This document shows, piece by piece, positions 1 to 64,000 of a DNA stretch of 64,000 nucleotides. This stretch comes from an uncultured Spirochaetota bacterium. GTDB taxonomy: Bacteria; Spirochaetota; Spirochaetia; SZUA-6; Fen-1364. The position numbers and the translations under genes were made by a program. Position 1 is the first letter of the stretch, and each line of letters begins with the position of its first letter. The notes beneath the pieces are model-generated. The model did not search any database. It was not told the DNA's origin and saw only the letters and a list, made by a program, of their open reading frames with translations. The stretch is taken from positions 98,355 through 162,354 of the forward strand of contig CAVUXE010000054.1 in NCBI GenBank assembly GCA_963745235.1, in the 5' to 3' direction.

Positions 1-2
1 AG

Positions 3-755
3 GAGCACGCGGGGCCCATTCAGGGCTGGAAGGACTTCGAGGCGTATCGCTGGCCCACGGTCGCCGGCATCGATTTTTCTCCCCTGGAATGGCTGGAGCG
101 GAACATGCCCGAAACCATGGGGTGCTTCGAGCTGACCGCCCACATCTTCGAGATCCTTTCCTTTCTCCTTGGCTACGAGTCTCTCTGTTATGCGGTGGTG
201 GACCAGCCGGAGCTTGTGGATGCGATCCTGGAAAAGGCCGGTGCCTTCTACGTGGATTTCACCCGGGCGCTTGTAGACTTCTCACGGGTAGCCGTGGTCT
301 GGGGCTCGGATGACCTGGGGTTCAGGTCAGGCACCATGATGTCGCCCGACTTCCTGCGCGGAAAGATCCTCCCGTGGCACAAGCGCTGCGCCGGGATCGC
401 CCATTCCAAAGGCAAGCCATACCTTCTGCATTCCTGCGGAAACCTGGATGAGATCATGGAGGACCTCGTCTCGGATGTCGGCATTGACGGGAAGCATTCC
501 TTCGAGGATGCCATCCTGCCCGTCACCGAGGCCAAGCGCCTTTACGGCGCGCGGGTGTCGCTCCTTGGCGGGATCGACATGGATTTCCTGTGCAGGTCGG
601 ATGAGGATTCCATCAGGGCGCGGGTGAGAGAGACCCTTGAGATGTGCTCACGGGGGGGCGGGTACTGCCTGGGCACCGGGAACACGGTTGCAAACTACGT
701 GCCGCTTGACAACTACCTCTGCATGCTGGATGAGGGCCGGTCATTCAGGGTGTAG
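3..755 (+). CDS. Uroporphyrinogen decarboxylase (URO-D/MtaA-CmuA) family protein, 5'-truncated by window edge
   Basis: Frame is open from base 3 (EHAGPIQGWKDFEAYRWP...). Motifs SDDLG, LLHSCG, LLGGID and GGGYCLGTGN are typical of the URO-D/methylcobamide methyltransferase fold. Confidence 0.85.
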   Translation, partial: EHAGPIQGWKDFEAYRWPTVAGIDFSPLEWLERNMPETMGCFELTAHIFEILSFLLGYESLCYAVVDQPELVDAILEKAGAFYVDFTRALVDFSRVAVVWGSDDLGFRSGTMMSPDFLRGKILPWHKRCAGIAHSKGKPYLLHSCGNLDEIMEDLVSDVGIDGKHSFEDAILPVTEAKRLYGARVSLLGGIDMDFLCRSDEDSIRARVRETLEMCSRGGGYCLGTGNTVANYVPLDNYLCMLDEGRSFRV

Positions 756-791
756 CGGACAGTGCGAAGGCGGTTGCACGCGCGGGACGCT

Positions 792-1232
792 TCAATAGTC
801 CTGCAGGCAGGGAAGGTAGAACCTCTGCATCGCCTTGAGCAGCTCGTCCGCGCCTTCTACGGTTCCCCGAGCGCTGGACAGCTTGTACAGGACGGTATAG
901 GTGCCCCTGTAGCGGAACGAGAAGGTGAACCGCTCGGATTCCACGCCATTTCGCTTCATGACGAAGTCTATGACTGCTTCATTTCCCTGCATGCTCTTCG
1001 GTTCGAGCTGAAAGTCGACAGTCTCTCCGTCCCGCGTGACGACCTCCTGGAACTTCGCGTCACGAAACAGGGCCCCCATGGTCCTGTTGCCGAAGTCTGA
1101 AACGCCGTCTTTGACGCACAGGCGAGAGCTCCAGACGGACTCCGCAATGGCGGGCGCGGTCATGGCGCCGCCGGCGGGGAGAATGAGCAGTGACAGGAGC
1201 AAGCCGGCAAACAACAGGTTTTTTTTCTTCAT
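792..1232 (-). CDS. Hypothetical exported protein
   Basis: MKKKNLLFAGLLLSLLILPAGGA signal peptide. Fills the gap between two genes. Start taken at ATG 1232. Confidence 0.6.
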   Translation of the reverse strand: MKKKNLLFAGLLLSLLILPAGGAMTAPAIAESVWSSRLCVKDGVSDFGNRTMGALFRDAKFQEVVTRDGETVDFQLEPKSMQGNEAVIDFVMKRNGVESERFTFSFRYRGTYTVLYKLSSARGTVEGADELLKAMQRFYLPCLQDY

Positions 1233-1289
1233 GGTCATGCGCTCGGTACCACAGGTATCGGGCGGCCCGTTCATAATCTTGAAACCGGG

Positions 1290-1319
1290 TTGACTGCGGG
1301 GGACGCTGCCTCTCATACT
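1290..1319 (+). promoter_or_regulatory. Putative sigma70 promoter for leaderless mtnA transcript
   Basis: TTGACT(1290)-18 nt-CATACT(1314-1319)-6 nt-ATG(1326), with no Shine-Dalgarno. Confidence 0.4.
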
Positions 1320-1325
1320 CCTTCC

Positions 1326-2411
1326 ATGATCGACCCGGTGCGGCTTGATGACGAGGCAGGCGTTCTTGTCGTCCTGGACCAGACACGCCTTCCCGGCGAG
1401 ACCGTCTTCCTTCGCCTGTCGAGGCAGGAGGAGATCTGGGAGGCGATCTACGAGCTTCGGGTGCGGGGCGCACCCGCCATCGGCATCGCGGCGGCCTACG
1501 GTGCCTATCTCGGCGTTCGGGGCTCATTTGCAAAGAACCACGCAGAGCTCGTTCAGCAGTTCGCCCGGGTGAAGAAGTACCTTGCATCCGCGCGTCCCAC
1601 CGCGGTGAACCTTTTCTGGGCGCTGGACCGGATGGAGGCGCGTCTTGCGCGCGAAAGAGGGCTGGCTCCCGCAGATGCCGTGGCCGCGCTGCGGGATGAG
1701 GCGGAAGCGATCCGCGCGGAAGACGAACAAGTCTGCCGCAGCATTGGGGAGCACTCCCTGAGCCTGTTGAAGAAAGGGTGGGGGCTTCTCACGCACTGCA
1801 ACGCCGGGGCGCTTGCCACGTCACGATGGGGGACGGCAACGGCCCCCATGTACCTGGGCGCCCAGCGGGGTTACGGCTTCAAGATCTACTCGGATGAGAC
1901 GCGACCCCTGCTGCAGGGGGCCCGGCTCACGGCGTGGGAGCTGTCCCAGGCAGGGATGGACGTCACTGTCATTTGCGACAACATGGCTTCCGTCGTGATG
2001 AAACAGGGATGGGTGCAGGCCGTGCTGGTCGGTTGCGATCGGGTGGCCGCCAACGGGGACACGGCAAACAAGATAGGCACATCCGGGGTCGCGATAGCGG
2101 CGCGACACTACGGGATTCCCTTTTACGTCCATGCGCCGCTTTCCTCGGTTGACCTGAAATGTCCCACGGGGGATGACATCCCCATCGAGCAGCGAAGGGC
2201 GGAAGAGGTCACCGAGAAGTGGTATGTGCGCCGCATGGCGCCTGCCGGCGTGAGCGTCTACAATCCCGCCTTCGACGTCACCGACCACCAGCTGATCACC
2301 GCAATCGTGACGGAGAGGGGGATTGCCTGTCCGCCATTCACCGAGTCTCTTGCCAGGCTTGCCTCGCTTCCCGCGGAGGCTCGTTCTCCCCAGGGGCTCC
2401 CGTCAGGCTAA
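1326..2411 (+). CDS. mtnA: S-methyl-5-thioribose-1-phosphate isomerase
   Basis: LDQTRLP, VRGAPAIG, ARPTAVNL, LTHCNAGALAT, ETRPLLQGARLTAWEL, GDTANKIGT and NPAFDVT motifs. Confidence 0.95.
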   Translation: MIDPVRLDDEAGVLVVLDQTRLPGETVFLRLSRQEEIWEAIYELRVRGAPAIGIAAAYGAYLGVRGSFAKNHAELVQQFARVKKYLASARPTAVNLFWALDRMEARLARERGLAPADAVAALRDEAEAIRAEDEQVCRSIGEHSLSLLKKGWGLLTHCNAGALATSRWGTATAPMYLGAQRGYGFKIYSDETRPLLQGARLTAWELSQAGMDVTVICDNMASVVMKQGWVQAVLVGCDRVAANGDTANKIGTSGVAIAARHYGIPFYVHAPLSSVDLKCPTGDDIPIEQRRAEEVTEKWYVRRMAPAGVSVYNPAFDVTDHQLITAIVTERGIACPPFTESLARLASLPAEARSPQGLPSG

Positions 2412-3595
2412 AGTCCTTCTGTACGCCGCGGCTCCCGCCGCTCGGCAAATGCCACCGGGTTTCGGCTGATCAGGATGCTCGGAGCCGCGAGTGAGAATCC
2501 GGCAACTATGGCGATCATGCCGCGGATCCCCACCGCGTCCGCCAGGATGCCGCCGATCCATGGCCCCGTGAACATCCCGACCGCGTAGACGGCCTGGTGG
2601 ATCCCCATGGCGGTGCTGCGGTGATAGGTGTCCACCCGTTCGATGGACAGGCCGAGCAGAATGGGGAAGAAGAGGCCATTCGCCAGGCCCATCACGATGG
2701 TTGCAACAAAGAGGAGCGTTACGGAACCAGAGGTCGCGGCCAGGAGGGCTCCGCCGGCAAAGGCCGCAAAGCTTCCATAAACCAGGATCCTTTTGCCCCC
2801 GCGTCTGGCCAGCGCGGTCGCAACCAGGTTGGCCGCCGCGTTGGATGCGATATTCAACGTCATCAGGAGGCTGACCGCGACACTGCTCGCTCCCACCTGC
2901 TTTGCCAGAAGCGGCATGAACCCGAAGGTGATTGCCCACACGCTGAACTGGCACAAGGCGTTCGTGAACGATGGAATGAGGACATCCCGTCGGGAGAAAA
3001 TGGACAGGATTGACCGCGTGCTGACCATTCCGCGATGAGCGGCGTCCTTGCGGGGAATCCTGACGAACATGACGATGCCCGTTGCGGCAAGCGCCAGCCC
3101 GGCTGCCGCAATGAAGGGCAGGTCATGACCTCCCCAGGCTTCCAGGAAGCCCGTGGAGCCGGTCCCGATCACCTGGCCGAGTGACGAAGCAAAAGAGGCG
3201 AGTGACGTGGCAAAAATCGCCTTCTCGGGAGGGAAGAGTCCCGCAAACGCGATCATCATGGGCACCCAGGCAGCCCCGGAGACTCCCGTGAGGGCGCGGC
3301 CCGCGGCCAGCAATCCGACCGAGTGCCCCAGCATCATCACGATCGCGCCGAGACCGGCAAAAAGAACTCCCGCAACAAGGTATGCCTTGAGCCGGCCAGT
3401 CGCGTCGGTCACGACTCCCAGGGGGACCCGGATCACCGCTACCAGCAAGCCGTACATGGAAAGAACCACACCCACCGCTGTCAGGCTGGAGGTGCGAGCC
3501 GCAATATAGGCGGGAAGGGTCGGCACATACGTGTAGAGAGCGGCGAAGAACAACAGAGACGCTGTGAACAGGGCGCGAATTGGGCCGCGATTCAT
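2408..3595 (-). CDS. MFS transporter
   Basis: 395 aa with about 12 hydrophobic segments and the MFS loop motif GVVTDATGR. Confidence 0.9.
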   Translation of the reverse strand: MNRGPIRALFTASLLFFAALYTYVPTLPAYIAARTSSLTAVGVVLSMYGLLVAVIRVPLGVVTDATGRLKAYLVAGVLFAGLGAIVMMLGHSVGLLAAGRALTGVSGAAWVPMMIAFAGLFPPEKAIFATSLASFASSLGQVIGTGSTGFLEAWGGHDLPFIAAAGLALAATGIVMFVRIPRKDAAHRGMVSTRSILSIFSRRDVLIPSFTNALCQFSVWAITFGFMPLLAKQVGASSVAVSLLMTLNIASNAAANLVATALARRGGKRILVYGSFAAFAGGALLAATSGSVTLLFVATIVMGLANGLFFPILLGLSIERVDTYHRSTAMGIHQAVYAVGMFTGPWIGGILADAVGIRGMIAIVAGFSLAAPSILISRNPVAFAERREPRRTEGL

Positions 3596-3615
3596 GAGGG
3601 ATTCTGAACTGCTGT

Positions 3616-6162
3616 CTACACGAGCGGCTGGCTGCCGCCGGGGGGAGCGCCCGCGCCCGCCCGGTCCATCACGAGCTCGTTTTTCCTCTCAACGAGCCAC
3701 TGCTTCGCCTCCTGCAGGTCGGAGAAGGCCATCATGTTCTGCCCGCTCGCCTTCCTGATGGTCTCGTACACGATCCTCTTGAGCCCGTCCAGGCCAACCA
3801 CGGCGGCCGCAAAGACGAACGGCTCGTTGCCCTGCGCATACTTGCGCATCTCCCCTGCTGAGGCCGGGTTGAACGCCAGGTTGCGGACATTCGTGAGCAT
3901 CAGGAGAGATTTGACGCGCTGACTCCTGACCACCGGTATGGACTCCCGAATGATGGTATGCATGTCGTCCAGGGTCCCGTTGGAGAAGTCCACGTACAGG
4001 ATCTGCTGGCCCTCGTGCGTGATGAAGCGTATTCGCGAGTCCGCCGAAGCAACGACGGGTTGCGGCGCAGCCGCGGTCTTCCCGGGCACCAAGGCGACCG
4101 CGTGCGCGGCACCGGCGGCTTCGGAAGCAATCTTGAATTGTCCGACAAGCCTCTGCAGCTCCTGCGACATGTGGGAAAGCTCCTCCGTTGCCCCAGACAT
4201 CTCCTCCGCGGAGGATGCTGCGGCCTGCGTCAGCTCATTCACATGCTCGACCGCGCGGGAAACCTGCCGCGCGTTGGCGGTCTGCTCCTCCGTGGCCGCC
4301 GAGATCCCCTGGCTCATCTGGCTGACTTTCTCCAGCGCCTTTGCCAGCTCACGGATGGCCCCGATCTGGCGCGACATGGACCCCGACAGCTCCCCGATCA
4401 TCTGCTGGACCTTCTGCGAGCTCTCCCGTATCTGTTCCATGGCCCCGGCGGATCCGTTTGCTATCTCCACCCCCTGGGTCACGTTCTTCACGCTCTCCCT
4501 GATCAGCCCCTCGATCTCCTTGGTGGACGCCGAGGAGCGGTCCGCCAGCTTGCTGACCTCCTGCGCCACCACGGCAAACCCCCGTCCATGCTCCCCGGCG
4601 CGTGCCGCCTCGATGGAGGCGTTCAGCGCCAGCAGGTTGGTCTGGTCCGCGATGTCGGAGATCACCCCGATGATCCCCCCGATCTTCTGGGAGCTTTCCG
4701 CGATCCGCGTGATGCCCTGCACCACCTGCCCCACCGCCCGCGCCCCTTCCTGGGACTTCTCCACCGACTGGTTGGCCAGCGTGGAGATTTCCCCCAGGCT
4801 GTGGGTGACCTCGTCGATGGACCTCTGCACGTGCTCCATGGAGGTGGTGCCGTGGCTGACGGCGCTCACCTGGGCCTGGGCGTGCTCGCTGACCTGGTCC
4901 ACGCTGGCGGAAAGCTCCTCCACGGAGGCGGAGGTCTCCTCCAGGGTGGAGGCCTGGTTCTGCGCGCTTTCCGCAAGGGACTGGGCGCTGGCGGAGATCT
5001 GCTGGCTGGAAACGGCAACCTGGTGCGCGCTCTCCTGCACGGTGGCCACCATGGTGGAAAGCCGCGCTGACATCGTGTTCAGCGCCTCTGCCAGCTTTCC
5101 CACTTCGTCATGCCGGTTGATGGGCAGCTGGTGGGCGAAATCCCCGGCCGCGATGGCCTGCGCGAATGCCACGCCCCGGGCCAGGGGGGCCGTGATGGAG
5201 CGGGAGAACAGCAGGTAGATGAAGAAGGCCAGGATCAGCGCTCCGGCGCTGATGACGAGGAACAGGTTTCGCAGGCTGGCCGCGGTCAGGACGTAGGCGT
5301 CTTCCTTTGTGTCCATTGCCAAACCGACGCTCCAACCCGTGCTGCCCACGGGAGAGAACCCGGCCTTCTTGGTGACCCCCTCGAACGTGTAAAAAGCGAC
5401 GGCCGACTTCCCACCGACCATCGCCTTGCCCAACTCCTTCGTCCCCTCGGTTTCCAGGAGGTTCAGCTTCAGGATGTACTGCGGCTTGGGATGGGCGATG
5501 ACGATACCCTTGTCATCAACCACGAACGCGTAGCCGGTGAGGCCGGCTTTTTCATCAGCGATGATCTCTGTGAGAAAGCTGATGTTGATCAGGGTCACGT
5601 AGACGCCGTAGATTGCCTTGCTTTCGGGGTCGACGATGGGGGTTGCGACAGGGACGACCGGCATGTTGGTGATCTTGCTGAAAAACACGACGCCGATGTT
5701 CGGTGTCCCGCTCATTGCCTTCGTGAAGTACGGGGTGTTGGCAATGGACATTCCCACCCAGGCGACCGTGGAGGAAGCGAACACGTTGCCGTCCCTGTCG
5801 GCAACGATTGTCGCCTCGTATGTCCAGTGGATCTGCTGATTCTTCTCGAAGGGGGAGAGCTTCCTGGAGACCTCCGGAACGATGTCCCCCGCCTTGGCGA
5901 CTCCTTTTTCGTCCACCGCCTTGGCCGCCGCAATGATGTCGAAGTCATTGGACAGGCTGAGAGCAAAGCGGGTTTCCTCCACGAAGACACGGTCTATGAC
6001 TTTGGCGATCTCCCGGGACCTGCCAACGAGCTCCTGGTCTCCCAGCGTGGCCAGAGCCGCGCTGGACCTGGTGACTGCGAGGAAGGCGAGGACCGCCAGG
6101 GGAACAATGATGAGGATGGTTCCCACTGCTACCAGCTTGACGCCAATCCGGATGTTTTTCAT
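3616..6162 (-). CDS. Methyl-accepting chemotaxis protein (TM-dCache-TM-HAMP-MCP signal) with C-terminal SpoIIAA/STAS-SEC14-like domain
   Basis: Cache motif [33 protein letters not shown], and hairpin [30 protein letters not shown]. An extra ~115-aa alpha/beta domain follows an Ala/Pro linker. Confidence 0.93.
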
Positions 6163-6282
6163 ATCGTGTATCTCCAGGAAAAGACCATGGCCCAGAATTG
6201 GGATTCAATGAAAAAAGCTGCAAGGCTACCGATTGATCTTTGCCCCCATCTGTGACCCCATTGTCAATATCGCGCAAGCGGC

Positions 6283-7063
6283 CTAATCCTGCGGCAGAAC
6301 GAACCTTATTGGGATAAGATACCTCGATTCAACAGCTTTTCCATTCTTGATAGCCGGGCATGAATCGGGTCTTTTTCACCGCATCCAGAGCGGCGCTGTC
6401 CAGGGAAGCAAAGCCAGAGGAGACCGTGATCCGCTCGGCTACGACTACACCTTTTGCATCTATATCGGCCTCGACTTTCGCGAGGCCATGCTGCCCGAGC
6501 CTTCTCGCGATGGCGGGGTAGGGTGCGACGATTGGCTCAATCGGGACAGGGTCGATGTCCGCCATGACCTCCCCTGCGGGTCCGGAAGCCCCCAAGCCGC
6601 CGGCGCTGCCGCCGGAACCGGTCCCCGCCTGACCTGCATCTCCACTGCCTTCTCCGCCCGGCCCTCCGTTTCCCGCCGAAGCGGCTGCGCCCGGCGGCAC
6701 GCCCCGCGCCGCGGGCGCATCTTGCGGAGTCTGTGACGGGGGAGATGGGGCGGTGATGGTGGAGGGAGAGGATGGAGGAGTCGGAGTGGGGGGAGCGGGG
6801 GGCAGCGTCGGCTTTTGCGGTGACGGCGCTCGTACCCGCGCGGGCTGGGGAGGCCGCGGGCCAGGGGCGCTTCTATTCCCCGGGCCGCTGCCTTCTCCTC
6901 GGGAGCTCCCCCCAATCAGCTCCACATCAACGGGAGTGATCCCCGGCCGGACGACAACAAGGTTGCCGCGTGCGACAAGCCACGCGAACACCAGGAAGAG
7001 AAGGGCGTGTGCCGCGATGGCCAGCACAACCGAGGGAAATAGGTTGTCGCCCTTCTCTTTCAT
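6283..7063 (-). CDS. tonB: Energy transducer TonB (one-base frameshift near 6355; corrected C-terminus MPAIKNGKAVESRYLIPIRFVLPQD)
   Basis: N-terminal TM with AAHA, Pro-rich linker, and TonB_C motifs YPAIARRLGQHG and SSGFASLDSAALDAV. The canonical end appears in the adjacent frame and stops at 6283. Confidence 0.88.
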
Positions 7064-7069
7064 GTCTCC

Positions 7070-9094
7070 CTACAGTTTCAGCTGCATCCCGGTCACGACA
7101 GAGAACGGGGGCATGGGGTAGCCGGGATCAGAGGGGCCGAAGCCTGCCTCAGTGTAATACGTGACGTTCAATATGTTCAGGAGCTTCACTGAGAACGACA
7201 TGCTGTCGGTCACCGCGAGGGCATACTCCGCGTTCAGAACAAAGTAGCCGGGAAGGACCCATGAGGGGCTGGTGACGGGGTTGACGAACTTCTCACTCAC
7301 GTATCGCATCTCGATTCTCGCGGTATTGATCGAATCCTGGTATCTGGCGGCAATGCTGAGATTGTGGGTGGGGACGTACGGAACCCTCAAATCATCGGAA
7401 AGCCCGTAGCTCTGTCCGAGGTATGCCAGGAGCAGGCTGTAAATGAAAGTATAACTCACTTCCACGGACACACCCTGGATCACGGCAGCCTTCACGCTGA
7501 TTTCAGCGCCGGGAAGAAGGGATTCCTGAATGTTCACGGGAGTCTCGATGTAGACGGTGGGTTGGCCCGCTGAGCTGGCGTAGTTGCCCCAGCCGATCTG
7601 GTTGAAAAGCAGCCGCGTGAAGAACGACATCTCGAACGACAGCTGCTTTCCCGCGTACGCCGCCCCTATCTCGCCGCTGTACGATGTTTCCGGCTGCAGG
7701 TTCGGATTGCCGTACGAGTAGTACGAGTTGCTGTAGATATCCGTGCCGTCGAACGAATACCAGTACAGGTCCTCGAAAGTCGGCACCCTGTATGCGCTGC
7801 CGAATGATGCCTTGAGCGAGGTCAGGTCCGACAGGAGAAGCACGGTCCCCACCTGCCAGGAAAGGTAGCCGGGGAAGTCCGAGTAGTAGTCGTATCGGAC
7901 AGACGGCGTGACGGTGAGTGATTCCAGCGGAGAGAAGGGGAGGGACACGAATCCAGCCAGCGTCAGCCGATCCCTCTGTGTGGAAAGGTTCGTGCTGTTC
8001 ACCGTTTCATAGGAACCGGTGCCTCCATAGACCGCGGATGCGATATCCGAGAATGCAAACTTCTGCGTGAGATCGAGGTTCACGGTATTGCCCGTGTGGA
8101 TGCTCGTGAACGCGAACAACCCGGGATTCTGGAGAGTCTCGTTGGCGTATCGATATGATCCTTTCAGATCCAGGGAAAGCCTGTCGCTGAAGAAGCTGCT
8201 CGTTCCATAGGAGAATGACCCGTCCGCGGTGGTGTCCTCCTGGGACTCCTGGCTGCTCGCCCCGACCAGGGAGCCCGGCACTCCGATGAGGGAATGATCG
8301 AAGGAGCCTTTTCCGGAAAGCGAGCCTCCGAGGAACGGCACCTGGAGACCCGCATAGGCGCTCTGCGCCATGTCCTGGGCGTTGTTTCTCTGCCTCCAGT
8401 CACCGAGGTTCGCCGTATCATCCCATAGGAAGGCGTTCATCGCGCGTGTGAAGGAGCCGCCGCCGGTCAATCCGACATCCCCCAGCTTGCCGGCAAGTGA
8501 GAGGTTCACGTTCTGGTTGTCCAGCAGGCTCAGGGCGGAGGCGGGAACCGAATAGGTCCCCGTTTCGGTCACCGCGGTTCCCGCATGCGGTATGTAGCTG
8601 CCATTTTCGACGCTGAGAGAAATGCTTGGCGCGTCGGCCTTCTTCGTTATGACATCGATCACCCCGCCCACGGCGCCGGTGCCCCACAGGGCGCTCACGC
8701 CTCCGCGGATTATCTCGATGTGGTCGATGCTGGCCACCGGGATCCGTGACAGGTCAACGGATCCGTCAAAGCTCGAGTTCAGCCGGATGCCGTCAACAAG
8801 GACAAGGACCTGCGAGGAGGTGGAGCCTCGAATGCTCACCGTCTTGGTCTGCCCCTGCGGGCCGTAATCGTTGACAACCACTCCGCTTTGCGCCGCGAGG
8901 ACCGCCGACAGGTCGGCAGCCCCCGATTCGCTGATGTCCTGCTGCGTGACGACCGTCGCGAAGCTCGGTGAATTGAGAATGTCGGTTGGTATCCGCGTGG
9001 CCGAAATGACCACCTCCGGCAGCTCGGGCAGGTCTTCGGCCCACACGCGAGCGCTCAGGAGGGCGAGTGCACAGAGCGCAATCCTTCTGTCCAT
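7070..9094 (-). CDS. btuB: TonB-dependent receptor, probable cobalamin transporter
   Basis: Signal peptide, TonB box EVVISATR, plug motifs SIRGSTSSQVLVLVDG and IEIIRGGVSALWG, and GNPNLQPETS. Directly downstream of a cobalamin riboswitch. Confidence 0.88.
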   Translation of the reverse strand: MDRRIALCALALLSARVWAEDLPELPEVVISATRIPTDILNSPSFATVVTQQDISESGAADLSAVLAAQSGVVVNDYGPQGQTKTVSIRGSTSSQVLVLVDGIRLNSSFDGSVDLSRIPVASIDHIEIIRGGVSALWGTGAVGGVIDVITKKADAPSISLSVENGSYIPHAGTAVTETGTYSVPASALSLLDNQNVNLSLAGKLGDVGLTGGGSFTRAMNAFLWDDTANLGDWRQRNNAQDMAQSAYAGLQVPFLGGSLSGKGSFDHSLIGVPGSLVGASSQESQEDTTADGSFSYGTSSFFSDRLSLDLKGSYRYANETLQNPGLFAFTSIHTGNTVNLDLTQKFAFSDIASAVYGGTGSYETVNSTNLSTQRDRLTLAGFVSLPFSPLESLTVTPSVRYDYYSDFPGYLSWQVGTVLLLSDLTSLKASFGSAYRVPTFEDLYWYSFDGTDIYSNSYYSYGNPNLQPETSYSGEIGAAYAGKQLSFEMSFFTRLLFNQIGWGNYASSAGQPTVYIETPVNIQESLLPGAEISVKAAVIQGVSVEVSYTFIYSLLLAYLGQSYGLSDDLRVPYVPTHNLSIAARYQDSINTARIEMRYVSEKFVNPVTSPSWVLPGYFVLNAEYALAVTDSMSFSVKLLNILNVTYYTEAGFGPSDPGYPMPPFSVVTGMQLKL

Positions 9095-9221
9095 GGGGAC
9101 TCCCCGGCCGTTCTCTCCGGGCCTTCAAGCTGAATCCTGACAGGATGTGAAAGGTGTGGTGATGGAAGCTCAAAACCAGGCGCCATGAAACCCTTTCCTC
9201 GAAGGCACTCGGGTTCCCGGG

Positions 9222-9395
9222 ATCGTCTCCTGGCTCTCGGATCGTCTTACTCGCAGCGCCTTCTCACCTTTCCCTGGAAAAAGGTGATGACTGTCAGAAC
9301 GTCACCGTTCCTGCTGCTTTCATCCCCGATTACAGTGGCGGGACCGCTGCGGATTTCCACCGCATTCCGTTGTCCCTGGAACGAACAGCGCGCGT
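9222..9395 (-). ncRNA. Cobalamin (B12) riboswitch
   Basis: Minus strand reads ...ACGGAATGCGGTGGAAATCCGCAGCGGTCCCGCCACTGTAA...GAGCCAGGAGACG, matching the conserved core and B12 box. It lies upstream of btuB. Ends are approximate. Confidence 0.9.
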
Positions 9396-9462
9396 TCTTC
9401 ATACGTCAATTGCGCCTTCCCGTCAAGGCCGGCTGATGATTGCCGGGGGAAAGGAAAGACCC

Positions 9463-9834
9463 ATGGCGGAAAAGCAGAAATATTCCATCAACCTGGAAGC
9501 CAGGTTCGGCCCCCTGGAGCTGATCGATGTCCCCGGGCTCGTGGCGGAGTGCAAGGAAGAGTGGTTCAACCAGACCCTCTGCCGCGTGAACGAGAGCGTC
9601 GCCCGGCTGGGGATCCTGCACGGTGAGTTTCACTGGCACAAGCACGACGCGGAAGACGAGTTTTTCTTCGTGCTCGAGGGCCGGCTCCTGATAGACCTGG
9701 AGGGACGCGTGGTCACCCTGGAGCCCCACCAGGGATTCATGGTCCCCCGCACCGTGCTCCACAGGACGCGGGCGCCGCAGCGCACGGTTGTCCTGATGGT
9801 GGAGAAGAGCTCGGTCAAACCCACCGGTGATTGA
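9463..9834 (+). CDS. Cupin domain protein
   Basis: GEFHWHKHDAEDEFFFVLEG...VPRTVLHRT cupin motifs. Confidence 0.9.
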   Translation: MAEKQKYSINLEARFGPLELIDVPGLVAECKEEWFNQTLCRVNESVARLGILHGEFHWHKHDAEDEFFFVLEGRLLIDLEGRVVTLEPHQGFMVPRTVLHRTRAPQRTVVLMVEKSSVKPTGD

Positions 9835-9857
9835 GCCTGCCGGTGATCGAGGCAGTC

Positions 9858-11756
9858 ATGGATGCCGTGGAGCGCTTCAGCGTCTCGGGGTCCCGGCTCG
9901 TGGATCAGCACGGCCGCACGCTCATGCTCCGTGGCGCGAATGTCGGCGGTTCGAGCAAGGTCCCCCGAGCCCCCAACGGCGCAACGCACATCCGTGAAGG
10001 ATTCCTGGACCACCGCCTCGTCTCTTTCGTGGGAAGACCGTTCCCGCTGGGGGAGGCAGACGAGCACTTCGCGCGGCTTCGGGAATGGGGAATGACTTTC
10101 CTCCGCCTGGTGGTCACCTGGGAGGCCGTGGAGCATGCCGGCCCGGGCATCTATGACGAGGAGTACCTCCAGTACCTGCGAGCCGTGATCATGAAAGCGA
10201 ACCACCACGGCATTTCCCTCCTGATCGATCCCCACCAGGACGTGTGGAGCAGGTGGTGCGGCGGAGACGGGGCGCCCGGCTGGACGCTGGAAGCGGCTGG
10301 TTTCGACCTTGCCAGGCTGGATGAGACCGGAGCGGCCGTCACGCACCAGGCAGTCGGCGACCCGCTGCCCCCCATGATCTGGCCGACAAACAGCGGCAAG
10401 CTCGCTGCCGCGACAATGTTCACGCTGTTCTTCGGCGGAAACGATTTCGCGCCCCGCGCCACGGTGGACGGGGAACCGATCCAGGAATACCTGCAGCGTC
10501 ACTACATAAGCGCCATCTGCCGGGCGGCAGCGCTCCTGCGGGACCTGCCCAACGTGGCAGGATATGGCACCATGAACGAGCCGCTCCCCGGCTACATCGG
10601 GTGGGAGGACCTGAACGCCGCGGGAGGAATAGTCACGCTCGGCAGATGTCCCACGGCCTTCCAGGGCATGCTCCTGGGAGACGGCATTCCCCAGGAAGTC
10701 GGCGTCTGGAAGATGGGGTCTGCGCGCATCAATCGTGTCGGCACGGAGACAGCGAATCCCGAACGCGCACGCGCCTGGAGACCCGGCCTTGACTGCGTGT
10801 GGCGCCAGAACGGAGTGTGGGGCCTGGATGGGGCCGGCAAGCCCGCTCTGCTGCGGCCGGACCACTTCACGCGAGTGAGGGCCGCGCGGGTCGACTTCAC
10901 CAACGACTATTACCGCCCTTTTGCGCGGCGTTTTGCCCGCGCCGTCCGCGAGGTGGACCCGCGCGCCCTCGTTTTCATCGAGGCGGAGGCCAACCGCCAG
11001 CTGCCGAGCTGGTCGGCGGAGGACGGAGGGGACGTCGTCTTTGCCCCGCATTGGTACGATGACATCCTCCTGGCCAGGAAGCATCTCACCTCCTGGATGG
11101 CAGTGGATTCCTCGGTCATGAAGGTCGTCCTCGGCAGGAAGGCGGTCCGCCGGTCCTTGCGCAACCAGCTGGCAAGGCTTGCGCGCGCGGCGCGGGAGAA
11201 GGCGGGAGGCATTCCGACCCTGCTTGCAGAGTTCGGGGTGCCGTTTGACCTGGACGGCGGCTGGGCTTACCGGACAGGAGACTTCAGCGCCCAGGAGAAA
11301 GCGCTCCAGCGAAGCTTCGCCGCCATCGAGGAGAACCTGCTCAGCTGCGCCATCTGGAACTACGACTCGGAGAACACGAACGCGCGCGGGGACCAGTGGA
11401 ACGGTGAGGACCTGTCGATCTTCAGCACGGACCAGCGCGGGGATGCCGGAGACATCAATTGCGGAGGCCGGGGACTGCGCGCGTTCGTGCGGCCCTACCC
11501 GCGCGCCACGGCGGGGGAGGCGCTCCGCATGCGCTTCGACATGCATCGGCGCACCTTCGAGCTCGTCTTCCGCCACGACCCCCGCGCGAGCGCGCCCACG
11601 GAGATCTTTGTTCCCCGGCTCCAGTACCCCGGCGGCTACACGGTGGCTGTGAGCGATGGCACGTTCGCGCGCAGGCCGGAGAGCCAGGTCCTGGAGTACC
11701 GGCATGGGACGGGGCAGGCGGAGCACTGGGTGCGCCTTGCGCCGGAGAAAGGGTGA
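9858..11756 (+). CDS. Glycoside hydrolase family 5, endoglycoceramidase-related (EGCrP/steryl-beta-glucosidase-like)
   Basis: SFVGRPFPL, TWEAVEHAGPGIYD, IDPHQDVWSR, acid/base MNEP, FAPHWYD, nucleophile AEFG, WNGEDLSIFS, and a C-terminal beta domain. Confidence 0.88.
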   Translation: MDAVERFSVSGSRLVDQHGRTLMLRGANVGGSSKVPRAPNGATHIREGFLDHRLVSFVGRPFPLGEADEHFARLREWGMTFLRLVVTWEAVEHAGPGIYDEEYLQYLRAVIMKANHHGISLLIDPHQDVWSRWCGGDGAPGWTLEAAGFDLARLDETGAAVTHQAVGDPLPPMIWPTNSGKLAAATMFTLFFGGNDFAPRATVDGEPIQEYLQRHYISAICRAAALLRDLPNVAGYGTMNEPLPGYIGWEDLNAAGGIVTLGRCPTAFQGMLLGDGIPQEVGVWKMGSARINRVGTETANPERARAWRPGLDCVWRQNGVWGLDGAGKPALLRPDHFTRVRAARVDFTNDYYRPFARRFARAVREVDPRALVFIEAEANRQLPSWSAEDGGDVVFAPHWYDDILLARKHLTSWMAVDSSVMKVVLGRKAVRRSLRNQLARLARAAREKAGGIPTLLAEFGVPFDLDGGWAYRTGDFSAQEKALQRSFAAIEENLLSCAIWNYDSENTNARGDQWNGEDLSIFSTDQRGDAGDINCGGRGLRAFVRPYPRATAGEALRMRFDMHRRTFELVFRHDPRASAPTEIFVPRLQYPGGYTVAVSDGTFARRPESQVLEYRHGTGQAEHWVRLAPEKG

Positions 11757-11760
11757 CACA

Positions 11761-12453
11761 ATGAAAACGATTGGCCTCATTGGCGGCATGAGCTGGGAGT
11801 CCTCGATCGAGTACTACCGGATCATCAACCAGGAAGTCAGGAACAGGCTCGGCAAGCTTCACTCTGCTCAAAGTCTCATGTACTCGGTGGATTTCGCGCC
11901 CATGGAGAGACTGCAGCGCGATGGGAAGTGGGACGAGGCGACACGGTGCATGATCGATGCCGCGCAGCGGCTGGAGAATGGCGGAGCGGACTTTGTCGTC
12001 ATCTGCACAAACACGATGCACAGGATGGCGGATGAGGTGCAGGCAGCCATCCGAATACCGCTCCTGCACGTGGTGGATGCAACGGCGGGTGTCGTGAAGC
12101 AGCGCGGCCTGACATCAGTGGGCCTGCTTGGCACGCGCTTCACGATGGAGGAAGACTTCTACCGAGGCCGGCTGGAAAGGAAGCACGGGTTGGAAGTCCA
12201 TGTCCCTGAGGCCGCTGATCGCGAGCTGGTTCACCGCGTGATCTACGAGGAGCTTGTGGCGGGAGAGCTGAAGCGGGAATCAAAAGAGGCGTTCTTGTCG
12301 ATCATCCATCGCCTGGTCCGCGCGGGGGCCCGGGGGATCATCCTGGGATGCACGGAGATCGGCCTCCTTGTGAAGGATGAGGACTGCACGGTGCCTTTGT
12401 TCGATACCACGCGGATCCACGCGCTTGCGGCAGTGGAGCAGGCGCTTTCCTGA
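11761..12453 (+). CDS. Aspartate/glutamate racemase family (YgeA/RacX-like) amino-acid racemase
   Basis: MKTIGLIGGMSWES, ICTNTMH, GLLGTRFTME and ILGCTEI. Confidence 0.92.
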   Translation: MKTIGLIGGMSWESSIEYYRIINQEVRNRLGKLHSAQSLMYSVDFAPMERLQRDGKWDEATRCMIDAAQRLENGGADFVVICTNTMHRMADEVQAAIRIPLLHVVDATAGVVKQRGLTSVGLLGTRFTMEEDFYRGRLERKHGLEVHVPEAADRELVHRVIYEELVAGELKRESKEAFLSIIHRLVRAGARGIILGCTEIGLLVKDEDCTVPLFDTTRIHALAAVEQALS

Positions 12454-12459
12454 AAGCTC

Positions 12460-13536
12460 TCAGGTCATTCTCAGGGACGGCTCGGGCCGGGACGGGTGGA
12501 AAGCGGCTTCTTGCAGAAGCCTCACGGTGATTCCGTTCCCTGAAACCGCCCTGGCAACTGCCTCCCGCACCGTGGACTGAAGGGCTTCCGCGCCACCCTC
12601 TGTCCTCGCGTTGATCGTGACACCCAGGACCGTGCCGTCAATAGCATGAACCTCGGTCGGTTCGGCGTGGTCCTGCGTGATGCTGAGCTTGAAGGAGCCG
12701 CCGGCGTGCCGGACGTGGATCTTCAGGTGGCCCACCGGGCGGCCCGCTCCGTGGACGGCAACGCGAAGCTCGTGGATCAGGCGCTGCACGACCTCCTGTC
12801 CTTTGTCCGAGGGGAGATCGATTGCCAGGGAAGCGTCGTACCAGGCAAGGCCCATCTCTCCATGGGCGTACCTGTCGTAGTCGACCCGGATTGCCCTGTG
12901 CTCCGACCCGCCATCGTTCTTCTCCAGCGTGTCTATCCACGTCAGCAGGTTTCCCGAGTCCAGAGAGCTTTGGAGAAGGAGCGTCTTGTCCGGGTAGCGC
13001 TCCTTCCCTTTCTGCAGTATCTCCTGTGCCGCGTCGGTCGACAGGAGATCCGCCTTGTTCAGAACGAGGATTTCGGCTTCCTCGATCTGCGTGTCGAAGA
13101 TGTATTGCACATCTTCGCTGAACGGCAGGGGCCGATTGAAAAGGCGCTGCCTGAGGAGACGAATGTCGGTGAAGACACTCAGCCGTCCGATCCGTCTCTG
13201 CGCTCGATTCGAAGCCACGAGCGGCTTGAGCACCGTGGCCACCAGGTCCGTGCAGCTGCCCACGGGCTCGGCAAACACGACACGGGGACCCGTGGCCCGC
13301 TCCAGCTGCTCGATCATTCCCTGGAGCGCGGGAAAGTTGCAGCAAAAGCAGCCGCCCGTGACCTCGGATGCGGGGATGCCCGCGGCCCGAATGAGCTCCG
13401 TGTCGACAAGGGAGCGCCCCTGGTCGTTTGTGACGACTCCCACGGAGACTCCCTTGCCCCTCAGGAGCGCGGAGGCTCCGAGGATTGCGGTGGTTTTGCC
13501 GCTTCCCAGGAAGCCGCCGACCAGGTGTATCTCCAC
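12460..13536 (-). CDS. CobW/HypB/UreG-type (COG0523-like) G3E GTPase, putative metallochaperone
   Basis: GGFLGSGKTT P-loop, GGCFCC, AEPVGS and LNKAD. GTG start overlaps the LacI stop. Confidence 0.85.
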   Translation of the reverse strand: MEIHLVGGFLGSGKTTAILGASALLRGKGVSVGVVTNDQGRSLVDTELIRAAGIPASEVTGGCFCCNFPALQGMIEQLERATGPRVVFAEPVGSCTDLVATVLKPLVASNRAQRRIGRLSVFTDIRLLRQRLFNRPLPFSEDVQYIFDTQIEEAEILVLNKADLLSTDAAQEILQKGKERYPDKTLLLQSSLDSGNLLTWIDTLEKNDGGSEHRAIRVDYDRYAHGEMGLAWYDASLAIDLPSDKGQEVVQRLIHELRVAVHGAGRPVGHLKIHVRHAGGSFKLSITQDHAEPTEVHAIDGTVLGVTINARTEGGAEALQSTVREAVARAVSGNGITVRLLQEAAFHPSRPEPSLRMT

Positions 13537-14522
13537 TACAGTGACTCCCGCATCACGAGCTCCGCTTCGATGAGACGCGCGGGGCATGATTCGGCCTCCC
13601 CTTTCATGAGGAGCTTGAGGACGTCGAAGGCTTCCCGCGCAATCCTGTCCGTCGGATATGCGATGGTGGTCAGGGCCGGTTGGATATATTTCAGGATGTC
13701 GATGTCATCAAATCCGACCAGGCCGATGTCACCAGGCACGCGCATGCCCCACGTGGAAAGGAGCCGCAGGCATTCCAGGGCATAGATGTCGCTGGAGCAC
13801 ATGATTGCAGTGCGCCGCCCGCCGTCCTTCACCATCTCAGCCAGGGCCTGGCCGAAGTGCTTGTCGCGGATGACCATGGGCTCCAGGGACAGCTCCCGGG
13901 TTCCCTCGCGAAAGCCCTCGTAGCGCTCCTCCACCTCATAGATGTTCTCTTTTCCCCCGTAGGAAAGGGGCGGGCTCACGTAAACCACCCTCCGGTAGCC
14001 CTTCTGCGAGACCACCGCGAGCATGCTGCGGATGGCCTGCCTGTCCTTGAGCCCGACGAAGGGAATGGTCTGCGAGATCCTGTTCCCGATTGCGACCACC
14101 GGGACCGGCAGGCTCTTCACGAACCGATTGAACTCGTTCCCCTTGTTCGTCGGCACGATGAGCGCGCCGTCCACATTCTGGCTGGCCAGGTGCTCCAGGC
14201 ATTCGCGTTCCTGGGACAGGTCATGGTGGGAAAGCGTCAGGTAGACGAAATACCCCGATTCCCTGGCCGCTTTCTCGATGGCGTTCACCAGCTGGGCGAA
14301 GAAGCGGTTGTCCAGATCATAGACCACCACCCCGACGGTGGAGGTCCGCCCGGTCTTGAGACTGCGGGCAACGAGGTGGGGGCGGTACCCCAGCTCCCGG
14401 CCGGCGCGCAGGATGCGTTCTTTCGTCTGCGGGTTGATTCCCGCCCGGCCGTTGAGCGCCCTGTCCACGGTGCCGATGGAGACTCCGCAGATCCTGGCAA
14501 GCTCCTTGGAAGTGATCCTCAC
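13536..14522 (-). CDS. LacI-family transcriptional regulator
   Basis: TSKELARICGVSIGTVDRALNG HTH, LGYRP, VGFDD and PALTTI. Confidence 0.95.
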   Translation of the reverse strand: MRITSKELARICGVSIGTVDRALNGRAGINPQTKERILRAGRELGYRPHLVARSLKTGRTSTVGVVVYDLDNRFFAQLVNAIEKAARESGYFVYLTLSHHDLSQERECLEHLASQNVDGALIVPTNKGNEFNRFVKSLPVPVVAIGNRISQTIPFVGLKDRQAIRSMLAVVSQKGYRRVVYVSPPLSYGGKENIYEVEERYEGFREGTRELSLEPMVIRDKHFGQALAEMVKDGGRRTAIMCSSDIYALECLRLLSTWGMRVPGDIGLVGFDDIDILKYIQPALTTIAYPTDRIAREAFDVLKLLMKGEAESCPARLIEAELVMRESL

Positions 14523-16936
14523 GTGAGCGTCCCGTCGTTGACTGTAATCCCGTCCAGGCTGCCCTCCATGACCTCCACGTCCCAGCTCCGTGCGCCTGTT
14601 CGGGGGTCAACGCGCTGTCGATACACTCCCCATGCGCGTTCCCGTGCTGAAGAAGCAGGAGAAGTCTTCCGGCGTTGACGACGGGCTCGAACGAGATCCT
14701 CCTGCTGGTCAGGTCGTATCGGTAGCCGGACAGAGCCAGCAGGAGGCCCCAGCTGGACAGGGAGCGCACGTAGTGGTGGCCGCACTCGACTTCATTCCAG
14801 GGATTGCGCTTGACCCCGTCATGGCGATCCCGGACCGCTTTCACGATTTCCAGCCCCTCGTCCACCATGCCTTCATAGATCAGGTGCGTGGCCACCTGGT
14901 ACTCGATGCCCGTCCATACCTCGTCGCAGTAGACGAACGGCAGGCGCGGCCTGCCCCCATGGGGCCACGTGCACAAGAGAAGCCCCGCCTCACCATCCAG
15001 GACGTAGGTCCGCTGCGCGTTCGCGTTTCCCCGAAGGTCCGCTCCTGAAGTTGTGGCGATAGACCGACTGCATTGCCGCCCTGACATGGTCCTTCGGGAG
15101 CACGTACCCCAGCCCGGCGGCGTGCGCGAGGCACTGGCCGAGGAGCTGGTCAGAGAGGCAGCCCGTCCCGTACTGGTATCTGTACGCGTCCACGTTTGCC
15201 AGGTCCTGGACATAGTATTCGCCGTTCCAAAGGAGGGAATCCATGCGGGCGCTTCCCTCCTCCAGCGCCTTCTGATAGCGCGTGCAGCGAGCCGCGTCCC
15301 CCATTGCCGTGGCCATCTCCGCCCCCGCTTTCAGCGCCGCATAGAAGATCGAGCCGATCAGCGAATTGGGGCCGTAGAACTCGATGTCATACGTGTTGTG
15401 CTGCTCGCTGTCCAGGACAGAGTCCCCGTCCGTGTCCCAGAAGTCGAATGCGAAGTCCAGCGCGCGCGCCGCCTTCTCCCAGACCGAGCGCAGGAACTCC
15501 GTGTCCCCGCTCAGCTTCCAGTCACGGTACAGCCGCACCACGGCGCCGAGCTGACCATCCGCGGCGGGTAGCATCTCCCATTTGGGCAGGCCAAGGATGC
15601 TCCGGGCGCGGAAGGCCATCCTGCCGTCATCATCTGTTTCCCCATTGAACTCCACCCGCCGCATGGTGCGCTCCAGCTCAGGGAAGAGGAACGCAAGGGT
15701 CTGCGCATAGTTCCAGACGTGCGTGCAGCTGCCCTCGCAGCAGCCGTCCGTGTCGTGGCATCCCTCCCAGGAGACGAAGGTTCCATCAGGGAGGCGGAAG
15801 CAGGTGGGGCTGCGGATGACGGTGATGTTGCTGGCCAGCGCATCGATGACCGGAGCGGGGAGCGTGCTGCCGAAAAGCGCTCCCCGGAAAAGGCGCGAGC
15901 TCTTTTCCAGCCTTTCCCGATGCTCCGCCAGGTACCGGGCCGCGGCCCAGGCGTCAGGAAACCGGGTGGCATAGTAGTTCTGCATGACCGGCTGCGCGCC
16001 GGTGACCCTCTGCCAGCCCTTGAGCCTGTTGGGAAAATGCCATGCAAGGAGAAACTCGAAGTGCTTTTCTTCCCCCGGCGCAAGGGCCTGCGACACGCAG
16101 ACGCTTCCCACCAGGGGCCGGTCTTCCTGGTAGCGAATCCTGCTGCCCGGGGTCCGCAGAGACGGAGCCGCGGAGAGAGAGCCGTCCGCGGAAAAATCGT
16201 CCCACAGCTCCTGGACGCCGTCGAACCAGCCGCCTTCAAGCCAGGTGGCCTTGCTCGTCACGGCGGCATTCGTGGTGGCAAGCGCCATGGTGCCATGATC
16301 CAGGGAGTCAGCGGAAAGGCCTGAAGATGAATAGAAGAGACCACGGATGCCGCCCTGCTCGCGGAAGACGTTCTTTCCTCCCGGGTGCACCAGCAGGTTT
16401 TTGAAGGCGTCAAAGCCTTTGAACCCGACGACGTTCGGAAGGGATCCCATGATGGATACGGAGACGCGGCGGTCTGACGCATTCTTCACTTTGTACGATA
16501 GAAATGCTCCTGGTATCCCCGAATCGTCCGCGTTCAAGGGAATGAACGGGGTGAAGGCTTCCAGGGAAACAGACACGGGAAGATCCGGATCGTGAAGGTC
16601 CACGGAGACAAACGGGTATTCTCCCGTCAGCTCAGAAGAAGCCATGTGCGGGAGGCCGGCAACCATGCCCGTATTGAATCCATGGGAAAGGGAGTAGGGG
16701 GGCTGAACCGGGGCCTCGAGCACCCGGGAAAAACCCGGGCCGCCGCACCAGATCGCGAAGAAGGAATACGGAATCTTCAATCCCTTTGACGGCCTGTTGA
16801 AGATTTCCCAGTCCCGCAAATCTCCCCGCGAGCCAAGAGAGACGTTTCCCGTGCCTATCCCGCCAAGCAGGAAGGCCGCCTGGGTGGCGGTATGCGGAAA
16901 AACCCGTTTCGATAAGCTTTTCGAGGCTCTTTCCAT
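14519..16936 (-). CDS. Glycoside hydrolase family 116 (GBA2-like beta-glucosidase), interrupted by apparent frameshifts near 15040, 14670 and 14638
   Basis: LGGIGTG, WEIFNRP, GSCTHVWNY, ADGQLG and QHNTYD in ORF 14990-16936. DEVWTGIEY, RNPWNEVECGHHY, FSCFFSTG and AWG continue in successive frames to 14519. Confidence 0.88.
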
Positions 16937-16939
16937 ATA

Positions 16940-17109
16940 CGTGTACGATAATAACCTTACGGTCGGGTGCGCATTCTGTCAAGAGCTTGCAATCCACGCG
17001 GCAGTTTTGAAATTAAGTTATTTCCTATTAAGTAGTTAGAGTGGAGACAATAAATTGTTCGACTTGTCTTGACTGGACGATTGTCCCATGATATCGTCGT
17101 GTACGATAA
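16940..17109. promoter_or_regulatory. Two identical 12-bp boxes (CGTGTACGATAA), candidate LacI-family operators in the divergent GH116/ABC promoter region
   Basis: Exact copies at 16940-16951 and 17098-17109, each close to one of the two divergent start codons. Confidence 0.55.
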
Positions 17110-17129
17110 CGGAAACCAAGGAGGTCCCT

Positions 17130-18410
17130 ATGTTGAGAAGATCGGGCTTGCTTCTGGCAATAGCGGCGTGCGTGTTGTTTGGCGTTCTGCCGGCAGCGTC
17201 GGCCGCAGCGGCACCGGATGCGAAGGGCACCGTCACCTTTGTCTTCTGGGACTACGGTCCTGACGTCCAGAAGGGCTGGGAAACCACGCTCCAGAACTTC
17301 AAGACGGCGAACCCGGGCATCACGGTTGACCTTGTTGGGGCCCAGGGAAACAGCTGGGGTGAATACCTGGACAAGGTGGCCACCATGATCGCGGGCGGAA
17401 AAAAACTGGACACGATCTGGGTCGCCACGGAAGGGATTCGGCAGCTGGCCACAAAGGGCCTCATCCGTCCCATCGACGACCTGGTGGCCCGGGACAAGGC
17501 CGAGCTCCAGGACTACTTCGACGACGTTGCCCCGTCGCTCATCGCCGGCACGACGGTGGACGGAAAGCTCTACGGCTTCCCGTACAGCTGGAACAACATG
17601 GTCGTCTGGTATCGGCCGAGCTTCCTCAAGGCAGCGGGCCTGCCTGCGCCGAGCCCCCACTGGACGCGGGCGGATTTCCTTCGCTACGCGCAGAAGCTGA
17701 CGAAGGACAACGTGTACGGCTACGCGGTTGAGAACGCCTACTTCGTCGGCACCATCCCCTGGATCTACGCCAACGGGGGAAGCCTCTTCGACGAGCACTT
17801 CACGCGCGCAACCGCGGATACTCCCGAGGTCGCGGATGCCATGCAGTTCCTTGTGGACCTCGTGCGCAAGTACAAGGTGGCCCCGGATCCCGCCGGGGTG
17901 AGCACGTTCAACCTGTTCCAGGCCGGGCAGCTTGCCATGTTCGGCGCGGGCCGCTGGCCCATCCTGACATTCAGCAAGGATCCGTCGTTCAAGGACTTCG
18001 ACGTGCAGGTCTGGCCGGGGGCGAAAATCCAGCTGACCGAGTACGGCGTGGACAACTTCCCCATGTTCACGAGCTCTCGAAACGTCGAAGGAACATGGAA
18101 GCTCATGAAATACATGACGCGAAAGGACGTGCAGGGGCAGTTGGTCGGCACCACCGACAAGCCGGTGGGCAACGTGCCTGCGCGCAGGTCTCTTGCAACC
18201 AGCCCCGACATGGCCTCCATTCCGAACTACAAGGTCTTCTACGCATCGCTGCAGAACGCCAAGCCGGTCCCCGCTCCCCCCGGGTTCAACAAGGTGGAGA
18301 GCATCTGGCTTCGCTACGTGTCCCAGATGACATCCGGCGAGATGTCCGTGCCGGAAGCGCTGAAAAAGGCCCAGGCGGAGCTGACGCAGGTCCTGGCGGA
18401 AAACAGGTAG
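17130..18410 (+). CDS. Sugar ABC transporter substrate-binding protein
   Basis: Signal peptide, RBS AAGGAGG, DGKLYGFP and WYRPSFLKAAGL (family 1 SBP). Confidence 0.92.
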   Translation: MLRRSGLLLAIAACVLFGVLPAASAAAAPDAKGTVTFVFWDYGPDVQKGWETTLQNFKTANPGITVDLVGAQGNSWGEYLDKVATMIAGGKKLDTIWVATEGIRQLATKGLIRPIDDLVARDKAELQDYFDDVAPSLIAGTTVDGKLYGFPYSWNNMVVWYRPSFLKAAGLPAPSPHWTRADFLRYAQKLTKDNVYGYAVENAYFVGTIPWIYANGGSLFDEHFTRATADTPEVADAMQFLVDLVRKYKVAPDPAGVSTFNLFQAGQLAMFGAGRWPILTFSKDPSFKDFDVQVWPGAKIQLTEYGVDNFPMFTSSRNVEGTWKLMKYMTRKDVQGQLVGTTDKPVGNVPARRSLATSPDMASIPNYKVFYASLQNAKPVPAPPGFNKVESIWLRYVSQMTSGEMSVPEALKKAQAELTQVLAENR

Positions 18411-18431
18411 AATGGGAGTCTAGCCCGGAAG

Positions 18432-18456
18432 CTTCGCGCGGCCCGGCCGCGCGAAG
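18432..18456. terminator. Intercistronic hairpin after SBP gene (mRNA stabiliser or partial terminator)
   Basis: CTTCGCGCGGCC-C-GGCCGCGCGAAG perfect 12-bp inverted repeat. Confidence 0.6.
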
Positions 18457-18489
18457 TCCCGGATTCAGCGGGAAGCGGGAGGCGAATCG

Positions 18490-19407
18490 GTGAGCCACGG
18501 AGGGGAAGAACGGCGCGAGCCCATGAGGAGCCTGGCCCGCAGGGAGGCCTTCTGGGGATACCTTTTCCTGCTCCCGACGGCCGCCGGATTCCTGATCTTC
18601 GTCGTGGGGCCCATGCTCGGGGCGCTGGGGGTCAGCCTGCTGAAGTGGGACCTTCTGAGCCCGCCCCGGTTTGCCGGAGCCGCGAACTACGGCGCGCTGC
18701 TCCAGGACGGGCGGCTGGGCATCATCCTCAGTAACACGGTCTTGTTCGTGATCGCGGATGTCCTGTTCAACATGCTGCTCGGGCTGTTCCTGGCGCTGCT
18801 TCTCCGAGGGAAAGTCGCTCGGGGCATCGGCTATCTCGCCCGGCTTGCATTCTTCTTCCCGGTGATCGTTTCCGTCTCTTCGGCCGCTGCAATCTGGATC
18901 TTCTTCCTGCAGAAGGACCTCGGCATCCTCAACTACTACCTTCACCTCATCGGGCTTCCGAGGATCCCCTGGTTGGGCTCCAGCCAGTGGTCGCTGCGGT
19001 CCGTCGTGCTTTTCGACGTCTGGAAGAACGTTGGATTCTACGCCATGGTCTTCCTTGCGGGACTGCACAACATCCCCGTCCAGCTCACGGAGGCGGCGGT
19101 GGTGGATGGGGCAAACGAGAGGCAGCTCCTGCGACACGTCACGCTGCCGCTTCTCACGCCGAGCATCTTCTTTGCGATCGTCATTGCGCTCATCAACGGC
19201 TTCCAGGTCTTTGCGCAGGCCCAGATCCTGACGCGCGGCGGCCCCGGTGACTCTTCCCGCACCATGGTCATGTACATCTACGAGCAGGGGTTTCGCTACT
19301 TCCAGATGGGCTACGCGTCCTCGGTTGCAGTGATGCTCTTCGTGGTGGTCGCGGGGTTGACGCTCCTCCAATTCCGAGCGAGCGAGAGGTGGGTCTTCTA
19401 TCAGTAG
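18490..19407 (+). CDS. Carbohydrate ABC transporter permease
   Basis: EAA loop EAAVVDGA, GGPGDSS and GYASSVA. Confidence 0.93.
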   Translation: MSHGGEERREPMRSLARREAFWGYLFLLPTAAGFLIFVVGPMLGALGVSLLKWDLLSPPRFAGAANYGALLQDGRLGIILSNTVLFVIADVLFNMLLGLFLALLLRGKVARGIGYLARLAFFFPVIVSVSSAAAIWIFFLQKDLGILNYYLHLIGLPRIPWLGSSQWSLRSVVLFDVWKNVGFYAMVFLAGLHNIPVQLTEAAVVDGANERQLLRHVTLPLLTPSIFFAIVIALINGFQVFAQAQILTRGGPGDSSRTMVMYIYEQGFRYFQMGYASSVAVMLFVVVAGLTLLQFRASERWVFYQ

Positions 19408-19519
19408 CATCATTCATTCAGAAGCGGCGGGCAATTCCCTGTCCCACCCGCGGAAGCTTCGCGAAGGTGTTGCGCGCGGGGCCGGGCGGGGCCTCTTCTA
19501 CCTCTTTCTCCTCATCGTC

Positions 19520-20308
19520 ATGGCCGTCATGGTGGCGCCATTCCTCTGGATGTTCTCCGTCTCCGTGGGACGTCCTTCCGAAGTGTTCGTTGTCCCCCCT
19601 CGCTGGATACCGTCGGTGGTTCAGCTCGGCGCCTACCTGCGCGTGCTCAAGGAGCTGCCTTTCCTTTCCTGGTTCCTCAACAGCTTCAAGATCGCTTCCC
19701 TGATCACAGTCGGGCAGCTCTTTACCTGCTCCACGGCGGCATATGCCTTCGCCCGGCTTCGATTCCCGGGAAGGAACGCGCTCTTCCTGGTCCTTCTCTC
19801 CGCGCTCATGATCCCGCTGCAGGTCACCATCATTCCGATCTTCATCATCATGAGGGTGCTGAACCTCCTGGACAGTCACCTCTCCCTCATCCTGCCTCCC
19901 CTGGTGAGCGCGTTCGGCGTGTTCCTCCTGCGCCAGTTCTTCCTGACCATTCCGCGGGAGCTGGAAGACGCGGCTGTCATGGACGGCGCCGCGCCTCCCC
20001 TGATCTTCTGGAAGATCATTCTGCCTCTCTCCGGAGGAGCGCTGGCGACTCTTGCGGTCCTGACCTACAACTTCTTCTGGAACGACTATTTCGCGCCGCT
20101 CATCTTCATCAACAGCCCGGACAAAATGACGCTTCCCCTCGGGATCGGCATCATGGCCGGCCGCTATGTCGGGGGAGGCGGAATGGGCGCGGATGCTCCC
20201 GGGATCGTCGCCGCCGTATCGATGTCCATCGTCCCTGTTCTTCTCATTTTCCTGTTTGCCCAACGCTACCTGATCGAAAGCATCACCATGACGGGGTTGA
20301 AGACATGA
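19520..20308 (+). CDS. Carbohydrate ABC transporter permease (true start probably upstream; possible frameshift near 19480)
   Basis: AAYAFARLRFPG, IPRELEDAAVMDGA and WNDYF. The first TM (GLFYLFLLIV) extends upstream of ATG 19520 without an in-frame start. Confidence 0.9.
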   Translation: MAVMVAPFLWMFSVSVGRPSEVFVVPPRWIPSVVQLGAYLRVLKELPFLSWFLNSFKIASLITVGQLFTCSTAAYAFARLRFPGRNALFLVLLSALMIPLQVTIIPIFIIMRVLNLLDSHLSLILPPLVSAFGVFLLRQFFLTIPRELEDAAVMDGAAPPLIFWKIILPLSGGALATLAVLTYNFFWNDYFAPLIFINSPDKMTLPLGIGIMAGRYVGGGGMGADAPGIVAAVSMSIVPVLLIFLFAQRYLIESITMTGLKT

Positions 20309-21444
20309 TTCGTCGTACAGCATGGGTCGTGTCCCTCATTTTCGCCGCATGCGCGCTGGCTCTCCCGGCCGCGGCGGATGAGATGGTCACCGGCGTGGCT
20401 CGAGATGGCGCGCTGGACCTGAGCGGTCCCTGGCGCTGCAAAGCCGTGTCCCAGGTCGAGGATTCCCTTTTTGCTCCCGGCACGGACGACTCCGGGTGGC
20501 TGATTGCCCCGGCTCCGGCCCGATGGGCGGACCAGAAGGTCAACGCGGAGGGGGTGCCCGCGGTGGTGTACCGCCGAAACGTTATGGTTCCTGCGGACTG
20601 GCAGGGCAGGCAGATCGGCATCAGCGCATGGTTCTGCGGCCGGGATTCCCTGGTGTACGTCAACGGCCAGGAGGTGGATCCGGACGGCCCGCCGGACGCG
20701 CTCTACGCGGAGGTGAGCAATCTCCTGCTCTACGGACGGGAGAACCTCATTGGCGTCTCTACAACCGCGGACGGCATCCGCGAGCTGGCGGAATCCGGCC
20801 CTCCGCTTCTGGGTCCTCTGGGACAGAAGCGCCTGACGCGAGTCATTCGCACCGACGTGAGCATTGCAGCGCAGCCCCGGCCGCTGCCCGCGAGCCTTTT
20901 CATGCCGGAGGGCGGGAAGCAGCTGCCTCTGGTCGTGTTCGCGGCCACCGGTCACGCCGATTATTCCATCAAGGATGACTGGCGTCAGCTCAACGACGAC
21001 CTTGCGCGCCTTGGCTACGCCTCACTCTCCGTGGCATTCAACCGGTTCACGCCCCAGGAGTTCGATGCGGTCTTCACATATGCGGCGGGGTTGGACGGTG
21101 TGGACCATTCGCGCATGGCGACGGTGGGAGCCATGAAGGCGTCCCGGCCGGTGGTCCTGGCCGCCATCGGGAGCCCGGACGTGCGGACAGTCGTGCTGGT
21201 CTCAAGCGCCCGGGTCCCCGAGATTTCGGAGCTCGGCCGGCGTTCGGTACTTTTCATTTGCGGGGACAAGGAGGCCAGCGTCCCGGCGCTGTCCGCCGCC
21301 GGGGACATGGCGGCCGCGCTCACAGGCCCGCACGAAATAGCCGCGCTTGCCTCCACGGAGAGCGGCGTTGCCCTTCTGGACACGAGCTGGAATGGCCTGC
21401 GACACGCCCTTGTGGCATGGCTGGGAAAGTACTTGAAGGACTGA
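20305..21444 (+). CDS. Exported protein: galactose-binding-like jelly-roll domain fused to degenerate alpha/beta-hydrolase fold
   Basis: Signal peptide, then LDLSGPW...DDSGW...P..W...YRR..VPADWQG...VYVNGQEV...GRENLIGV (GH2 N-terminal-like), then PLVVF...LARLGYASL...GVDHSRMATVG. Confidence 0.65.
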   Translation: MIRRTAWVVSLIFAACALALPAAADEMVTGVARDGALDLSGPWRCKAVSQVEDSLFAPGTDDSGWLIAPAPARWADQKVNAEGVPAVVYRRNVMVPADWQGRQIGISAWFCGRDSLVYVNGQEVDPDGPPDALYAEVSNLLLYGRENLIGVSTTADGIRELAESGPPLLGPLGQKRLTRVIRTDVSIAAQPRPLPASLFMPEGGKQLPLVVFAATGHADYSIKDDWRQLNDDLARLGYASLSVAFNRFTPQEFDAVFTYAAGLDGVDHSRMATVGAMKASRPVVLAAIGSPDVRTVVLVSSARVPEISELGRRSVLFICGDKEASVPALSAAGDMAAALTGPHEIAALASTESGVALLDTSWNGLRHALVAWLGKYLKD

Positions 21445-21459
21445 ATGGCGCGCCTTTCC

Positions 21460-22933
21460 TCACGAACCAGATGACCGTGCCAGCGTGAATCGAAACCGGG
21501 TGCCGATGTTGACCCTGCTCATCACGGAGAGCGCGCTCCCGTGCATCTCCACGATCTGCCGCGCAATTGCAAGCCCCAGCCCTGCGCCTCCGCGAGACCG
21601 GTCCCTGCTCCTGTCCGCCCTGTAGAAACGATCAAAGATGTGGGGGAGGTCCTCGGGGTGGATGCCGCTTCCCGTGTCCGCGACGCTCACCTCCACCGAG
21701 TCGCCATGGGGCAAGAGGCCCACGCGCACCGAGCCCCCGGGCGGGGTGTAGCGCAGCGCGTTCTCGATCAGGTTGGTAAGCACCCGCTCGACAAGGCCGA
21801 TGTCTCCCGTGACAAGGGGAAGGTCCCCCGGACATTCCACGCTGAGGGACACCCCCGCGGCCTCCGCCCCGGGCTTCAGCTTCAGGACAGCGTCCTGGGC
21901 GAGCTCCGCCACCTGGAAAGCCTCCCGCTTCAGCTGGACTTGCCGTGTATCCAGCTTCACCAGCTCGAACAGCTCTTCCACGAGCCTCTGGAGGCTTGCG
22001 GTGTTCTTGAGGCTGATGTCCAGGAAATGCCGCCGCTCGGCCGGGGTGAGATGCTCGTCCTTGAGGAGGATGGTCTCCAGGTAGCCCTGGATGGAGGCAA
22101 GGGGGCTTCGGAGGTCGTGGGAGATGTTGGCAATCAGCTCTTTTCGCATGCGCTCGGCTTCGCGCAGCTTGTGCATGTCCGCTTCAATTGTGGCCGCCAT
22201 CTCGTTGAAGGATTTGCCCAGACCGGCAAGCTCGTCCCTGCCGCGAACGTCCACGCGCCGCCCGCGATCTCCCTTCTCGAAGGCGCGCACGGCCTCGCTC
22301 AGCGCCCGCAGCGGCCGCGTGAGGAGAAAGAACAGGGAGAGGCCGACGATGAGAGTTGACAGAAGCGCAAGGAGCAGGGCAATGACCCCGGTCCTGAGGA
22401 TGTAGCTCTGGCGAATCATCCTCAGTGTCGCATCGTAGTGCTCGCCGCCCAGGATGATGTAGACGTATCCCTGTGCGCTTCCCATCGCCAGGGGAGCGGC
22501 GGAGAAGGGCTTTGCCCGTCCCGTGCTTCGCGGGTCGTCACCGAGGGTGAGCTGCTGCTCCGCCGGAGTCAATGAACTTCTTCACCGGCCCCAGGTCCAC
22601 GGAGCTTCGCTCCACCCGGTCTGACGGGCCCGTGAAGTACGCAAGGATCTTTCCCTGCGAATCCAGGAGATAGATCTCCACCATCGGGTTCAGGACCATC
22701 ATGTAATGGATGGCGCCCCGCACGCGGTTTGCGTCGAACCCGCCGGCCACCATGGGTTGGATCTCCGCGGCAATGCTTCGCGCATACTCGCGGTTGAGGA
22801 CCTGCTCCACCTTGCTGAAGAGCTGGCGCGCGGAGTTGAAGGCAATAGTCACCCAGCCCGCGCCCAGGACGACAATGAGGAGCAGGAAGATCGTGGAGAT
22901 GCGGGCATAGAAGGACCGGAAGATCTGCCTCAT
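21460..22933 (-). CDS. HAMP-domain sensor histidine kinase (frameshift near 22560)
   Basis: TM and periplasmic part in ORF 22538-22978. HAMP, H-box ISHDLRSPL, NLIENALRYT, DTGSGI and GAGLGLAI in ORF 21460-22572. Confidence 0.9.
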
Positions 22934-23688
22934 CCGGAAAGCTCCGCGGGCTCCGCGAACCTGTACCCCACGCCCCACACGGTCTTCAGGTAGCGCGGCC
23001 GGCCGGGGTCCTCCTCGATCTTGCTTCGCAGGCGATTGATGTGAGAGTTGACCGTGTGGTCGTAGCCGTCGTACTGATAGCCCCAGACCAGGTTGAGCAG
23101 GTCCGTCCTGCTGTAGGTTCTTCCGGGGTTGCGCGCGAAAAGGGCCAGCAGATCGAACTCCTTCACCGTGAGCTCCACCGTCCGCTCGGCAAGCGTCACC
23201 TTTCTCTTCTCGAAATCTATGGAAAGCTCGCCCGCCCGCACGTGCCCGCTCACGGGTTTGCCCGCCGCCGCTTCCCGATCGGTCTCCACGCGGCGCAGAA
23301 GCGCCTTTACCCTGGCCATGAGCTCCCGCACGCTGAAGGGCTTGGTCATGTATTCGTCCGCGCCCAGCTCCAGGCCCAGGACCCTGTCCACCTCTTCTGA
23401 TTTCGCCGTCAGCATGAGGATGGGAGTATAGGGGTTTCTTTCCCGGATTCGCCGGCAGACTGACAGGCCGTCGATCTCGGGGAGCATCAGGTCAAGGATG
23501 ATCAGTGAATGCTGGCCGGAGAGCGCCTTTTGAAGTCCGGCCCGGCCATCGTTGGCGCGCTCGGTTCGAAACCCCAGGTCGCGCAGGTTCATGGCGACCA
23601 GCTCCGATATCTCGCGGTCGTCATCGATGATGAGGACCGCTCCCTGGCCTTGACCCTGGCGCCGCGCGCCGGGCGAGGAATCGTTCAT
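22930..23688 (-). CDS. OmpR/PhoB-family response regulator
   Basis: VLIIDDD, LDLMLPEIDG, GADEYMTKPF, TVNSHINRLRSKIE and TVWGVGY. Start at ATG 23688. Confidence 0.95.
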   Translation of the reverse strand: MNDSSPGARRQGQGQGAVLIIDDDREISELVAMNLRDLGFRTERANDGRAGLQKALSGQHSLIILDLMLPEIDGLSVCRRIRERNPYTPILMLTAKSEEVDRVLGLELGADEYMTKPFSVRELMARVKALLRRVETDREAAAGKPVSGHVRAGELSIDFEKRKVTLAERTVELTVKEFDLLALFARNPGRTYSRTDLLNLVWGYQYDGYDHTVNSHINRLRSKIEEDPGRPRYLKTVWGVGYRFAEPAELSG

Positions 23689-23751
23689 CCTTCGGCCTCC
23701 TCCACAAATGTATGAAAATGTTATACTCGCGGCCATGGAAGCAGCGCGCAC

Positions 23752-24780
23752 ATGAAAGCAGTCCGCATGGTTGCGGTGGGAAAGGCGCTTGAGATGTTCG
23801 ATGTCCCCATTCCCGCCGTCGGAGAAAAGGACGTCCTGGTGCGGGTGAAGGCGGCCGGCATCTGCCACTCGGATGCGCACTACCGGGCCGGCGTCTCCCC
23901 CGTTCGGCCGCTGCCCATGACGCTGGGGCACGAGATTGCCGGGGTGGTGGAAAAGGCCGGCTCCCGGGCAACGGGCGTGAAGCCGGGAGACCGCGTGGTG
24001 CTGCACTACAACGTCACTTGCGGGGACTGCTATTTCTGCAGCACGGGCAACGAGCAGTTCTGCCCCGCGGGGCTCATGCTCGGCCACTTCACTGACGGCG
24101 GATATGCCGAGTACGTGGCCGCTCCTGCCCGCAACGCGCTCCCGCTCCCCGCGGAGATACCCTTTGAGCAGGGGGCCACGCTCATGTGCGCCTCCGCAAC
24201 GTCCTTTCACGCTCTTCGCAAGGGAAGGCTCAGGGCAGGGGAGAAAGCCGTGGTGTTCGGAATCGGGGGGCTCGGGCTCTCCGCGGTCCAGCTGGCCAGG
24301 GCTTTCGGCGCGGTGGAAGTCTTCGCGGTGGACAGGGTCGAGGACAAGCTGGAGCTCGCGGCGCGCTATGGCGCTGTTCCCGTGAATGCCGCGCGGGTGG
24401 ATCCTGTCGAAGAGATCAAGCGGCGGACCGGTGGCCGCGGCGTCGATGTTGCCATAGAGGTGATTGGCCGGGCCGTGACCATGAAGCAGGGGCTGGATTG
24501 CCTCGGTCCCCTGGGCCGGGCGGTCATCGTTGGAATCGGTAATGAACCGCTTTCCGTGGACACCTACCGCGAGCTCCTGGGAAACGAGGCCGAGCTCATC
24601 GGCTCCAACGATCACCTGCTGCAGGAGCTTCCTCTCCTTCTGGAGATGGCCCGCAAGGGCATCCTGGACACCTCGCGCGTTGTGACGCGAACAATCCGGC
24701 TGGACGCGGCCGCCATCAACCGCGCGCTGGACGACCTCGAGAAGTACGAGGGCGGGCTGCGGACCGTTATCGTTCCGTAG
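23752..24780 (+). CDS. Zinc-dependent alcohol dehydrogenase (MDR family)
   Basis: GICHSD, GHEIAG, CGDCYFC..G...C and GIGGLG. Confidence 0.93.
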   Translation: MKAVRMVAVGKALEMFDVPIPAVGEKDVLVRVKAAGICHSDAHYRAGVSPVRPLPMTLGHEIAGVVEKAGSRATGVKPGDRVVLHYNVTCGDCYFCSTGNEQFCPAGLMLGHFTDGGYAEYVAAPARNALPLPAEIPFEQGATLMCASATSFHALRKGRLRAGEKAVVFGIGGLGLSAVQLARAFGAVEVFAVDRVEDKLELAARYGAVPVNAARVDPVEEIKRRTGGRGVDVAIEVIGRAVTMKQGLDCLGPLGRAVIVGIGNEPLSVDTYRELLGNEAELIGSNDHLLQELPLLLEMARKGILDTSRVVTRTIRLDAAAINRALDDLEKYEGGLRTVIVP

Positions 24781-25705
24781 GCTGCGTGACGCTGATCCGG
24801 TCCAGGTCCAGGATCAGCTCGCCCTTGTCGTCGGCGTGGAAGGCGGGAACGAAGCGCACGTCGCTGATGATCTCGTCCCAGCGGAACGATGTGCGGGCAT
24901 TCACCACCTGGCTGAAAGAGTCATCGAAGCCGGTGATGAGAACCAGGAGCTCGGCCGACCTTTCGGCAAGCTGCCCCAGGGAGAGCCCCTTCAGGGGACT
25001 CGAGTCGTCGATGGGATGGACAATGGTCCAGGTCAGGGGAAGGAAGTACACCATGGGCCGCTCCAGCTCCAGCCTCGTGTACCTGCGCTTCTGCTGCCCC
25101 CCCACCCATTCCACCGTCATCAGCAGCACCGTGGCCTCCAGGTTGACAATCGCGTTGGAGCGCCTGTTGGCGATGCGAAACTGGAGGCTCGTCCCTTCAC
25201 CGAACGGCGCGATGATTGCCCGATCACTGAAGAGGATCCTGGCCGACGGCCGGGAGAACCGCCCGTAGAGGAGCCCGGCAGCAAACGCGAAACCCATGAC
25301 TCCCAGCATGGCCTCGATGCTGGCAAGGGCATTCGTCGCGATCCCCTTCGGGGAGATTGTCCCGTACCCGACCGTGGTCAGGGTCTGAACGCTGAAGAAG
25401 AACGCGTTCAGCAGGGTTTCGATGCGTGTCGGGGCCTCCGCGCCGGCCAGGTTGCCGAGGCCGGTGGCGGCGTAGAGGCCGGCGAAAATGCCGTTGATGA
25501 AAATGAAGAGAGCCAGGACAAGGCCCATGAAGGCCGGCCATGACAGGGACAGGAGGAGCTGGTACACATGCAGGTCCTTCAGGCTCCAGCCCTTCCTGCG
25601 CACGTTGAAGGAACCGTCCCGATTGACGATCCTGCGGAGGTCACCCGTGTAGCTCTGCGTGATCCCCGGGTCGAATTGCTGCTGGTTCAAGGGCGCGCTG
25701 CTCAT
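24767..25705 (-). CDS. Inward-rectifier potassium channel (KirBac-like)
   Basis: FFFSVQTLTTVGYG selectivity filter, RFSRPSARILFS, FRIANRR and WTIVHPIDDSSPL. Confidence 0.93.
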   Translation of the reverse strand: MSSAPLNQQQFDPGITQSYTGDLRRIVNRDGSFNVRRKGWSLKDLHVYQLLLSLSWPAFMGLVLALFIFINGIFAGLYAATGLGNLAGAEAPTRIETLLNAFFFSVQTLTTVGYGTISPKGIATNALASIEAMLGVMGFAFAAGLLYGRFSRPSARILFSDRAIIAPFGEGTSLQFRIANRRSNAIVNLEATVLLMTVEWVGGQQKRRYTRLELERPMVYFLPLTWTIVHPIDDSSPLKGLSLGQLAERSAELLVLITGFDDSFSQVVNARTSFRWDEIISDVRFVPAFHADDKGELILDLDRISVTQPTER

Positions 25706-25711
25706 GGGGCC

Positions 25712-26482
25712 TCAGGGGCTGAGAGTGTAGATCACTCCGAAGGATGCGAGCCATCTGCTGTAGGTGACCTGGTAGGGAGGGTTGGGGGCGGCCAGCCATT
25801 CCTGGGAAGAGCTCCAGACCGTCGACTTGTACGAGGCGCCCAGCTCCAGCATGAGGTCCGGAGTCACGTGGTAGTGGATCCCGATCCACGGATAGCTTTC
25901 ATAGATGAGAGTGCTCCCGAAGTTGAGCGGGAAGTACGCTTCGTACGCCGCCAGGAAGTCCAGGAAGGGCTCCCGGTTGACGAGCCAGAAGAACGTGAGC
26001 TCGGGTCTCACCATGATGGACTGCTGGTTCTCGAAGGTGTTGTAGATGTAGCGGCTTTTCACCATGAGCACCCAGGAACGGCCGGGCAGGAAGTCCAGGA
26101 GGAAGCGCGGGCTCACATCCAGCATGAGCTCGTTCTCCATCCGTCCGCGGGTGTCCAGCCAGGACCAGGGAAGGGGAGTCGGGTTGGAGATCCAGTCATC
26201 GTCGTGGCGCACTCCCGCCTGGAGGCGGTAGAACCCGCCCACCTTCAGGTTTTTCAGGGGACGGTAATAGACCCCCAGCGTGAAGGCCCGGTACTGAAAC
26301 GAGGTGTCCGCGTCTTCGAGCCTGCCGGTGAGGTCCGCAAGAAAATCGAACCCGCCGGACTGGATGATGAGGGCGGTCCTGCCCTCGAGCTCCAGTATCC
26401 CGTTGGGTGCAACCGGGACGTTGTCCGCAAAGCCGCGCGCGGAAGCCGCGCACAGCAGGAGGAGAAAGAAGCGGCCTTTCAC
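25712..26482 (-). CDS. Putative outer-membrane beta-barrel protein
   Basis: GTG start overlaps the FecR stop. Signal peptide, alternating aromatic/hydrophobic beta strands, and C-terminal FGVIYTL. Confidence 0.6.
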   Translation of the reverse strand: MKGRFFLLLLCAASARGFADNVPVAPNGILELEGRTALIIQSGGFDFLADLTGRLEDADTSFQYRAFTLGVYYRPLKNLKVGGFYRLQAGVRHDDDWISNPTPLPWSWLDTRGRMENELMLDVSPRFLLDFLPGRSWVLMVKSRYIYNTFENQQSIMVRPELTFFWLVNREPFLDFLAAYEAYFPLNFGSTLIYESYPWIGIHYHVTPDLMLELGASYKSTVWSSSQEWLAAPNPPYQVTYSRWLASFGVIYTLSP

Positions 26483-27153
26483 TGGTAGTCGTGATTGAGC
26501 AGGTCGCTGTACGCCTGCTCCAGGCTGGTATGGTCCTCCACCTTGCCGCTTGCCGGGTCCATGTTCCAGTTCAGCCCACGGGTCCATTTGTAGCTGCGCG
26601 CGGGGGTCAGCGTCGACCCGGAGACGATGTTGATTCCCTTGCCGGCGGGGACCACCGTGTGCTGGTTTGTCGACGGAATGGACACCTCGACGGCTCCCGA
26701 GTTCACGCACAGCCAGATGTCACGCTGGCTGTCCGTGGTCTTTCCATAGGCGACGAAGAACTCCGTGCCGCGCGCGCCTGCGACAACGGTATCCGCGCGG
26801 ACCGAAAACGTGCCGGACAGCTTCTTCAGTATCCGGGTGAAGGCAGACCCGGCTGTCAGGGAGACCTGCGTGTCATCTCCGATTGCCTCGATGACAAGAC
26901 GGGTATCCTCCCTGAGCTTGACCTGCGTTGCGTTGGAAAGATCGATCACCGCAAAGCCATCCGCCCCCGTCGTCACGACATCACCCTCTGAGAGCCTGGT
27001 GCCTGGCGCGGCGTCCTGCTGGCTGCTGCCGCTTGCCACGGACACCGTTCCTTCCGTGTAGATCACCTGGCCGTCAAGCGCAAAGAGGGCAGCGGGAGCT
27101 GCCATTGCGGCAACCAGAAAGACTCCCAGAACATGACGGCGCACCGCGCCCAT
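26479..27153 (-). CDS. Exported FecR-domain protein
   Basis: Signal peptide, EGDVVTTG, VAGARGTEFFV and VNSGAVEV. RBS AAGGAGG. Confidence 0.82.
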   Translation of the reverse strand: MGAVRRHVLGVFLVAAMAAPAALFALDGQVIYTEGTVSVASGSSQQDAAPGTRLSEGDVVTTGADGFAVIDLSNATQVKLREDTRLVIEAIGDDTQVSLTAGSAFTRILKKLSGTFSVRADTVVAGARGTEFFVAYGKTTDSQRDIWLCVNSGAVEVSIPSTNQHTVVPAGKGINIVSGSTLTPARSYKWTRGLNWNMDPASGKVEDHTSLEQAYSDLLNHDYQ

Positions 27154-27338
27154 AGTCGCCTCCTTGTGTCTTGAATATACTTCCAGAACGCGGCGGAGCC
27201 ACTCTCCTCCGGGGCCGTGAAGCGGCTCGGGTCACGGACGTTACCGCTTGGCAAAGATTGATCAGCGGTTGCGGTCCATACGAAATGGCTTTGAGAGAAA
27301 ATGGACGATGACCGCAGGCGAGGGATGGTCCGGCGGCG

Positions 27339-28169
27339 TCACTCGGCGATGATCAGCTCGATCCCCATTGCACGGATCCTGTCCGCGACCTCCGGTGCAA
27401 TGCCTGTATCCGTGATGAGCTTCTGGGCGGCGCTCAAGGGCCCTATCAGGCCAATGCCGGTCTGGTTGAACTTCGATGAATCCGCAATGATGATGGTCTC
27501 CTTGGCGGCCTCAATCATCTTGCGCTTGATCGGCACAATGTGGAGGTTCGAGCTGAGAAGCCCCTCCTCCAGTGAGATTGCGTTGGCTGACGTGAAAAGC
27601 TGGTCCACGCGGATCCTGCTGAAGAACTGCTCCGCCGGCATCCCTATCAGATGTCTCGAGCTTACCTGCAGGATCCCGCCGGAGACGATGACGATGATGT
27701 TGGGGTTCTGGCTCAGGATCTCCGCGATTTCAAGCGAGTTGGTCAGGACGGTCAGCTTGCTGATCCCCTTCAGGTACAAGGCGAGCTGCCGCGTGGTGGT
27801 GCCCGCGTCAATGATCACCGTCCCTGAGGCACGGACCAGCGTGGCGGCCTTCCTCCCGATCTTCTCCTTCTCCGTGAGACCCTCGCGGGAGCGTGTTTCA
27901 TACGGCATGGACTGGTTGGAATCCACGAACACCGCTCCGCCGTGAGTCCTCCTGAGGAGACCCTGCTTCTCCAGGTTTGCGAGGTCCCGGCGGATCGTGT
28001 TGGTGGACACGTTGAGGCTCTTGCTCAGCTCCCGGATCATGACCGTGTTCTTCTGCTTGACGAGATTGTGGATGTGCAGGTACCGCTCCACCTGCAGCTT
28101 CTTCTCTGCCGGGGCGGCGTCGGAGTCAGAGGCCGCTTCCCTGTCCGCCTGATCCCAATCTGCGCTCAT
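27339..28169 (-). CDS. DeoR/GlpR-family transcriptional regulator
   Basis: VSTNTIRRDL, RTHGGA, DAGTTT, TNSL and ADSSKF. Confidence 0.95.
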   Translation of the reverse strand: MSADWDQADREAASDSDAAPAEKKLQVERYLHIHNLVKQKNTVMIRELSKSLNVSTNTIRRDLANLEKQGLLRRTHGGAVFVDSNQSMPYETRSREGLTEKEKIGRKAATLVRASGTVIIDAGTTTRQLALYLKGISKLTVLTNSLEIAEILSQNPNIIVIVSGGILQVSSRHLIGMPAEQFFSRIRVDQLFTSANAISLEEGLLSSNLHIVPIKRKMIEAAKETIIIADSSKFNQTGIGLIGPLSAAQKLITDTGIAPEVADRIRAMGIELIIAE

Positions 28170-28178
28170 TCTGTCCCG

Positions 28179-29531
28179 TCACGCCGTCCGCACGGTCACC
28201 GGTTGAATGCCCATGACATGGCACAGGTCTTTCAGGTCCTCAGTGATGTCCCCATAGGTCACCGTGAAATGATGGGGGAATCCCTGGTTGATGATGACGT
28301 CCATGAGCTGCGCTGCATTTTCCTTGAACGTCACATCCGCCACGGATCCCTTCATGGGAATGTCTTCCCCCGTCACGGTCCCGCTTGCAATCAACATCCG
28401 ACAGCTCTGGCCGACCACGTCCAGTCGGGACATGGTTATCGGCCCCGGCTTCAAGGAGAACTCGATCGTGACTCCGGTCTTCCGTGTATAGTGACGGCTC
28501 AGGCTGATCTTCGACGGGCTGGCGGCCATGCACGCAGGAGCCAGGCCGCAGTGCCACAAGCGGCCGCGGTTTCGCTCCGCGTCTATGGAGATCAGGTCCG
28601 AGATATATGGCGGCTGACCTCCGGATAACCACCGGTGGATGTACATCGTGGCGGCGCCGAGAACGTCCGCCTCACAGGCCGCCGTCACCCCTTCATTGGT
28701 CAGCACGGACAGGGCGGCGCAGGGCGTAATGCCCAGGTGCTCCCAGATCTCCGGCAGGCAGCGAACAGCCATCACATCCAGCTCGTTCTCCTGCGCGATG
28801 TCCTTCAGAGCCTGGTAGAGCTTTCCCATGGAGACGAGCTCTTCCGACGTCGGTCCGTCAACTGAATACTGGGACTCCCATTTCCGCGCGAGGTCCCGCG
28901 CGGCCCCTTCCGGGGCTTTCCTGGCGCGGGCAATCGCGTCAACAAGCTCAACGGTATGCACTTGAAATCCGATCTTCCTTCGGACGTACAGCTCGTCCAT
29001 GACGATGTCCTGGAAGCCCGCCGGTCTCCCGCCTATCAATCCGATGCGCATGGAGCGAAGCGCCCGCGCCAGGGCCAGCACCTCGAGATGTCGCCTCAGC
29101 GCCTGGTAGAAGCCCTCGTCTTTGACGCCGTGGTAGAAGAACTTGAATGCATAGCCCGATTTGTACAACGCGCTGGTGATGGCGTTTCCCCCCACCAGCG
29201 AGTTCAGGTGCAGGTAGTCTCCGAGGTCCGGCTCGGGCACCGTCCAGATGATCAAAGGCACTCCGAGCTGCTCCACCATGCGCAGGACGAGCTCCGCGGA
29301 GGCAAACGTTCCGCACAGGACCAGCACGGCGTCCACGTGCTGAGACTGAAAGGTCGCGATGACCGAGGCTGCCTGCTGCAGGTTCTCGATGACCCATTCC
29401 TGCGGCACCACCAGGTTTCGCGTCACGCCGGGAAGACGGCCCCGCGCCTCCTCCGCCATCCTGCTTGCCATGGCAAAATCGAATGCCTTCCTGGCCAGGC
29501 AGACAAAGCCCAGCCTCACGCTTTCTTGCAT
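28179..29531 (-). CDS. L-fucose/L-arabinose isomerase family protein
   Basis: AVRCLPE, ACEADVLG, LWHCG and GFPHHF motifs. Confidence 0.85.
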   Translation of the reverse strand: MQESVRLGFVCLARKAFDFAMASRMAEEARGRLPGVTRNLVVPQEWVIENLQQAASVIATFQSQHVDAVLVLCGTFASAELVLRMVEQLGVPLIIWTVPEPDLGDYLHLNSLVGGNAITSALYKSGYAFKFFYHGVKDEGFYQALRRHLEVLALARALRSMRIGLIGGRPAGFQDIVMDELYVRRKIGFQVHTVELVDAIARARKAPEGAARDLARKWESQYSVDGPTSEELVSMGKLYQALKDIAQENELDVMAVRCLPEIWEHLGITPCAALSVLTNEGVTAACEADVLGAATMYIHRWLSGGQPPYISDLISIDAERNRGRLWHCGLAPACMAASPSKISLSRHYTRKTGVTIEFSLKPGPITMSRLDVVGQSCRMLIASGTVTGEDIPMKGSVADVTFKENAAQLMDVIINQGFPHHFTVTYGDITEDLKDLCHVMGIQPVTVRTA

Positions 29532-29551
29532 GCTCCCCCCGCGTTGCCTGG

Positions 29552-29693
29552 ATACTATGGATATTGCGATGCTCTTGTCAAGATGTTTTATTGAACTTTA
29601 TGGAGACATATGTTCTATTTTGGAATTATCAATCCAAATATTACCAAAATTGATCAAATAATTCTTGACACCTGGTATCCATGACTGTAGTAT
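29552..29693. promoter_or_regulatory. Divergent sigma70 promoters with 10-bp-periodic direct repeats (candidate DeoR operator)
   Basis: Plus strand: TTGACA(29665)-17-TAGTAT(29688). Minus strand: TTGACA(29581)-18-TAGTAT(29557). Between them AATCCAAATA/TTACCAAAAT/TGATCAAATA (29631-29660). Confidence 0.7.
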
Positions 29694-29763
29694 CGCGGGT
29701 TGGAGGAGGTGCCAACCTTAAGGATCACACGTTCTTTCTTTTGCGCTGAAAGGAGACGAAGAA

Positions 29764-31083
29764 ATGAAGAGGCTTTTCATATTCCTTCTCTTTGCCGTGA
29801 TTGCTTGCGCGGGAGTGTTTGCCGGTGGAAAACAAGAGCCCACGGCGGCCGACGCCAAGAAGGCCTTCGCCGGAACAAAGCTCGTCTTTGCCTGTCTGGA
29901 TACCACGAATTACAGGAAAATGGACAACTTGCTTCCCTGGCTGGAGGAAAAGACCGGGATCAATGTCGCAATGGACTACATTCCGGAAAATGCCTACATG
30001 ACCAAGCTGCAGGTGGTGCTGTCCTCCAAGACGGGGGAATACGACGTGATCTACGCCAACAACAAGATGTATCCGGTGCTCTTTCCGTCGGGCTGGATCC
30101 TTCCCCTGGACGACTTCCTGAAGGATGCCACTCTGACGAGCGCGGATTACAACTATGCCGACTTCGTGCCGAAGATCGCCCAGAATGTCATGTACAACGG
30201 AAAGATCATGGGGATTCCTTTCGGAACGGAATCGAACATCCTTTACTACAACAAGACGATGTTCAAGGAAGCCGGCTACACGACCCCTCCGAAGACCATG
30301 GCGGAAGTCTATGAATACGCCAAGAAGCTCAATCAGCCTGACAAGGGCCAGGCCGGCATCGCCATGCTGGGGACCCGTGAGGGCAACGTGAACGGCTATG
30401 GCTGGATCATGCTCTGGCTCTCCCTCGGCGGGAGCTGGACGCCTGCCAACGGACCGAAGTACGCGGTCCTTGCCAATCCCGAGGCCATCAAGGCAACGGA
30501 GATGTGGACGGACATGCTGACGAATTACGGCCCCAAAGGCATCTCGAACTTCGGCTGGAACGAGCTCTACCTCTCCATGCAGCAGCGCAAGGTGGCTATG
30601 GTCATCGCCACCACGAAGGACTATCCCATCTTCGTGGACCCGAGCAAGTCGAAGATCGGCAGTGAGCTGGGCTACGCCTGCATCAAGGGAATTGGAGACA
30701 GCTACACGGTGGGCAACATCGGAGCATGGCTCATGCCCTCCTCCGGCAAGAACCTGAAGGCTGCCTGGGCCGCCCTGCAGATGTTGACGAGCAAGGAGGC
30801 GCAGACCAAGCAGGTGCAGGAGAAGGACCTCGTCGATGTCACGCGGCAGTCGGTCATCGACTCGCAGGTGTTCGGAAGCAAGTATAGTCCCGAGTGGGCA
30901 GCCGCCTCCAAGGAGGCTTTTGCGCATGGGAACGTCGAGTATACGCCGCTCATTCCGCAAGGCGGGCAGATCAGGGAGTACCTCGCCATCGCGCTTTCCA
31001 AGTGTCTCTCCGGGCAGGCAACGCCCAAGGAAGCAATGGAAGAGGCGAACGCCAATGTAGTGACGCTCCTGAGCGGGAATTAA
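29764..31083 (+). CDS. Sugar ABC transporter substrate-binding protein
   Basis: MKRLF...FAGGKQE N-terminus, NGKIMGIP and YYNKTMF. Confidence 0.93.
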   Translation: MKRLFIFLLFAVIACAGVFAGGKQEPTAADAKKAFAGTKLVFACLDTTNYRKMDNLLPWLEEKTGINVAMDYIPENAYMTKLQVVLSSKTGEYDVIYANNKMYPVLFPSGWILPLDDFLKDATLTSADYNYADFVPKIAQNVMYNGKIMGIPFGTESNILYYNKTMFKEAGYTTPPKTMAEVYEYAKKLNQPDKGQAGIAMLGTREGNVNGYGWIMLWLSLGGSWTPANGPKYAVLANPEAIKATEMWTDMLTNYGPKGISNFGWNELYLSMQQRKVAMVIATTKDYPIFVDPSKSKIGSELGYACIKGIGDSYTVGNIGAWLMPSSGKNLKAAWAALQMLTSKEAQTKQVQEKDLVDVTRQSVIDSQVFGSKYSPEWAAASKEAFAHGNVEYTPLIPQGGQIREYLAIALSKCLSGQATPKEAMEEANANVVTLLSGN

Positions 31084-31171
31084 GAGCGCGCGGGACTCCA
31101 ATCCAACCTGGATGTGCGGGAAGGGGCGCGCGCGCGGCCCCTCCCGCCCGTCCGCATCGAGGAATCAGCGA

Positions 31172-32086
31172 ATGGCCATGGAGACGCATCGAAGGAGCAG
31201 CCATTTCCTGCAGGACAGGAGGTACTTCCTCATCCTGATGGGACCGCCGTTCGCGATCATCTTCCTGCTCACAATCGTTCCCATCGCCTACAGCCTCGTG
31301 TTGAGCACGTGGAAGATGAACCTTGCCATGCCGGGCACCGATCGGTTCGTCGGGCTGGGAAACTACGCGAGGATGCTGACGCGGGACCCCAATTTCTGGA
31401 CCATCATGCGCAACACCGTGGTCCAGGTGTTCGGCACCGTGAGCCTGCAGATCGTGATCGGCCTGTTCCTGGCGTTGCTTTTCGCGCGCGAGGCCCGGGG
31501 CATGCGCGTTGCGCGCTCCCTCCTCATGGTGCCGATGATGGCAACCCCGGTCGTCATTGGCGTGATCTGGAGATTCATGGTCAACCCGGATTTTGGCATC
31601 GTCAACTATCTTCTCTCGCTCCTGCGGATCCCCGGGCCTGACTGGCTGGGCAAGCCGGGCCTCGCCATGACGACCATCATTGCCGCCGATGTGTGGCTCT
31701 CCACGTCGTTCGTGACCATCATCATGATTGCCGGCATCTCCTCGCTGCCCAGTGAGCCCTTCGAGGCGGCAACGGTGGATGGCGCTTCACCCTTCACGAC
31801 GTTCATCTACATCACGCTTCCGCTCCTGTCTCCCGTGATCTGGGTTGCCGTCATGTTCCGGTTGATCGATGCGTTCAAGCGCTTCGACTCCATCTACATC
31901 ATGACAGCGGGCGGCCCCGGCAACGCAACTGAGACGCTCAATCTCTACGCCTACAACAACGCGTTCAGCTACCTCGATACCGGTTACGCGGCCTCCCTTG
32001 CGATGTTTCTCTTCTTTATTATTGCCCTGCTCAGCGTCGTGACCATCCAGCGCGTGCGTGTCTCAGGGGTCGAGGGGAACGTCTGA
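31172..32086 (+). CDS. Carbohydrate ABC transporter permease
   Basis: FVGLGNY, EAATVDGAS, MTAGGPG and GYAASLA. Confidence 0.93.
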   Translation: MAMETHRRSSHFLQDRRYFLILMGPPFAIIFLLTIVPIAYSLVLSTWKMNLAMPGTDRFVGLGNYARMLTRDPNFWTIMRNTVVQVFGTVSLQIVIGLFLALLFAREARGMRVARSLLMVPMMATPVVIGVIWRFMVNPDFGIVNYLLSLLRIPGPDWLGKPGLAMTTIIAADVWLSTSFVTIIMIAGISSLPSEPFEAATVDGASPFTTFIYITLPLLSPVIWVAVMFRLIDAFKRFDSIYIMTAGGPGNATETLNLYAYNNAFSYLDTGYAASLAMFLFFIIALLSVVTIQRVRVSGVEGNV

Positions 32087-32088
32087 AG

Positions 32089-32925
32089 GTGAACCTGCAT
32101 AGACTGAGGGGCGCAATCGCCAGGGCCTCCCTCGGGGCCTTCGCGTGGCTCGTGGTGTTCGTCGCCGTGGCGCCGCTCCTGTGGTTCGCCGAGATCGCGT
32201 TCAAGCCGCAGGTGCTGGCCTGGGCCATGCCGCCAAAGTTCATCTTCGTGCCCACGTTCGAGAACTTCCTCGGGATTTTTGCGCGCGGCAGCCGATTCCT
32301 CGGCGCATATATGAACAGCGCCATCGTCTCGGTCTTCACGACCTCCCTCTCGCTTGTCCTGGGGGTTGCCGCGGGCTACGCCCTCGCGCGGAGCACGTTC
32401 AGGTTCACCCGCTACATGGGCGTCTGGATCATCCTCACGCGCATGGCACCGCCTATGATCTTTCTGCTTCCATTCTACAACATGCTTCGCATCCTGCACC
32501 TGAGCGGCACGTACGCTGGTATCATCATCACGTACATGGTGATCACGCTCCCGTTCGTGACGTGGATGATGTCGAGCTACTTCCACACCATCCCGGAAGG
32601 GATTGAGCAATCCGCGATGATCGACGGGTGCAACCGGATCCAGGTGTTGTTCAGAATCGCCGCCCCCATATCGCTGCCCGCCATCGTGACGTGCACGATA
32701 TTCTCTTTCATCTATTCCTGGAACGAGTTCCTGTTCGCGCTGGTGGTGACCGGGCGGAACACCAAGACCGTCCCGATCATGATCCAGGGCTTCATGTCCT
32801 CCGAGGGAATCGAGTGGGGCCTCCTGGCCGCGACGTCGATCATGGTCATCCTGCCAGTGCTGATCGTGGCGCTTGTGAACCAGAGGGGTTTCGTCCGCGG
32901 CCTGACCGGTGGTGCAATAAAGTGA
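32089..32925 (+). CDS. Carbohydrate ABC transporter permease
   Basis: AGYALAR, EQSAMIDGC and SWNEFLFALV. Confidence 0.93.
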   Translation: MNLHRLRGAIARASLGAFAWLVVFVAVAPLLWFAEIAFKPQVLAWAMPPKFIFVPTFENFLGIFARGSRFLGAYMNSAIVSVFTTSLSLVLGVAAGYALARSTFRFTRYMGVWIILTRMAPPMIFLLPFYNMLRILHLSGTYAGIIITYMVITLPFVTWMMSSYFHTIPEGIEQSAMIDGCNRIQVLFRIAAPISLPAIVTCTIFSFIYSWNEFLFALVVTGRNTKTVPIMIQGFMSSEGIEWGLLAATSIMVILPVLIVALVNQRGFVRGLTGGAIK

Positions 32926-33866
32926 AGCGATACGAGATCCTGTGCGTCGGCATAGCGAACATGAGCATAACGCTCCGGCCCGTCACTCCCGAGGTCTTCG
33001 GCGTGGACGTGACGCTGATCGACCCCATCGAGGTGCGCTCGGGTGGAGACGCCCTGAACGAGGCGCTCACGGCGTCACGCATGGCAAACCGGGTGGGGCT
33101 CGTCACAAAGATCGGAGCGGACCTTTTCGGTCGCCTCCTGCTCGAGGAGGCGCGGGAAGCGGGTGTCGACACGGCCCCCGTAATAATCTCCGATGCCGAC
33201 AGGACGGCCGCGGCGGGTCTGCTGGTCAGGGAAAACGGAGACCGCACCATCTGCGCCTGCCGCGGCGCCCTGGAAACCTTTTCTCTGCAGGACCTGGACC
33301 TCTCCGTTTTCGACAACGCGAAGATTGTCGCCATTGGAAGCATGTTCGCCCTCAAGAAGCTCGATGGCCACGGTATGCGGGCAGTCCTGGAACGCGCCCG
33401 CACCGCCGGCGCCGTGACCACCGCGGACACGAAGTTCGACGCCTACAAGATAGGCTTTGAGGGGATCAGGAAGACGTGTCCGTTTATCGACTTTTTCCTT
33501 CCCAGCTACGAGGAAGCCTTGTACCTGACCTCGGAACGGGAGCCCTCGCGCCAGTGCGACGTGCTCATTGGCGCCGGCTGCGGGAACGTCCTCATCAAAA
33601 TGGGTCCGCAGGGATGCTTCCTTGCGACAACAGGCAAACGCGCGCAGATTCCGCCCTGCCCCGCGCGCTGCGTGGACACAACCGGCGCGGGTGACAACTT
33701 CGTTGCCGGCTTCCTCACCGGCTTGAACCGCGGCATGCCGCCCGAGGAGGCCGCGAGATTGGGCAGCGGCACAGCAGCGGTGAGCATCCAGGAAGTGGGA
33801 TCGAATGGCGGGGTGAGAAGCTACGACCAGGTTGTGGAGCACATGCGCTCGGTGGGGTACGCATAG
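32922..33866 (+). CDS. PfkB-family carbohydrate kinase
   Basis: GGDALNEA, IGADLFG, PSYEEA, IKMGPQG and VDTTGAGDNFVAGF. GTG start overlaps the permease stop. Confidence 0.93.
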   Translation: MKRYEILCVGIANMSITLRPVTPEVFGVDVTLIDPIEVRSGGDALNEALTASRMANRVGLVTKIGADLFGRLLLEEAREAGVDTAPVIISDADRTAAAGLLVRENGDRTICACRGALETFSLQDLDLSVFDNAKIVAIGSMFALKKLDGHGMRAVLERARTAGAVTTADTKFDAYKIGFEGIRKTCPFIDFFLPSYEEALYLTSEREPSRQCDVLIGAGCGNVLIKMGPQGCFLATTGKRAQIPPCPARCVDTTGAGDNFVAGFLTGLNRGMPPEEAARLGSGTAAVSIQEVGSNGGVRSYDQVVEHMRSVGYA

Positions 33867-33871
33867 GAAGG

Positions 33872-34729
33872 ATGACTGTGAAGAAGCAAAACCTGAAGGA
33901 AGAGCTGCGGAAGGCCGAACAAGGCGGGTATGCCGTGCCCGCGTTCAATTTCAACGACGTCTGGGACCTGACGGCCATCATCAAGGCCGGGGAAGACCAG
34001 CGCTCACCGATCATGGTGATGGCAATCCCCCGGGTCGTGGAATGCCTGGGGCGGGAGACGTGCACGGCCATGGCGCTTGCGGCGGCCGAGGCCGCCTCCG
34101 TGCCGGTGTTCCTCCATCTGGATCACTGCAAGGATGTCGGCTTCTGCAAGATCGCCGTGGACCTGGGTTTTCCCTCTGTGATGCTGGACGCCTCTGCTCT
34201 GCCCCTGGAGCAGAACATTGCCATGGTGAAGGAAGTCTGCCAGTACGCCTCCGCCCGCGGCGTTTGTGTGGAGGCGGAGCTGGGCCGGGTCAGCAACGGC
34301 AACGACGCGGGAAACTTCGACGGAGAGGGCTTCATGATACAGGTGGATGAGGCGCTGCGCCTGGTGCGGGAAACAGGGGTAGACTCCCTGGCCGTCGGAA
34401 TTGGAACCGCGCATGGCTTCTACAAGGCCAGGCCGAGGATCCGCTTCGACCGTCTCCGGGAGGTGAACGCCGCCGTGGAAATCCCTCTCGTGCTGCACGG
34501 CGGGACCGGCATCCCCATCGAGGACTTCCACCGCGCAATCGAGAACGGGATCGACAAGGTGAACATCGGGACGGCACTGCGAAGCGCGTACGTCATGGGA
34601 CTGAAGCCGCTTCTGGCCGCGGCGGAGCCGACGAGCCACCCGCTCGACATTCATGCGAAGGCGCGTGAAAGTGTAACCCTCGCGGCAATTGAAGGGATCC
34701 GCTCCGTCCGCGCCAACGGCAAGGCGTGA
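33872..34729 (+). CDS. Class II ketose-bisphosphate aldolase
   Basis: YAVPAFN, LHLDH, SVMLDAS, VEAELG, GTAHG, LVLHGGTG and KVNIGT. Confidence 0.93.
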   Translation: MTVKKQNLKEELRKAEQGGYAVPAFNFNDVWDLTAIIKAGEDQRSPIMVMAIPRVVECLGRETCTAMALAAAEAASVPVFLHLDHCKDVGFCKIAVDLGFPSVMLDASALPLEQNIAMVKEVCQYASARGVCVEAELGRVSNGNDAGNFDGEGFMIQVDEALRLVRETGVDSLAVGIGTAHGFYKARPRIRFDRLREVNAAVEIPLVLHGGTGIPIEDFHRAIENGIDKVNIGTALRSAYVMGLKPLLAAAEPTSHPLDIHAKARESVTLAAIEGIRSVRANGKA

Positions 34730-34767
34730 CGCATGGTTCCGAACGTCCTGAAAGAAGGAGTCTCATC

Positions 34768-35397
34768 ATGAAGATAGCCGTCGTCACGGAAGTCAGCACA
34801 AAAGAGAAGAACGCCTCTGTGCTCTCGGCGCTGGAAAACCGGGGCCACGAGGTATTCAACCTCGGCATGAAGTGCGTCGCGGGGGAGCCCGAGCTCACCT
34901 ACATCCACACAGGCTTCCTTGGCGCGGTGCTCCTGGGCGGGGGTTGCGTGGACCTGGTCGTCGGAGGGTGTGGCACGGGACAGGGCTTTCTCAATTCCGT
35001 CCTGCAATACCCGGGCGTCTGCTGCGGCTTGATTGAGAGCCCGTTGGACGCGTGGCTTTTCGCTCAGATAAACGGCGGCAACTGCGTCTCCCTGGCCTTG
35101 AACAAGGGCTTCGGCTGGGCGGGGGATATCAATCTGAAGCTCATTTTCGATCAGCTCTACAGCGTCGAATGGGGCCTCGGCTACCCTGCGCCTCGAAAGG
35201 AATCACAGCAGCGCTCGCGGGCCGCGCTGCAAGGGCTGTCTCGCGTGACTCACATGCCCCTCCCCCGGATCGTGGAGTGCGCCGAGGACTCCGTGGTGCG
35301 GCCTGCCCTGTCCTTCCCCGGAGTCCTGGACTTCCTCTCCGCGCGTGCGTGCGCCGAGGTGCGGACCGCCTGCCAGAAGAGGCATGCCGCGCCATGA
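34768..35397 (+). CDS. RpiB/LacAB-family sugar isomerase with C-terminal extension (DhuI-like)
   Basis: LTYIHTG, GGCGTGQG, DAWLFAQINGGN, KGFGWAG and GYP. Confidence 0.85.
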   Translation: MKIAVVTEVSTKEKNASVLSALENRGHEVFNLGMKCVAGEPELTYIHTGFLGAVLLGGGCVDLVVGGCGTGQGFLNSVLQYPGVCCGLIESPLDAWLFAQINGGNCVSLALNKGFGWAGDINLKLIFDQLYSVEWGLGYPAPRKESQQRSRAALQGLSRVTHMPLPRIVECAEDSVVRPALSFPGVLDFLSARACAEVRTACQKRHAAP

Positions 35398-36419
35398 GAA
35401 ACAACGCCGTTGTCATCGACAAGCCCAACGAAATTGCCATGCGGGATATCGGTCTGGGAGAGCTGCCGCGGGGCTCGGCGCGGATTGCAGTCAAAGCCAT
35501 TGGCATCTGCGGATCAGACATCAACTATTTCAAGGGGAGCGCGCAGACGAAGATCCCTTACCCTCTCATCATGGGCCATGAGGTCAGCGGAGAAGTAGTT
35601 GAGCTCAATGAGGAAGGGAGCGCTTTCGCAGTCGGAGACCACGTGATCCTGTCTCCCTATTCTCCCTGCGGTCACTGTTACCCCTGCTCCATTGGCCGCT
35701 CGAACTGCTGCATCGACATCAAAGTCTACGGCACGCACATAAACGGCTGCGCCATGGAGGTGTGCGCCCACCCCGTTCGTTGTCTCGCGAAGGTGCCCAG
35801 GGACATGCCGTGGACCAAGGCGGCCATGGCCGAGCCCTTCGCCATTGCGCTGCACGGGGTGGCACGGCTTCGCCTGGCCGCCGGAGAGCACGTCGTGATC
35901 ATCGGGGCTGGAGCCATCGGATCCCTGTCGGCCATGGCAGCGCTTTCCACAGGCGCCATCCCCATCATGCTGGACATCGCCGATTCCAAGCTGAAGCGGG
36001 CAACAACGTACGGGGCGCAATTCACCGTCAATACGCGGACAGAGGACGCGGTGGCACGAATACGGGAGATCACGCACGGCCGGATGGCGGAGGCCGTCAT
36101 GGAGGTTTCCGGTGCGAACGAGGCGGTCGTGAGCACGCTGGACTACGTGGCAAACGCGGGCCGCATCATCCTCACGGGATGGGCCAAGTCCCCGCTGATG
36201 CTCGACACACGGCTCATCACGCGGAAAGAAGTAGACGTCCTCGGCCAGCGCAACACAGATCTGGCGGAGATCTCCCGGGCAGCGCAGCTGATTGCCGCCG
36301 GCACCGTTGACGTCATGTCCATCGTCACGCGTACCGTGCGTTTCGATGAGATGGCGGGGACTGTCGCGCACATGGCTGAGCATCCGGAGGAAAACATCAA
36401 GGTGATGGCTACGCTCTGA
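35394..36419 (+). CDS. Zinc-dependent sugar/polyol dehydrogenase
   Basis: GICGSD, GHEVSG, CGHCYPC..G..NCC, AEP and GAGAIG. Confidence 0.92.
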   Translation: MRNNAVVIDKPNEIAMRDIGLGELPRGSARIAVKAIGICGSDINYFKGSAQTKIPYPLIMGHEVSGEVVELNEEGSAFAVGDHVILSPYSPCGHCYPCSIGRSNCCIDIKVYGTHINGCAMEVCAHPVRCLAKVPRDMPWTKAAMAEPFAIALHGVARLRLAAGEHVVIIGAGAIGSLSAMAALSTGAIPIMLDIADSKLKRATTYGAQFTVNTRTEDAVARIREITHGRMAEAVMEVSGANEAVVSTLDYVANAGRIILTGWAKSPLMLDTRLITRKEVDVLGQRNTDLAEISRAAQLIAAGTVDVMSIVTRTVRFDEMAGTVAHMAEHPEENIKVMATL

Positions 36420-36440
36420 AGAGGTGCGTCGCGGAAGGGG

Positions 36441-38513
36441 ATGAGGATGACATCGGCTGAGGTCATGGAGCATGTATACCGCCAGGGCGTTTTGCAGCTC
36501 CTGGCGATCAAGGATTCGGATGTCCGCATACTGACGCTCGAGCAGGGCCGTGACGCAGCCGACAAGGGGATCCATATCGGCGGGGCTTTCAGCGCTGTGA
36601 TCCCCCTCGTGAGCCTGTACTACGGGGGAATCATCCGATTCGACGTGGAGCAGCCTGCGCGCGTGGGTCAGGACATGTTCGTCCTGAGCAAAGGACATGC
36701 TGTGGCGTCCATGGCATCTATTTACGCGGACCTGGGCTACTTCGACGCTTCGATCCTCAAAGGGTCGCGGTCCGCCGAAAGCATCCTGAACGGCCACCCG
36801 GGTCCCATCCTGCCGGGCGTTCACATCTCCACGGGACCTGAAGGCCACGGAATGCCCGTTGCGCAGGGCTTTGCCCTCGCAGGACGGCTGATGCCCCCCT
36901 TCGATGTATACTGCCTCACGGGGGACGGGGAAATGCAGGCGGGCATGATCTGGGAAGCCGCCATGTATGCCGGGGCCAGGCACCTGGATAACCTGTGCGT
37001 CCTGGTGGACAAGAACGAAGGCCAGCTCGACAACCCGAAGGTCCTGCAGTTCCCGATGCCGCACCTCGGCCGGATGCTGGAATCTTTCGGATGGCGGGTG
37101 CTCGATATCGACGGGACGCAGTACGACCCTGTGCTGGGGGCGCTGGAGGCTTTCCGCAACGGAGGCCGCGACGGGCGGCCCACGGCCATCGTCTGCAATT
37201 CGCGCAAAGGCTGGGGAGGATTCTCCAGCTTCATGGTGGGGCACAAGATCGAGCTGCCGGACGCTCTGGCCGGCCAGGAGATCAGCCTCCAGCAGGAACG
37301 GCGGAAAGCCCGCGCTGCGCTTTTCATTCAGCACCTGGCCCATCTCGACAATGCCGAAACGCGCAGCCGGCTGCTCACGCGGGCCGCTGCCATGCGCCTG
37401 GAGGTGGATGAGCGTGCCGGGGAGGTGCGCTCGGTTGCAATGCACGTTCTCACGCGCAAGGCAGGGGCACGCGACAAGCGCGTGCCCTATGACGAATCCA
37501 GCCTGCCGAAGCTCGAGGTTGGGCAGGAAGCCACCACGAGCGTTGTCATCACACAAGCCATGAAGGTGTTTGCGGTTGGGGGACGCGTTGTTTCCGTGGA
37601 TGCGGACCTGGGAACCACCAGCGGCCTTGAGGCGGGAGTCGGCTACGCAGACCAGAGCAAGGCGCTGAACGTCGGGGTGGCTGAGTCGAACATGAGCTGC
37701 ATCGGCGAAGCGTTTGCAGTGTTGGGCTACAACACGTGGGTCAGCACGTTCTGCCCGTTCTTCGACTGGCGCGTCCTTCGCCGGATCGCAATCAATTATC
37801 AGGAACGCAAGGAAGCGATAGCCGCGGGGAGCTGGTTGTCCGAAGGCCATAATGTGGACCTCACCTTCCTGGCCACCGCGAGCAATTTCGAGACCCGTAC
37901 GAACGGCGCCACCCACATGGGCAACGACGACACGCAGGTGTTCGGGCAGATTGCGCACATCAAGGTCGTGGACACGTGCTGCCCCAACCAGGTGCTGGCC
38001 GCCATGAAGTGGATCATGCAGGGAAATCGGGGGCTCGTGTACCTCCGGATCATGCGCGCACCGTCGCCCGTCCTGTATCCTCCGACCGCGACCTTCGAAT
38101 ACGGAAAAGGCACCTGGCTGCGCGGTGACGAACACGCCGCTGCTTTCCTCGTTTCAAGCGGCCGCGGTGTCCACGAGGCGCTCCAGGCAGCCACTCTTCT
38201 GGAGAGCTCGGGGATCAGGGTCGGCGTGGTGGACATGCCTTCTTTCGACGAGAGTCTCATGACAAAGCTCTACGACTCGGGCAAACCCACCTTCATCGCG
38301 GAGCAGAACAACGGCTTCCTGTGGTCGCAGACGCGGGACGGTTTGTTTCGTTCCCAAAGGATCGCCGGTGCCGGCAAGCTCATCCCGATCAACACGCTGG
38401 ACGCATCAGGGCGGCCGCAGTTCATCCATTCCGCAACCTACCCCCAGTTGCTGGAAGCCTTCCGGCTTTCGCCGAAACTGGTGGCTGACGAGGTTCGGAA
38501 GCTTCTGCCATAG
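36441..38513 (+). CDS. Transketolase-family ThDP enzyme (single chain)
   Basis: FVLSKGHA, GHP, TGDGEMQAGMIWEA...N, DADL, VGVAE and VYLR. Confidence 0.9.
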   Translation: MRMTSAEVMEHVYRQGVLQLLAIKDSDVRILTLEQGRDAADKGIHIGGAFSAVIPLVSLYYGGIIRFDVEQPARVGQDMFVLSKGHAVASMASIYADLGYFDASILKGSRSAESILNGHPGPILPGVHISTGPEGHGMPVAQGFALAGRLMPPFDVYCLTGDGEMQAGMIWEAAMYAGARHLDNLCVLVDKNEGQLDNPKVLQFPMPHLGRMLESFGWRVLDIDGTQYDPVLGALEAFRNGGRDGRPTAIVCNSRKGWGGFSSFMVGHKIELPDALAGQEISLQQERRKARAALFIQHLAHLDNAETRSRLLTRAAAMRLEVDERAGEVRSVAMHVLTRKAGARDKRVPYDESSLPKLEVGQEATTSVVITQAMKVFAVGGRVVSVDADLGTTSGLEAGVGYADQSKALNVGVAESNMSCIGEAFAVLGYNTWVSTFCPFFDWRVLRRIAINYQERKEAIAAGSWLSEGHNVDLTFLATASNFETRTNGATHMGNDDTQVFGQIAHIKVVDTCCPNQVLAAMKWIMQGNRGLVYLRIMRAPSPVLYPPTATFEYGKGTWLRGDEHAAAFLVSSGRGVHEALQAATLLESSGIRVGVVDMPSFDESLMTKLYDSGKPTFIAEQNNGFLWSQTRDGLFRSQRIAGAGKLIPINTLDASGRPQFIHSATYPQLLEAFRLSPKLVADEVRKLLP

Positions 38514-38559
38514 GAATTGAGGCGCGAACGGCGAGAAGACCTATGCATGGTTCTCCGAG

Positions 38560-38892
38560 ATGCTGGAGCAGATAGACGCCCTTCGCCTGAAGCTCCTGGA
38601 GATCCACATCTACCTCACCGACACCAGGATCAATTCCACCACCGGGCTGCTCAAGATCGGCATGGATCTGGTGCACGGAGCCACCAGAAAGGACTTGCTC
38701 ACCGGCCTCTCGTCCCGAACGAGCTTCGGGCAGCCGGGACTGGGACCAGGTCTTCTCCCGCATTGCCTCCGAGCACCCGTACAGCCGCACGAATGTCTTC
38801 TTCTGCGGCCCGTACCCCCTCGGCAGGATCGTGCGGTCAGCGGCGCGCCGGGCGGGATTTCACTTCCGGATGGAGCAGTTCTGATCGGCTGA
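38560..38892 (+). pseudogene. Possible degenerate remnant of a GGDEF-type gene
   Basis: Helical segment followed by KDLLTGLSSRTSF, resembling the DxLTGLxNRxxF GGDEF entry motif. No GGDEF core follows. Confidence 0.25.
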
Positions 38893-38977
38893 CCCCCCTG
38901 ACCTTGCCCTTCCTCTGCAGTCCCTGCTACGCTTGGCGTCGGAGCCTCGTCACGGGAGGCGCGCCGGAGGTGTCGGA

Positions 38978-39520
38978 ATGAAACCACGAGGTCCGTTGAT
39001 GATCGAGCACCGTCTCATAGAGAAAATGCTTGGCATCATCGCGCAGGAGGCGGAAAGGATCCGCGGTGGCGGAAAGGTCGATCCTTTGTTCATCGATTCC
39101 GCCGTGGACTTCATACGAACGTATGCGGACCGCACGCATCACGGAAAGGAAGAGGATATTCTCTTTCGGGAGCTCGGGCAGAAAGCTCTCAGCGGGAAGG
39201 ACGCCAAGGGGATGACCGAGCTGGTGGAAGAGCACCGGCAAGCCAGGGAAAAGGTGAGATCTCTCGTGGACGCGAAAGAGCGCTTTCTGGGGGGCGAGAC
39301 GGCGGCCGTCAGGGAAATCATCGCCATCATGGAATGGCTGGCCGGGTTCTACCCCGGGCACATCCGCAAGGAAGACAGTGACTTCTTCCCGCGGACAGAG
39401 GGCTACTTCAGCGCCGAGGAGTTGAAAGTGATGCTCGAGTCGTTCCGGGATTTCGATCGGAAGATGATCCATGAAAAATACGAAAACCTCGTGAAGGCCT
39501 GGGGAGCCGCGCGAAAGTAG
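38978..39520 (+). CDS. Hemerythrin/HHE cation-binding domain protein
   Basis: LMIEHRLI, DRTHHGKEEDILF, EEH and HIRKED..FFP. Confidence 0.92.
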   Translation: MKPRGPLMIEHRLIEKMLGIIAQEAERIRGGGKVDPLFIDSAVDFIRTYADRTHHGKEEDILFRELGQKALSGKDAKGMTELVEEHRQAREKVRSLVDAKERFLGGETAAVREIIAIMEWLAGFYPGHIRKEDSDFFPRTEGYFSAEELKVMLESFRDFDRKMIHEKYENLVKAWGAARK

Positions 39521-39529
39521 CGGCCGGCT

Positions 39530-42130
39530 TCACTCGCCGCAGAGTCGAACCAGCGTCAGGAGCCGGGGCGAAAGGGTGACCTCCGCCATGCCATCGACAA
39601 CCGGGAGCGGCGACCTGTCGTCCTCCAGGGTGCCGCAGACCCACGCGGATCGCACGCGGAAGCTGCCGGGACGGAGCCGCGCAGCGCTGTTTCCGTCACC
39701 GACGTTGACGAGCCGGACGAGAATGCCGTTGCCGTCCGCCGCCGGTTTCACGTGATTCACCAGAACACCGCGGCCTTCCACGAGGAGCAGGCTCCCCTCT
39801 CCGGGAGCGCCCGCGGCAGGGTGCACAATCGCTGGCTGCAGGAACTCGCGCGCCCTGGTCATCACGTCCGCGGCTTCGAATGCTCCGGATGTCAGGAATC
39901 CCCATGTGAGCCGGATGATCCCGGGCTGAGAGAGAGGGTAGTTCGTGTTCCAGTAGTTGTTGAACGGCCACGCAAGGAGGAGCGGCGCTGCGGGCCGGGG
40001 CACGCGGCGGAGAACTCTTCCAAACGAAAAGCCGCTGGGCTGGACCAGCGTCGAGTCACGGCAGACCAGCGTGGCGCACAGAGCGCCTGCGTGGAGAGCG
40101 GCAAATGTATCCACGCTCATCCAGCCCCGGCAGCTCTCAGGCAGCTGCTCCGCGTCCAGCTCGAGCGGCACGCCCGCCGAATCGAAATGACCCCGCCAGC
40201 CCGCGGGAAGATTGAGAGGGAAGGCAAAGTACAACGCTTCGGGAGCCGCATGATCCTGCTTGTACAGCGTGGCTTCCAGCTCGATTGCGTCGGTTTCCGC
40301 GCTCAACGTTATTCTCTGGCGCACCAGGTCGAGCCCCGGGACGCTGAGCTCGCGCACGAGGGAGACGGAATCCTCGTCCCGGGAGGCCGTGCAGGACACG
40401 AGACGGGCCGGGCCCTGCCTCTCCGCCTTCCAGTCCGTCTTCCAGCAGTCCCTGTCCAGCCTCTCTTTTTCAAGGTCGCGCTCGTAGATGGCATTGCGGC
40501 TTCCATCAACGCCCGGGTCCGGCCGCTCCCGCACCGGCTCGAAAAACGACGGCTCCCCCTGCTGCGCTTCCGGCGCGAGCACGTCCCAGCCGAGTATCTC
40601 GTCCCTCAGGCCAAGGATGCGGCCGGTGGCCGTGTCGCACCTCAGCGTGTGAAAGGGAGACCTGATGACTGCCTCTGTCCCGTGCTCATCGATCCTCACC
40701 AGGGAAGAGGTCTTTGCGGGTGCAAGCCCGGCAATGGGGATTCTCTTCCACCCGAACGGAGGCACCTCCACGGGTCCATACGCGGATCCTTTCTCCCTGC
40801 CTTCCCGCTGGCTCGTCCACGCGAAGCGCTGAACGCGCAGTCGCTTCCCCGGGGCAAGCCATGCCGCGGGCAACCGGACGTTGACAGAACGGGCCCGCGA
40901 GGACGGGTTCACGATGAGGAGCTGGTCCGGCCGCGCTGACTGGGAAAGGTTCCCGGCAAGGGTCTCCAGCTGGTCGATGAGGAGGTATTCGGCCAGCTCG
41001 CGTGACTCGTGAGCGAACGCCCCCTTGAGCTGGGACTGCGCCCGTGTCGGCGGGTTTTCGGGAGCCGGGTCCCAGTAGGTCCACGTATGCTCGCAGTACA
41101 GGGAAAGCTTCTCCCACGCCTCGCGGCTGACGCGCTGCCGGGAAGCGCCGGGGGCGTCACGCCGCGAGGCCTGGAGCATCTCCGCGGCCTCCAGGGAAAA
41201 TCGTGCCTGTCGGCTGATTGCCGTTTCATAAGCGCTTGCGCCGTTGCCGAATGACCAGTAATCGGTCCAGTCGCCGTCCAGCTGAGGGAGCAGGGAGGGA
41301 GGGATCCGGCGAAGCCGCGCCAGCAGCTCCTCCGGCGTCACGTACCGGATCAGCGGGTCCTTGACCTTTTCGTTCCATTCGCGGATCAGCCCGGCCACCC
41401 ACGGGTTGGGGGGCGAATTGTCCCACGCCTCCGGCGGGTTGGTGGTCGTCAGGTAGAGAAAATCGTGCGGGTATTCCAGTGCCTGGAGGTGGGCGGCGTA
41501 TTCTCCAAGACCCGCCTGCATGCTCGAGAGGGATCTCTCCCAGGTCCGCAGGATCTGGTCGAACATCGTGTAGGCGTTCCCGTTCATGACCAGGAGACGG
41601 CGCCCCGAAGGCGCTTTCCATTGAAACACGCCGGGCCGGGGCCTCACCGCGTGCCCGTGGTCGATGTTCACTCCCATCAGGAGCAGCTCTACCCCGGCAT
41701 CGATCAGCAGGTCGGCAAAAGGCCAGGGAACGCCGTTCACATCGTGCTGTATGGCCGTGGAGATCCGCGCCCCGAGCCTGCTCCGCAACTCCCGCGTCGG
41801 GCCCAGCTGCCGACTGAGAAGCTCGGCGCTGCTGAGTGGCGTGGTGTTGTACTGCATCGCGCATATCCCGATGCGCCCCTGGCGGACAAACGTCCGAAAG
41901 CGCTCCGCGTCCGCGTCCCGGGCGTCGTCGAGCCAGTGAAGGAGCGGCCCTGTCACCTCGCACGTCCATTTCGGCTGGGACGGCCCGGAAAAGCCACTGG
42001 TGTCAGCCAGCAGCGTCAACGCCTGGTCGATGAACTCCCGCTGCATTTCCCAGATGATGGGCTGGCTGTGGGTGTAGCCGACGTCGAGGTGGCTGTGATG
42101 GAGCACGAGGATTTCACGAATTTGTGCCAT
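39530..42130 (-). CDS. Glycoside hydrolase family 38 (alpha-mannosidase-like)
   Basis: HHSHLDVGYT, KWTCE, DVNG, DNSPP, GDWTDYW, EHTW and NNYWNTN. Confidence 0.88.
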   Translation of the reverse strand: MAQIREILVLHHSHLDVGYTHSQPIIWEMQREFIDQALTLLADTSGFSGPSQPKWTCEVTGPLLHWLDDARDADAERFRTFVRQGRIGICAMQYNTTPLSSAELLSRQLGPTRELRSRLGARISTAIQHDVNGVPWPFADLLIDAGVELLLMGVNIDHGHAVRPRPGVFQWKAPSGRRLLVMNGNAYTMFDQILRTWERSLSSMQAGLGEYAAHLQALEYPHDFLYLTTTNPPEAWDNSPPNPWVAGLIREWNEKVKDPLIRYVTPEELLARLRRIPPSLLPQLDGDWTDYWSFGNGASAYETAISRQARFSLEAAEMLQASRRDAPGASRQRVSREAWEKLSLYCEHTWTYWDPAPENPPTRAQSQLKGAFAHESRELAEYLLIDQLETLAGNLSQSARPDQLLIVNPSSRARSVNVRLPAAWLAPGKRLRVQRFAWTSQREGREKGSAYGPVEVPPFGWKRIPIAGLAPAKTSSLVRIDEHGTEAVIRSPFHTLRCDTATGRILGLRDEILGWDVLAPEAQQGEPSFFEPVRERPDPGVDGSRNAIYERDLEKERLDRDCWKTDWKAERQGPARLVSCTASRDEDSVSLVRELSVPGLDLVRQRITLSAETDAIELEATLYKQDHAAPEALYFAFPLNLPAGWRGHFDSAGVPLELDAEQLPESCRGWMSVDTFAALHAGALCATLVCRDSTLVQPSGFSFGRVLRRVPRPAAPLLLAWPFNNYWNTNYPLSQPGIIRLTWGFLTSGAFEAADVMTRAREFLQPAIVHPAAGAPGEGSLLLVEGRGVLVNHVKPAADGNGILVRLVNVGDGNSAARLRPGSFRVRSAWVCGTLEDDRSPLPVVDGMAEVTLSPRLLTLVRLCGE

Positions 42131-42166
42131 GAAACCTTCCCCTCGTTGCCGAGAGACACGCCCGAC

Positions 42167-43012
42167 TCATGCCTTGAGGCCGGAGAGTATCAGACCGCCA
42201 AACAGGTATTTCTGCAACAGGAAGAACACGAGCACGGGGAAAAGCACGGAGAGCGCGGAAGCGGCCATGAGGGCGCCCCAGTCCATGAACCAGGGAGAAA
42301 CCATGTGGTAGATGCCGAGGCTGAGGGTGTAGCGCGCGCTTTTGTTCAGGTAGATGAGGGGGTCCAGGAAGTCGTTCCACACCCGGACGAACTCGTAGAC
42401 GAGCACGGTAATGAACGGCGGCTTGAGGTTCGGGAGAATGATCCGGCTGAAGACGCCCACCCGGGTGCACCCGTCCAGGATGGCGGACTCATCCAGCTCG
42501 TACGGGATCTGGGTGATGAACTGGCGGAAGATGAATATATAGAAGGGAAATCCGAACCACAGGGGCACGATGAGCGGGAGGTAGGTATTGATCCATCCCA
42601 GCGCGCTGAACTCCATGAACTGCGGAATGACCTTCACGTCCCAGGGCACGAAGATGCTCGCTATGACGACCAGGAACAGGGCGCTCCTGCCGCGGAAGCG
42701 CATGCGGGCAAAGCCGTACCCCACCACGGAGGAAGAAAGAGAGGCGCCGAGCAGCGCGAAGACCATGATCTTCAGCGTGTTCAGGAAGTTTCTGTGCAGG
42801 TGGAAAGTCCCGAAGGCGCTCTGGAAGTTGGCAAGGCTGAGCCGCGCGGGAAAGACATCCGGCGGGTACTGGAAAATGGCGATGGGGCCGTTGATGGACT
42901 TGATGAAAACCCAGTACACGGGAAAGATGAACACGATGCAGACGACCGTCATCAGGACGTAGAGCAGGAGTCGCCGCGACGGCTGGCCGGTCCCGTTGAT
43001 TCCCCCGCTCAC
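42167..43012 (-). CDS. Carbohydrate ABC transporter permease
   Basis: GYGFARMRFRG, IPYELDESAILDG and WNDFLDPLIYL. GTG start at 43012. Confidence 0.93.
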   Translation of the reverse strand: MSGGINGTGQPSRRLLLYVLMTVVCIVFIFPVYWVFIKSINGPIAIFQYPPDVFPARLSLANFQSAFGTFHLHRNFLNTLKIMVFALLGASLSSSVVGYGFARMRFRGRSALFLVVIASIFVPWDVKVIPQFMEFSALGWINTYLPLIVPLWFGFPFYIFIFRQFITQIPYELDESAILDGCTRVGVFSRIILPNLKPPFITVLVYEFVRVWNDFLDPLIYLNKSARYTLSLGIYHMVSPWFMDWGALMAASALSVLFPVLVFFLLQKYLFGGLILSGLKA

Positions 43013-43929
43013 AGGATGTCCCCCCTCCCGCTTTCGGAGTACACCCAGCGCCGCGAGGAGCGGAAGAGAAGCAGGGTGACGACGAGCATGATGAGGAACA
43101 TGAACCACGACAACGCGGAGGCATACCCCATCTTCAGGAATTTGAAGGCATTGTTGTATTCGACGAACGAGTAGAGATAGGTGGCCTTTGCCGGTCCGCC
43201 CGATGTGATGACGAGCAGGGGGGCAAGGACCTGGAACTGGTTGATCATGATGATGACCACGTTCAGGAGGATGGTGGGGGAGATCATCGGCAGGGTGATG
43301 GAAAAGAACCTCCGCCATCGACTGGCCCCGTCCACCTCGGCCGCTTCGTAGAACACCGTCGGCACGCCCTGGAGCGCTGCCAGGAACAGGATCATCGGCT
43401 GGCCCACGGCCCACAGGCCCGTGCCGATGATGGAGAACAGCGCGATGCGGGGATCTTCGATCCAGGGGATCGGCTTGACGTTGAAGAAGGACAGCACGTA
43501 GTTGAAGATTCCCGTCTGCGTGTTGAACATGTAGCGCCAGATCAGGCCGCCTGCCGGGCCAGAGATCACCGCGGGCAGATACACGAGGGACCGGGCCACG
43601 TTTGCTCCCCTCAGCTTCTCCGTCAGGAGTTGGGCAATGGCCAGGGAGCAGACCATCTGCAGCGGCACCTCCAGCACGACGAAGAGGAGCGTTTTTCGGA
43701 GACCCGCGAGCGCGTCCTCCCCGGGGCTGAAGATGCGGAAATAATTGCGCAGGCCCACGAAGGTCATGTTCTTGAAGAAATCCCAGTTCGTGAAGCTCAC
43801 GGCGAATGAAAAGAGCATCGGGCCGGCATAGAACACGACAAACCCGATGAGCCACGGAGAGATGAACAGGTAGCCGGAGAGCCTTTCGCGGGCCGTTGCG
43901 CCGATCTGTCTCATGGTGCTGTTGACCAC
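43009..43929 (-). CDS. Carbohydrate ABC transporter permease
   Basis: YLFISPW, YEAAEVDGA, ITLPMISP and MGYASAL. Confidence 0.93.
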   Translation of the reverse strand: MVNSTMRQIGATARERLSGYLFISPWLIGFVVFYAGPMLFSFAVSFTNWDFFKNMTFVGLRNYFRIFSPGEDALAGLRKTLLFVVLEVPLQMVCSLAIAQLLTEKLRGANVARSLVYLPAVISGPAGGLIWRYMFNTQTGIFNYVLSFFNVKPIPWIEDPRIALFSIIGTGLWAVGQPMILFLAALQGVPTVFYEAAEVDGASRWRRFFSITLPMISPTILLNVVIIMINQFQVLAPLLVITSGGPAKATYLYSFVEYNNAFKFLKMGYASALSWFMFLIMLVVTLLLFRSSRRWVYSESGRGDIL

Positions 43930-43930
43930 T

Positions 43931-43953
43931 CGGAGGGGCGTGACGCCCCTCCG
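43931..43953. terminator. Intercistronic hairpin after SBP gene
   Basis: CGGAGGGGCGT-G-ACGCCCCTCCG perfect 11-bp inverted repeat. Confidence 0.6.
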
Positions 43954-43968
43954 GAAAAGGTCACTCTC

Positions 43969-45244
43969 TCACTTGGTGCCCTGCAGGATCTTGTCCATAC
44001 GGGCCGCGGCATCGTTCAGGCTGCTCTGAATGTCGGCGTTGGAAAGGAATATCTTCTGGAGGGCCGCCTGGAACTCGCTGTCGGCCTCGAACCACTTCGG
44101 GCTGCGCACGAACGTGGGGGCTCTCGTGGCCTGCTTGCCGATGTCCAGGAATGCATTCAGGTAGGGGTCCTTTGTGAATCCGAGCTCGCCCGCCAGGGAA
44201 GAAATGGGCGGCAGGCCCCAGTGCGCGGCGCAGTTGATGCGGATGCCGTCAGGGCCGCCGAGGTACTTGACCAGCTGCCATGCAGCATCCTTGTGCTTGG
44301 CCTTGGCGAAGACGGACCAGGTGGCGCTGTGGATAATGGGGGAGAGCGCGACGCCCTTTCGGGGAACCGGGGGAGCGGCAATCCCGAAGCTCAGGCTCGT
44401 GTCCCCCAGGAACGTCGCAAGGGGCCACATCCCGTTGTCCATCATGCCGACAATGCCCGGACTGGAACTCGGTCTGGCCGAGGTTCTGGTAGGCGTCCAT
44501 GGTCCCCGTGGAGACCGACATGTCGAACAGTCCCTTGTACCACTTCACCACCTCGGCGACGGCCGGCGAGTTGATGTAGCCGCTGGCGGTCTTGCCATCC
44601 GGGCTGCACAGGTCACCGCCGTTCATCCAGATGTACGACTGTATGGCATACGTGTGACCGGGGATGGCCACGTACCCGTAGCGGGCATCCGCTCCGGTCT
44701 TTCCGTTGGTGAGCTTCTTCACGATGTCGGTGAAATCAGCCCATGTCCATCCTGCCTGGGGATACGCGACCCCCGCCTGATCGAAGACTTTCTTGTTGTA
44801 GTAGATTGCCCGCGGGGTGTAGTCCTTGGGGAGCCCCCAGATCGCCCCGTTGTACGTGCTCCAGGATTTGAGCACGGGCAGGTACTGACCCATGTCGAAG
44901 CCGTCCCTGGCGATGTAGGGAGAGAGGTTCTCCACCACGCCTGCTTCCGCGAACTGGGACGTATTCCACATGAGAAGGCCGTCCGGAGTGTTGCCGGCGG
45001 CGTTGGCGGTCATGACCTTGTCGTCATAACCCTCGGGAACGCTCTGCAGCTCCACCGTGACGTTGGGGTATTTCTTCTGGAACGCGTCGACCGCGCTCTG
45101 CGTTATTTCCAGCCCCTTCCCCGAATCCCAGGTCATGTAGGAGACAGTGACCGGGGCCCCTCCGCCTTCCTTCTGGCCGTTGGCCCACAGCGCCGACGCG
45201 CTGACAAGCAGAACGGCCCCGAGGATCACAAGCAGTTTCCTCAT
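43969..45244 (-). CDS. Sugar ABC transporter substrate-binding protein (frameshift near 44457)
   Basis: ORF 44249-45244 (LWANGQKE, YYNKKVFDQAGV) joins ORF 43969-44445 as EFQSG-IVGMMDNGMWP if one base of CCCGG is removed. Confidence 0.9.
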
Positions 45245-45314
45245 TCAGAACCTCCTTGATCCGATCTTGGATTTCAGGCCGGTGGCCGTGCGGGAGCCGC
45301 CGACTCGAGCCTGG

Positions 45315-45380
45315 ATTGTAGGTCGGCTGGGGCGGAGCAGTGAAGTTACCGAAGTCACAATCTTCCGGTACAAAAGTACT
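45315..45380 (-). promoter_or_regulatory. Promoter of GH38/ABC operon with two candidate NarL-type response-regulator boxes
   Basis: Minus strand: AGTACTTTTGTACC and GTGACTTCGGTAACT about 22 bp apart, upstream of -10 TACAAT (45320-45315). Confidence 0.45.
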
Positions 45381-45387
45381 CAACCGC

Positions 45388-46053
45388 TCAGACGGTGCGC
45401 TGCTCCCCGCCCAGCAGGTCGATCTTGAACTCCATTGCAAGCCTCATGGCCTGGAACCGGTTCTCCACTCCCAACTTCGAGTAGATGGTGCTGAGGTAGT
45501 TCTTCACCGTCTGCTGACCAAGGAAGATCTTCTGAGCAATCTCCTCGTTGCTGAACCCTTTCATCACGAGGACGAGGATGTCCTTCTCCCGGGGAGTGAG
45601 CTCCCGGTACCACTGCGGGACGGGCGGAGCGCCGGCGCTGCGCGGAGCGCTGGTCATGCCCTCCAGCACCTGCGGGGAGACGATGCGGACCCCGCTCAGG
45701 GCAGCGCGGACGGAGGCCATCAGCTCCGTGGTGGATATGTCCTTCAACAAGAAGCCGACGGCGCCTTTCTCCAGGGCCGCTTTCACGTACTCGTCATAGC
45801 CGAACGTGGTGAGCATGAGGATCTTCACCTCGGGATGCTCCCGGTGGATCAGGCGTGTGGCTTCGATCCCGTTCATGATGGGCATGTGGATGTCCATGAG
45901 GATGACGTCGGGGATTCCCCGCGCCAGGGCAGCCAGCGCTTCCTCTCCGTTCCACGCGATGGAAATGGCCTGGATCTCCTTCTCCTCGGAAAGGAGGACC
46001 TTCTTCAGGCTGTCGGCAAAGAGCTTTTGATCGTCGACAATGAGGATTTTCAC
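45388..46053 (-). CDS. NarL/FixJ-family response regulator
   Basis: ILIVDDQ, LMDIHMP, GFLLKD and LTPREKDIL...GFSNEEIA...TVKNY. GTG start at 46053. Confidence 0.95.
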   Translation of the reverse strand: MKILIVDDQKLFADSLKKVLLSEEKEIQAISIAWNGEEALAALARGIPDVILMDIHMPIMNGIEATRLIHREHPEVKILMLTTFGYDEYVKAALEKGAVGFLLKDISTTELMASVRAALSGVRIVSPQVLEGMTSAPRSAGAPPVPQWYRELTPREKDILVLVMKGFSNEEIAQKIFLGQQTVKNYLSTIYSKLGVENRFQAMRLAMEFKIDLLGGEQRTV

Positions 46054-47299
46054 GGCGGGTCCCCCGCGGGGAGCACGGATCGCGGGAACGCCAGATGCAC
46101 GTTGTACCCGCGGGGATTGCTGGAGAAGCTGATCCTTCCTCCCACCGGGGTCACCCGGCTTTCCATGCTTTCCTGGCCGATTCCCTTCTGGGCCGCCAGG
46201 CCCCCGGTCCCGTTGTCCTGGATGTCCACGGACAGTTCCTGCTCGCTCACCCAGAAATGGATCTGGATCTCCGTCGCGTTTCCGTGCCGGAACGAATTGA
46301 CCAGGCATTCCTGGATGACCCGGTAGAGGATCTGGTCCAGGGCGGGGCCCAGCTCCCAGGGCAGGTTCCCCCACTCCACCCGGATCTGCATCTTGGTGGA
46401 AAAGCTGAAGGTGTCCACGAGGTTCTTGATGGCCTGGATTCCCGACAACTCCTGCTCACGGATGGAGCGCAACTGGTAGAGGATGGCCCGCGTCTCGTTC
46501 AGCCCTTTCTGCGCCTGCTCCTTGGTCCAGGAGTGCAGCTCCCGCGCCTCCTCTTCGCTGGCCGAGGGGTGTTTCAGAGAGGCGTCCATCATCGCATAGA
46601 TGTTGGTGAACGCCTGGCCGACAATGTCGTGCAGCTCCAGCGTGATGCGCGTTCGCTCGTGCTCCGTGGACTCGCGCTGGACCCTGGCGGCGTACTCCAG
46701 GTAGTCCCTGCTGGAGCTCATGAGCTTGCTGATGGCGTCGTTCAGGGACTCGGTCTTCCGCCGCGAGTCGTCCAGCCGGTCGGAGGTGCGGCGAAGGAAG
46801 ACGAGGAGACCGGCGAACGCGGCGCCGATTGCGAAAAAGGTGGACCAGTCCAGGAGCCCGGGGCGGGCATGGTGCGGGAGAAGGCGCTGAGAGGGGCAAG
46901 GAACACCGCGGTGCAGGCCATCACCACCGCGGAGAGCGCCGCGCTGCCGGGGAACGCGAAGCAGGTGTTGAGGTCGAGAAGCAGGGCGAACATGAGCATG
47001 TACCGGATGTCGAGGAACCCTCCGAAGGGAAGCCCGAGCACCACGAAGACGACAATGCGGACAATGACAACCGTGATCCGCACCCGGGCGGATGAGAAGA
47101 TGTGAATGACAAGGACGAGGGCAAGCGACACGAGAAGGAGCAGATCGTAGTCGCGTGTCCATTCCGCCGGCAGGCCGTACGCGTCCTGCCGCAGGGTGAA
47201 CCGCAGGAACGCCAGCGCGTGCAGAGCGGAGGAGATGGAGGCAACGAGGATGCTGCCGGCCCGCATGCCGCGCGCAGCAGCCGCCGGCCGGGCGCTCAT
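46050..47299 (-). CDS. Membrane sensor histidine kinase, HisKA_3 type (frameshift near 46860)
   Basis: Multi-TM N-terminus in ORF 46742-47299. ERTRITLELHDIVGQ, QECLVNSFRH and DNGTG in ORF 46050-47162. Confidence 0.9.
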
Positions 47300-47510
47300 G
47301 GAATCACCGCTGGCGCACCATGACTGACCGGAGGTGGGGTCTCGGCGCAGCCGGTCGCGAAGGGGAGGGATACTGCAGGGGATGTTGTCAGCCGGGCTGC
47401 CCGGCCCGAGGCGGAAACTGCGGTCACCTTGGCATTGTCGAGTGCACGCAACGGCCGGTCAAGCCTTCTGCACCGCTGTCGGTTTGATTGCCCCAGGCCC
47501 ACCCGCTGTC

Positions 47511-49019
47511 TTACGAGAGCAGGTATCCCCAGGTCTGCAGAAGATCTCCGTCCCGATGCCAGCGCTCCCCGATGTCGGTTCTATAGAACATGTTGGGGAT
47601 GATGATATTCTTCACCCGGTTGTACGCTTCCTTCCGCGCATCATCCATGGTTGACCCGGATCCGGTGACGACAAGCGCGTAGCCCGAGTTGCCCGCAAGG
47701 CGCCAGTCTCCATCCACCACGCGCACGTCGCATGGGTGAACCCCTCCGTTCACGGGCTTGCGGAAGATTATCACCGCGTCTTCCGAGAACTTCCTGAACG
47801 CCTCGGGGTCCACGAACGGGAAGGGAGGCACTGCAATGACGACGCAGATCTGGAACCCCTTCTTGGTCCGGATGGGGATTCCCTGCCCACGCGCCATTGC
47901 GGCAAGCACTTCCGACCATCTCGACAGCATCCCTTCGATCTGCAGGTTGATGGTGGGATACCCGAACCGGCAGGTGAACTCCAGGGGGTAGATCCCCCGC
48001 GAGTTGGCAATGCAGTTGATGTCGATATAACCCGTGTAGCGAACGGCTGCCAGGCGGTCCTTCATCTTCAGGAGAGTCTGCTGGAACAGCGTGCTCGAAC
48101 CGTGCCAGAAGCCCGAGGTCCCCATTTCCCCGGTCTGCGGGCCGATGTCATCGTTGAACATCCGTTTGTGCTCGAAGTTGACGAACACGGGCTGGAGGAA
48201 GTCCTTACCATTGAAGAAAGCGCCCACCGCCACTTCGACGCCGGAGGCGTATTTCTGCAGCTGGAAGTTCTTGATCTTTCCGCTCCAGCCGTTCCGGTAG
48301 TGCTCCAGCATGGTGAGGACGTCAAGCCCATCCTCTTCCTGCCCCACGAAGGACAGGACCTTCTCGTTCTGCGCCCGACCGCTTGGCTTGACGACGTATC
48401 TGCCCGGGTTGGTCTTGATGAACGTAACGGCCGCATCGAAGGAATCGAACTCCCATCTCGGCAGCGTGGTGATGCCCGCGGCCTTCATCTCTTCCTGCCC
48501 GAAGTCCCGGTCCATCTCCAGCCGGTCGGTATACGGGGTCCCGCCGATGACGGTCTTCCCGTCCGCCCGCAGCCTGTCCGCTGCGCTGCCGAACTCGCAG
48601 TCATCGAACACAATCACGTCCGCCCAGTCCTTGCAGTCCTCCCACCTGTCCACTTTCTCCACCAGGCCGTCCGCCACGTCCCTCTCCGACTTCGCCGCGA
48701 TATGGTACCGCACGTCCTGCCCTTCCTTCTTCACTTCCCAGGCCAGGTCGTGGATCAGGCCGTACTTGGAGATGAAGAGGAACCTCTGCGGTCGCGGACC
48801 GGCCGGCAGGGCGGGGGGAGAGACCGGGGCCGGCAGGGACGCCGGCGCCGCGGGCTGCGGAGGAGGGGAAGAATCTGGGAAAGGGGGTACCGGCTGTGGG
48901 TCCGACGAGCCCGAAGGAGGTTGGCCCCCAGCTGTCCCGGAATCAGCGGCGGCACCGGAGGAACCGGCGCCATTCGCCCTCCCGCCGTTCTTCCTGGCCG
49001 GGGTCTTTTCATCTGCCAT
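47511..49019 (-). CDS. Phosphoribosylamine-glycine ligase-like (atypical PurD-type) ATP-grasp enzyme with Gly/Pro-rich N-terminal extension
   Basis: LEMDR, YVVKP, EHKR...GPQTGEMG, LEFTCRFGYP and YRTDIG. Lacks the canonical GSGGREH N-terminus. Confidence 0.75.
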   Translation of the reverse strand: MADEKTPARKNGGRANGAGSSGAAADSGTAGGQPPSGSSDPQPVPPFPDSSPPPQPAAPASLPAPVSPPALPAGPRPQRFLFISKYGLIHDLAWEVKKEGQDVRYHIAAKSERDVADGLVEKVDRWEDCKDWADVIVFDDCEFGSAADRLRADGKTVIGGTPYTDRLEMDRDFGQEEMKAAGITTLPRWEFDSFDAAVTFIKTNPGRYVVKPSGRAQNEKVLSFVGQEEDGLDVLTMLEHYRNGWSGKIKNFQLQKYASGVEVAVGAFFNGKDFLQPVFVNFEHKRMFNDDIGPQTGEMGTSGFWHGSSTLFQQTLLKMKDRLAAVRYTGYIDINCIANSRGIYPLEFTCRFGYPTINLQIEGMLSRWSEVLAAMARGQGIPIRTKKGFQICVVIAVPPFPFVDPEAFRKFSEDAVIIFRKPVNGGVHPCDVRVVDGDWRLAGNSGYALVVTGSGSTMDDARKEAYNRVKNIIIPNMFYRTDIGERWHRDGDLLQTWGYLLS

Positions 49020-49095
49020 ATTGTGTGTAGCCAACATACGTCTGCAGCCCGTCGTAGGCAAGTATTTCGCGCCGGAAATTATGTAAATTCACCTG

Positions 49096-49764
49096 GTGAG
49101 CACACGTTCAGCGGAAGGCCTGCGGCTCAGGAAGGCCGAGGTGAAAAGCAACGACCAGATTGCCCTGGGAATATTCCGGCTCACGTTCCCCCGTGACCGT
49201 GATTTCATTCCCGGGCAGACACTTGCGCTCACCACGGATCCTGCCATCTCTCCCCGCTACTACAGCATCGCAAGCGGCGCCAACGACGCGCTCTTTGAAA
49301 TCCTCTACGACCTCGTGCCCGAAGGGCAGCTCACCCCCCGCCTCGCCAGGCTGGGCGCCGGAGATGCCTTGCTTGTGTCGGAGGAGCTCGGGGCTTTCCG
49401 TGATGCGGACGGGGCTTCCGTCTGGATCGCATCCGGCACGGGTATCGCGCCGTTTGCCTCCATGGCCCGGTCCGGCATGGTTTCGCAGAAGACCCTTGTC
49501 CACGGCAGCCGCACCCTTGCAGGACTCTACCTTCGCGGATACTTTTCCTCCGTGCTGGATGGAAGGTACATGCCCTGCTGCTCGTCGGAGACCGCGCAGG
49601 GAGTCTTCCCCGGCAGGACAACCGCGTGGCTTGCCTCCGGCGACTTGCCTGCCGCCGAGCGCTATCTTCTCTGCGGAAGCAGCCGGATGGTGGTGGATGC
49701 GCGTGATGTCCTCATTTCCCGTGGCGTACCGTTCAGCCGCGTCGTGGCTGAGATCTACTTCTGA
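49096..49764 (+). CDS. Ferredoxin-NADP+ reductase-like FAD/NAD(P) oxidoreductase
   Basis: RYYSIAS, GQLT, IASGTGIAPF, YLLCG and C-terminal EIYF. Confidence 0.88.
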   Translation: MSTRSAEGLRLRKAEVKSNDQIALGIFRLTFPRDRDFIPGQTLALTTDPAISPRYYSIASGANDALFEILYDLVPEGQLTPRLARLGAGDALLVSEELGAFRDADGASVWIASGTGIAPFASMARSGMVSQKTLVHGSRTLAGLYLRGYFSSVLDGRYMPCCSSETAQGVFPGRTTAWLASGDLPAAERYLLCGSSRMVVDARDVLISRGVPFSRVVAEIYF

Positions 49765-49778
49765 GGGGGGTTGGCCGC

Positions 49779-50816
49779 ATGGCTGAAAGCCTTTTTGGCG
49801 CAACGCTTGCAGGACTCGGCCGGATTGCCTCGGAGGCCGGGCTCCCCGCGTACGGCGCGAAGCAGCTCAGCGACTGGCTCTATGGGAAGAACGCCACGAG
49901 CTTCAAGGACATGCTCAACCTTCCCCGGCGGGCGCGGGAGTGGCTTGCTGAGCGCTACACAATTGACACCCCCGGCCCGATAAAGGCGACGGAATCACAG
50001 GACGGAACCAGGAAGTACCTGTTCCCGGCCGCTGGAGGAGGATTCGTGGAGGCGGCCTGGATCCCGGAAGGCAGGCGCGCCACGTTGTGCCTTTCCGTGC
50101 AGGTCGGATGCAAGATGGGGTGCCTGTTCTGCATGACCGGGAAGCAGGGCTTCCAGGGCCACTTGTCAGCAGGGGAGATCCTCAACCAGTACAGGAGCCT
50201 GCCGGAGCGCGACTCGGTGACGAATATCGTGTACATGGGCATGGGCGAGCCCATGGACAACCTGGCGAACGTTCTGGAGAGCCTCGAGGTCCTCTGCGCT
50301 CCCCACGGCTACGGCCTTAGCCCGTCGCGGGTCACGGTATCCACCATCGGGCTGATTCCCGCCATGCGGGAGTTTCTGGAGGCCACACGCTGTCACCTCG
50401 CAGTCAGCATGCATTCGCCGTTCGCGGAGGAACGGCGGCGCCTCATGCCCGTGGAAAACGTGTATCCGCTGAAGGATGTCCTTTCTGTATTGCGAGAAAA
50501 TCCCCTGGGTCGCCAGAGGAGAGTGTCATTCGAGTACATCATGTTCGATGGCCTGAACGACAGCGACCGTCATGCCCGGGAAATCGCCAGGATCCTGGAG
50601 GGCATCCGCTGCCGGGTCAACCTCATCCCGTTCCATCCGATCCCGGGCACTCCTCTTTCTCCCAGCCCCCGGGAGAGAATGGAGCACTTCGAGCAGGAGC
50701 TGAAGCGCCGAAGCATACGCACCACCATCCGCCAGTCACGGGGCCTGGACATCTCTGCGGCGTGCGGCATGCTTTCGACGCGCGAGCTCGTGCGGCTGAG
50801 GGGCGAGCCGGACTGA
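49779..50816 (+). CDS. rlmN: Dual-specificity 23S rRNA/tRNA m2A methyltransferase RlmN
   Basis: DGTRKYL, CLSVQVGCKMGCLFC, MGMGEP, VNLIPF and RGLDISAACG. Confidence 0.95.
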   Translation: MAESLFGATLAGLGRIASEAGLPAYGAKQLSDWLYGKNATSFKDMLNLPRRAREWLAERYTIDTPGPIKATESQDGTRKYLFPAAGGGFVEAAWIPEGRRATLCLSVQVGCKMGCLFCMTGKQGFQGHLSAGEILNQYRSLPERDSVTNIVYMGMGEPMDNLANVLESLEVLCAPHGYGLSPSRVTVSTIGLIPAMREFLEATRCHLAVSMHSPFAEERRRLMPVENVYPLKDVLSVLRENPLGRQRRVSFEYIMFDGLNDSDRHAREIARILEGIRCRVNLIPFHPIPGTPLSPSPRERMEHFEQELKRRSIRTTIRQSRGLDISAACGMLSTRELVRLRGEPD

Positions 50817-50833
50817 AGGCCCCGCGCAGCCCG

Positions 50834-51460
50834 TCAGTGCAGGATTTTCTTCACTTCCCGGGCAACGGCCTGTCCCAGTGCCAGGTGTTCCTTCTCCTCG
50901 AGGTGTATCCCGTCGAGGTCGCTGGAGCGGATGAGCGTGGCGGCATCCAGGAAATGACAGCCGCGCTGGCGGGCAAGCTCGCGGTAGTGCTTTCCGAGGT
51001 CCAGTGATTTTTCGCTCCCCCCCTCGAACATGCCCTCGTAGTCGGTGAGCTTTCCCAGGGGCGGCGGCGCTATCAGCAGGATGGCGGGGGCTACGGCCAC
51101 AGTCCCCGCGCCGCTGGCAGCGATGATGTCAAGGAGGACTCCGGCGGCCGCCGCGATATCCGAGGAGTGGGCTGAGTAGCGCTTCTTGAGGTCGTTGGTG
51201 CCCAGCATCACGACCACGAGGTCCAGGGGCGCGTGGGACAGGAGGAGCGGCAGGAGATGCCTTTTGCCCATCTTGTCCCCTTCAATCGGGTCCTCCCACA
51301 CGGTGGTGCGGCCGTTCAGCCCTTCCTCTATGACGCGGTACTCGCTCCCCAGCTCCAACTGCAGCACCCCGGTCCAACGCACGTTTCGCGGGTAACGCTG
51401 CCCGGTGGTGGGTGAGAAACCCCAGGTGTTTGAGTCTCCAAAGCACATGAGCTCGAACAT
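50834..51460 (-). CDS. SGNH/GDSL hydrolase
   Basis: FGDSNTWG, EEGLNGRTT, MLGTND and DGIH. Confidence 0.93.
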   Translation of the reverse strand: MFELMCFGDSNTWGFSPTTGQRYPRNVRWTGVLQLELGSEYRVIEEGLNGRTTVWEDPIEGDKMGKRHLLPLLLSHAPLDLVVVMLGTNDLKKRYSAHSSDIAAAAGVLLDIIAASGAGTVAVAPAILLIAPPPLGKLTDYEGMFEGGSEKSLDLGKHYRELARQRGCHFLDAATLIRSSDLDGIHLEEKEHLALGQAVAREVKKILH

Positions 51461-51487
51461 ACGACCTCCGTGGCGCGTCCAGGACGC

Positions 51488-52237
51488 TCAGTATACAAAC
51501 GGAATCAGGCGCTTGCGCTGCCGTGGATAGTCGGGAAAAGTGTCGAGGTACCAGGTGCGGTTGGCGTGCGCCCGGGGCACGAGATTTGCCATGGTGAAGA
51601 GCGCGAACCCGAGGCCCGCCAGGGACCATGTCGCCAGCGCCCAGCCTGTCCATTCGACGATTTCGCCCAGGTAGTTCGGGCTGGCAACGTATTCGAAAAG
51701 CCCTCCCCGCGGGACCGCGTATCCGCCGTTCCCGTTTTCCCGCAGGCTGCGAAGCTCGGCATCCGCCCTCACGTGCGTCACGAAACCAACGATAAACAGG
51801 GCCATTCCCAGCCCGACACGCGCAGCGGGAATGATGCCGCTGCCCGGGGCAAGAGTGAAACCCGCAAGAAAGTGGCCGTTGGCGTACCCGTTGAGCGAGT
51901 TGAATATGGCGGCAAAGAGGGTGAGGACCACGGGGAAGCGCTTGCCGTTGTCCTTCATGAGGAGAGGGAAAAGGCAGGTGCGATAGATGTAGTGCATTTC
52001 CCACAGGCCAAGGAGGACCAGGGCGAGCGAGTTGGCCCTTCTCTCATCGAACAGGACGACCGCGGCGATGACCACCATGGCGGGAAGCTCCATCAGGAAC
52101 CAGCTCGCCCGGGATGGAATGGACGGGCCCCAGCCTTCCCGGAAATGCCTTCCGTACGGAGCGGTCACAAAATAGAGCATGATGAAGACCAGCGGAGCTG
52201 AAGCAAATATCACGAGGAGCGAAACCGTATTGAGCAT
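51488..52237 (-). CDS. Steroid 5-alpha-reductase family membrane reductase
   Basis: APYGRH, WFLMELP, HYIYR, NGY, D..LR.LR, GGLFEYVASPNYLGEIVEW, NLVPRA and RKRLIPF. Confidence 0.9.
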   Translation of the reverse strand: MLNTVSLLVIFASAPLVFIMLYFVTAPYGRHFREGWGPSIPSRASWFLMELPAMVVIAAVVLFDERRANSLALVLLGLWEMHYIYRTCLFPLLMKDNGKRFPVVLTLFAAIFNSLNGYANGHFLAGFTLAPGSGIIPAARVGLGMALFIVGFVTHVRADAELRSLRENGNGGYAVPRGGLFEYVASPNYLGEIVEWTGWALATWSLAGLGFALFTMANLVPRAHANRTWYLDTFPDYPRQRKRLIPFVY

Positions 52238-52416
52238 AGGCGTCCAAGGCACTCTATCAGATACACTACGATCGGGCAACGGAGACCTGCCCGGGCCGTG
52301 GGGTGATTCAGAGCCTGTCGATGAACCCCGTTTTCAGTCAAGGCATTCGAATACGCGGCTTCGATGCCGGATGAGGCGATAAAGACGATCGTGAAAATGT
52401 AGCGTTCCGTGAGGCG

Positions 52417-53154
52417 CTACGCCCACTCCATTCTTGCCCGGCAGAGCTCCTTCCGATCACTGACTCGCCGCACGCCGCACAACTCATGTCCGTCGCTGCC
52501 CTCTGACAGGACAGCAACCTCATCTCCCATCATCGCTTCAGCCAGAAAGCTGAGCTCCAGCGAGCGCGGTTGTTTTTCCTCCAGGACCTCTCTGGGCTGG
52601 CTATCCACCATCCACTGCAGGTACCGGGCAGCCGTGACGTGCCCATTCACGTCCAGGTCCGAAAAGACCACGTGAAAGCGCGCGCGCTCCTCGGAGGCCT
52701 CCGCCAGCTCCGGGACCTTCTGCAGGTCCGTGTCCAGCTCGCTCTTCCCCGGCGTCCACGGAAAAATCATCTGGTCGATCCTCACTGGACGGTGGCTTTC
52801 CCTGTCCAGGACAAGCCAGGCGGAGGTGGCGGACGCCAGCTTCTCCCCTGAGGCGGTCGTGATGATGAAGTCCCGCAGCGCGTAGAGCTTCTGGACTCCT
52901 TTGCCCCAGGTCTCGATGACGATCTGTTCCGACCACCGCGGGAAGCGCCTGACGGACAATTGGAACTTCACGAGGACCCACATCTGGTTGCGGTCAAGCA
53001 GGTCCTGGTAGCCATGCGCGGTGAGAGATGCATGCTTCCACGCGGAGTTCGTCAGGAAGGCAAAGAAGACGTGCGGTTTCAGCCTGCCTTTCAGGTCCAC
53101 CTCGAAGGACTCCACGAAGCGCTGCTCTTTCCAGACTGCGGGCACGGTGCTCAT
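52417..53154 (-). CDS. Acyl-ACP thioesterase (double hot-dog)
   Basis: FEVD, WVL, IETW, RDF, ATSAW and SDLDVNGHV. Start at ATG 53154. Confidence 0.9.
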   Translation of the reverse strand: MSTVPAVWKEQRFVESFEVDLKGRLKPHVFFAFLTNSAWKHASLTAHGYQDLLDRNQMWVLVKFQLSVRRFPRWSEQIVIETWGKGVQKLYALRDFIITTASGEKLASATSAWLVLDRESHRPVRIDQMIFPWTPGKSELDTDLQKVPELAEASEERARFHVVFSDLDVNGHVTAARYLQWMVDSQPREVLEEKQPRSLELSFLAEAMMGDEVAVLSEGSDGHELCGVRRVSDRKELCRARMEWA

Positions 53155-53314
53155 GGCGACCAGTCTTTCGCAGAGAGTGGATTCTGTCCAGCAGATCAGG
53201 CGGCTGGCCCGGGCGCCGAGGAACGCGCTGGCGTCACATTCCCGTAGAAGACGGCAGTCAGGACGATGCCGACATGGGACAGGATGAAGAAGGGAATTGC
53301 CTCCACGACGCGTG

Positions 53315-53791
53315 TCAGGAAAGGGACCTCGTTTTCGCCATCCCGACCCTGAGAATGATTGCCGCGCCAGCCCTCTCGGCGCTGACGCTGTACGTGGCGT
53401 TGTCCCCTGATTGCTGCAGGAGCCTCGTCGGTATCTCTGCCAGCCGCTCCCCAGTGACACCGCACAGCGCGATCAATCTCCTGAGGCCGCACTGGAGGCA
53501 GGCGAAAGTCTCACCGCAGAGGCCGTGAGAAACGGCATGCTTGCAGTCCAGCACCTCGCCTATCCTGAGCCCCACGGGATCACGACCGTTGTCGTCGAAC
53601 ATCTTCCTCATTGAGTCGTTGGAGGAAACGACGATGTGATCACGCGCGATGAGGGCGGCCGGAGAGCTCAGGCTCTCCAGGTGGGCAAGAAATCTGTATG
53701 ATACGCGGAAGCACGCGTTGCAAACCTCAGCCGGACCATGACCGCGTATGTCGATCAAGGCCGTTCCGCACAGCGGGCATCTCTGACTCAT
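53315..53791 (-). CDS. Cys-rich PAS-like protein with N-terminal zinc-ribbon
   Basis: CPLC...CNAC, then a PAS-like segment with GEVLDCKHA...CGETFACLQC.LR. Confidence 0.6.
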   Translation of the reverse strand: MSQRCPLCGTALIDIRGHGPAEVCNACFRVSYRFLAHLESLSSPAALIARDHIVVSSNDSMRKMFDDNGRDPVGLRIGEVLDCKHAVSHGLCGETFACLQCGLRRLIALCGVTGERLAEIPTRLLQQSGDNATYSVSAERAGAAIILRVGMAKTRSLS

Positions 53792-53977
53792 TCTGTAACC
53801 CCTTCAATCCGCAGTATTGGGATTACGATTTTGCTTGGATCTGACTCAAAGGCTGAACGATGAAGGCTGGTTGAGCACAAGACTACCACGCGCGTCGCGA
53901 AACTTCAATTCCTTTGCCTGTCCCATTTTCCGCTTCAGGCTCGTCATAGTTGCAAGACTGATAGACAGGAGGAGATC

Positions 53978-54289
53978 ATGAAGAAGTTCTTGGTGCTTTA
54001 CAGCGGAGGAAAGGCTCCGAGCACTCCGCAGGAAGGGGAGGCTTCCACGAAGGCCTGGATGGCCTGGTTCGGGAAGCTCGGGAAGGTGGTTGTTGAGGCG
54101 GGCGCCCCGTTTGCCGGATCCTCGACGGTCAGCTCTTCGGGGGTCCGAAGCGGGGCCGAGGGAAACATCTCAAACGGCTACAGCCTGCTCCAGGCTGACG
54201 ACCTTGCCAGCGCGGCAAAGATCGTCAGGGACTGCCCTATCGTTGCTGACGGCGGCAAAGTCCACGTCTTCGACCTGATGGCCATGTAG
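53978..54289 (+). CDS. YciI/YCII-related protein
   Basis: MKKFLVLY, WMAWF, GAP, GYSLLQA and CP. RBS AGGAGG. Confidence 0.8.
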   Translation: MKKFLVLYSGGKAPSTPQEGEASTKAWMAWFGKLGKVVVEAGAPFAGSSTVSSSGVRSGAEGNISNGYSLLQADDLASAAKIVRDCPIVADGGKVHVFDLMAM

Positions 54290-54295
54290 CCTGCC

Positions 54296-54324
54296 GGGGG
54301 CTCCCGGTTCGGGAGCCCCTCTTT
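54296..54324 (+). terminator. Rho-independent terminator between convergent genes
   Basis: GGGGCTCCCG-GTT-CGGGAGCCCC followed by TCTTT. Confidence 0.7.
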
Positions 54325-54327
54325 GGA

Positions 54328-54966
54328 TCAGTGATCCGCAACCGTCCAGTCTATTGAAACTCCGATCTTCCCGGCCAGGGTCTCCATGTCGTCGTCAGAG
54401 TGATACAGCATTGGCGCCTTGCTGACGGAGATCGCGCCGTCCTTCTTTTTCAGCCAGTAGGAGCCGTGGTGTGCGGCGACAACCTCCATTCCGGACTGGC
54501 TTCCATCGTCTATCGTGATGGCTCCATTGCAAAGGCACACATAGGTTGAATTGGGGTCCTCCACCTTCATGAAGAACGAGGTTCCGCGAACCCCGCAGGT
54601 CGTGGTCTGTGTGTGGACAAGGAACCGTGGAGATCCGGCCGCACTTCCGACGAGGTTCTTCAAGACGAGCGTGAGGGAGCCTGTCTTGAGCTCGCTCCCA
54701 TTCTGGAGGTTGAAGGGGTGGAACACAAAAGCCGTGCTCTCTCCCAGCCGAATGATGTTTTTTTCACGAAAGATTATCTCGCACTGCGACCGCGCGCCCG
54801 TCGTGACCGTTGCGCCCAGGGGGACGACGTCGCCAATTGTGGCAGGGGCACCGTCAATGGTCGCCTGCCCCTCCAGGTAGCCGATTTCTCCCCCCAGGTT
54901 TGCGGCGAACGCCGTGCCGCCGAGGACCGCAATTGCGCAAACCACGAACATCACGCGAGCCATCAT
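54328..54966 (-). CDS. Exported FecR-domain protein
   Basis: Signal peptide, ATVTTG, TCGVRGTSFF, YVCLCNG and His-rich tail AAHH...YHSDDD. Confidence 0.8.
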   Translation of the reverse strand: MMARVMFVVCAIAVLGGTAFAANLGGEIGYLEGQATIDGAPATIGDVVPLGATVTTGARSQCEIIFREKNIIRLGESTAFVFHPFNLQNGSELKTGSLTLVLKNLVGSAAGSPRFLVHTQTTTCGVRGTSFFMKVEDPNSTYVCLCNGAITIDDGSQSGMEVVAAHHGSYWLKKKDGAISVSKAPMLYHSDDDMETLAGKIGVSIDWTVADH

Positions 54967-55034
54967 CAGGACAGTACCCCCGCCTTGAATGTGCCGCGCA
55001 GAAGTCACGGGAGTGTCACGAACGGGGATTTCGT

Positions 55035-55652
55035 TCAGGGACCTCTTCGGATGGCCCGGGCCCGAGCCAACAAACCGCTCGGCTCATCAACGGCTGAAAG
55101 CTCATCCAGGCCCGCATTCGCAAACGCGGACAGCTCCCTGCGAAGGGAATCCAGGGTTTGCCGGTGGATTTCATCGTTGAAAGGCGAAAGGCTGCAACTC
55201 AGTTCCTCGTCGAAAAACTTCACAAGCCCCTGGTGGGGGCGGACATCAGGCTTGAGCCGCCTCAGGGTCTCGGCCGCTTTCTTCTCGGACTGAGTCATCA
55301 GGTACAGGATGCCCAGGGCGATGGCCGGGGACCGTGAAATGCCCTGCCAGCAATGGATTGTGTAGCCGGACGCGTCAGACCTTGTCACTCGAAAGTACTC
55401 TACGACGCCCCGCACATCTCTTCTCTCGGGCACTCGCTTGATTGCCTGCGCCGGGCCAAGCTGGTCTGCGCTTTCAACGTCATAGAACTTGAGCTCCAGG
55501 ATGCTCTTGAATGCGGCCCTGATTGCGGCAGGCATCTGCTGGTCAGGGTTCCTGATCGAGATGCAGTGGCTGAAAACGTGCCCGTTTGACTCGAGGCGCT
55601 CGACCAGCTCAGTTTCGCTGAAGACCTGAACCGGCAATTCATTCTCGGTCAT
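55035..55652 (-). CDS. Cys-based protein-tyrosine/dual-specificity phosphatase-like protein
   Basis: CISI, LKFYDV and catalytic IHCWQGISRS (CX5R). Confidence 0.85.
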   Translation of the reverse strand: MTENELPVQVFSETELVERLESNGHVFSHCISIRNPDQQMPAAIRAAFKSILELKFYDVESADQLGPAQAIKRVPERRDVRGVVEYFRVTRSDASGYTIHCWQGISRSPAIALGILYLMTQSEKKAAETLRRLKPDVRPHQGLVKFFDEELSCSLSPFNDEIHRQTLDSLRRELSAFANAGLDELSAVDEPSGLLARARAIRRGP

Positions 55653-55791
55653 GTATTGCCTGTCATTGTATCCCGAAAAAAATCCGATCGCCACTGAACC
55701 GTCACGGCAGAGGGCGAACGCCTTGGGTTGATCGCGGCTCTCAAGGGTGCAACAATGCAGGTCCGCGGTGTTGTGGATGGAGAGGTGACAC

Positions 55792-56226
55792 ATGACGAAA
55801 GAAGATCGGCTCATCCTCGTCGCCCCCTGCGGGATCGACTGCGGGAACTGTTCGCTGAGCATGTGCAAGGACAATCCCGAGCTGGTGGAGCGGCTGGTTG
55901 CGAGAGGGATTCCCCGCGAGAAGCTGCCGTGCGCGGGGTGCAGAAGCGTCAAAGGGGCTTGTCCCGTGATTGCCGAGACGTGCGAGACCTACGAATGCAT
56001 TCGTCAGGAGGCAGTCAATTTCTGCTACGAGTGTGCTGACTTCCCCTGCGCGAAGCTCTGCCCTTCCTCCCAGAGGGCGGATGTTCTTCCCCACAACCTC
56101 AAGGTCTTCAACCTCTGCATGATAGAACGTGCCGGCGTTGAAGGCTTTGCAAAGGTTTCGGGAGACCTGGAACGGCTGTACTTCAAGGGAACAATGGAGA
56201 TTGGAAAGGGCCCCCGGCTGGCGTGA
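55792..56226 (+). CDS. Cys-rich metal-binding protein (DUF3795-like)
   Basis: APCGIDCGNC, CAGCR and C...C.....FCYECADFPC. Confidence 0.85.
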   Translation: MTKEDRLILVAPCGIDCGNCSLSMCKDNPELVERLVARGIPREKLPCAGCRSVKGACPVIAETCETYECIRQEAVNFCYECADFPCAKLCPSSQRADVLPHNLKVFNLCMIERAGVEGFAKVSGDLERLYFKGTMEIGKGPRLA

Positions 56227-56232
56227 TATACT
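56224..56232 (+). promoter_or_regulatory. Extended -10 promoter (TGaTATACT) 6 nt before ATG 56239; leaderless configuration
   Basis: TG-A-TATACT-CCTGGT-ATG with no Shine-Dalgarno. Overlaps the TGA of the upstream gene. Confidence 0.55.
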
Positions 56233-56238
56233 CCTGGT

Positions 56239-58635
56239 ATGGTGCGTCGTGAAAAGCCGTATCGTTCCAGCGGATGAAAGTTCCGCCCGGGTAAGCGTCG
56301 GAGCGCCCGGTAGCAGGGTCCAGTCAGAGGCCGAAATGTCTCTGACCGAGCGGACCGACAAAAGCCTCCAAGGAGGAAGCAACACAGCGGGCCGCAACGC
56401 GAGTGAACGCCGAGCAAGCCTCGTCAGAGTATCAGCCGAAAGGTGTTCAGGGTGGCCGAGCCGATCATGCCACGGCGAAGGCAACAGACAACGGACCGAA
56501 TCCGAAGTGGACGTTGGACGCCCTCGGGGTATTGGCGGCAGCACGTTGTGACGGAATGGTAGGGAACACGAGAGGCCCTCCCTGGCGGCCCACGTCGGGC
56601 AAAGACCACGCGTATAAGGGGGAGACCGAAAGCGCGCGGAGTCAGGAGGGAGTCCGAGGGGTTCGTAGTACCTGAGAAGGCGGTGAGAAGCCGCTGGAGG
56701 GAAGGGACCCTGCTTTGAGTGTGCTGGGGCGTGGAGGTAAGCGCGAGGGCATGGTCGAAAGACCCAACAACCCCGAAGAAAAAGTGCGAGAACTCCAGCG
56801 ACGGCTATGGACATGTGCCAAGCGGAGCAGGAGCCGACGTTTTCACGCGCTGTATGACCGGATCTGGCGGGGTGACGTCCTGCTGGAGGCGTGGAGACGG
56901 GTGAAGGCGAACGGAGGTGCCGCGGGGGTGGATGAGGTGTCCATCGGCGACATCGAAGAGCGAGGGGCGGGAGAGTATCTGAAGGAGATACAGAACGTCC
57001 TGAAGGCAGGCAGGTATCGACCGTCACCGGTGAGACGGCGATACATCCCCAAGGGGGACGGGAGGCAGAGGCCGCTGGGGATACCGACGGTGAGGGATCG
57101 CGTGGTGCAGATGGCAACCAAGCTGGTGATCGAACCCATATTTGAAGCCGACTTTCAACCGTGCAGTTGGGGGTTTCGACCGAGAAGGGGAGCGACGCAG
57201 GCAATGGAAGTCATTCGCGAGGCGGGCAACCGAGGGCATAACTGGGTGCTGGACGCCGATATTCGGGATTACTTCGGAAGCATCGACCATGGGAAGCTCA
57301 TGGTGTTGGTGAAGGAGCGGATCTCGGACAGGCGAGTCCTGAAACTGATCGGTCAGTGGCTGGCGGCGGGCGTGATGGAAGATGGGACGGTGAGGGAAAC
57401 GCTTGCGGGAACCCCGCAAGGCGGAGTGATCTCGCCGCTGTTGTCCAACATCTACCTTGGCTTTCTGGATCGCATCTGGGAGAGCAAGTGCAAACACCTT
57501 GGAATCCTGGTGCGTTACGCTGACGACTTCGTGGTGCTGTGCAAGAACAAGTCGCAGTGCAAGGAAGCCCTCAGGCGCGTAAAGATTGTGATGGAACGCC
57601 TGGGGCTGGAAATGCATCCCGAGAAAACGCGCGTAGTGAATCTGGCACTGGGTAAGGAGGGCTTTACGTTTCTTGGGTGGACGGTGCGCAAGTGCAGGAG
57701 CATTCAACGCAACCCACGCTGGCATTTCGTGCAGCGCTGGCCGTCGCCGAAGGCTATGAAGCGAATCCGATCCCGCGTGCATGAGATCACCGAGGCGCGA
57801 GGAAGGCAAGCGAAGGGCATAGGGGAGCTGATCGACAAGCTAAACCCGGTGCTTTGTGGATGGGGCAACTACTTCCGAACGGGCAACGCGGACCGAGAGT
57901 TCAACCGAGTGGATGACTACGTGTACGGCCGTGTGCTCCAATGGCAGTGGCGACGGGGCGGACAGCGAACGCGCTTCCGTTTCGACCGATGGCCCCAGAA
58001 ACGCCTGTACGAGATGGGCCTGCAGCGACTGAGGGGGACTACGCGATATCCCCAGGCAGCCACTCCGCGCAAGCACGGTCAGGAGAACTCATCGGTAAGC
58101 TGTGTGCCGGAAAACGGCACGCACAGTTTGAAAGGAGGTGCTGGGAACGGGTCGCTCTGAGCGATACCGCACCAGCTATCGACCAATTAACCCAAGAGTC
58201 TATCTCCTCCTCAACCTCGTTCTCGCCTTCTACAACGTTGGAACAATCTGGGCGCACGAAACCGACATTTTCCGTTCCTGGAAGCTGATCGATCCAAAGG
58301 ATTTCCTCCGGGTCCAGACCGCGCACTGGCGCAAGCTCCCATTCTGGATCTTCATTCCCGTGGGCCTCGGGCTCGTGGGAAGCGTAACTCTCGTCTGGTA
58401 CCATCCTCCCGGCTCGCCGCTCTGGGGCATCGCGGGAGCGGTCCTGTGCCAGGCTCTGTCTCTCGTTCTGACAGGCATCTTTTGGGGACCATGGCAGGCA
58501 GGCCTTTCACGTGATCCTCTGGGGCCGAGAAGTCCCTACCTTGCGAAAATCCTCAAGACGCACTGGGTGAGGACTCTCCTTATCAACTTGAACGCGCTGG
58601 TCATTCTCGCCTGGACTATCGCCGTGCTATCCTGA
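56239..58635 (+). CDS. Intron-split membrane protein (exon 1 = ATG 56239-56241; exon 2 = 58186 or 58189 to 58635), four-TM DUF1772-like
   Basis: Exon 2 frame (I)NPRVYLLLNLVLAFY...HWVRTLLI is hydrophobic and has no own start outside the intron. Joining to ATG 56239 restores M(I)NPRVYLLL. Confidence 0.7.
56242..58188 (+). mobile_element. Group II intron (RT-encoding, no endonuclease domain); 3' end between 58183 and 58188
   Basis: 5' GTGCG at 56242. EBS1 loop CATGCCA (56466-56472) in a GCCG/CGGC stem is complementary to the 5' exon TGGTATG. Domain V AAGCTGTGTGCCGGAAAACGGCACGCACAGTTT (58097-58129). Domain VI with bulged A near 58182. Confidence 0.93.
56751..58160 (+). CDS. ltrA: Group II intron reverse transcriptase/maturase
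   Basis: RFHALYD, GAAGVD, RPLGIPTVRDRVVQ, GFRP, DADIRDYF, GTPQGGVISPLLSNIYL, VRYADD, FLG and GWGNYF. No HNH domain. Confidence 0.96.
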   Translation: MVERPNNPEEKVRELQRRLWTCAKRSRSRRFHALYDRIWRGDVLLEAWRRVKANGGAAGVDEVSIGDIEERGAGEYLKEIQNVLKAGRYRPSPVRRRYIPKGDGRQRPLGIPTVRDRVVQMATKLVIEPIFEADFQPCSWGFRPRRGATQAMEVIREAGNRGHNWVLDADIRDYFGSIDHGKLMVLVKERISDRRVLKLIGQWLAAGVMEDGTVRETLAGTPQGGVISPLLSNIYLGFLDRIWESKCKHLGILVRYADDFVVLCKNKSQCKEALRRVKIVMERLGLEMHPEKTRVVNLALGKEGFTFLGWTVRKCRSIQRNPRWHFVQRWPSPKAMKRIRSRVHEITEARGRQAKGIGELIDKLNPVLCGWGNYFRTGNADREFNRVDDYVYGRVLQWQWRRGGQRTRFRFDRWPQKRLYEMGLQRLRGTTRYPQAATPRKHGQENSSVSCVPENGTHSLKGGAGNGSL

Positions 58636-58767
58636 TGGCTTCACGCCACCGCAGGTTGGGCCGCGAGCAACTTGGCCAGCCCCGTGAGGTTCAGGACCCA
58701 TCCGATTAACCAAGTCGTCTCTCGTGCTCGATATGACCGACGCCGTCTGAAGCGACGCTAAGCTTGG

Positions 58768-58800
58768 GATGGGCTGAGGCGCGGTAACCTCAGCCCCATC
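58768..58800. terminator. Hairpin between convergent genes
   Basis: GATGGGCTGAGG...CCTCAGCCCCATC inverted repeat. Confidence 0.55.
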
Positions 58801-58808
58801 TCGTTCCA

Positions 58809-59312
58809 TCAGAGCGGAGCCTTGAATTTGAGCTTCTCCACACAGTGGCCGATCAAGTAGATCGACCCATCCTTGAAGTTGGCTATGTCACCTGTCGTAG
58901 TATCAAGCGTACCTTCCGTGCCTGCGAACTTGCCGGTGGCAGCCACGATTTTGCCTCCACCTTTGCCGGGGCCGGCGGCAGGAGTATCCCAGATCTGCCA
59001 AACCATCTTGTCTCCATCTTTGTCCATGAAGGTAAGATAGCCGAAGTCGTGGACTACGTTCTTTTCCCCAAACAGGACGAGCTTGTTGTCCGCAGACATG
59101 TTATCTAGCGCAGCCACTCCCGGGGTGGAAACGTCGATTTTCACTCCCCGATAGTCAACGATGGCGACCCAGTGGTCTTGATCAATGACCGTAACTTGTG
59201 GGGTTCCGGTCTGGTACAGCGTTCCCTTGACAGTCATTTGCGTCTGGGCAAATACGACCCCTCCCAAAGCAAGAGTAAATACCACGAATACAGCAAGTAC
59301 TCGCCACTTCAT
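58809..59312 (-). CDS. Exported beta-rich hypothetical protein (paralog 1)
   Basis: MKWRVLAV...VFAQTQM signal peptide and MDKDGD..VW.IWD...GGGKIVAATGKFAGTEGT. RBS GGAGG. Confidence 0.8.
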   Translation of the reverse strand: MKWRVLAVFVVFTLALGGVVFAQTQMTVKGTLYQTGTPQVTVIDQDHWVAIVDYRGVKIDVSTPGVAALDNMSADNKLVLFGEKNVVHDFGYLTFMDKDGDKMVWQIWDTPAAGPGKGGGKIVAATGKFAGTEGTLDTTTGDIANFKDGSIYLIGHCVEKLKFKAPL

Positions 59313-59337
59313 ATTCCAACCTCCTACAGTTTGACTC

Positions 59338-59362
59338 AAGAAGGGGCTTCGCCCCCCGTCTT
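59338..59362 (-). terminator. Hairpin/weak terminator between the paralogs
   Basis: Minus strand GGGGC-GAA-GCCCC-TTCTT. Confidence 0.45.
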
Positions 59363-59374
59363 GTCTTGCCGTTC

Positions 59375-59875
59375 CTACATTGGATTCTTCAACGTCAGGT
59401 TCCAGACCTCCTTGCAGATCGTGCGGCTTGAGTCTGGTGGAAAGCCTTTCGGAGTGGGTTGAAGAACAAAATCCACCGTCCCTTCCATCCCTTCAAACTT
59501 GCCTGTCGCACCTATCAGCTTGCCTTTGCCCTTGTTGGTGCCAGCAGGGAAATCCCAAATCTCCCAGACCAGGCTGTCGCCATCCTTGTCCATATGGGTC
59601 TCGTATCCGTGGTATCGCGCAACCCCCTTGTCCACGTACATGATCATTGCGACGTGAGTCGCAAGATTGTTGAATGGACCTTTTCCGGTGTCGTCAACCC
59701 TGACGCCGGGTTGTTCACCGATACCAACCAAATGGTCTTTATCGACGGGCATAAACTTCCAGGTGATCGAACCGTAGTTGACTCCTGTGGAGACCATTTG
59801 GGTTTGAGCAAAGACTTGTCCTCCTACGCACAGCGCCAAAACCACACAAAGAACCGCCACTACTCGCCACTTCAT
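59375..59875 (-). CDS. Exported beta-rich hypothetical protein (paralog 2)
   Basis: MKWRVVAV...VFAQTQM and MDKDGD..VWEIWD...GKGKLIGATGKFEGMEGT. RBS AGGAGG. Confidence 0.8.
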   Translation of the reverse strand: MKWRVVAVLCVVLALCVGGQVFAQTQMVSTGVNYGSITWKFMPVDKDHLVGIGEQPGVRVDDTGKGPFNNLATHVAMIMYVDKGVARYHGYETHMDKDGDSLVWEIWDFPAGTNKGKGKLIGATGKFEGMEGTVDFVLQPTPKGFPPDSSRTICKEVWNLTLKNPM

Positions 59876-59924
59876 GTTTCGCCTCCTGTTTGAGATTCCC
59901 TCGTTTGGGAATGATCAAGCCTCC

Positions 59925-60129
59925 ATTCTACGCTTCCCGATTGTCTTCGGCATGCGTAAGAACTACGTAATTCTGCCTTGAGTTCTGGAAACGGACCTTG
60001 GATGCACCGCCAGGGACAACGCAAGAGTGCTATGGCCGTGTTAACCGGAATCACCAGCCGAATTGGCGGAAAAGCCCCTGGAATTACGTAGATACTACGC
60101 ATGCGCACGTGCACCAAGCGCTGTAGAAT
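59925..60129. promoter_or_regulatory. Mirror-image divergent promoters, each with a 24-bp box 19 nt upstream of TAGAAT
   Basis: Minus: GAATTACGTAGTTCTTACGCATGC (59973-59950), -10 at 59930-59925. Plus: GAATTACGTAGATACTACGCATGC (60081-60104), -10 at 60124-60129. 21/24 identical. Confidence 0.75.
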
Positions 60130-60156
60130 ACAGTTGGTCAAGCATGAGGTCACAAA

Positions 60157-60408
60157 GTGTCGAAGTATTTCCCACTATCCAAGAGGTTTCCTTCCCTTTC
60201 TCGGCGAGAGATTGAAGTATGCTCCCTTGTTGCAGGTCGGCTCAGTACATCGGAGATCGCCACGTGCCTGTCTATCGCCAATAGGACTGTCGAGAAGCAC
60301 CTTGAAAGCATCTTTGAAAAGCTTGAAATACATTCTCGGGAAGAGTTGAGGTTCAAAATGGGAATTCAACTGTCCCTCGAAATGCTACGTTCCCCAAAGA
60401 GGACGTAA
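60157..60408 (+). CDS. Stand-alone LuxR-type HTH protein
   Basis: LSRREIEVCSLVAGRLSTSEIATCLSIANRTVEKHLESIFEKLEIHSREEL. GAGG lies 7 nt before the GTG. Confidence 0.8.
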   Translation: MSKYFPLSKRFPSLSRREIEVCSLVAGRLSTSEIATCLSIANRTVEKHLESIFEKLEIHSREELRFKMGIQLSLEMLRSPKRT

Positions 60409-60631
60409 TTGAAGGTTTCACTCACATGTCTGCCAGACCTCGAAAAGGAGCGGCTCGCGGCCCAGTCCGGATACCGGGACTGGAATAGCATTGGGCGCCG
60501 GAAAGGATCTGCACATTTCAGCGTAACGGCCGCCAGATCGCGAAGTCACGAATGCGCTACGACGCAGAGACGTCCGCGCGCCGTTCGTCTGCGCCGCATT
60601 CGGCTAGTATATTGGAGAACAAGGAAAGGGA

Positions 60632-63010
60632 ATGATGGCGAACGTTCATCTTGCCTTTCTCGGTCCCCCGACGATCGAGCTCGACGGAGTTCCCGTCCGC
60701 TTCGACACCCGGAAGGCCGTTGCCCTCATAGCATACCTCGCCGTGATGGGGAAGCCCGTCAGCCGTGACACCCTGGTCAACCTTCTGTGGTCCCGCTACG
60801 GTCGGGCCGAAGGACACGGGGCGCTGCGGCGGACGCTTTCGACGATCCGAAGCTCACTGGGCAGGGAGTTCATCGATGCGGAGCGGGAAGCAATCTGCCT
60901 GTCCGAATCCGCGGACACCTGGATAGATCTTCTTCGCTGCAAAGAGCTGCTCGATCTGGCCAGGAGCCATCCCCACAGGCAGCAGGCGATCTGCCGGGCA
61001 TGCCTGCCGCTGCTCCTTGAGGCGGCGAAACTGTATCAGGGAGAGTTCCTTCTCGGGTTCACGCTGAAGGATAGCGCCGAGTTCGATGACTGGCAGCTCT
61101 TCACAACGGAGAAGTATCGGCTGGAAGCCTCGCAGGTCCTGGAACGGCTTGTGCTCTGCTGCGCCGCAGCCGGAGATCTCGGCTCGGCCATCTCCTATGC
61201 TCAAGAGCGGCTTGGTCTCGACCCGCTGGATGAGAAGGCGCACGCTACGCTGATGGGGCTGTTTGCCTGGGACGGCAACAGGGCCGCAGCAAAGCACCAG
61301 TTCGAGAAGTGCCGGCAGCTGCTGGAAAAGGAGCTGAACAGTCCTCCCCGTGAGGAAACCGTGCAGCTGGCCGAATGGATTGCGCAAGGGAATCTGCCCC
61401 AACGACCCTCGTTCACGGAGGAAGCCGCGGAAACGGCGCCGGCGAATCACAAGGAACCTGGCGAAGCCACTCCCCATGCCCCAGCCAGCTTTTCCAGAAC
61501 ACGGATTGCGGTCCTTCCCCTGGCCAACATCAGCGCTGATCCGAAGGACGAGTACTTCGCGGACGGTTTGACGGAAGAGCTGATTTCTGCGGTATCCAAC
61601 ATAGGCGGCCTGAAGACCATCTCTCGCGCGTCCGCGATGCGTTTCAAGTCCACGAACAAGTCCGTGACCGAGATCGCCGCTGAGCTTCACGTGGGAGCCG
61701 TGGTAGAGGGGAGCGTCAGGAAGGCGGGGGATCGGGTGCGCATCAGCATCCACCTGGTGGACGTTCAGGATGACGAGCACCTCTGGTCCCAGGACTACGA
61801 CAGGCAACTGGAGGACATATTCGCCATCCAGAGCGACATCGCGGACAAGGTGGCCCGGGCGCTGCGCATCCACATCCTGGACCAGGAGCGGGAGAGGATT
61901 CACAGAAGGGCAACCCGGAACCTGACCTCGTACAACCTGTACCTGAAAGGGCTCCACGAGAGGGCAGAAGGGACAGAGGACTCATACAGCAGCGCCATCC
62001 GGTATTTCCAGGAAGCGCTGAAAGAGGACCCGGGTTTTGCGCTTGCCCATGCCGGGCTTGGAGACTGCTACGGGTCTTTGTTCCGGCCGGGTGACCTTGT
62101 GGAGGAAGAGGCTTATCTCTCTCCAAGAGACAGCTTTCTCAAGGCGGAAGAGTATGCCCGCAGCGCCCTGGCGCTCGACAATTCCGTTGCGGAGGCTCAC
62201 GCGACCTTGGGAGCGGTCATGACCGCGTACTACTACGACCAGGCCGGCGCGGAAGGAGAGTTCAAGCGCGCCTTGGAGCTGAACCCCAACTATGGGAAGG
62301 TCAGCAGCTCGTATGGCGTCTACCTGGCGTGCATGGGAAGGCTGGATGAGGCGACCGCGGAGATCGCCAGGGCCCAGGAGCTCAACCCGCTCGCCTTGGA
62401 CGTGACCAGCTGCGCGGCCACGATCTTCGGTTGCGCTCACCAGTTCGAGAGGTCCGTGGAAGCCTGCGAGAGAATGTTCAGGATCGACAAGGACTTTCTT
62501 CCCGCTTATCGCAACCTCGCAGAAGCCTACTACGATAAGTCCCGGTTCGAAGATGCAATCAGGGTTCTGGAGAAGGCGCTCCCGTTCTCTCACGGCGACT
62601 CGCTGGTCAAAGCCCACCTTGCATTTTCGCACGCCCGCTCGGAGAGGACGGGGAAAGCGCGCAGCCTGCTGGCGGAGCTCAGGGAGGAATCAAAGAGGAA
62701 GTACGTGCCTCCCGTCGCCTTTGCCCTGGTGCACTGCGGGCTTCATGAAAACGCTCAGGCCATCGAGTGGCTCGGAAAGGCATACGAAGAGCGCGCCGGC
62801 AGCGCGGTTCTATCCGTTAACGTCCGCCCCATGTGGACGAGCCTGCGCTCGGAACCTGCGTTCACCCGGCTGCTGGGAAAAATGGGGCTCCCCGCGCCAC
62901 ACGGGCTGATGCACAGCGTCGAGCCGGCCAAACACCTGCGGCGCTCCCTGTCTCAGATAATCGTCCGTGCTACCGGTATTGCGGGCGGCTGCAAAGCGAT
63001 AATCGTTTGA
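60632..63010 (+). CDS. SARP/BTAD transcriptional activator fused to TolB-like domain and TPR repeats
   Basis: LGPP, RKAVALIAYLA, LYQGEFL.GF...FDDW and LDPLDE (BTAD). IAVLPLAN, YFADGLTEELI and EGSVR (TolB-like). Multiple TPRs. Confidence 0.9.
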   Translation: MMANVHLAFLGPPTIELDGVPVRFDTRKAVALIAYLAVMGKPVSRDTLVNLLWSRYGRAEGHGALRRTLSTIRSSLGREFIDAEREAICLSESADTWIDLLRCKELLDLARSHPHRQQAICRACLPLLLEAAKLYQGEFLLGFTLKDSAEFDDWQLFTTEKYRLEASQVLERLVLCCAAAGDLGSAISYAQERLGLDPLDEKAHATLMGLFAWDGNRAAAKHQFEKCRQLLEKELNSPPREETVQLAEWIAQGNLPQRPSFTEEAAETAPANHKEPGEATPHAPASFSRTRIAVLPLANISADPKDEYFADGLTEELISAVSNIGGLKTISRASAMRFKSTNKSVTEIAAELHVGAVVEGSVRKAGDRVRISIHLVDVQDDEHLWSQDYDRQLEDIFAIQSDIADKVARALRIHILDQERERIHRRATRNLTSYNLYLKGLHERAEGTEDSYSSAIRYFQEALKEDPGFALAHAGLGDCYGSLFRPGDLVEEEAYLSPRDSFLKAEEYARSALALDNSVAEAHATLGAVMTAYYYDQAGAEGEFKRALELNPNYGKVSSSYGVYLACMGRLDEATAEIARAQELNPLALDVTSCAATIFGCAHQFERSVEACERMFRIDKDFLPAYRNLAEAYYDKSRFEDAIRVLEKALPFSHGDSLVKAHLAFSHARSERTGKARSLLAELREESKRKYVPPVAFALVHCGLHENAQAIEWLGKAYEERAGSAVLSVNVRPMWTSLRSEPAFTRLLGKMGLPAPHGLMHSVEPAKHLRRSLSQIIVRATGIAGGCKAIIV

Positions 63011-63104
63011 TACGATAATCCGCGTGACAGCCATCAGGTGTCCTCCTTTTCGCCAGGTGCAAAAAAACGCCCTGCAAAGTGTTGAATGGATTTTGAAGGA
63101 GATC

Positions 63105-63696
63105 ATGATGAAGGCATTTGTGCTATCTCTCATGTTCGGGCTGACAGCCTTTCTGCTTGTCGCCGAGGAACCGTCGACAACCTATAGTCGTTCGCTGTTC
63201 GAGTTAGGAACTTCTGTCACCATTGGAGATAGTTGGGCGGCGGACAACACCGGCTCCGGAATCTGCTACAAGTTCGCGCAGTACCTCAACCCATCGAGTC
63301 CGTCCAGTTTCTATTACGGCTTCCTCTCGGGGTACTTTTACCACATCGCGTGGGGGGATTGATCTGGCCGACACGAAATACGTCACGTTCGGCTGGCGAG
63401 GCCTGATTGCCCGGTGGCTGGGAGTGGACGCCAGCATTTCACCTGTCTTGGGCGCACGTATCTATGAGAATACCATCCAGGGGAGTGCCTACATGGGAGT
63501 CTGCCCCACTATCGGCTTCTATGTTCCCGTGAGCTCGCGCGTCGACTTCGCATTGTCCTACGAGCCAGTGTTCAACTTGTACACCTTTGATGGCAGCACG
63601 AGTGCAAAAAACAAGACCTACAACGACATCGTGTTCCTCGTTGAGTTCAAGAGCTTCTCTGAGGTGAAGAACATGACTGCTGATCAGGCGTGGTAG
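63105..63696 (+). CDS. Putative exported outer-membrane beta-barrel protein (frameshift in G-run near 63352)
   Basis: RBS AAGGAG and signal MMKAFVLSLMFGLTAFLLVA. Aromatic beta strands continue in ORF 63223-63696. Confidence 0.6.
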
Positions 63697-63742
63697 CCGT
63701 TATCGTTGACCCGCAGCCATGCGGATGGGATGAATAAGAAGC

Positions 63743-64000
63743 TCAGAATAGCTCCAGCTGTCCTTCCGCGTTGAAGAGACTTTCGGTGGAAAGTCCAATA
63801 AACGGAGCCACGGATTCCACGATGGGGCGTACTTGCTTTTGAACATAGTGCTCGTAGTCCAGCGGAGCGGTGGTCCTGCCCTCGGGCTGCGGACCTTGAG
63901 TGGTTATGACGTAGCGGATCAGCCCGGACCTTTCCTCCGGGGGAAGCAAGGCCGCCGCCCGGGCGTGCGGCGGTGAAGATTTCGTGTAGGCCTCAACAGG
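63743..64000 (-). CDS. polB: DNA polymerase II (family B), C-terminal fragment
   Basis: PPHARAA, IRYVITTQGPQP, LDYEHYVQKQVRPI and terminal beta-clamp motif QLELF. Confidence 0.9.
   Translation of the reverse strand, partial: PVEAYTKSSPPHARAAALLPPEERSGLIRYVITTQGPQPEGRTTAPLDYEHYVQKQVRPIVESVAPFIGLSTESLFNAEGQLELF

What the first reader, a model, noticed from the sequence alone, without database searches (positions are those of the whole stretch)
56224..58635. Group II intron inserted exactly after the start codon of an apparently leaderless gene, with a CAU-containing EBS1 and non-canonical 3' end
Seen: the GTGCG 5' end follows ATG 56239-56241 directly. The EBS1 loop CAUGCCA pairs over 7 nt (one G-U) with exon UGGUAUG, so the ribozyme reads the start codon itself. 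That ATG lies 6 nt after an extended -10 (TGaTATACT) with no SD. Canonical AY ends break the host gene: 58183 is out of frame and 58187 gives ATG-TAA. Only ends at 58185 (...ACCA) or 58188 (...ACCAATT) rebuild M(I)NPRVYLLL, and 58188 also places the bulged A (58182) at the usual -7 position. Inference: a lineage that homes to start codons and so captures a promoter with a 5' exon possibly only 3 nt long. Its last triplet (ATT here) sits in frame and might act as a substitute start for the host gene without splicing. Bacterial group II introns that favour translation signals have been reported, so novelty needs checking.
Basis: partly seen in the sequence, partly recalled or inferred. Interest (0 to 1): 0.78.

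Follow-up and report, generated by a model that had tools for sequence, protein, structure and literature searches.

The report
Group II intron targeting leaderless start codons
This is a mobile group II intron from a widespread, apparently undescribed lineage that inserts right at the start codon of genes lacking a 5' leader, reading both the promoter -10 box and the ATG by base pairing.

Summary
A group II intron (RT/maturase, no endonuclease) follows ATG 56239-41. Two intron-free alleles of the same locus (L100, L101) read ...TGATATACTCCGGGCATG|AATCCAAGAGTC. The inserted segment is therefore 1947 nt (56242-58188), and the canonical AC end at 58183 is excluded.

The pattern is lineage-wide. 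Among 57 related introns from Acidobacteriota, Spirochaetota, Planctomycetota and other phyla:
- the 5' exon ends in ATG at 46 of 53 sites;
- a TANNNT box lies 5-10 nt upstream at 48 of 53 (shuffles give about 4);
- an SD-like core occurs at 1 of 53;
- the intron ends in ATG in 44 of 49 (ATT only here).

The EBS1 loop (CAU) covaries with the triplet. A second D1 segment (EBS2) covaries with the -10 hexamer.

The exact register stays open, because the ATG repeat makes two readings equivalent: AUG|GUGCG...AAUG| or AU|GGUGCG...AAU|G.

The window copy is the most mutated of three copies in this genome.

In many relatives the frame of the host AUG stays stop-free across the ribozyme, which suggests that ribosomes translate into the intron.

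The known start/stop-codon introns (a IIB1 lineage with a large 5' insertion) are a different lineage.

The parts
55792..56226 (+). Upstream gene (DUF3795). Its stop TGA 56224-26 overlaps the -10-like box. It is syntenic in the intron-free alleles.
56224..56232 (+). Extended -10-like box TGATATACT. ATACT 56228-32 is the proposed IBS2.
   Evidence: No full -35/-10 promoter was found by the consensus scan.
56235..56241 (+). IBS1 TGGTATG, including the host start codon ATG 56239-41 (5' exon).
56242..58188 (+). Group II intron, 1947 nt in register (i). Register (ii) would be 56241-58187.
   Evidence: The insert is defined by the intron-free alleles L100/L101. Two further copies in the genome are L002 and L003.
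56242..56246 (+). 5' GUGCG
56239..56277 (+). Frame of the host ATG read into the intron. Here it runs 12 codons and then TGA 56275-77. It stays open for about 161 codons in many relatives.
56268..56402 (+). Domain I core (Rfam RF02003, 96 bits)
56428..56432 (+). Proposed EBS2 core AGUAU, within CAGAGUAUCAG 56425-35. It is complementary to ATACT of the -10 box.
   Evidence: Predicted unpaired in the consensus fold.
56464..56472 (+). EBS1 hairpin loop AUCAUGCCA. CAUGCCA 56466-72 pairs with UGGUAUG.
56751..58160 (+). Intron-encoded reverse transcriptase/maturase with no endonuclease domain. The ORF runs through D5 and stops (TGA 58158-60) in D6, 25 nt before the terminal triplet.
58097..58129 (+). 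Domain V
   Evidence: covariation in 7 of its 13 pairs
58134..58184 (+). Domain VI. Base pairs G58134-C58184 and G58135-C58183; unpaired branch candidate A58182.
58185..58188 (+). 3' tail AAUU. The terminal triplet ATT 58186-88 is in frame with the host ORF (ATG in 44 of 49 relatives).
58189..58635 (+). 3' exon: codons 2-149 of a conserved small membrane protein with no Pfam or NCBIfam family.

Best explanation
The feature is a mobile, IIB-like group II intron whose protein has reverse transcriptase and maturase domains but no endonuclease. It belongs to a lineage specialised for the first codon boundary of leaderless genes.

Shown here:
- The intron is a 1947-nt insert exactly at the ATG of the host gene.
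- Relatives in at least eight phyla sit at the same kind of site: a -10 hexamer, about 6 nt, ATG, the intron, then codon 2 of a real gene.

Inferred from covariation:
- The EBS1 loop reads the AUG with its CAU, plus 0-4 further nucleotides.
- A second D1 segment (EBS2; AGUAU here) reads positions 2-6 of the -10 hexamer.
- The DNA target is therefore the core promoter plus the start codon.

Inferred, not shown:
- After insertion the host promoter transcribes the intron with a 5' exon of only about 3 nt.
- The junction keeps an in-frame AUG next to codon 2. In this copy it is AUU, through a private mutation.
- The host ORF could then still be translated from unspliced RNA, for instance by re-initiation after the intron ORF, which ends 25 nt upstream.

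The window copy is the most mutated of the genome's three copies and may depend on the others' protein.
For: Insert boundaries: intron-free alleles L100 and L101 have an identical upstream gene and read ...GGCGTGATATACTCCGGGCATG|AATCCAAGAGTC. P0001 starts MNPRVY.

Copies: three copies with different flanks occur in this genome.

Lineage counts:
- ATG before the intron at 46 of 53 sites.
- TANNNT at spacing 5-10 at 48 of 53 (spacing 6 at 32). 1000 shuffles gave a mean of 4.0 and a maximum of 12.
- An SD-like core at 1 of 53.
- Terminal ATG in 44 of 49.

Downstream frame: open for at least 50 codons at 44 of 47 sites, against 19 and 26 in the other two frames.

Host genes: 13 of 20 sampled host ORFs hit Pfam families. 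At least five of the matches begin within the first 6 residues at profile position 1-2, including the SRAP match to the MCGRY... ORF.

EBS1: CAU with AUG, CGU with ACG (L046/47), CCCG with CGGG (L041). Pairs at -4 to -7 number 113 of 188, against a permutation mean of 93.9 and maximum of 105 (0 of 5000 reached the observed value).

EBS2: 149 of 195 pairs at spacing 6, against a mean of 126.9 and maximum of 141 (0 of 5000). One search's listing also shows AUCGU with TACGAT, AUGAU with TATCGT and AUUCU with TAGAAT.

Intron-free homologues of the host gene often show TATATT/TATAGT, 6 nt, then ATG.

TAYACTNNNGGTATG occurs twice in the genome, and both sites are occupied.
Against: - No transcript start, spliced junction or lariat was seen. 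RNA-library contigs cover only the intron interior.
- The window's site has no -35 and was not called by the sigma-70 consensus scan.
- The upstream gene ends 12 nt before the ATG, so read-through transcription is possible.
- The -10 to ATG spacing varies from 6 to 10 nt, which is unusual for an IBS2-IBS1 pair.
- EBS2 variants and -10 variants both follow host taxon, and copies within a genome are not independent. The permutation figures therefore overstate the support.
- Either the 3' end (AYG) or the 5' end (GGUGCG) breaks a group II consensus.
- J2/3 (gamma) shows no clean covariation with the last nucleotide.
- The window copy has ATT, an R-to-C change in the maturase RGW motif and an extra A near the 5' end, so it may not splice on its own.
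Confidence: 0.85

Rival explanations
1. Register (ii). The same insert, but the splice sites lie 1 nt upstream, so the start codon is split AU|G. The intron is then GGUGCG...CCAAU with a canonical AY end, and the conserved G is the first nucleotide of the 3' exon (IBS3 or delta'). In this window copy, splicing would give AUU-AAC, which is a dead start codon.
For: - Positions -3 and -2 of the conserved end are A in 49 of 49 and a pyrimidine in 49 of 49. That is the canonical AY.
- The J2/3 nucleotide expected to be gamma is A in most introns and would pair with that U. L024/L025 have G together with AAC.
- The next nucleotide is G in 48 of 49. Under register (i), the first exon nucleotide would instead be C 21, A 14, T 7, G 6. 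It varies even among identical introns, so there would be no IBS3 rule.
- The nucleotide before GUGCG is G at 53 of 53 sites.
- Variants read ATG|TTGCG (two identical copies at different sites) and ATG|TCGCG. These would lack G1 under register (i) but keep it under (ii).
Against: - GUGCG aligns base for base with the outgroup's 5' end and with the first D1 stem.
- In the outgroup the third nucleotide of the 9-nt EBS1 loop pairs with exon position -1 (ACAUCAA with UUGAUGU|). The same register here puts the cut after AUG.
- The branch A lies 6 nt from the end in both the outgroup (CUACUCUAU|) and under register (i), but 5 nt under (ii).
- L034 and L041 have gamma A with AAC, and L020 has C with U.
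Confidence: 0.45
2. A canonical AC end at 58183. The host gene would start at GTG 56223, overlapping the upstream stop (GTGA), and splicing would give MIYSWYAINPRV...
For: With the intron taken as 56242-58183, the GTG at 56223-25 is in frame with the host ORF. GAC is a canonical AY end.
Against: - The intron-free alleles lack CAATT, and their GTG is out of frame with the ORF.
- CCAATG is conserved at 44 of 49 independent sites, so it belongs to the intron.
- Homologues are mostly 148-149 aa and start M-x-P.
- The branch A would lie 1 nt from the end.
Confidence: 0.01
3. The TANNNT box is only an intron-binding site that happens to resemble a -10 element. The genes are not leaderless, and the enrichment at gene starts reflects survival of harmless insertions.
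For: The box covaries with an intron segment, so pairing alone could explain its presence. There are no transcript start data. The window site was not called as a promoter.
Against: - An SD-like core occurs at only 1 of 53 sites.
- Intron-free homologues of the host gene carry the same -10, 6 nt, ATG layout.
- The spacing varies from 6 to 10 nt, as promoters do.
- Stop codons are avoided in the frame of that AUG across the ribozyme in 23 of 40 unique sequences, against 0 and 0 in the other frames. This argues that ribosomes start there.
- 44 of 47 sites open a long ORF in phase.
Confidence: 0.1

Closest known systems
[quoted passage not shown] 2007; Avi.groEL, EcKTE56.groEL). Known to me only through the introduction and passages of Gomes et al. 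2025, PMC12584367.
   Same: A specialised group II lineage tied to translation signals. The insertion leaves a usable codon at the junction: for groEL, UAA becomes UAG through the intron's first G.
   Different: [quoted passage not shown] EcKTE56.groEL's protein has an endonuclease domain, and the targets are housekeeping genes. Here the D1 core starts 26 nt after the 5' end. The protein has RVT_1 + GIIM only. The hosts are varied genes. The promoter -10 box is part of the site. Some relatives here do carry roughly 45-60 nt inserted near the 5' end. I could not read the 2007 paper, so some overlap cannot be excluded.
Class C (IIC) introns
   Same: No endonuclease domain. A short IBS1 plus a second, generic genomic signal (for IIC, a terminator or attC hairpin) gives many dispersed sites. 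The closest solved RTs by score are IIC ones: 7uim at 205 bits and 6ar1 at 192 bits.
   Different: IIC introns lack EBS2 and insert after hairpins. Here an EBS2-like segment covaries with the target, and the second signal is a -10 box. TeI4h (6me0) scores nearly as well at 180 bits, so the RT is not clearly class C.
Class F / class E-like endonuclease-less IIB introns (for example So.us.I2 of Solibacter, named in Toro and Martinez-Abarca 2013, PMC3552965, passages read)
   Same: IIB-type RNA, an RT/maturase without D/En, and occurrence in Acidobacteria, Planctomycetes and Firmicutes.
   Different: Membership was not tested, because no class-labelled reference sequences were at hand. The passages I read say nothing about start codons or promoters. 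The supplements are closed.

Membership tests
Group II intron (ORF-containing, mobile) | Domain V hairpin and conserved domain I core | tested here: met
   RF02003 at 96 bits (gathering score 49). RF00029 at 39.8 bits (gathering score 40). D5 is supported by compensatory changes in a 24-sequence fold.
Group II intron (ORF-containing, mobile) | Intron-encoded RT with maturase (X) domain | tested here: met
   RVT_1 at 6e-37 and GIIM at 7e-16. TIGR04416 at 425.7 bits, cut-off 300.
Group II intron (ORF-containing, mobile) | 5' GUGYG and 3' AY at the boundaries that restore the exons | tested here: inconclusive
   GTGCG is present at 56242. With that 5' end, the end demanded by the intron-free allele is ...AAUU (AAUG in relatives), not AY. 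A shift of 1 nt gives AU at the 3' end but GGUGCG at the 5' end.
Group II intron (ORF-containing, mobile) | Unpaired branch A in domain VI, about 7 nt from the 3' end | tested here: met
   A58182 is unpaired in the consensus fold, 6 nt before 58188.
Group II intron (ORF-containing, mobile) | EBS1-IBS1 pairing with covariation | tested here: met
Group II intron (ORF-containing, mobile) | Several copies at different sites, and empty sites that differ by exactly the insert | tested here: met
Group II intron (ORF-containing, mobile) | Splicing or lariat formation in vivo | tested here: inconclusive
   RNA-library contigs cover only 56417-58093. No junction or joint across the intron was seen.
IIB1 start/stop-codon lineage (Michel 2007) | Large (300-700 nt) 5'-subterminal insertion in domain I | tested here: not met
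   The D1 core begins 26 nt after the 5' end. The whole intron is 1947 nt, of which 1410 nt is ORF.
IIB1 start/stop-codon lineage (Michel 2007) | Insertion within or next to an initiation or termination codon | tested here: met
IIB1 start/stop-codon lineage (Michel 2007) | CL1-type protein with endonuclease domain (as in EcKTE56.groEL) | tested here: not met
   There is no HNH/En hit. The protein ends about 50 residues after GIIM.
Class C (IIC) | No EBS2; insertion after a terminator or attC hairpin | tested here: not met
   An EBS2-like segment covaries with the target. The 5' flanks are -10 boxes, not hairpins.
Class F | Clustering of the IEP with class F references | not tested
   No labelled reference sequences were available. 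This is a lead and from recall only.

The most novel reading that the evidence does not exclude
The lineage takes over translation as well as transcription. Ribosomes start at the host's leaderless AUG and read through ribozyme domains I-III, which are kept free of stops in that frame. They end about 30 nt before the intron protein's AUG, or run straight into it as a fusion in L040, L052 and L083. The intron ORF in turn runs through D5 into D6 and stops 8-43 nt before an in-frame AUG at the intron's end, from which the host protein is made. Insertion would thus turn a leaderless gene into a translationally coupled three-cistron unit. The host protein would need no splicing, and splicing would serve mobility only.
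Probability: 0.3. Interest if true: 0.9.

Novelty: new variant of a known kind. Interest (0 to 1): 0.8.

Why it matters
A 2015 review listed three target types for bacterial group II introns: homing sites, terminator motifs and attC sites (PMC4424553, passages read). This lineage would add a fourth: the core promoter plus start codon of leaderless genes, read by base pairing.

- It gives a natural case of a ribozyme that must splice with a 5' exon of about 3 nt.
- It gives a case where EBS2 may serve DNA targeting only, because IBS2 lies upstream of the transcript.
- The introns are a ready marker for leaderless genes in uncultured Acidobacteriota, Planctomycetota and Spirochaetota.
- They raise a testable link between leaderless initiation and retroelement expression.
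- An intron whose target is 'any leaderless start' could also be of interest as a gene-targeting scaffold.

Tried and rejected
Rejected: the canonical AC end at 58183 with a GTG start at 56223. It is in frame in the window, but the intron-free alleles exclude it. An end at 58185 (M-I-N-P...) is excluded the same way.

Rejected: canonical 5' and 3' ends together (GUGCG...AAU). This would shift the host frame. The phase test and the Pfam register of the host ORFs exclude it.

Led nowhere:
- Relatives of the genome hold only 29-62% identical copies of the host gene, which told nothing about the empty site (60 relatives searched plus G000).
- Read laying on 2 RNA and 2 DNA runs gave RNA-library contigs covering only the intron interior. 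There was no contig across either junction in RNA and no spliced joint. One joint, 56423-56525 in X14, looks like a relative's variant. DNA contig record 29 of X2 spans 56880-58209, but 15 difference rows were not shown, so I cannot say which letter it has at 58188. RNA libraries can also contain DNA.
- The sigma-70 consensus scan found 0 promoters in 55700-56400.
- J2/3 (gamma) covariation with the 3' end was mixed.
- The careful tree did not finish. The quick tree (65 of 83 loci with an IEP of at least 400 aa) puts all ATG-type rows in one 45-row clade that also holds 4 rows without the pattern (L054, L055, L057, L088), in an unresolved fork.

Literature. Searches found no paper linking group II introns to leaderless genes or -10 boxes. 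Passages of PMC7306698, PMC4028801, PMC3552965 and PMC4424553 do not mention it. Michel et al. 2007 and Simon et al. 2008 are not held. Supplements are closed. The curated intron database may already list such sites.

Rows dropped:
- Of 83 loci, 22 Firmicutes-type outgroup loci and 4 others were set aside by their ends.
- Of the 57 remaining, 4 lack a 5' junction and 8 lack a 3' end in the locus.
- The ORF test used 47, because 2 loci end at the intron.
- The EBS2 test used the 39 of 53 sites that my pattern matched. It missed L024, L034 and L075, which are the best compensatory cases.
- The EBS1 test used 47 of 53.
Full report
WHAT IS THERE

The stretch 56242-58188 is a group II intron.
- Rfam's domain I model RF02003 matches 56268-56402 at 96 bits. 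The D5/D6 model RF00029 matches 58095-58208 at 39.8 bits, just under its gathering score of 40.
- The ORF 56751-58160 carries RVT_1 and the maturase domain GIIM, with no endonuclease domain. It matches NCBIfam's group II RT/maturase model at 426 bits.
- GTGCG at 56242 follows ATG 56239-41 directly.
- TGATATACT ends 6 nt before that ATG and overlaps the stop of an upstream DUF3795 gene.

WHERE THE INTRON ENDS

The genome holds two more copies that are nearly identical (L002, L003). All three have TAYACT, 6 nt, ATG and then GTGCG on the left. On the right they have ...CTATCGACCAAT(G/T). In the other two copies this is followed by obvious gene starts, MKKAKTAV... and MKALFIGGTG....

The host protein has 842 homologues, mostly 148-149 aa long. 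The closest (P0001, 94% identity) starts MNPRVYLLL.

Two metagenome contigs, L100 and L101, hold the same locus without the intron. Their upstream sequence is near-identical, and they read ...GGCGTGATATACTCCGGGCATG|AATCCAAGAGTCTATC. The insert is therefore exactly 1947 nt.

This excludes the canonical AC at 58183. That end happens to be in frame with a GTG at 56223, a rival I raised myself. Ends at 58185 and 58187 are excluded too.

A LINEAGE, NOT A ONE-OFF

A scan of one genome per species with the intron protein gave 80 loci. With the 3 own copies that makes 83.
- 22 are a Firmicutes-type outgroup with other ends. They lie in a conserved gene and end CUACUCUAU|C.
- 4 others lack the pattern.
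- 57 share the 5' motif GTGCGTC(C/G)TGA and/or the 3' motif YTACCAATG.

They come from MAGs labelled Acidobacteriota (mostly Bryobacterales), Spirochaetota, Planctomycetota, Pseudomonadota, Actinomycetota, Elusimicrobiota, Myxococcota and Nitrospirota, among others.

Counts for the lineage:
- Last exon triplet, at the 53 sites with a 5' junction: ATG 46, GTG 1, ACG 2, GGG 2, GCG 1, AGG 1.
- TANNNT 5-10 nt upstream at 48 of 53 sites (spacing 6 at 32, spacing 7 at 9). In 1000 shuffles the mean was 4.0 and the maximum 12.
- An SD-like core at 1 of 53 sites.
- Last intron triplet, in the 49 introns with a 3' end: ATG 44, ACG 4, ATT 1 (this window).

The frame set by that triplet is open for at least 50 codons at 44 of 47 sites, against 19 and 26 in the other frames. 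Median lengths are 192, 35 and 58 codons.

Of 20 host ORFs sampled, 13 hit Pfam families. At least five matches begin within the first 6 residues at profile position 1-2. They include epimerases, a class IV aminotransferase, MscS, a tetrapyrrole methylase, HAD, AhpC and an SRAP match to the ORF starting MCGRY.... The hosts are ordinary, varied genes, cut right after their first codon.

HOW THE SITE IS READ

EBS1 sits in a 9-nt hairpin loop. Its nucleotides 3-5 are CAU. The loop reads CGU where the exon ends in ACG (L046/47), and CCCG where it ends in CGGG (L041).

Contiguous pairs counted from position -1 number 3 to 7 at 45 of 47 sites. The window and L002 have 7. Pairs at -4 to -7 exceed every one of 5000 permutations: 113 against a mean of 93.9 and a maximum of 105.

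A second segment lies 5' of a GAAA-capped hairpin and is predicted unpaired. It reads CA-N-A-x-U-x-U-CAG, and its variable positions follow the -10 hexamer of the site:
- AGUAU with TATACT (this window)
- AGUGU with TACACT
- AUUAU with TATAAT
- AUUCU with TAGAAT
- AUCGU with TACGAT
- AUGAU with TATCGT

These pairings are listed. In 39 sites, cognate pairs number 149 of 195 at spacing 6, against a mean of 126.9 and a maximum of 141 (0 of 5000).

I read this segment as EBS2, with the -10 box as IBS2. Two caveats apply. Copies within a genome are not independent, and both partners follow host taxon. The spacing also varies (6-10 nt).

If transcripts start at the ATG, IBS2 is absent from the RNA. 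EBS2 would then act only on DNA.

In this genome the full pattern TAYACTNNNGGTATG occurs twice, and both sites are occupied.

THE REGISTER PROBLEM

Because ATG stands on both sides, the ligated exons are the same whether the cuts are (i) AUG|GUGCG...AAUG| or (ii) AU|GGUGCG...AAU|G.

For register (i):
- GUGCG and the first D1 stem align base for base with the outgroup.
- The outgroup's EBS1 loop uses the same third nucleotide for position -1.
- The branch A is 6 nt from the end in both the outgroup and register (i).

For register (ii):
- The end then reads A-Y in 49 of 49 introns.
- The expected gamma is A in most introns, and is G with AAC in L024/25.
- The first exon nucleotide is G in 48 of 49 rather than unconstrained.
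- Variants with T after the ATG keep a G as first nucleotide. Two identical copies sit at different sites in one genome.

I put the two registers near even. Only copies with unequal triplets, such as this one, can settle it.

THIS COPY

Against L002 and L003, the window copy has 6 private differences. They include:
- an extra A near the 5' end, which cuts the frame of the host ATG to 12 codons;
- an R-to-C change in the maturase RGW motif;
- the terminal G-to-T change.

It is the oldest or most decayed of the three. ATT is derived, not a lineage feature.

EXPRESSION DATA

Peat metatranscriptome contigs match the intron interior, 56417-58093. In X11, 8 of 18 laid contigs are at least 99% alike; in X14, 7 of 30 are. 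None spans a junction, and DNA carry-over cannot be excluded. Splicing is untested.

SEEN ON THE WAY

In 23 of 40 unique ribozyme 5' parts, the frame of the host AUG has no stop over 471 nt. The other two frames are stop-free in 0 and 0 of 40. Total stops are 68, 199 and 213. In 14 unique outgroup sequences no frame is open.

The open frame usually ends after 161-162 codons, at a conserved UGA about 30 nt before the intron protein's AUG. In L040, L052 and L083 it runs on in frame into that protein.

Where an insertion shifts the phase, the conserved GUGAAC motif reads GCGAAC and so loses the stop.

In 33 of 49 introns, this one included, the intron ORF crosses D5 and stops in D6, 8-43 nt before the terminal triplet. 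The outgroup and basal members stop about 100 nt before it.

Together these observations suggest translation from the leaderless AUG through the intron. The window's own subfamily does not keep the frame open.

COMPARISON AND NOVELTY

Introns at start or stop codons are known. They form a IIB1 lineage with a 300-700-nt insertion in domain I, found in housekeeping genes, and its one examined member has an endonuclease domain (PMC12584367, introduction and passages). This intron fails two of that lineage's features.

A 2015 review names only homing sites, terminators and attC sites as target types. Seven full-text searches found nothing on leaderless genes or -10 boxes as group II targets.

The 2007 paper, the 2008 survey, the supplements and the curated intron database were out of reach.

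I rate this a new variant of a known kind.

Noticed in passing
L017, L026, L036, L056, L046, L051 and others (5' 471 nt of the intron); window 56239-56277 for contrast: The frame of the host AUG is free of stops across ribozyme domains I-III in 23 of 40 unique relatives (0 of 40 in each other frame; 0 of 14 outgroup sequences). It ends at a conserved UGA about 30 nt before the intron protein's AUG. The window subfamily does not keep the frame open (12 codons here).
   Followed up: partly
L040, L052, L083: The frame from the host AUG runs without a stop through the ribozyme into the RT ORF (658, 647 and 488+ codons). These introns also carry about 45-55 extra nt near the 5' end.
   Followed up: partly
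window 58097-58160; 33 of 49 related introns: The RT/maturase ORF does not end in domain IV. It reads through domain V and stops in the loop of domain VI, 8-43 nt before the intron's last triplet. The outgroup and basal members stop about 100 nt before it.
   Followed up: partly
window 56252-56255, 57874-57876, 58188 (against L002 and L003): The window copy has 6 private differences from its two sister copies. They include an extra A in the first D1 loop, Arg to Cys in the conserved RGW maturase motif, and the terminal G to T. It is probably a decaying copy.
   Followed up: partly
L024, L025, L034: These introns end in ACG. They sit at a site with a perfect 7-bp IBS1 (TGAAATG), and two of them have a perfect IBS2 (TACGAT with AUCGU). 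The site precedes a small ORF (RDLVILF...) with no Pfam hit, found in three MAGs. It may be the lineage's 'home' site, perhaps in another mobile element.
   Followed up: no
L041: A retargeted relative. Its EBS1 loop reads CCCG, its 5' exon ends ACGGG, and the intron ends ACG. It lies upstream of an SD-led gene (AAAGGAGACCGCATG), so not at a start codon.
   Followed up: no
L038, L039 (after domain V): Domain V is followed by GTGTGTCCAGCG..., which looks like the 5' end of another group II intron. This may be a twintron inserted near domain VI.
   Followed up: no
L058-L091 (Firmicutes-type outgroup): The nearest non-ATG relatives sit in a conserved coding sequence ending ...HVE(T/C)VVLM. Splicing would restore a Ser codon (T|C N). 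The ends are canonical: GUGCG and AU. From memory the motif resembles the C-terminus of an RNA methyltransferase, but this was not tested.
   Followed up: no
window 58189-58635; L100-L179: The host protein belongs to a large family (842 hits) of roughly 149-aa membrane proteins with no Pfam or NCBIfam model. Many members show a -10 box, 6 nt and an ATG with no SD.
   Followed up: partly
window 58132-58140: A strong SD-like AAGGAGGTG forms the 5' strand of domain VI, 45 nt before the terminal triplet in sequence but at the base of the same helix. Relatives have GAAAGGGG there.
   Followed up: no
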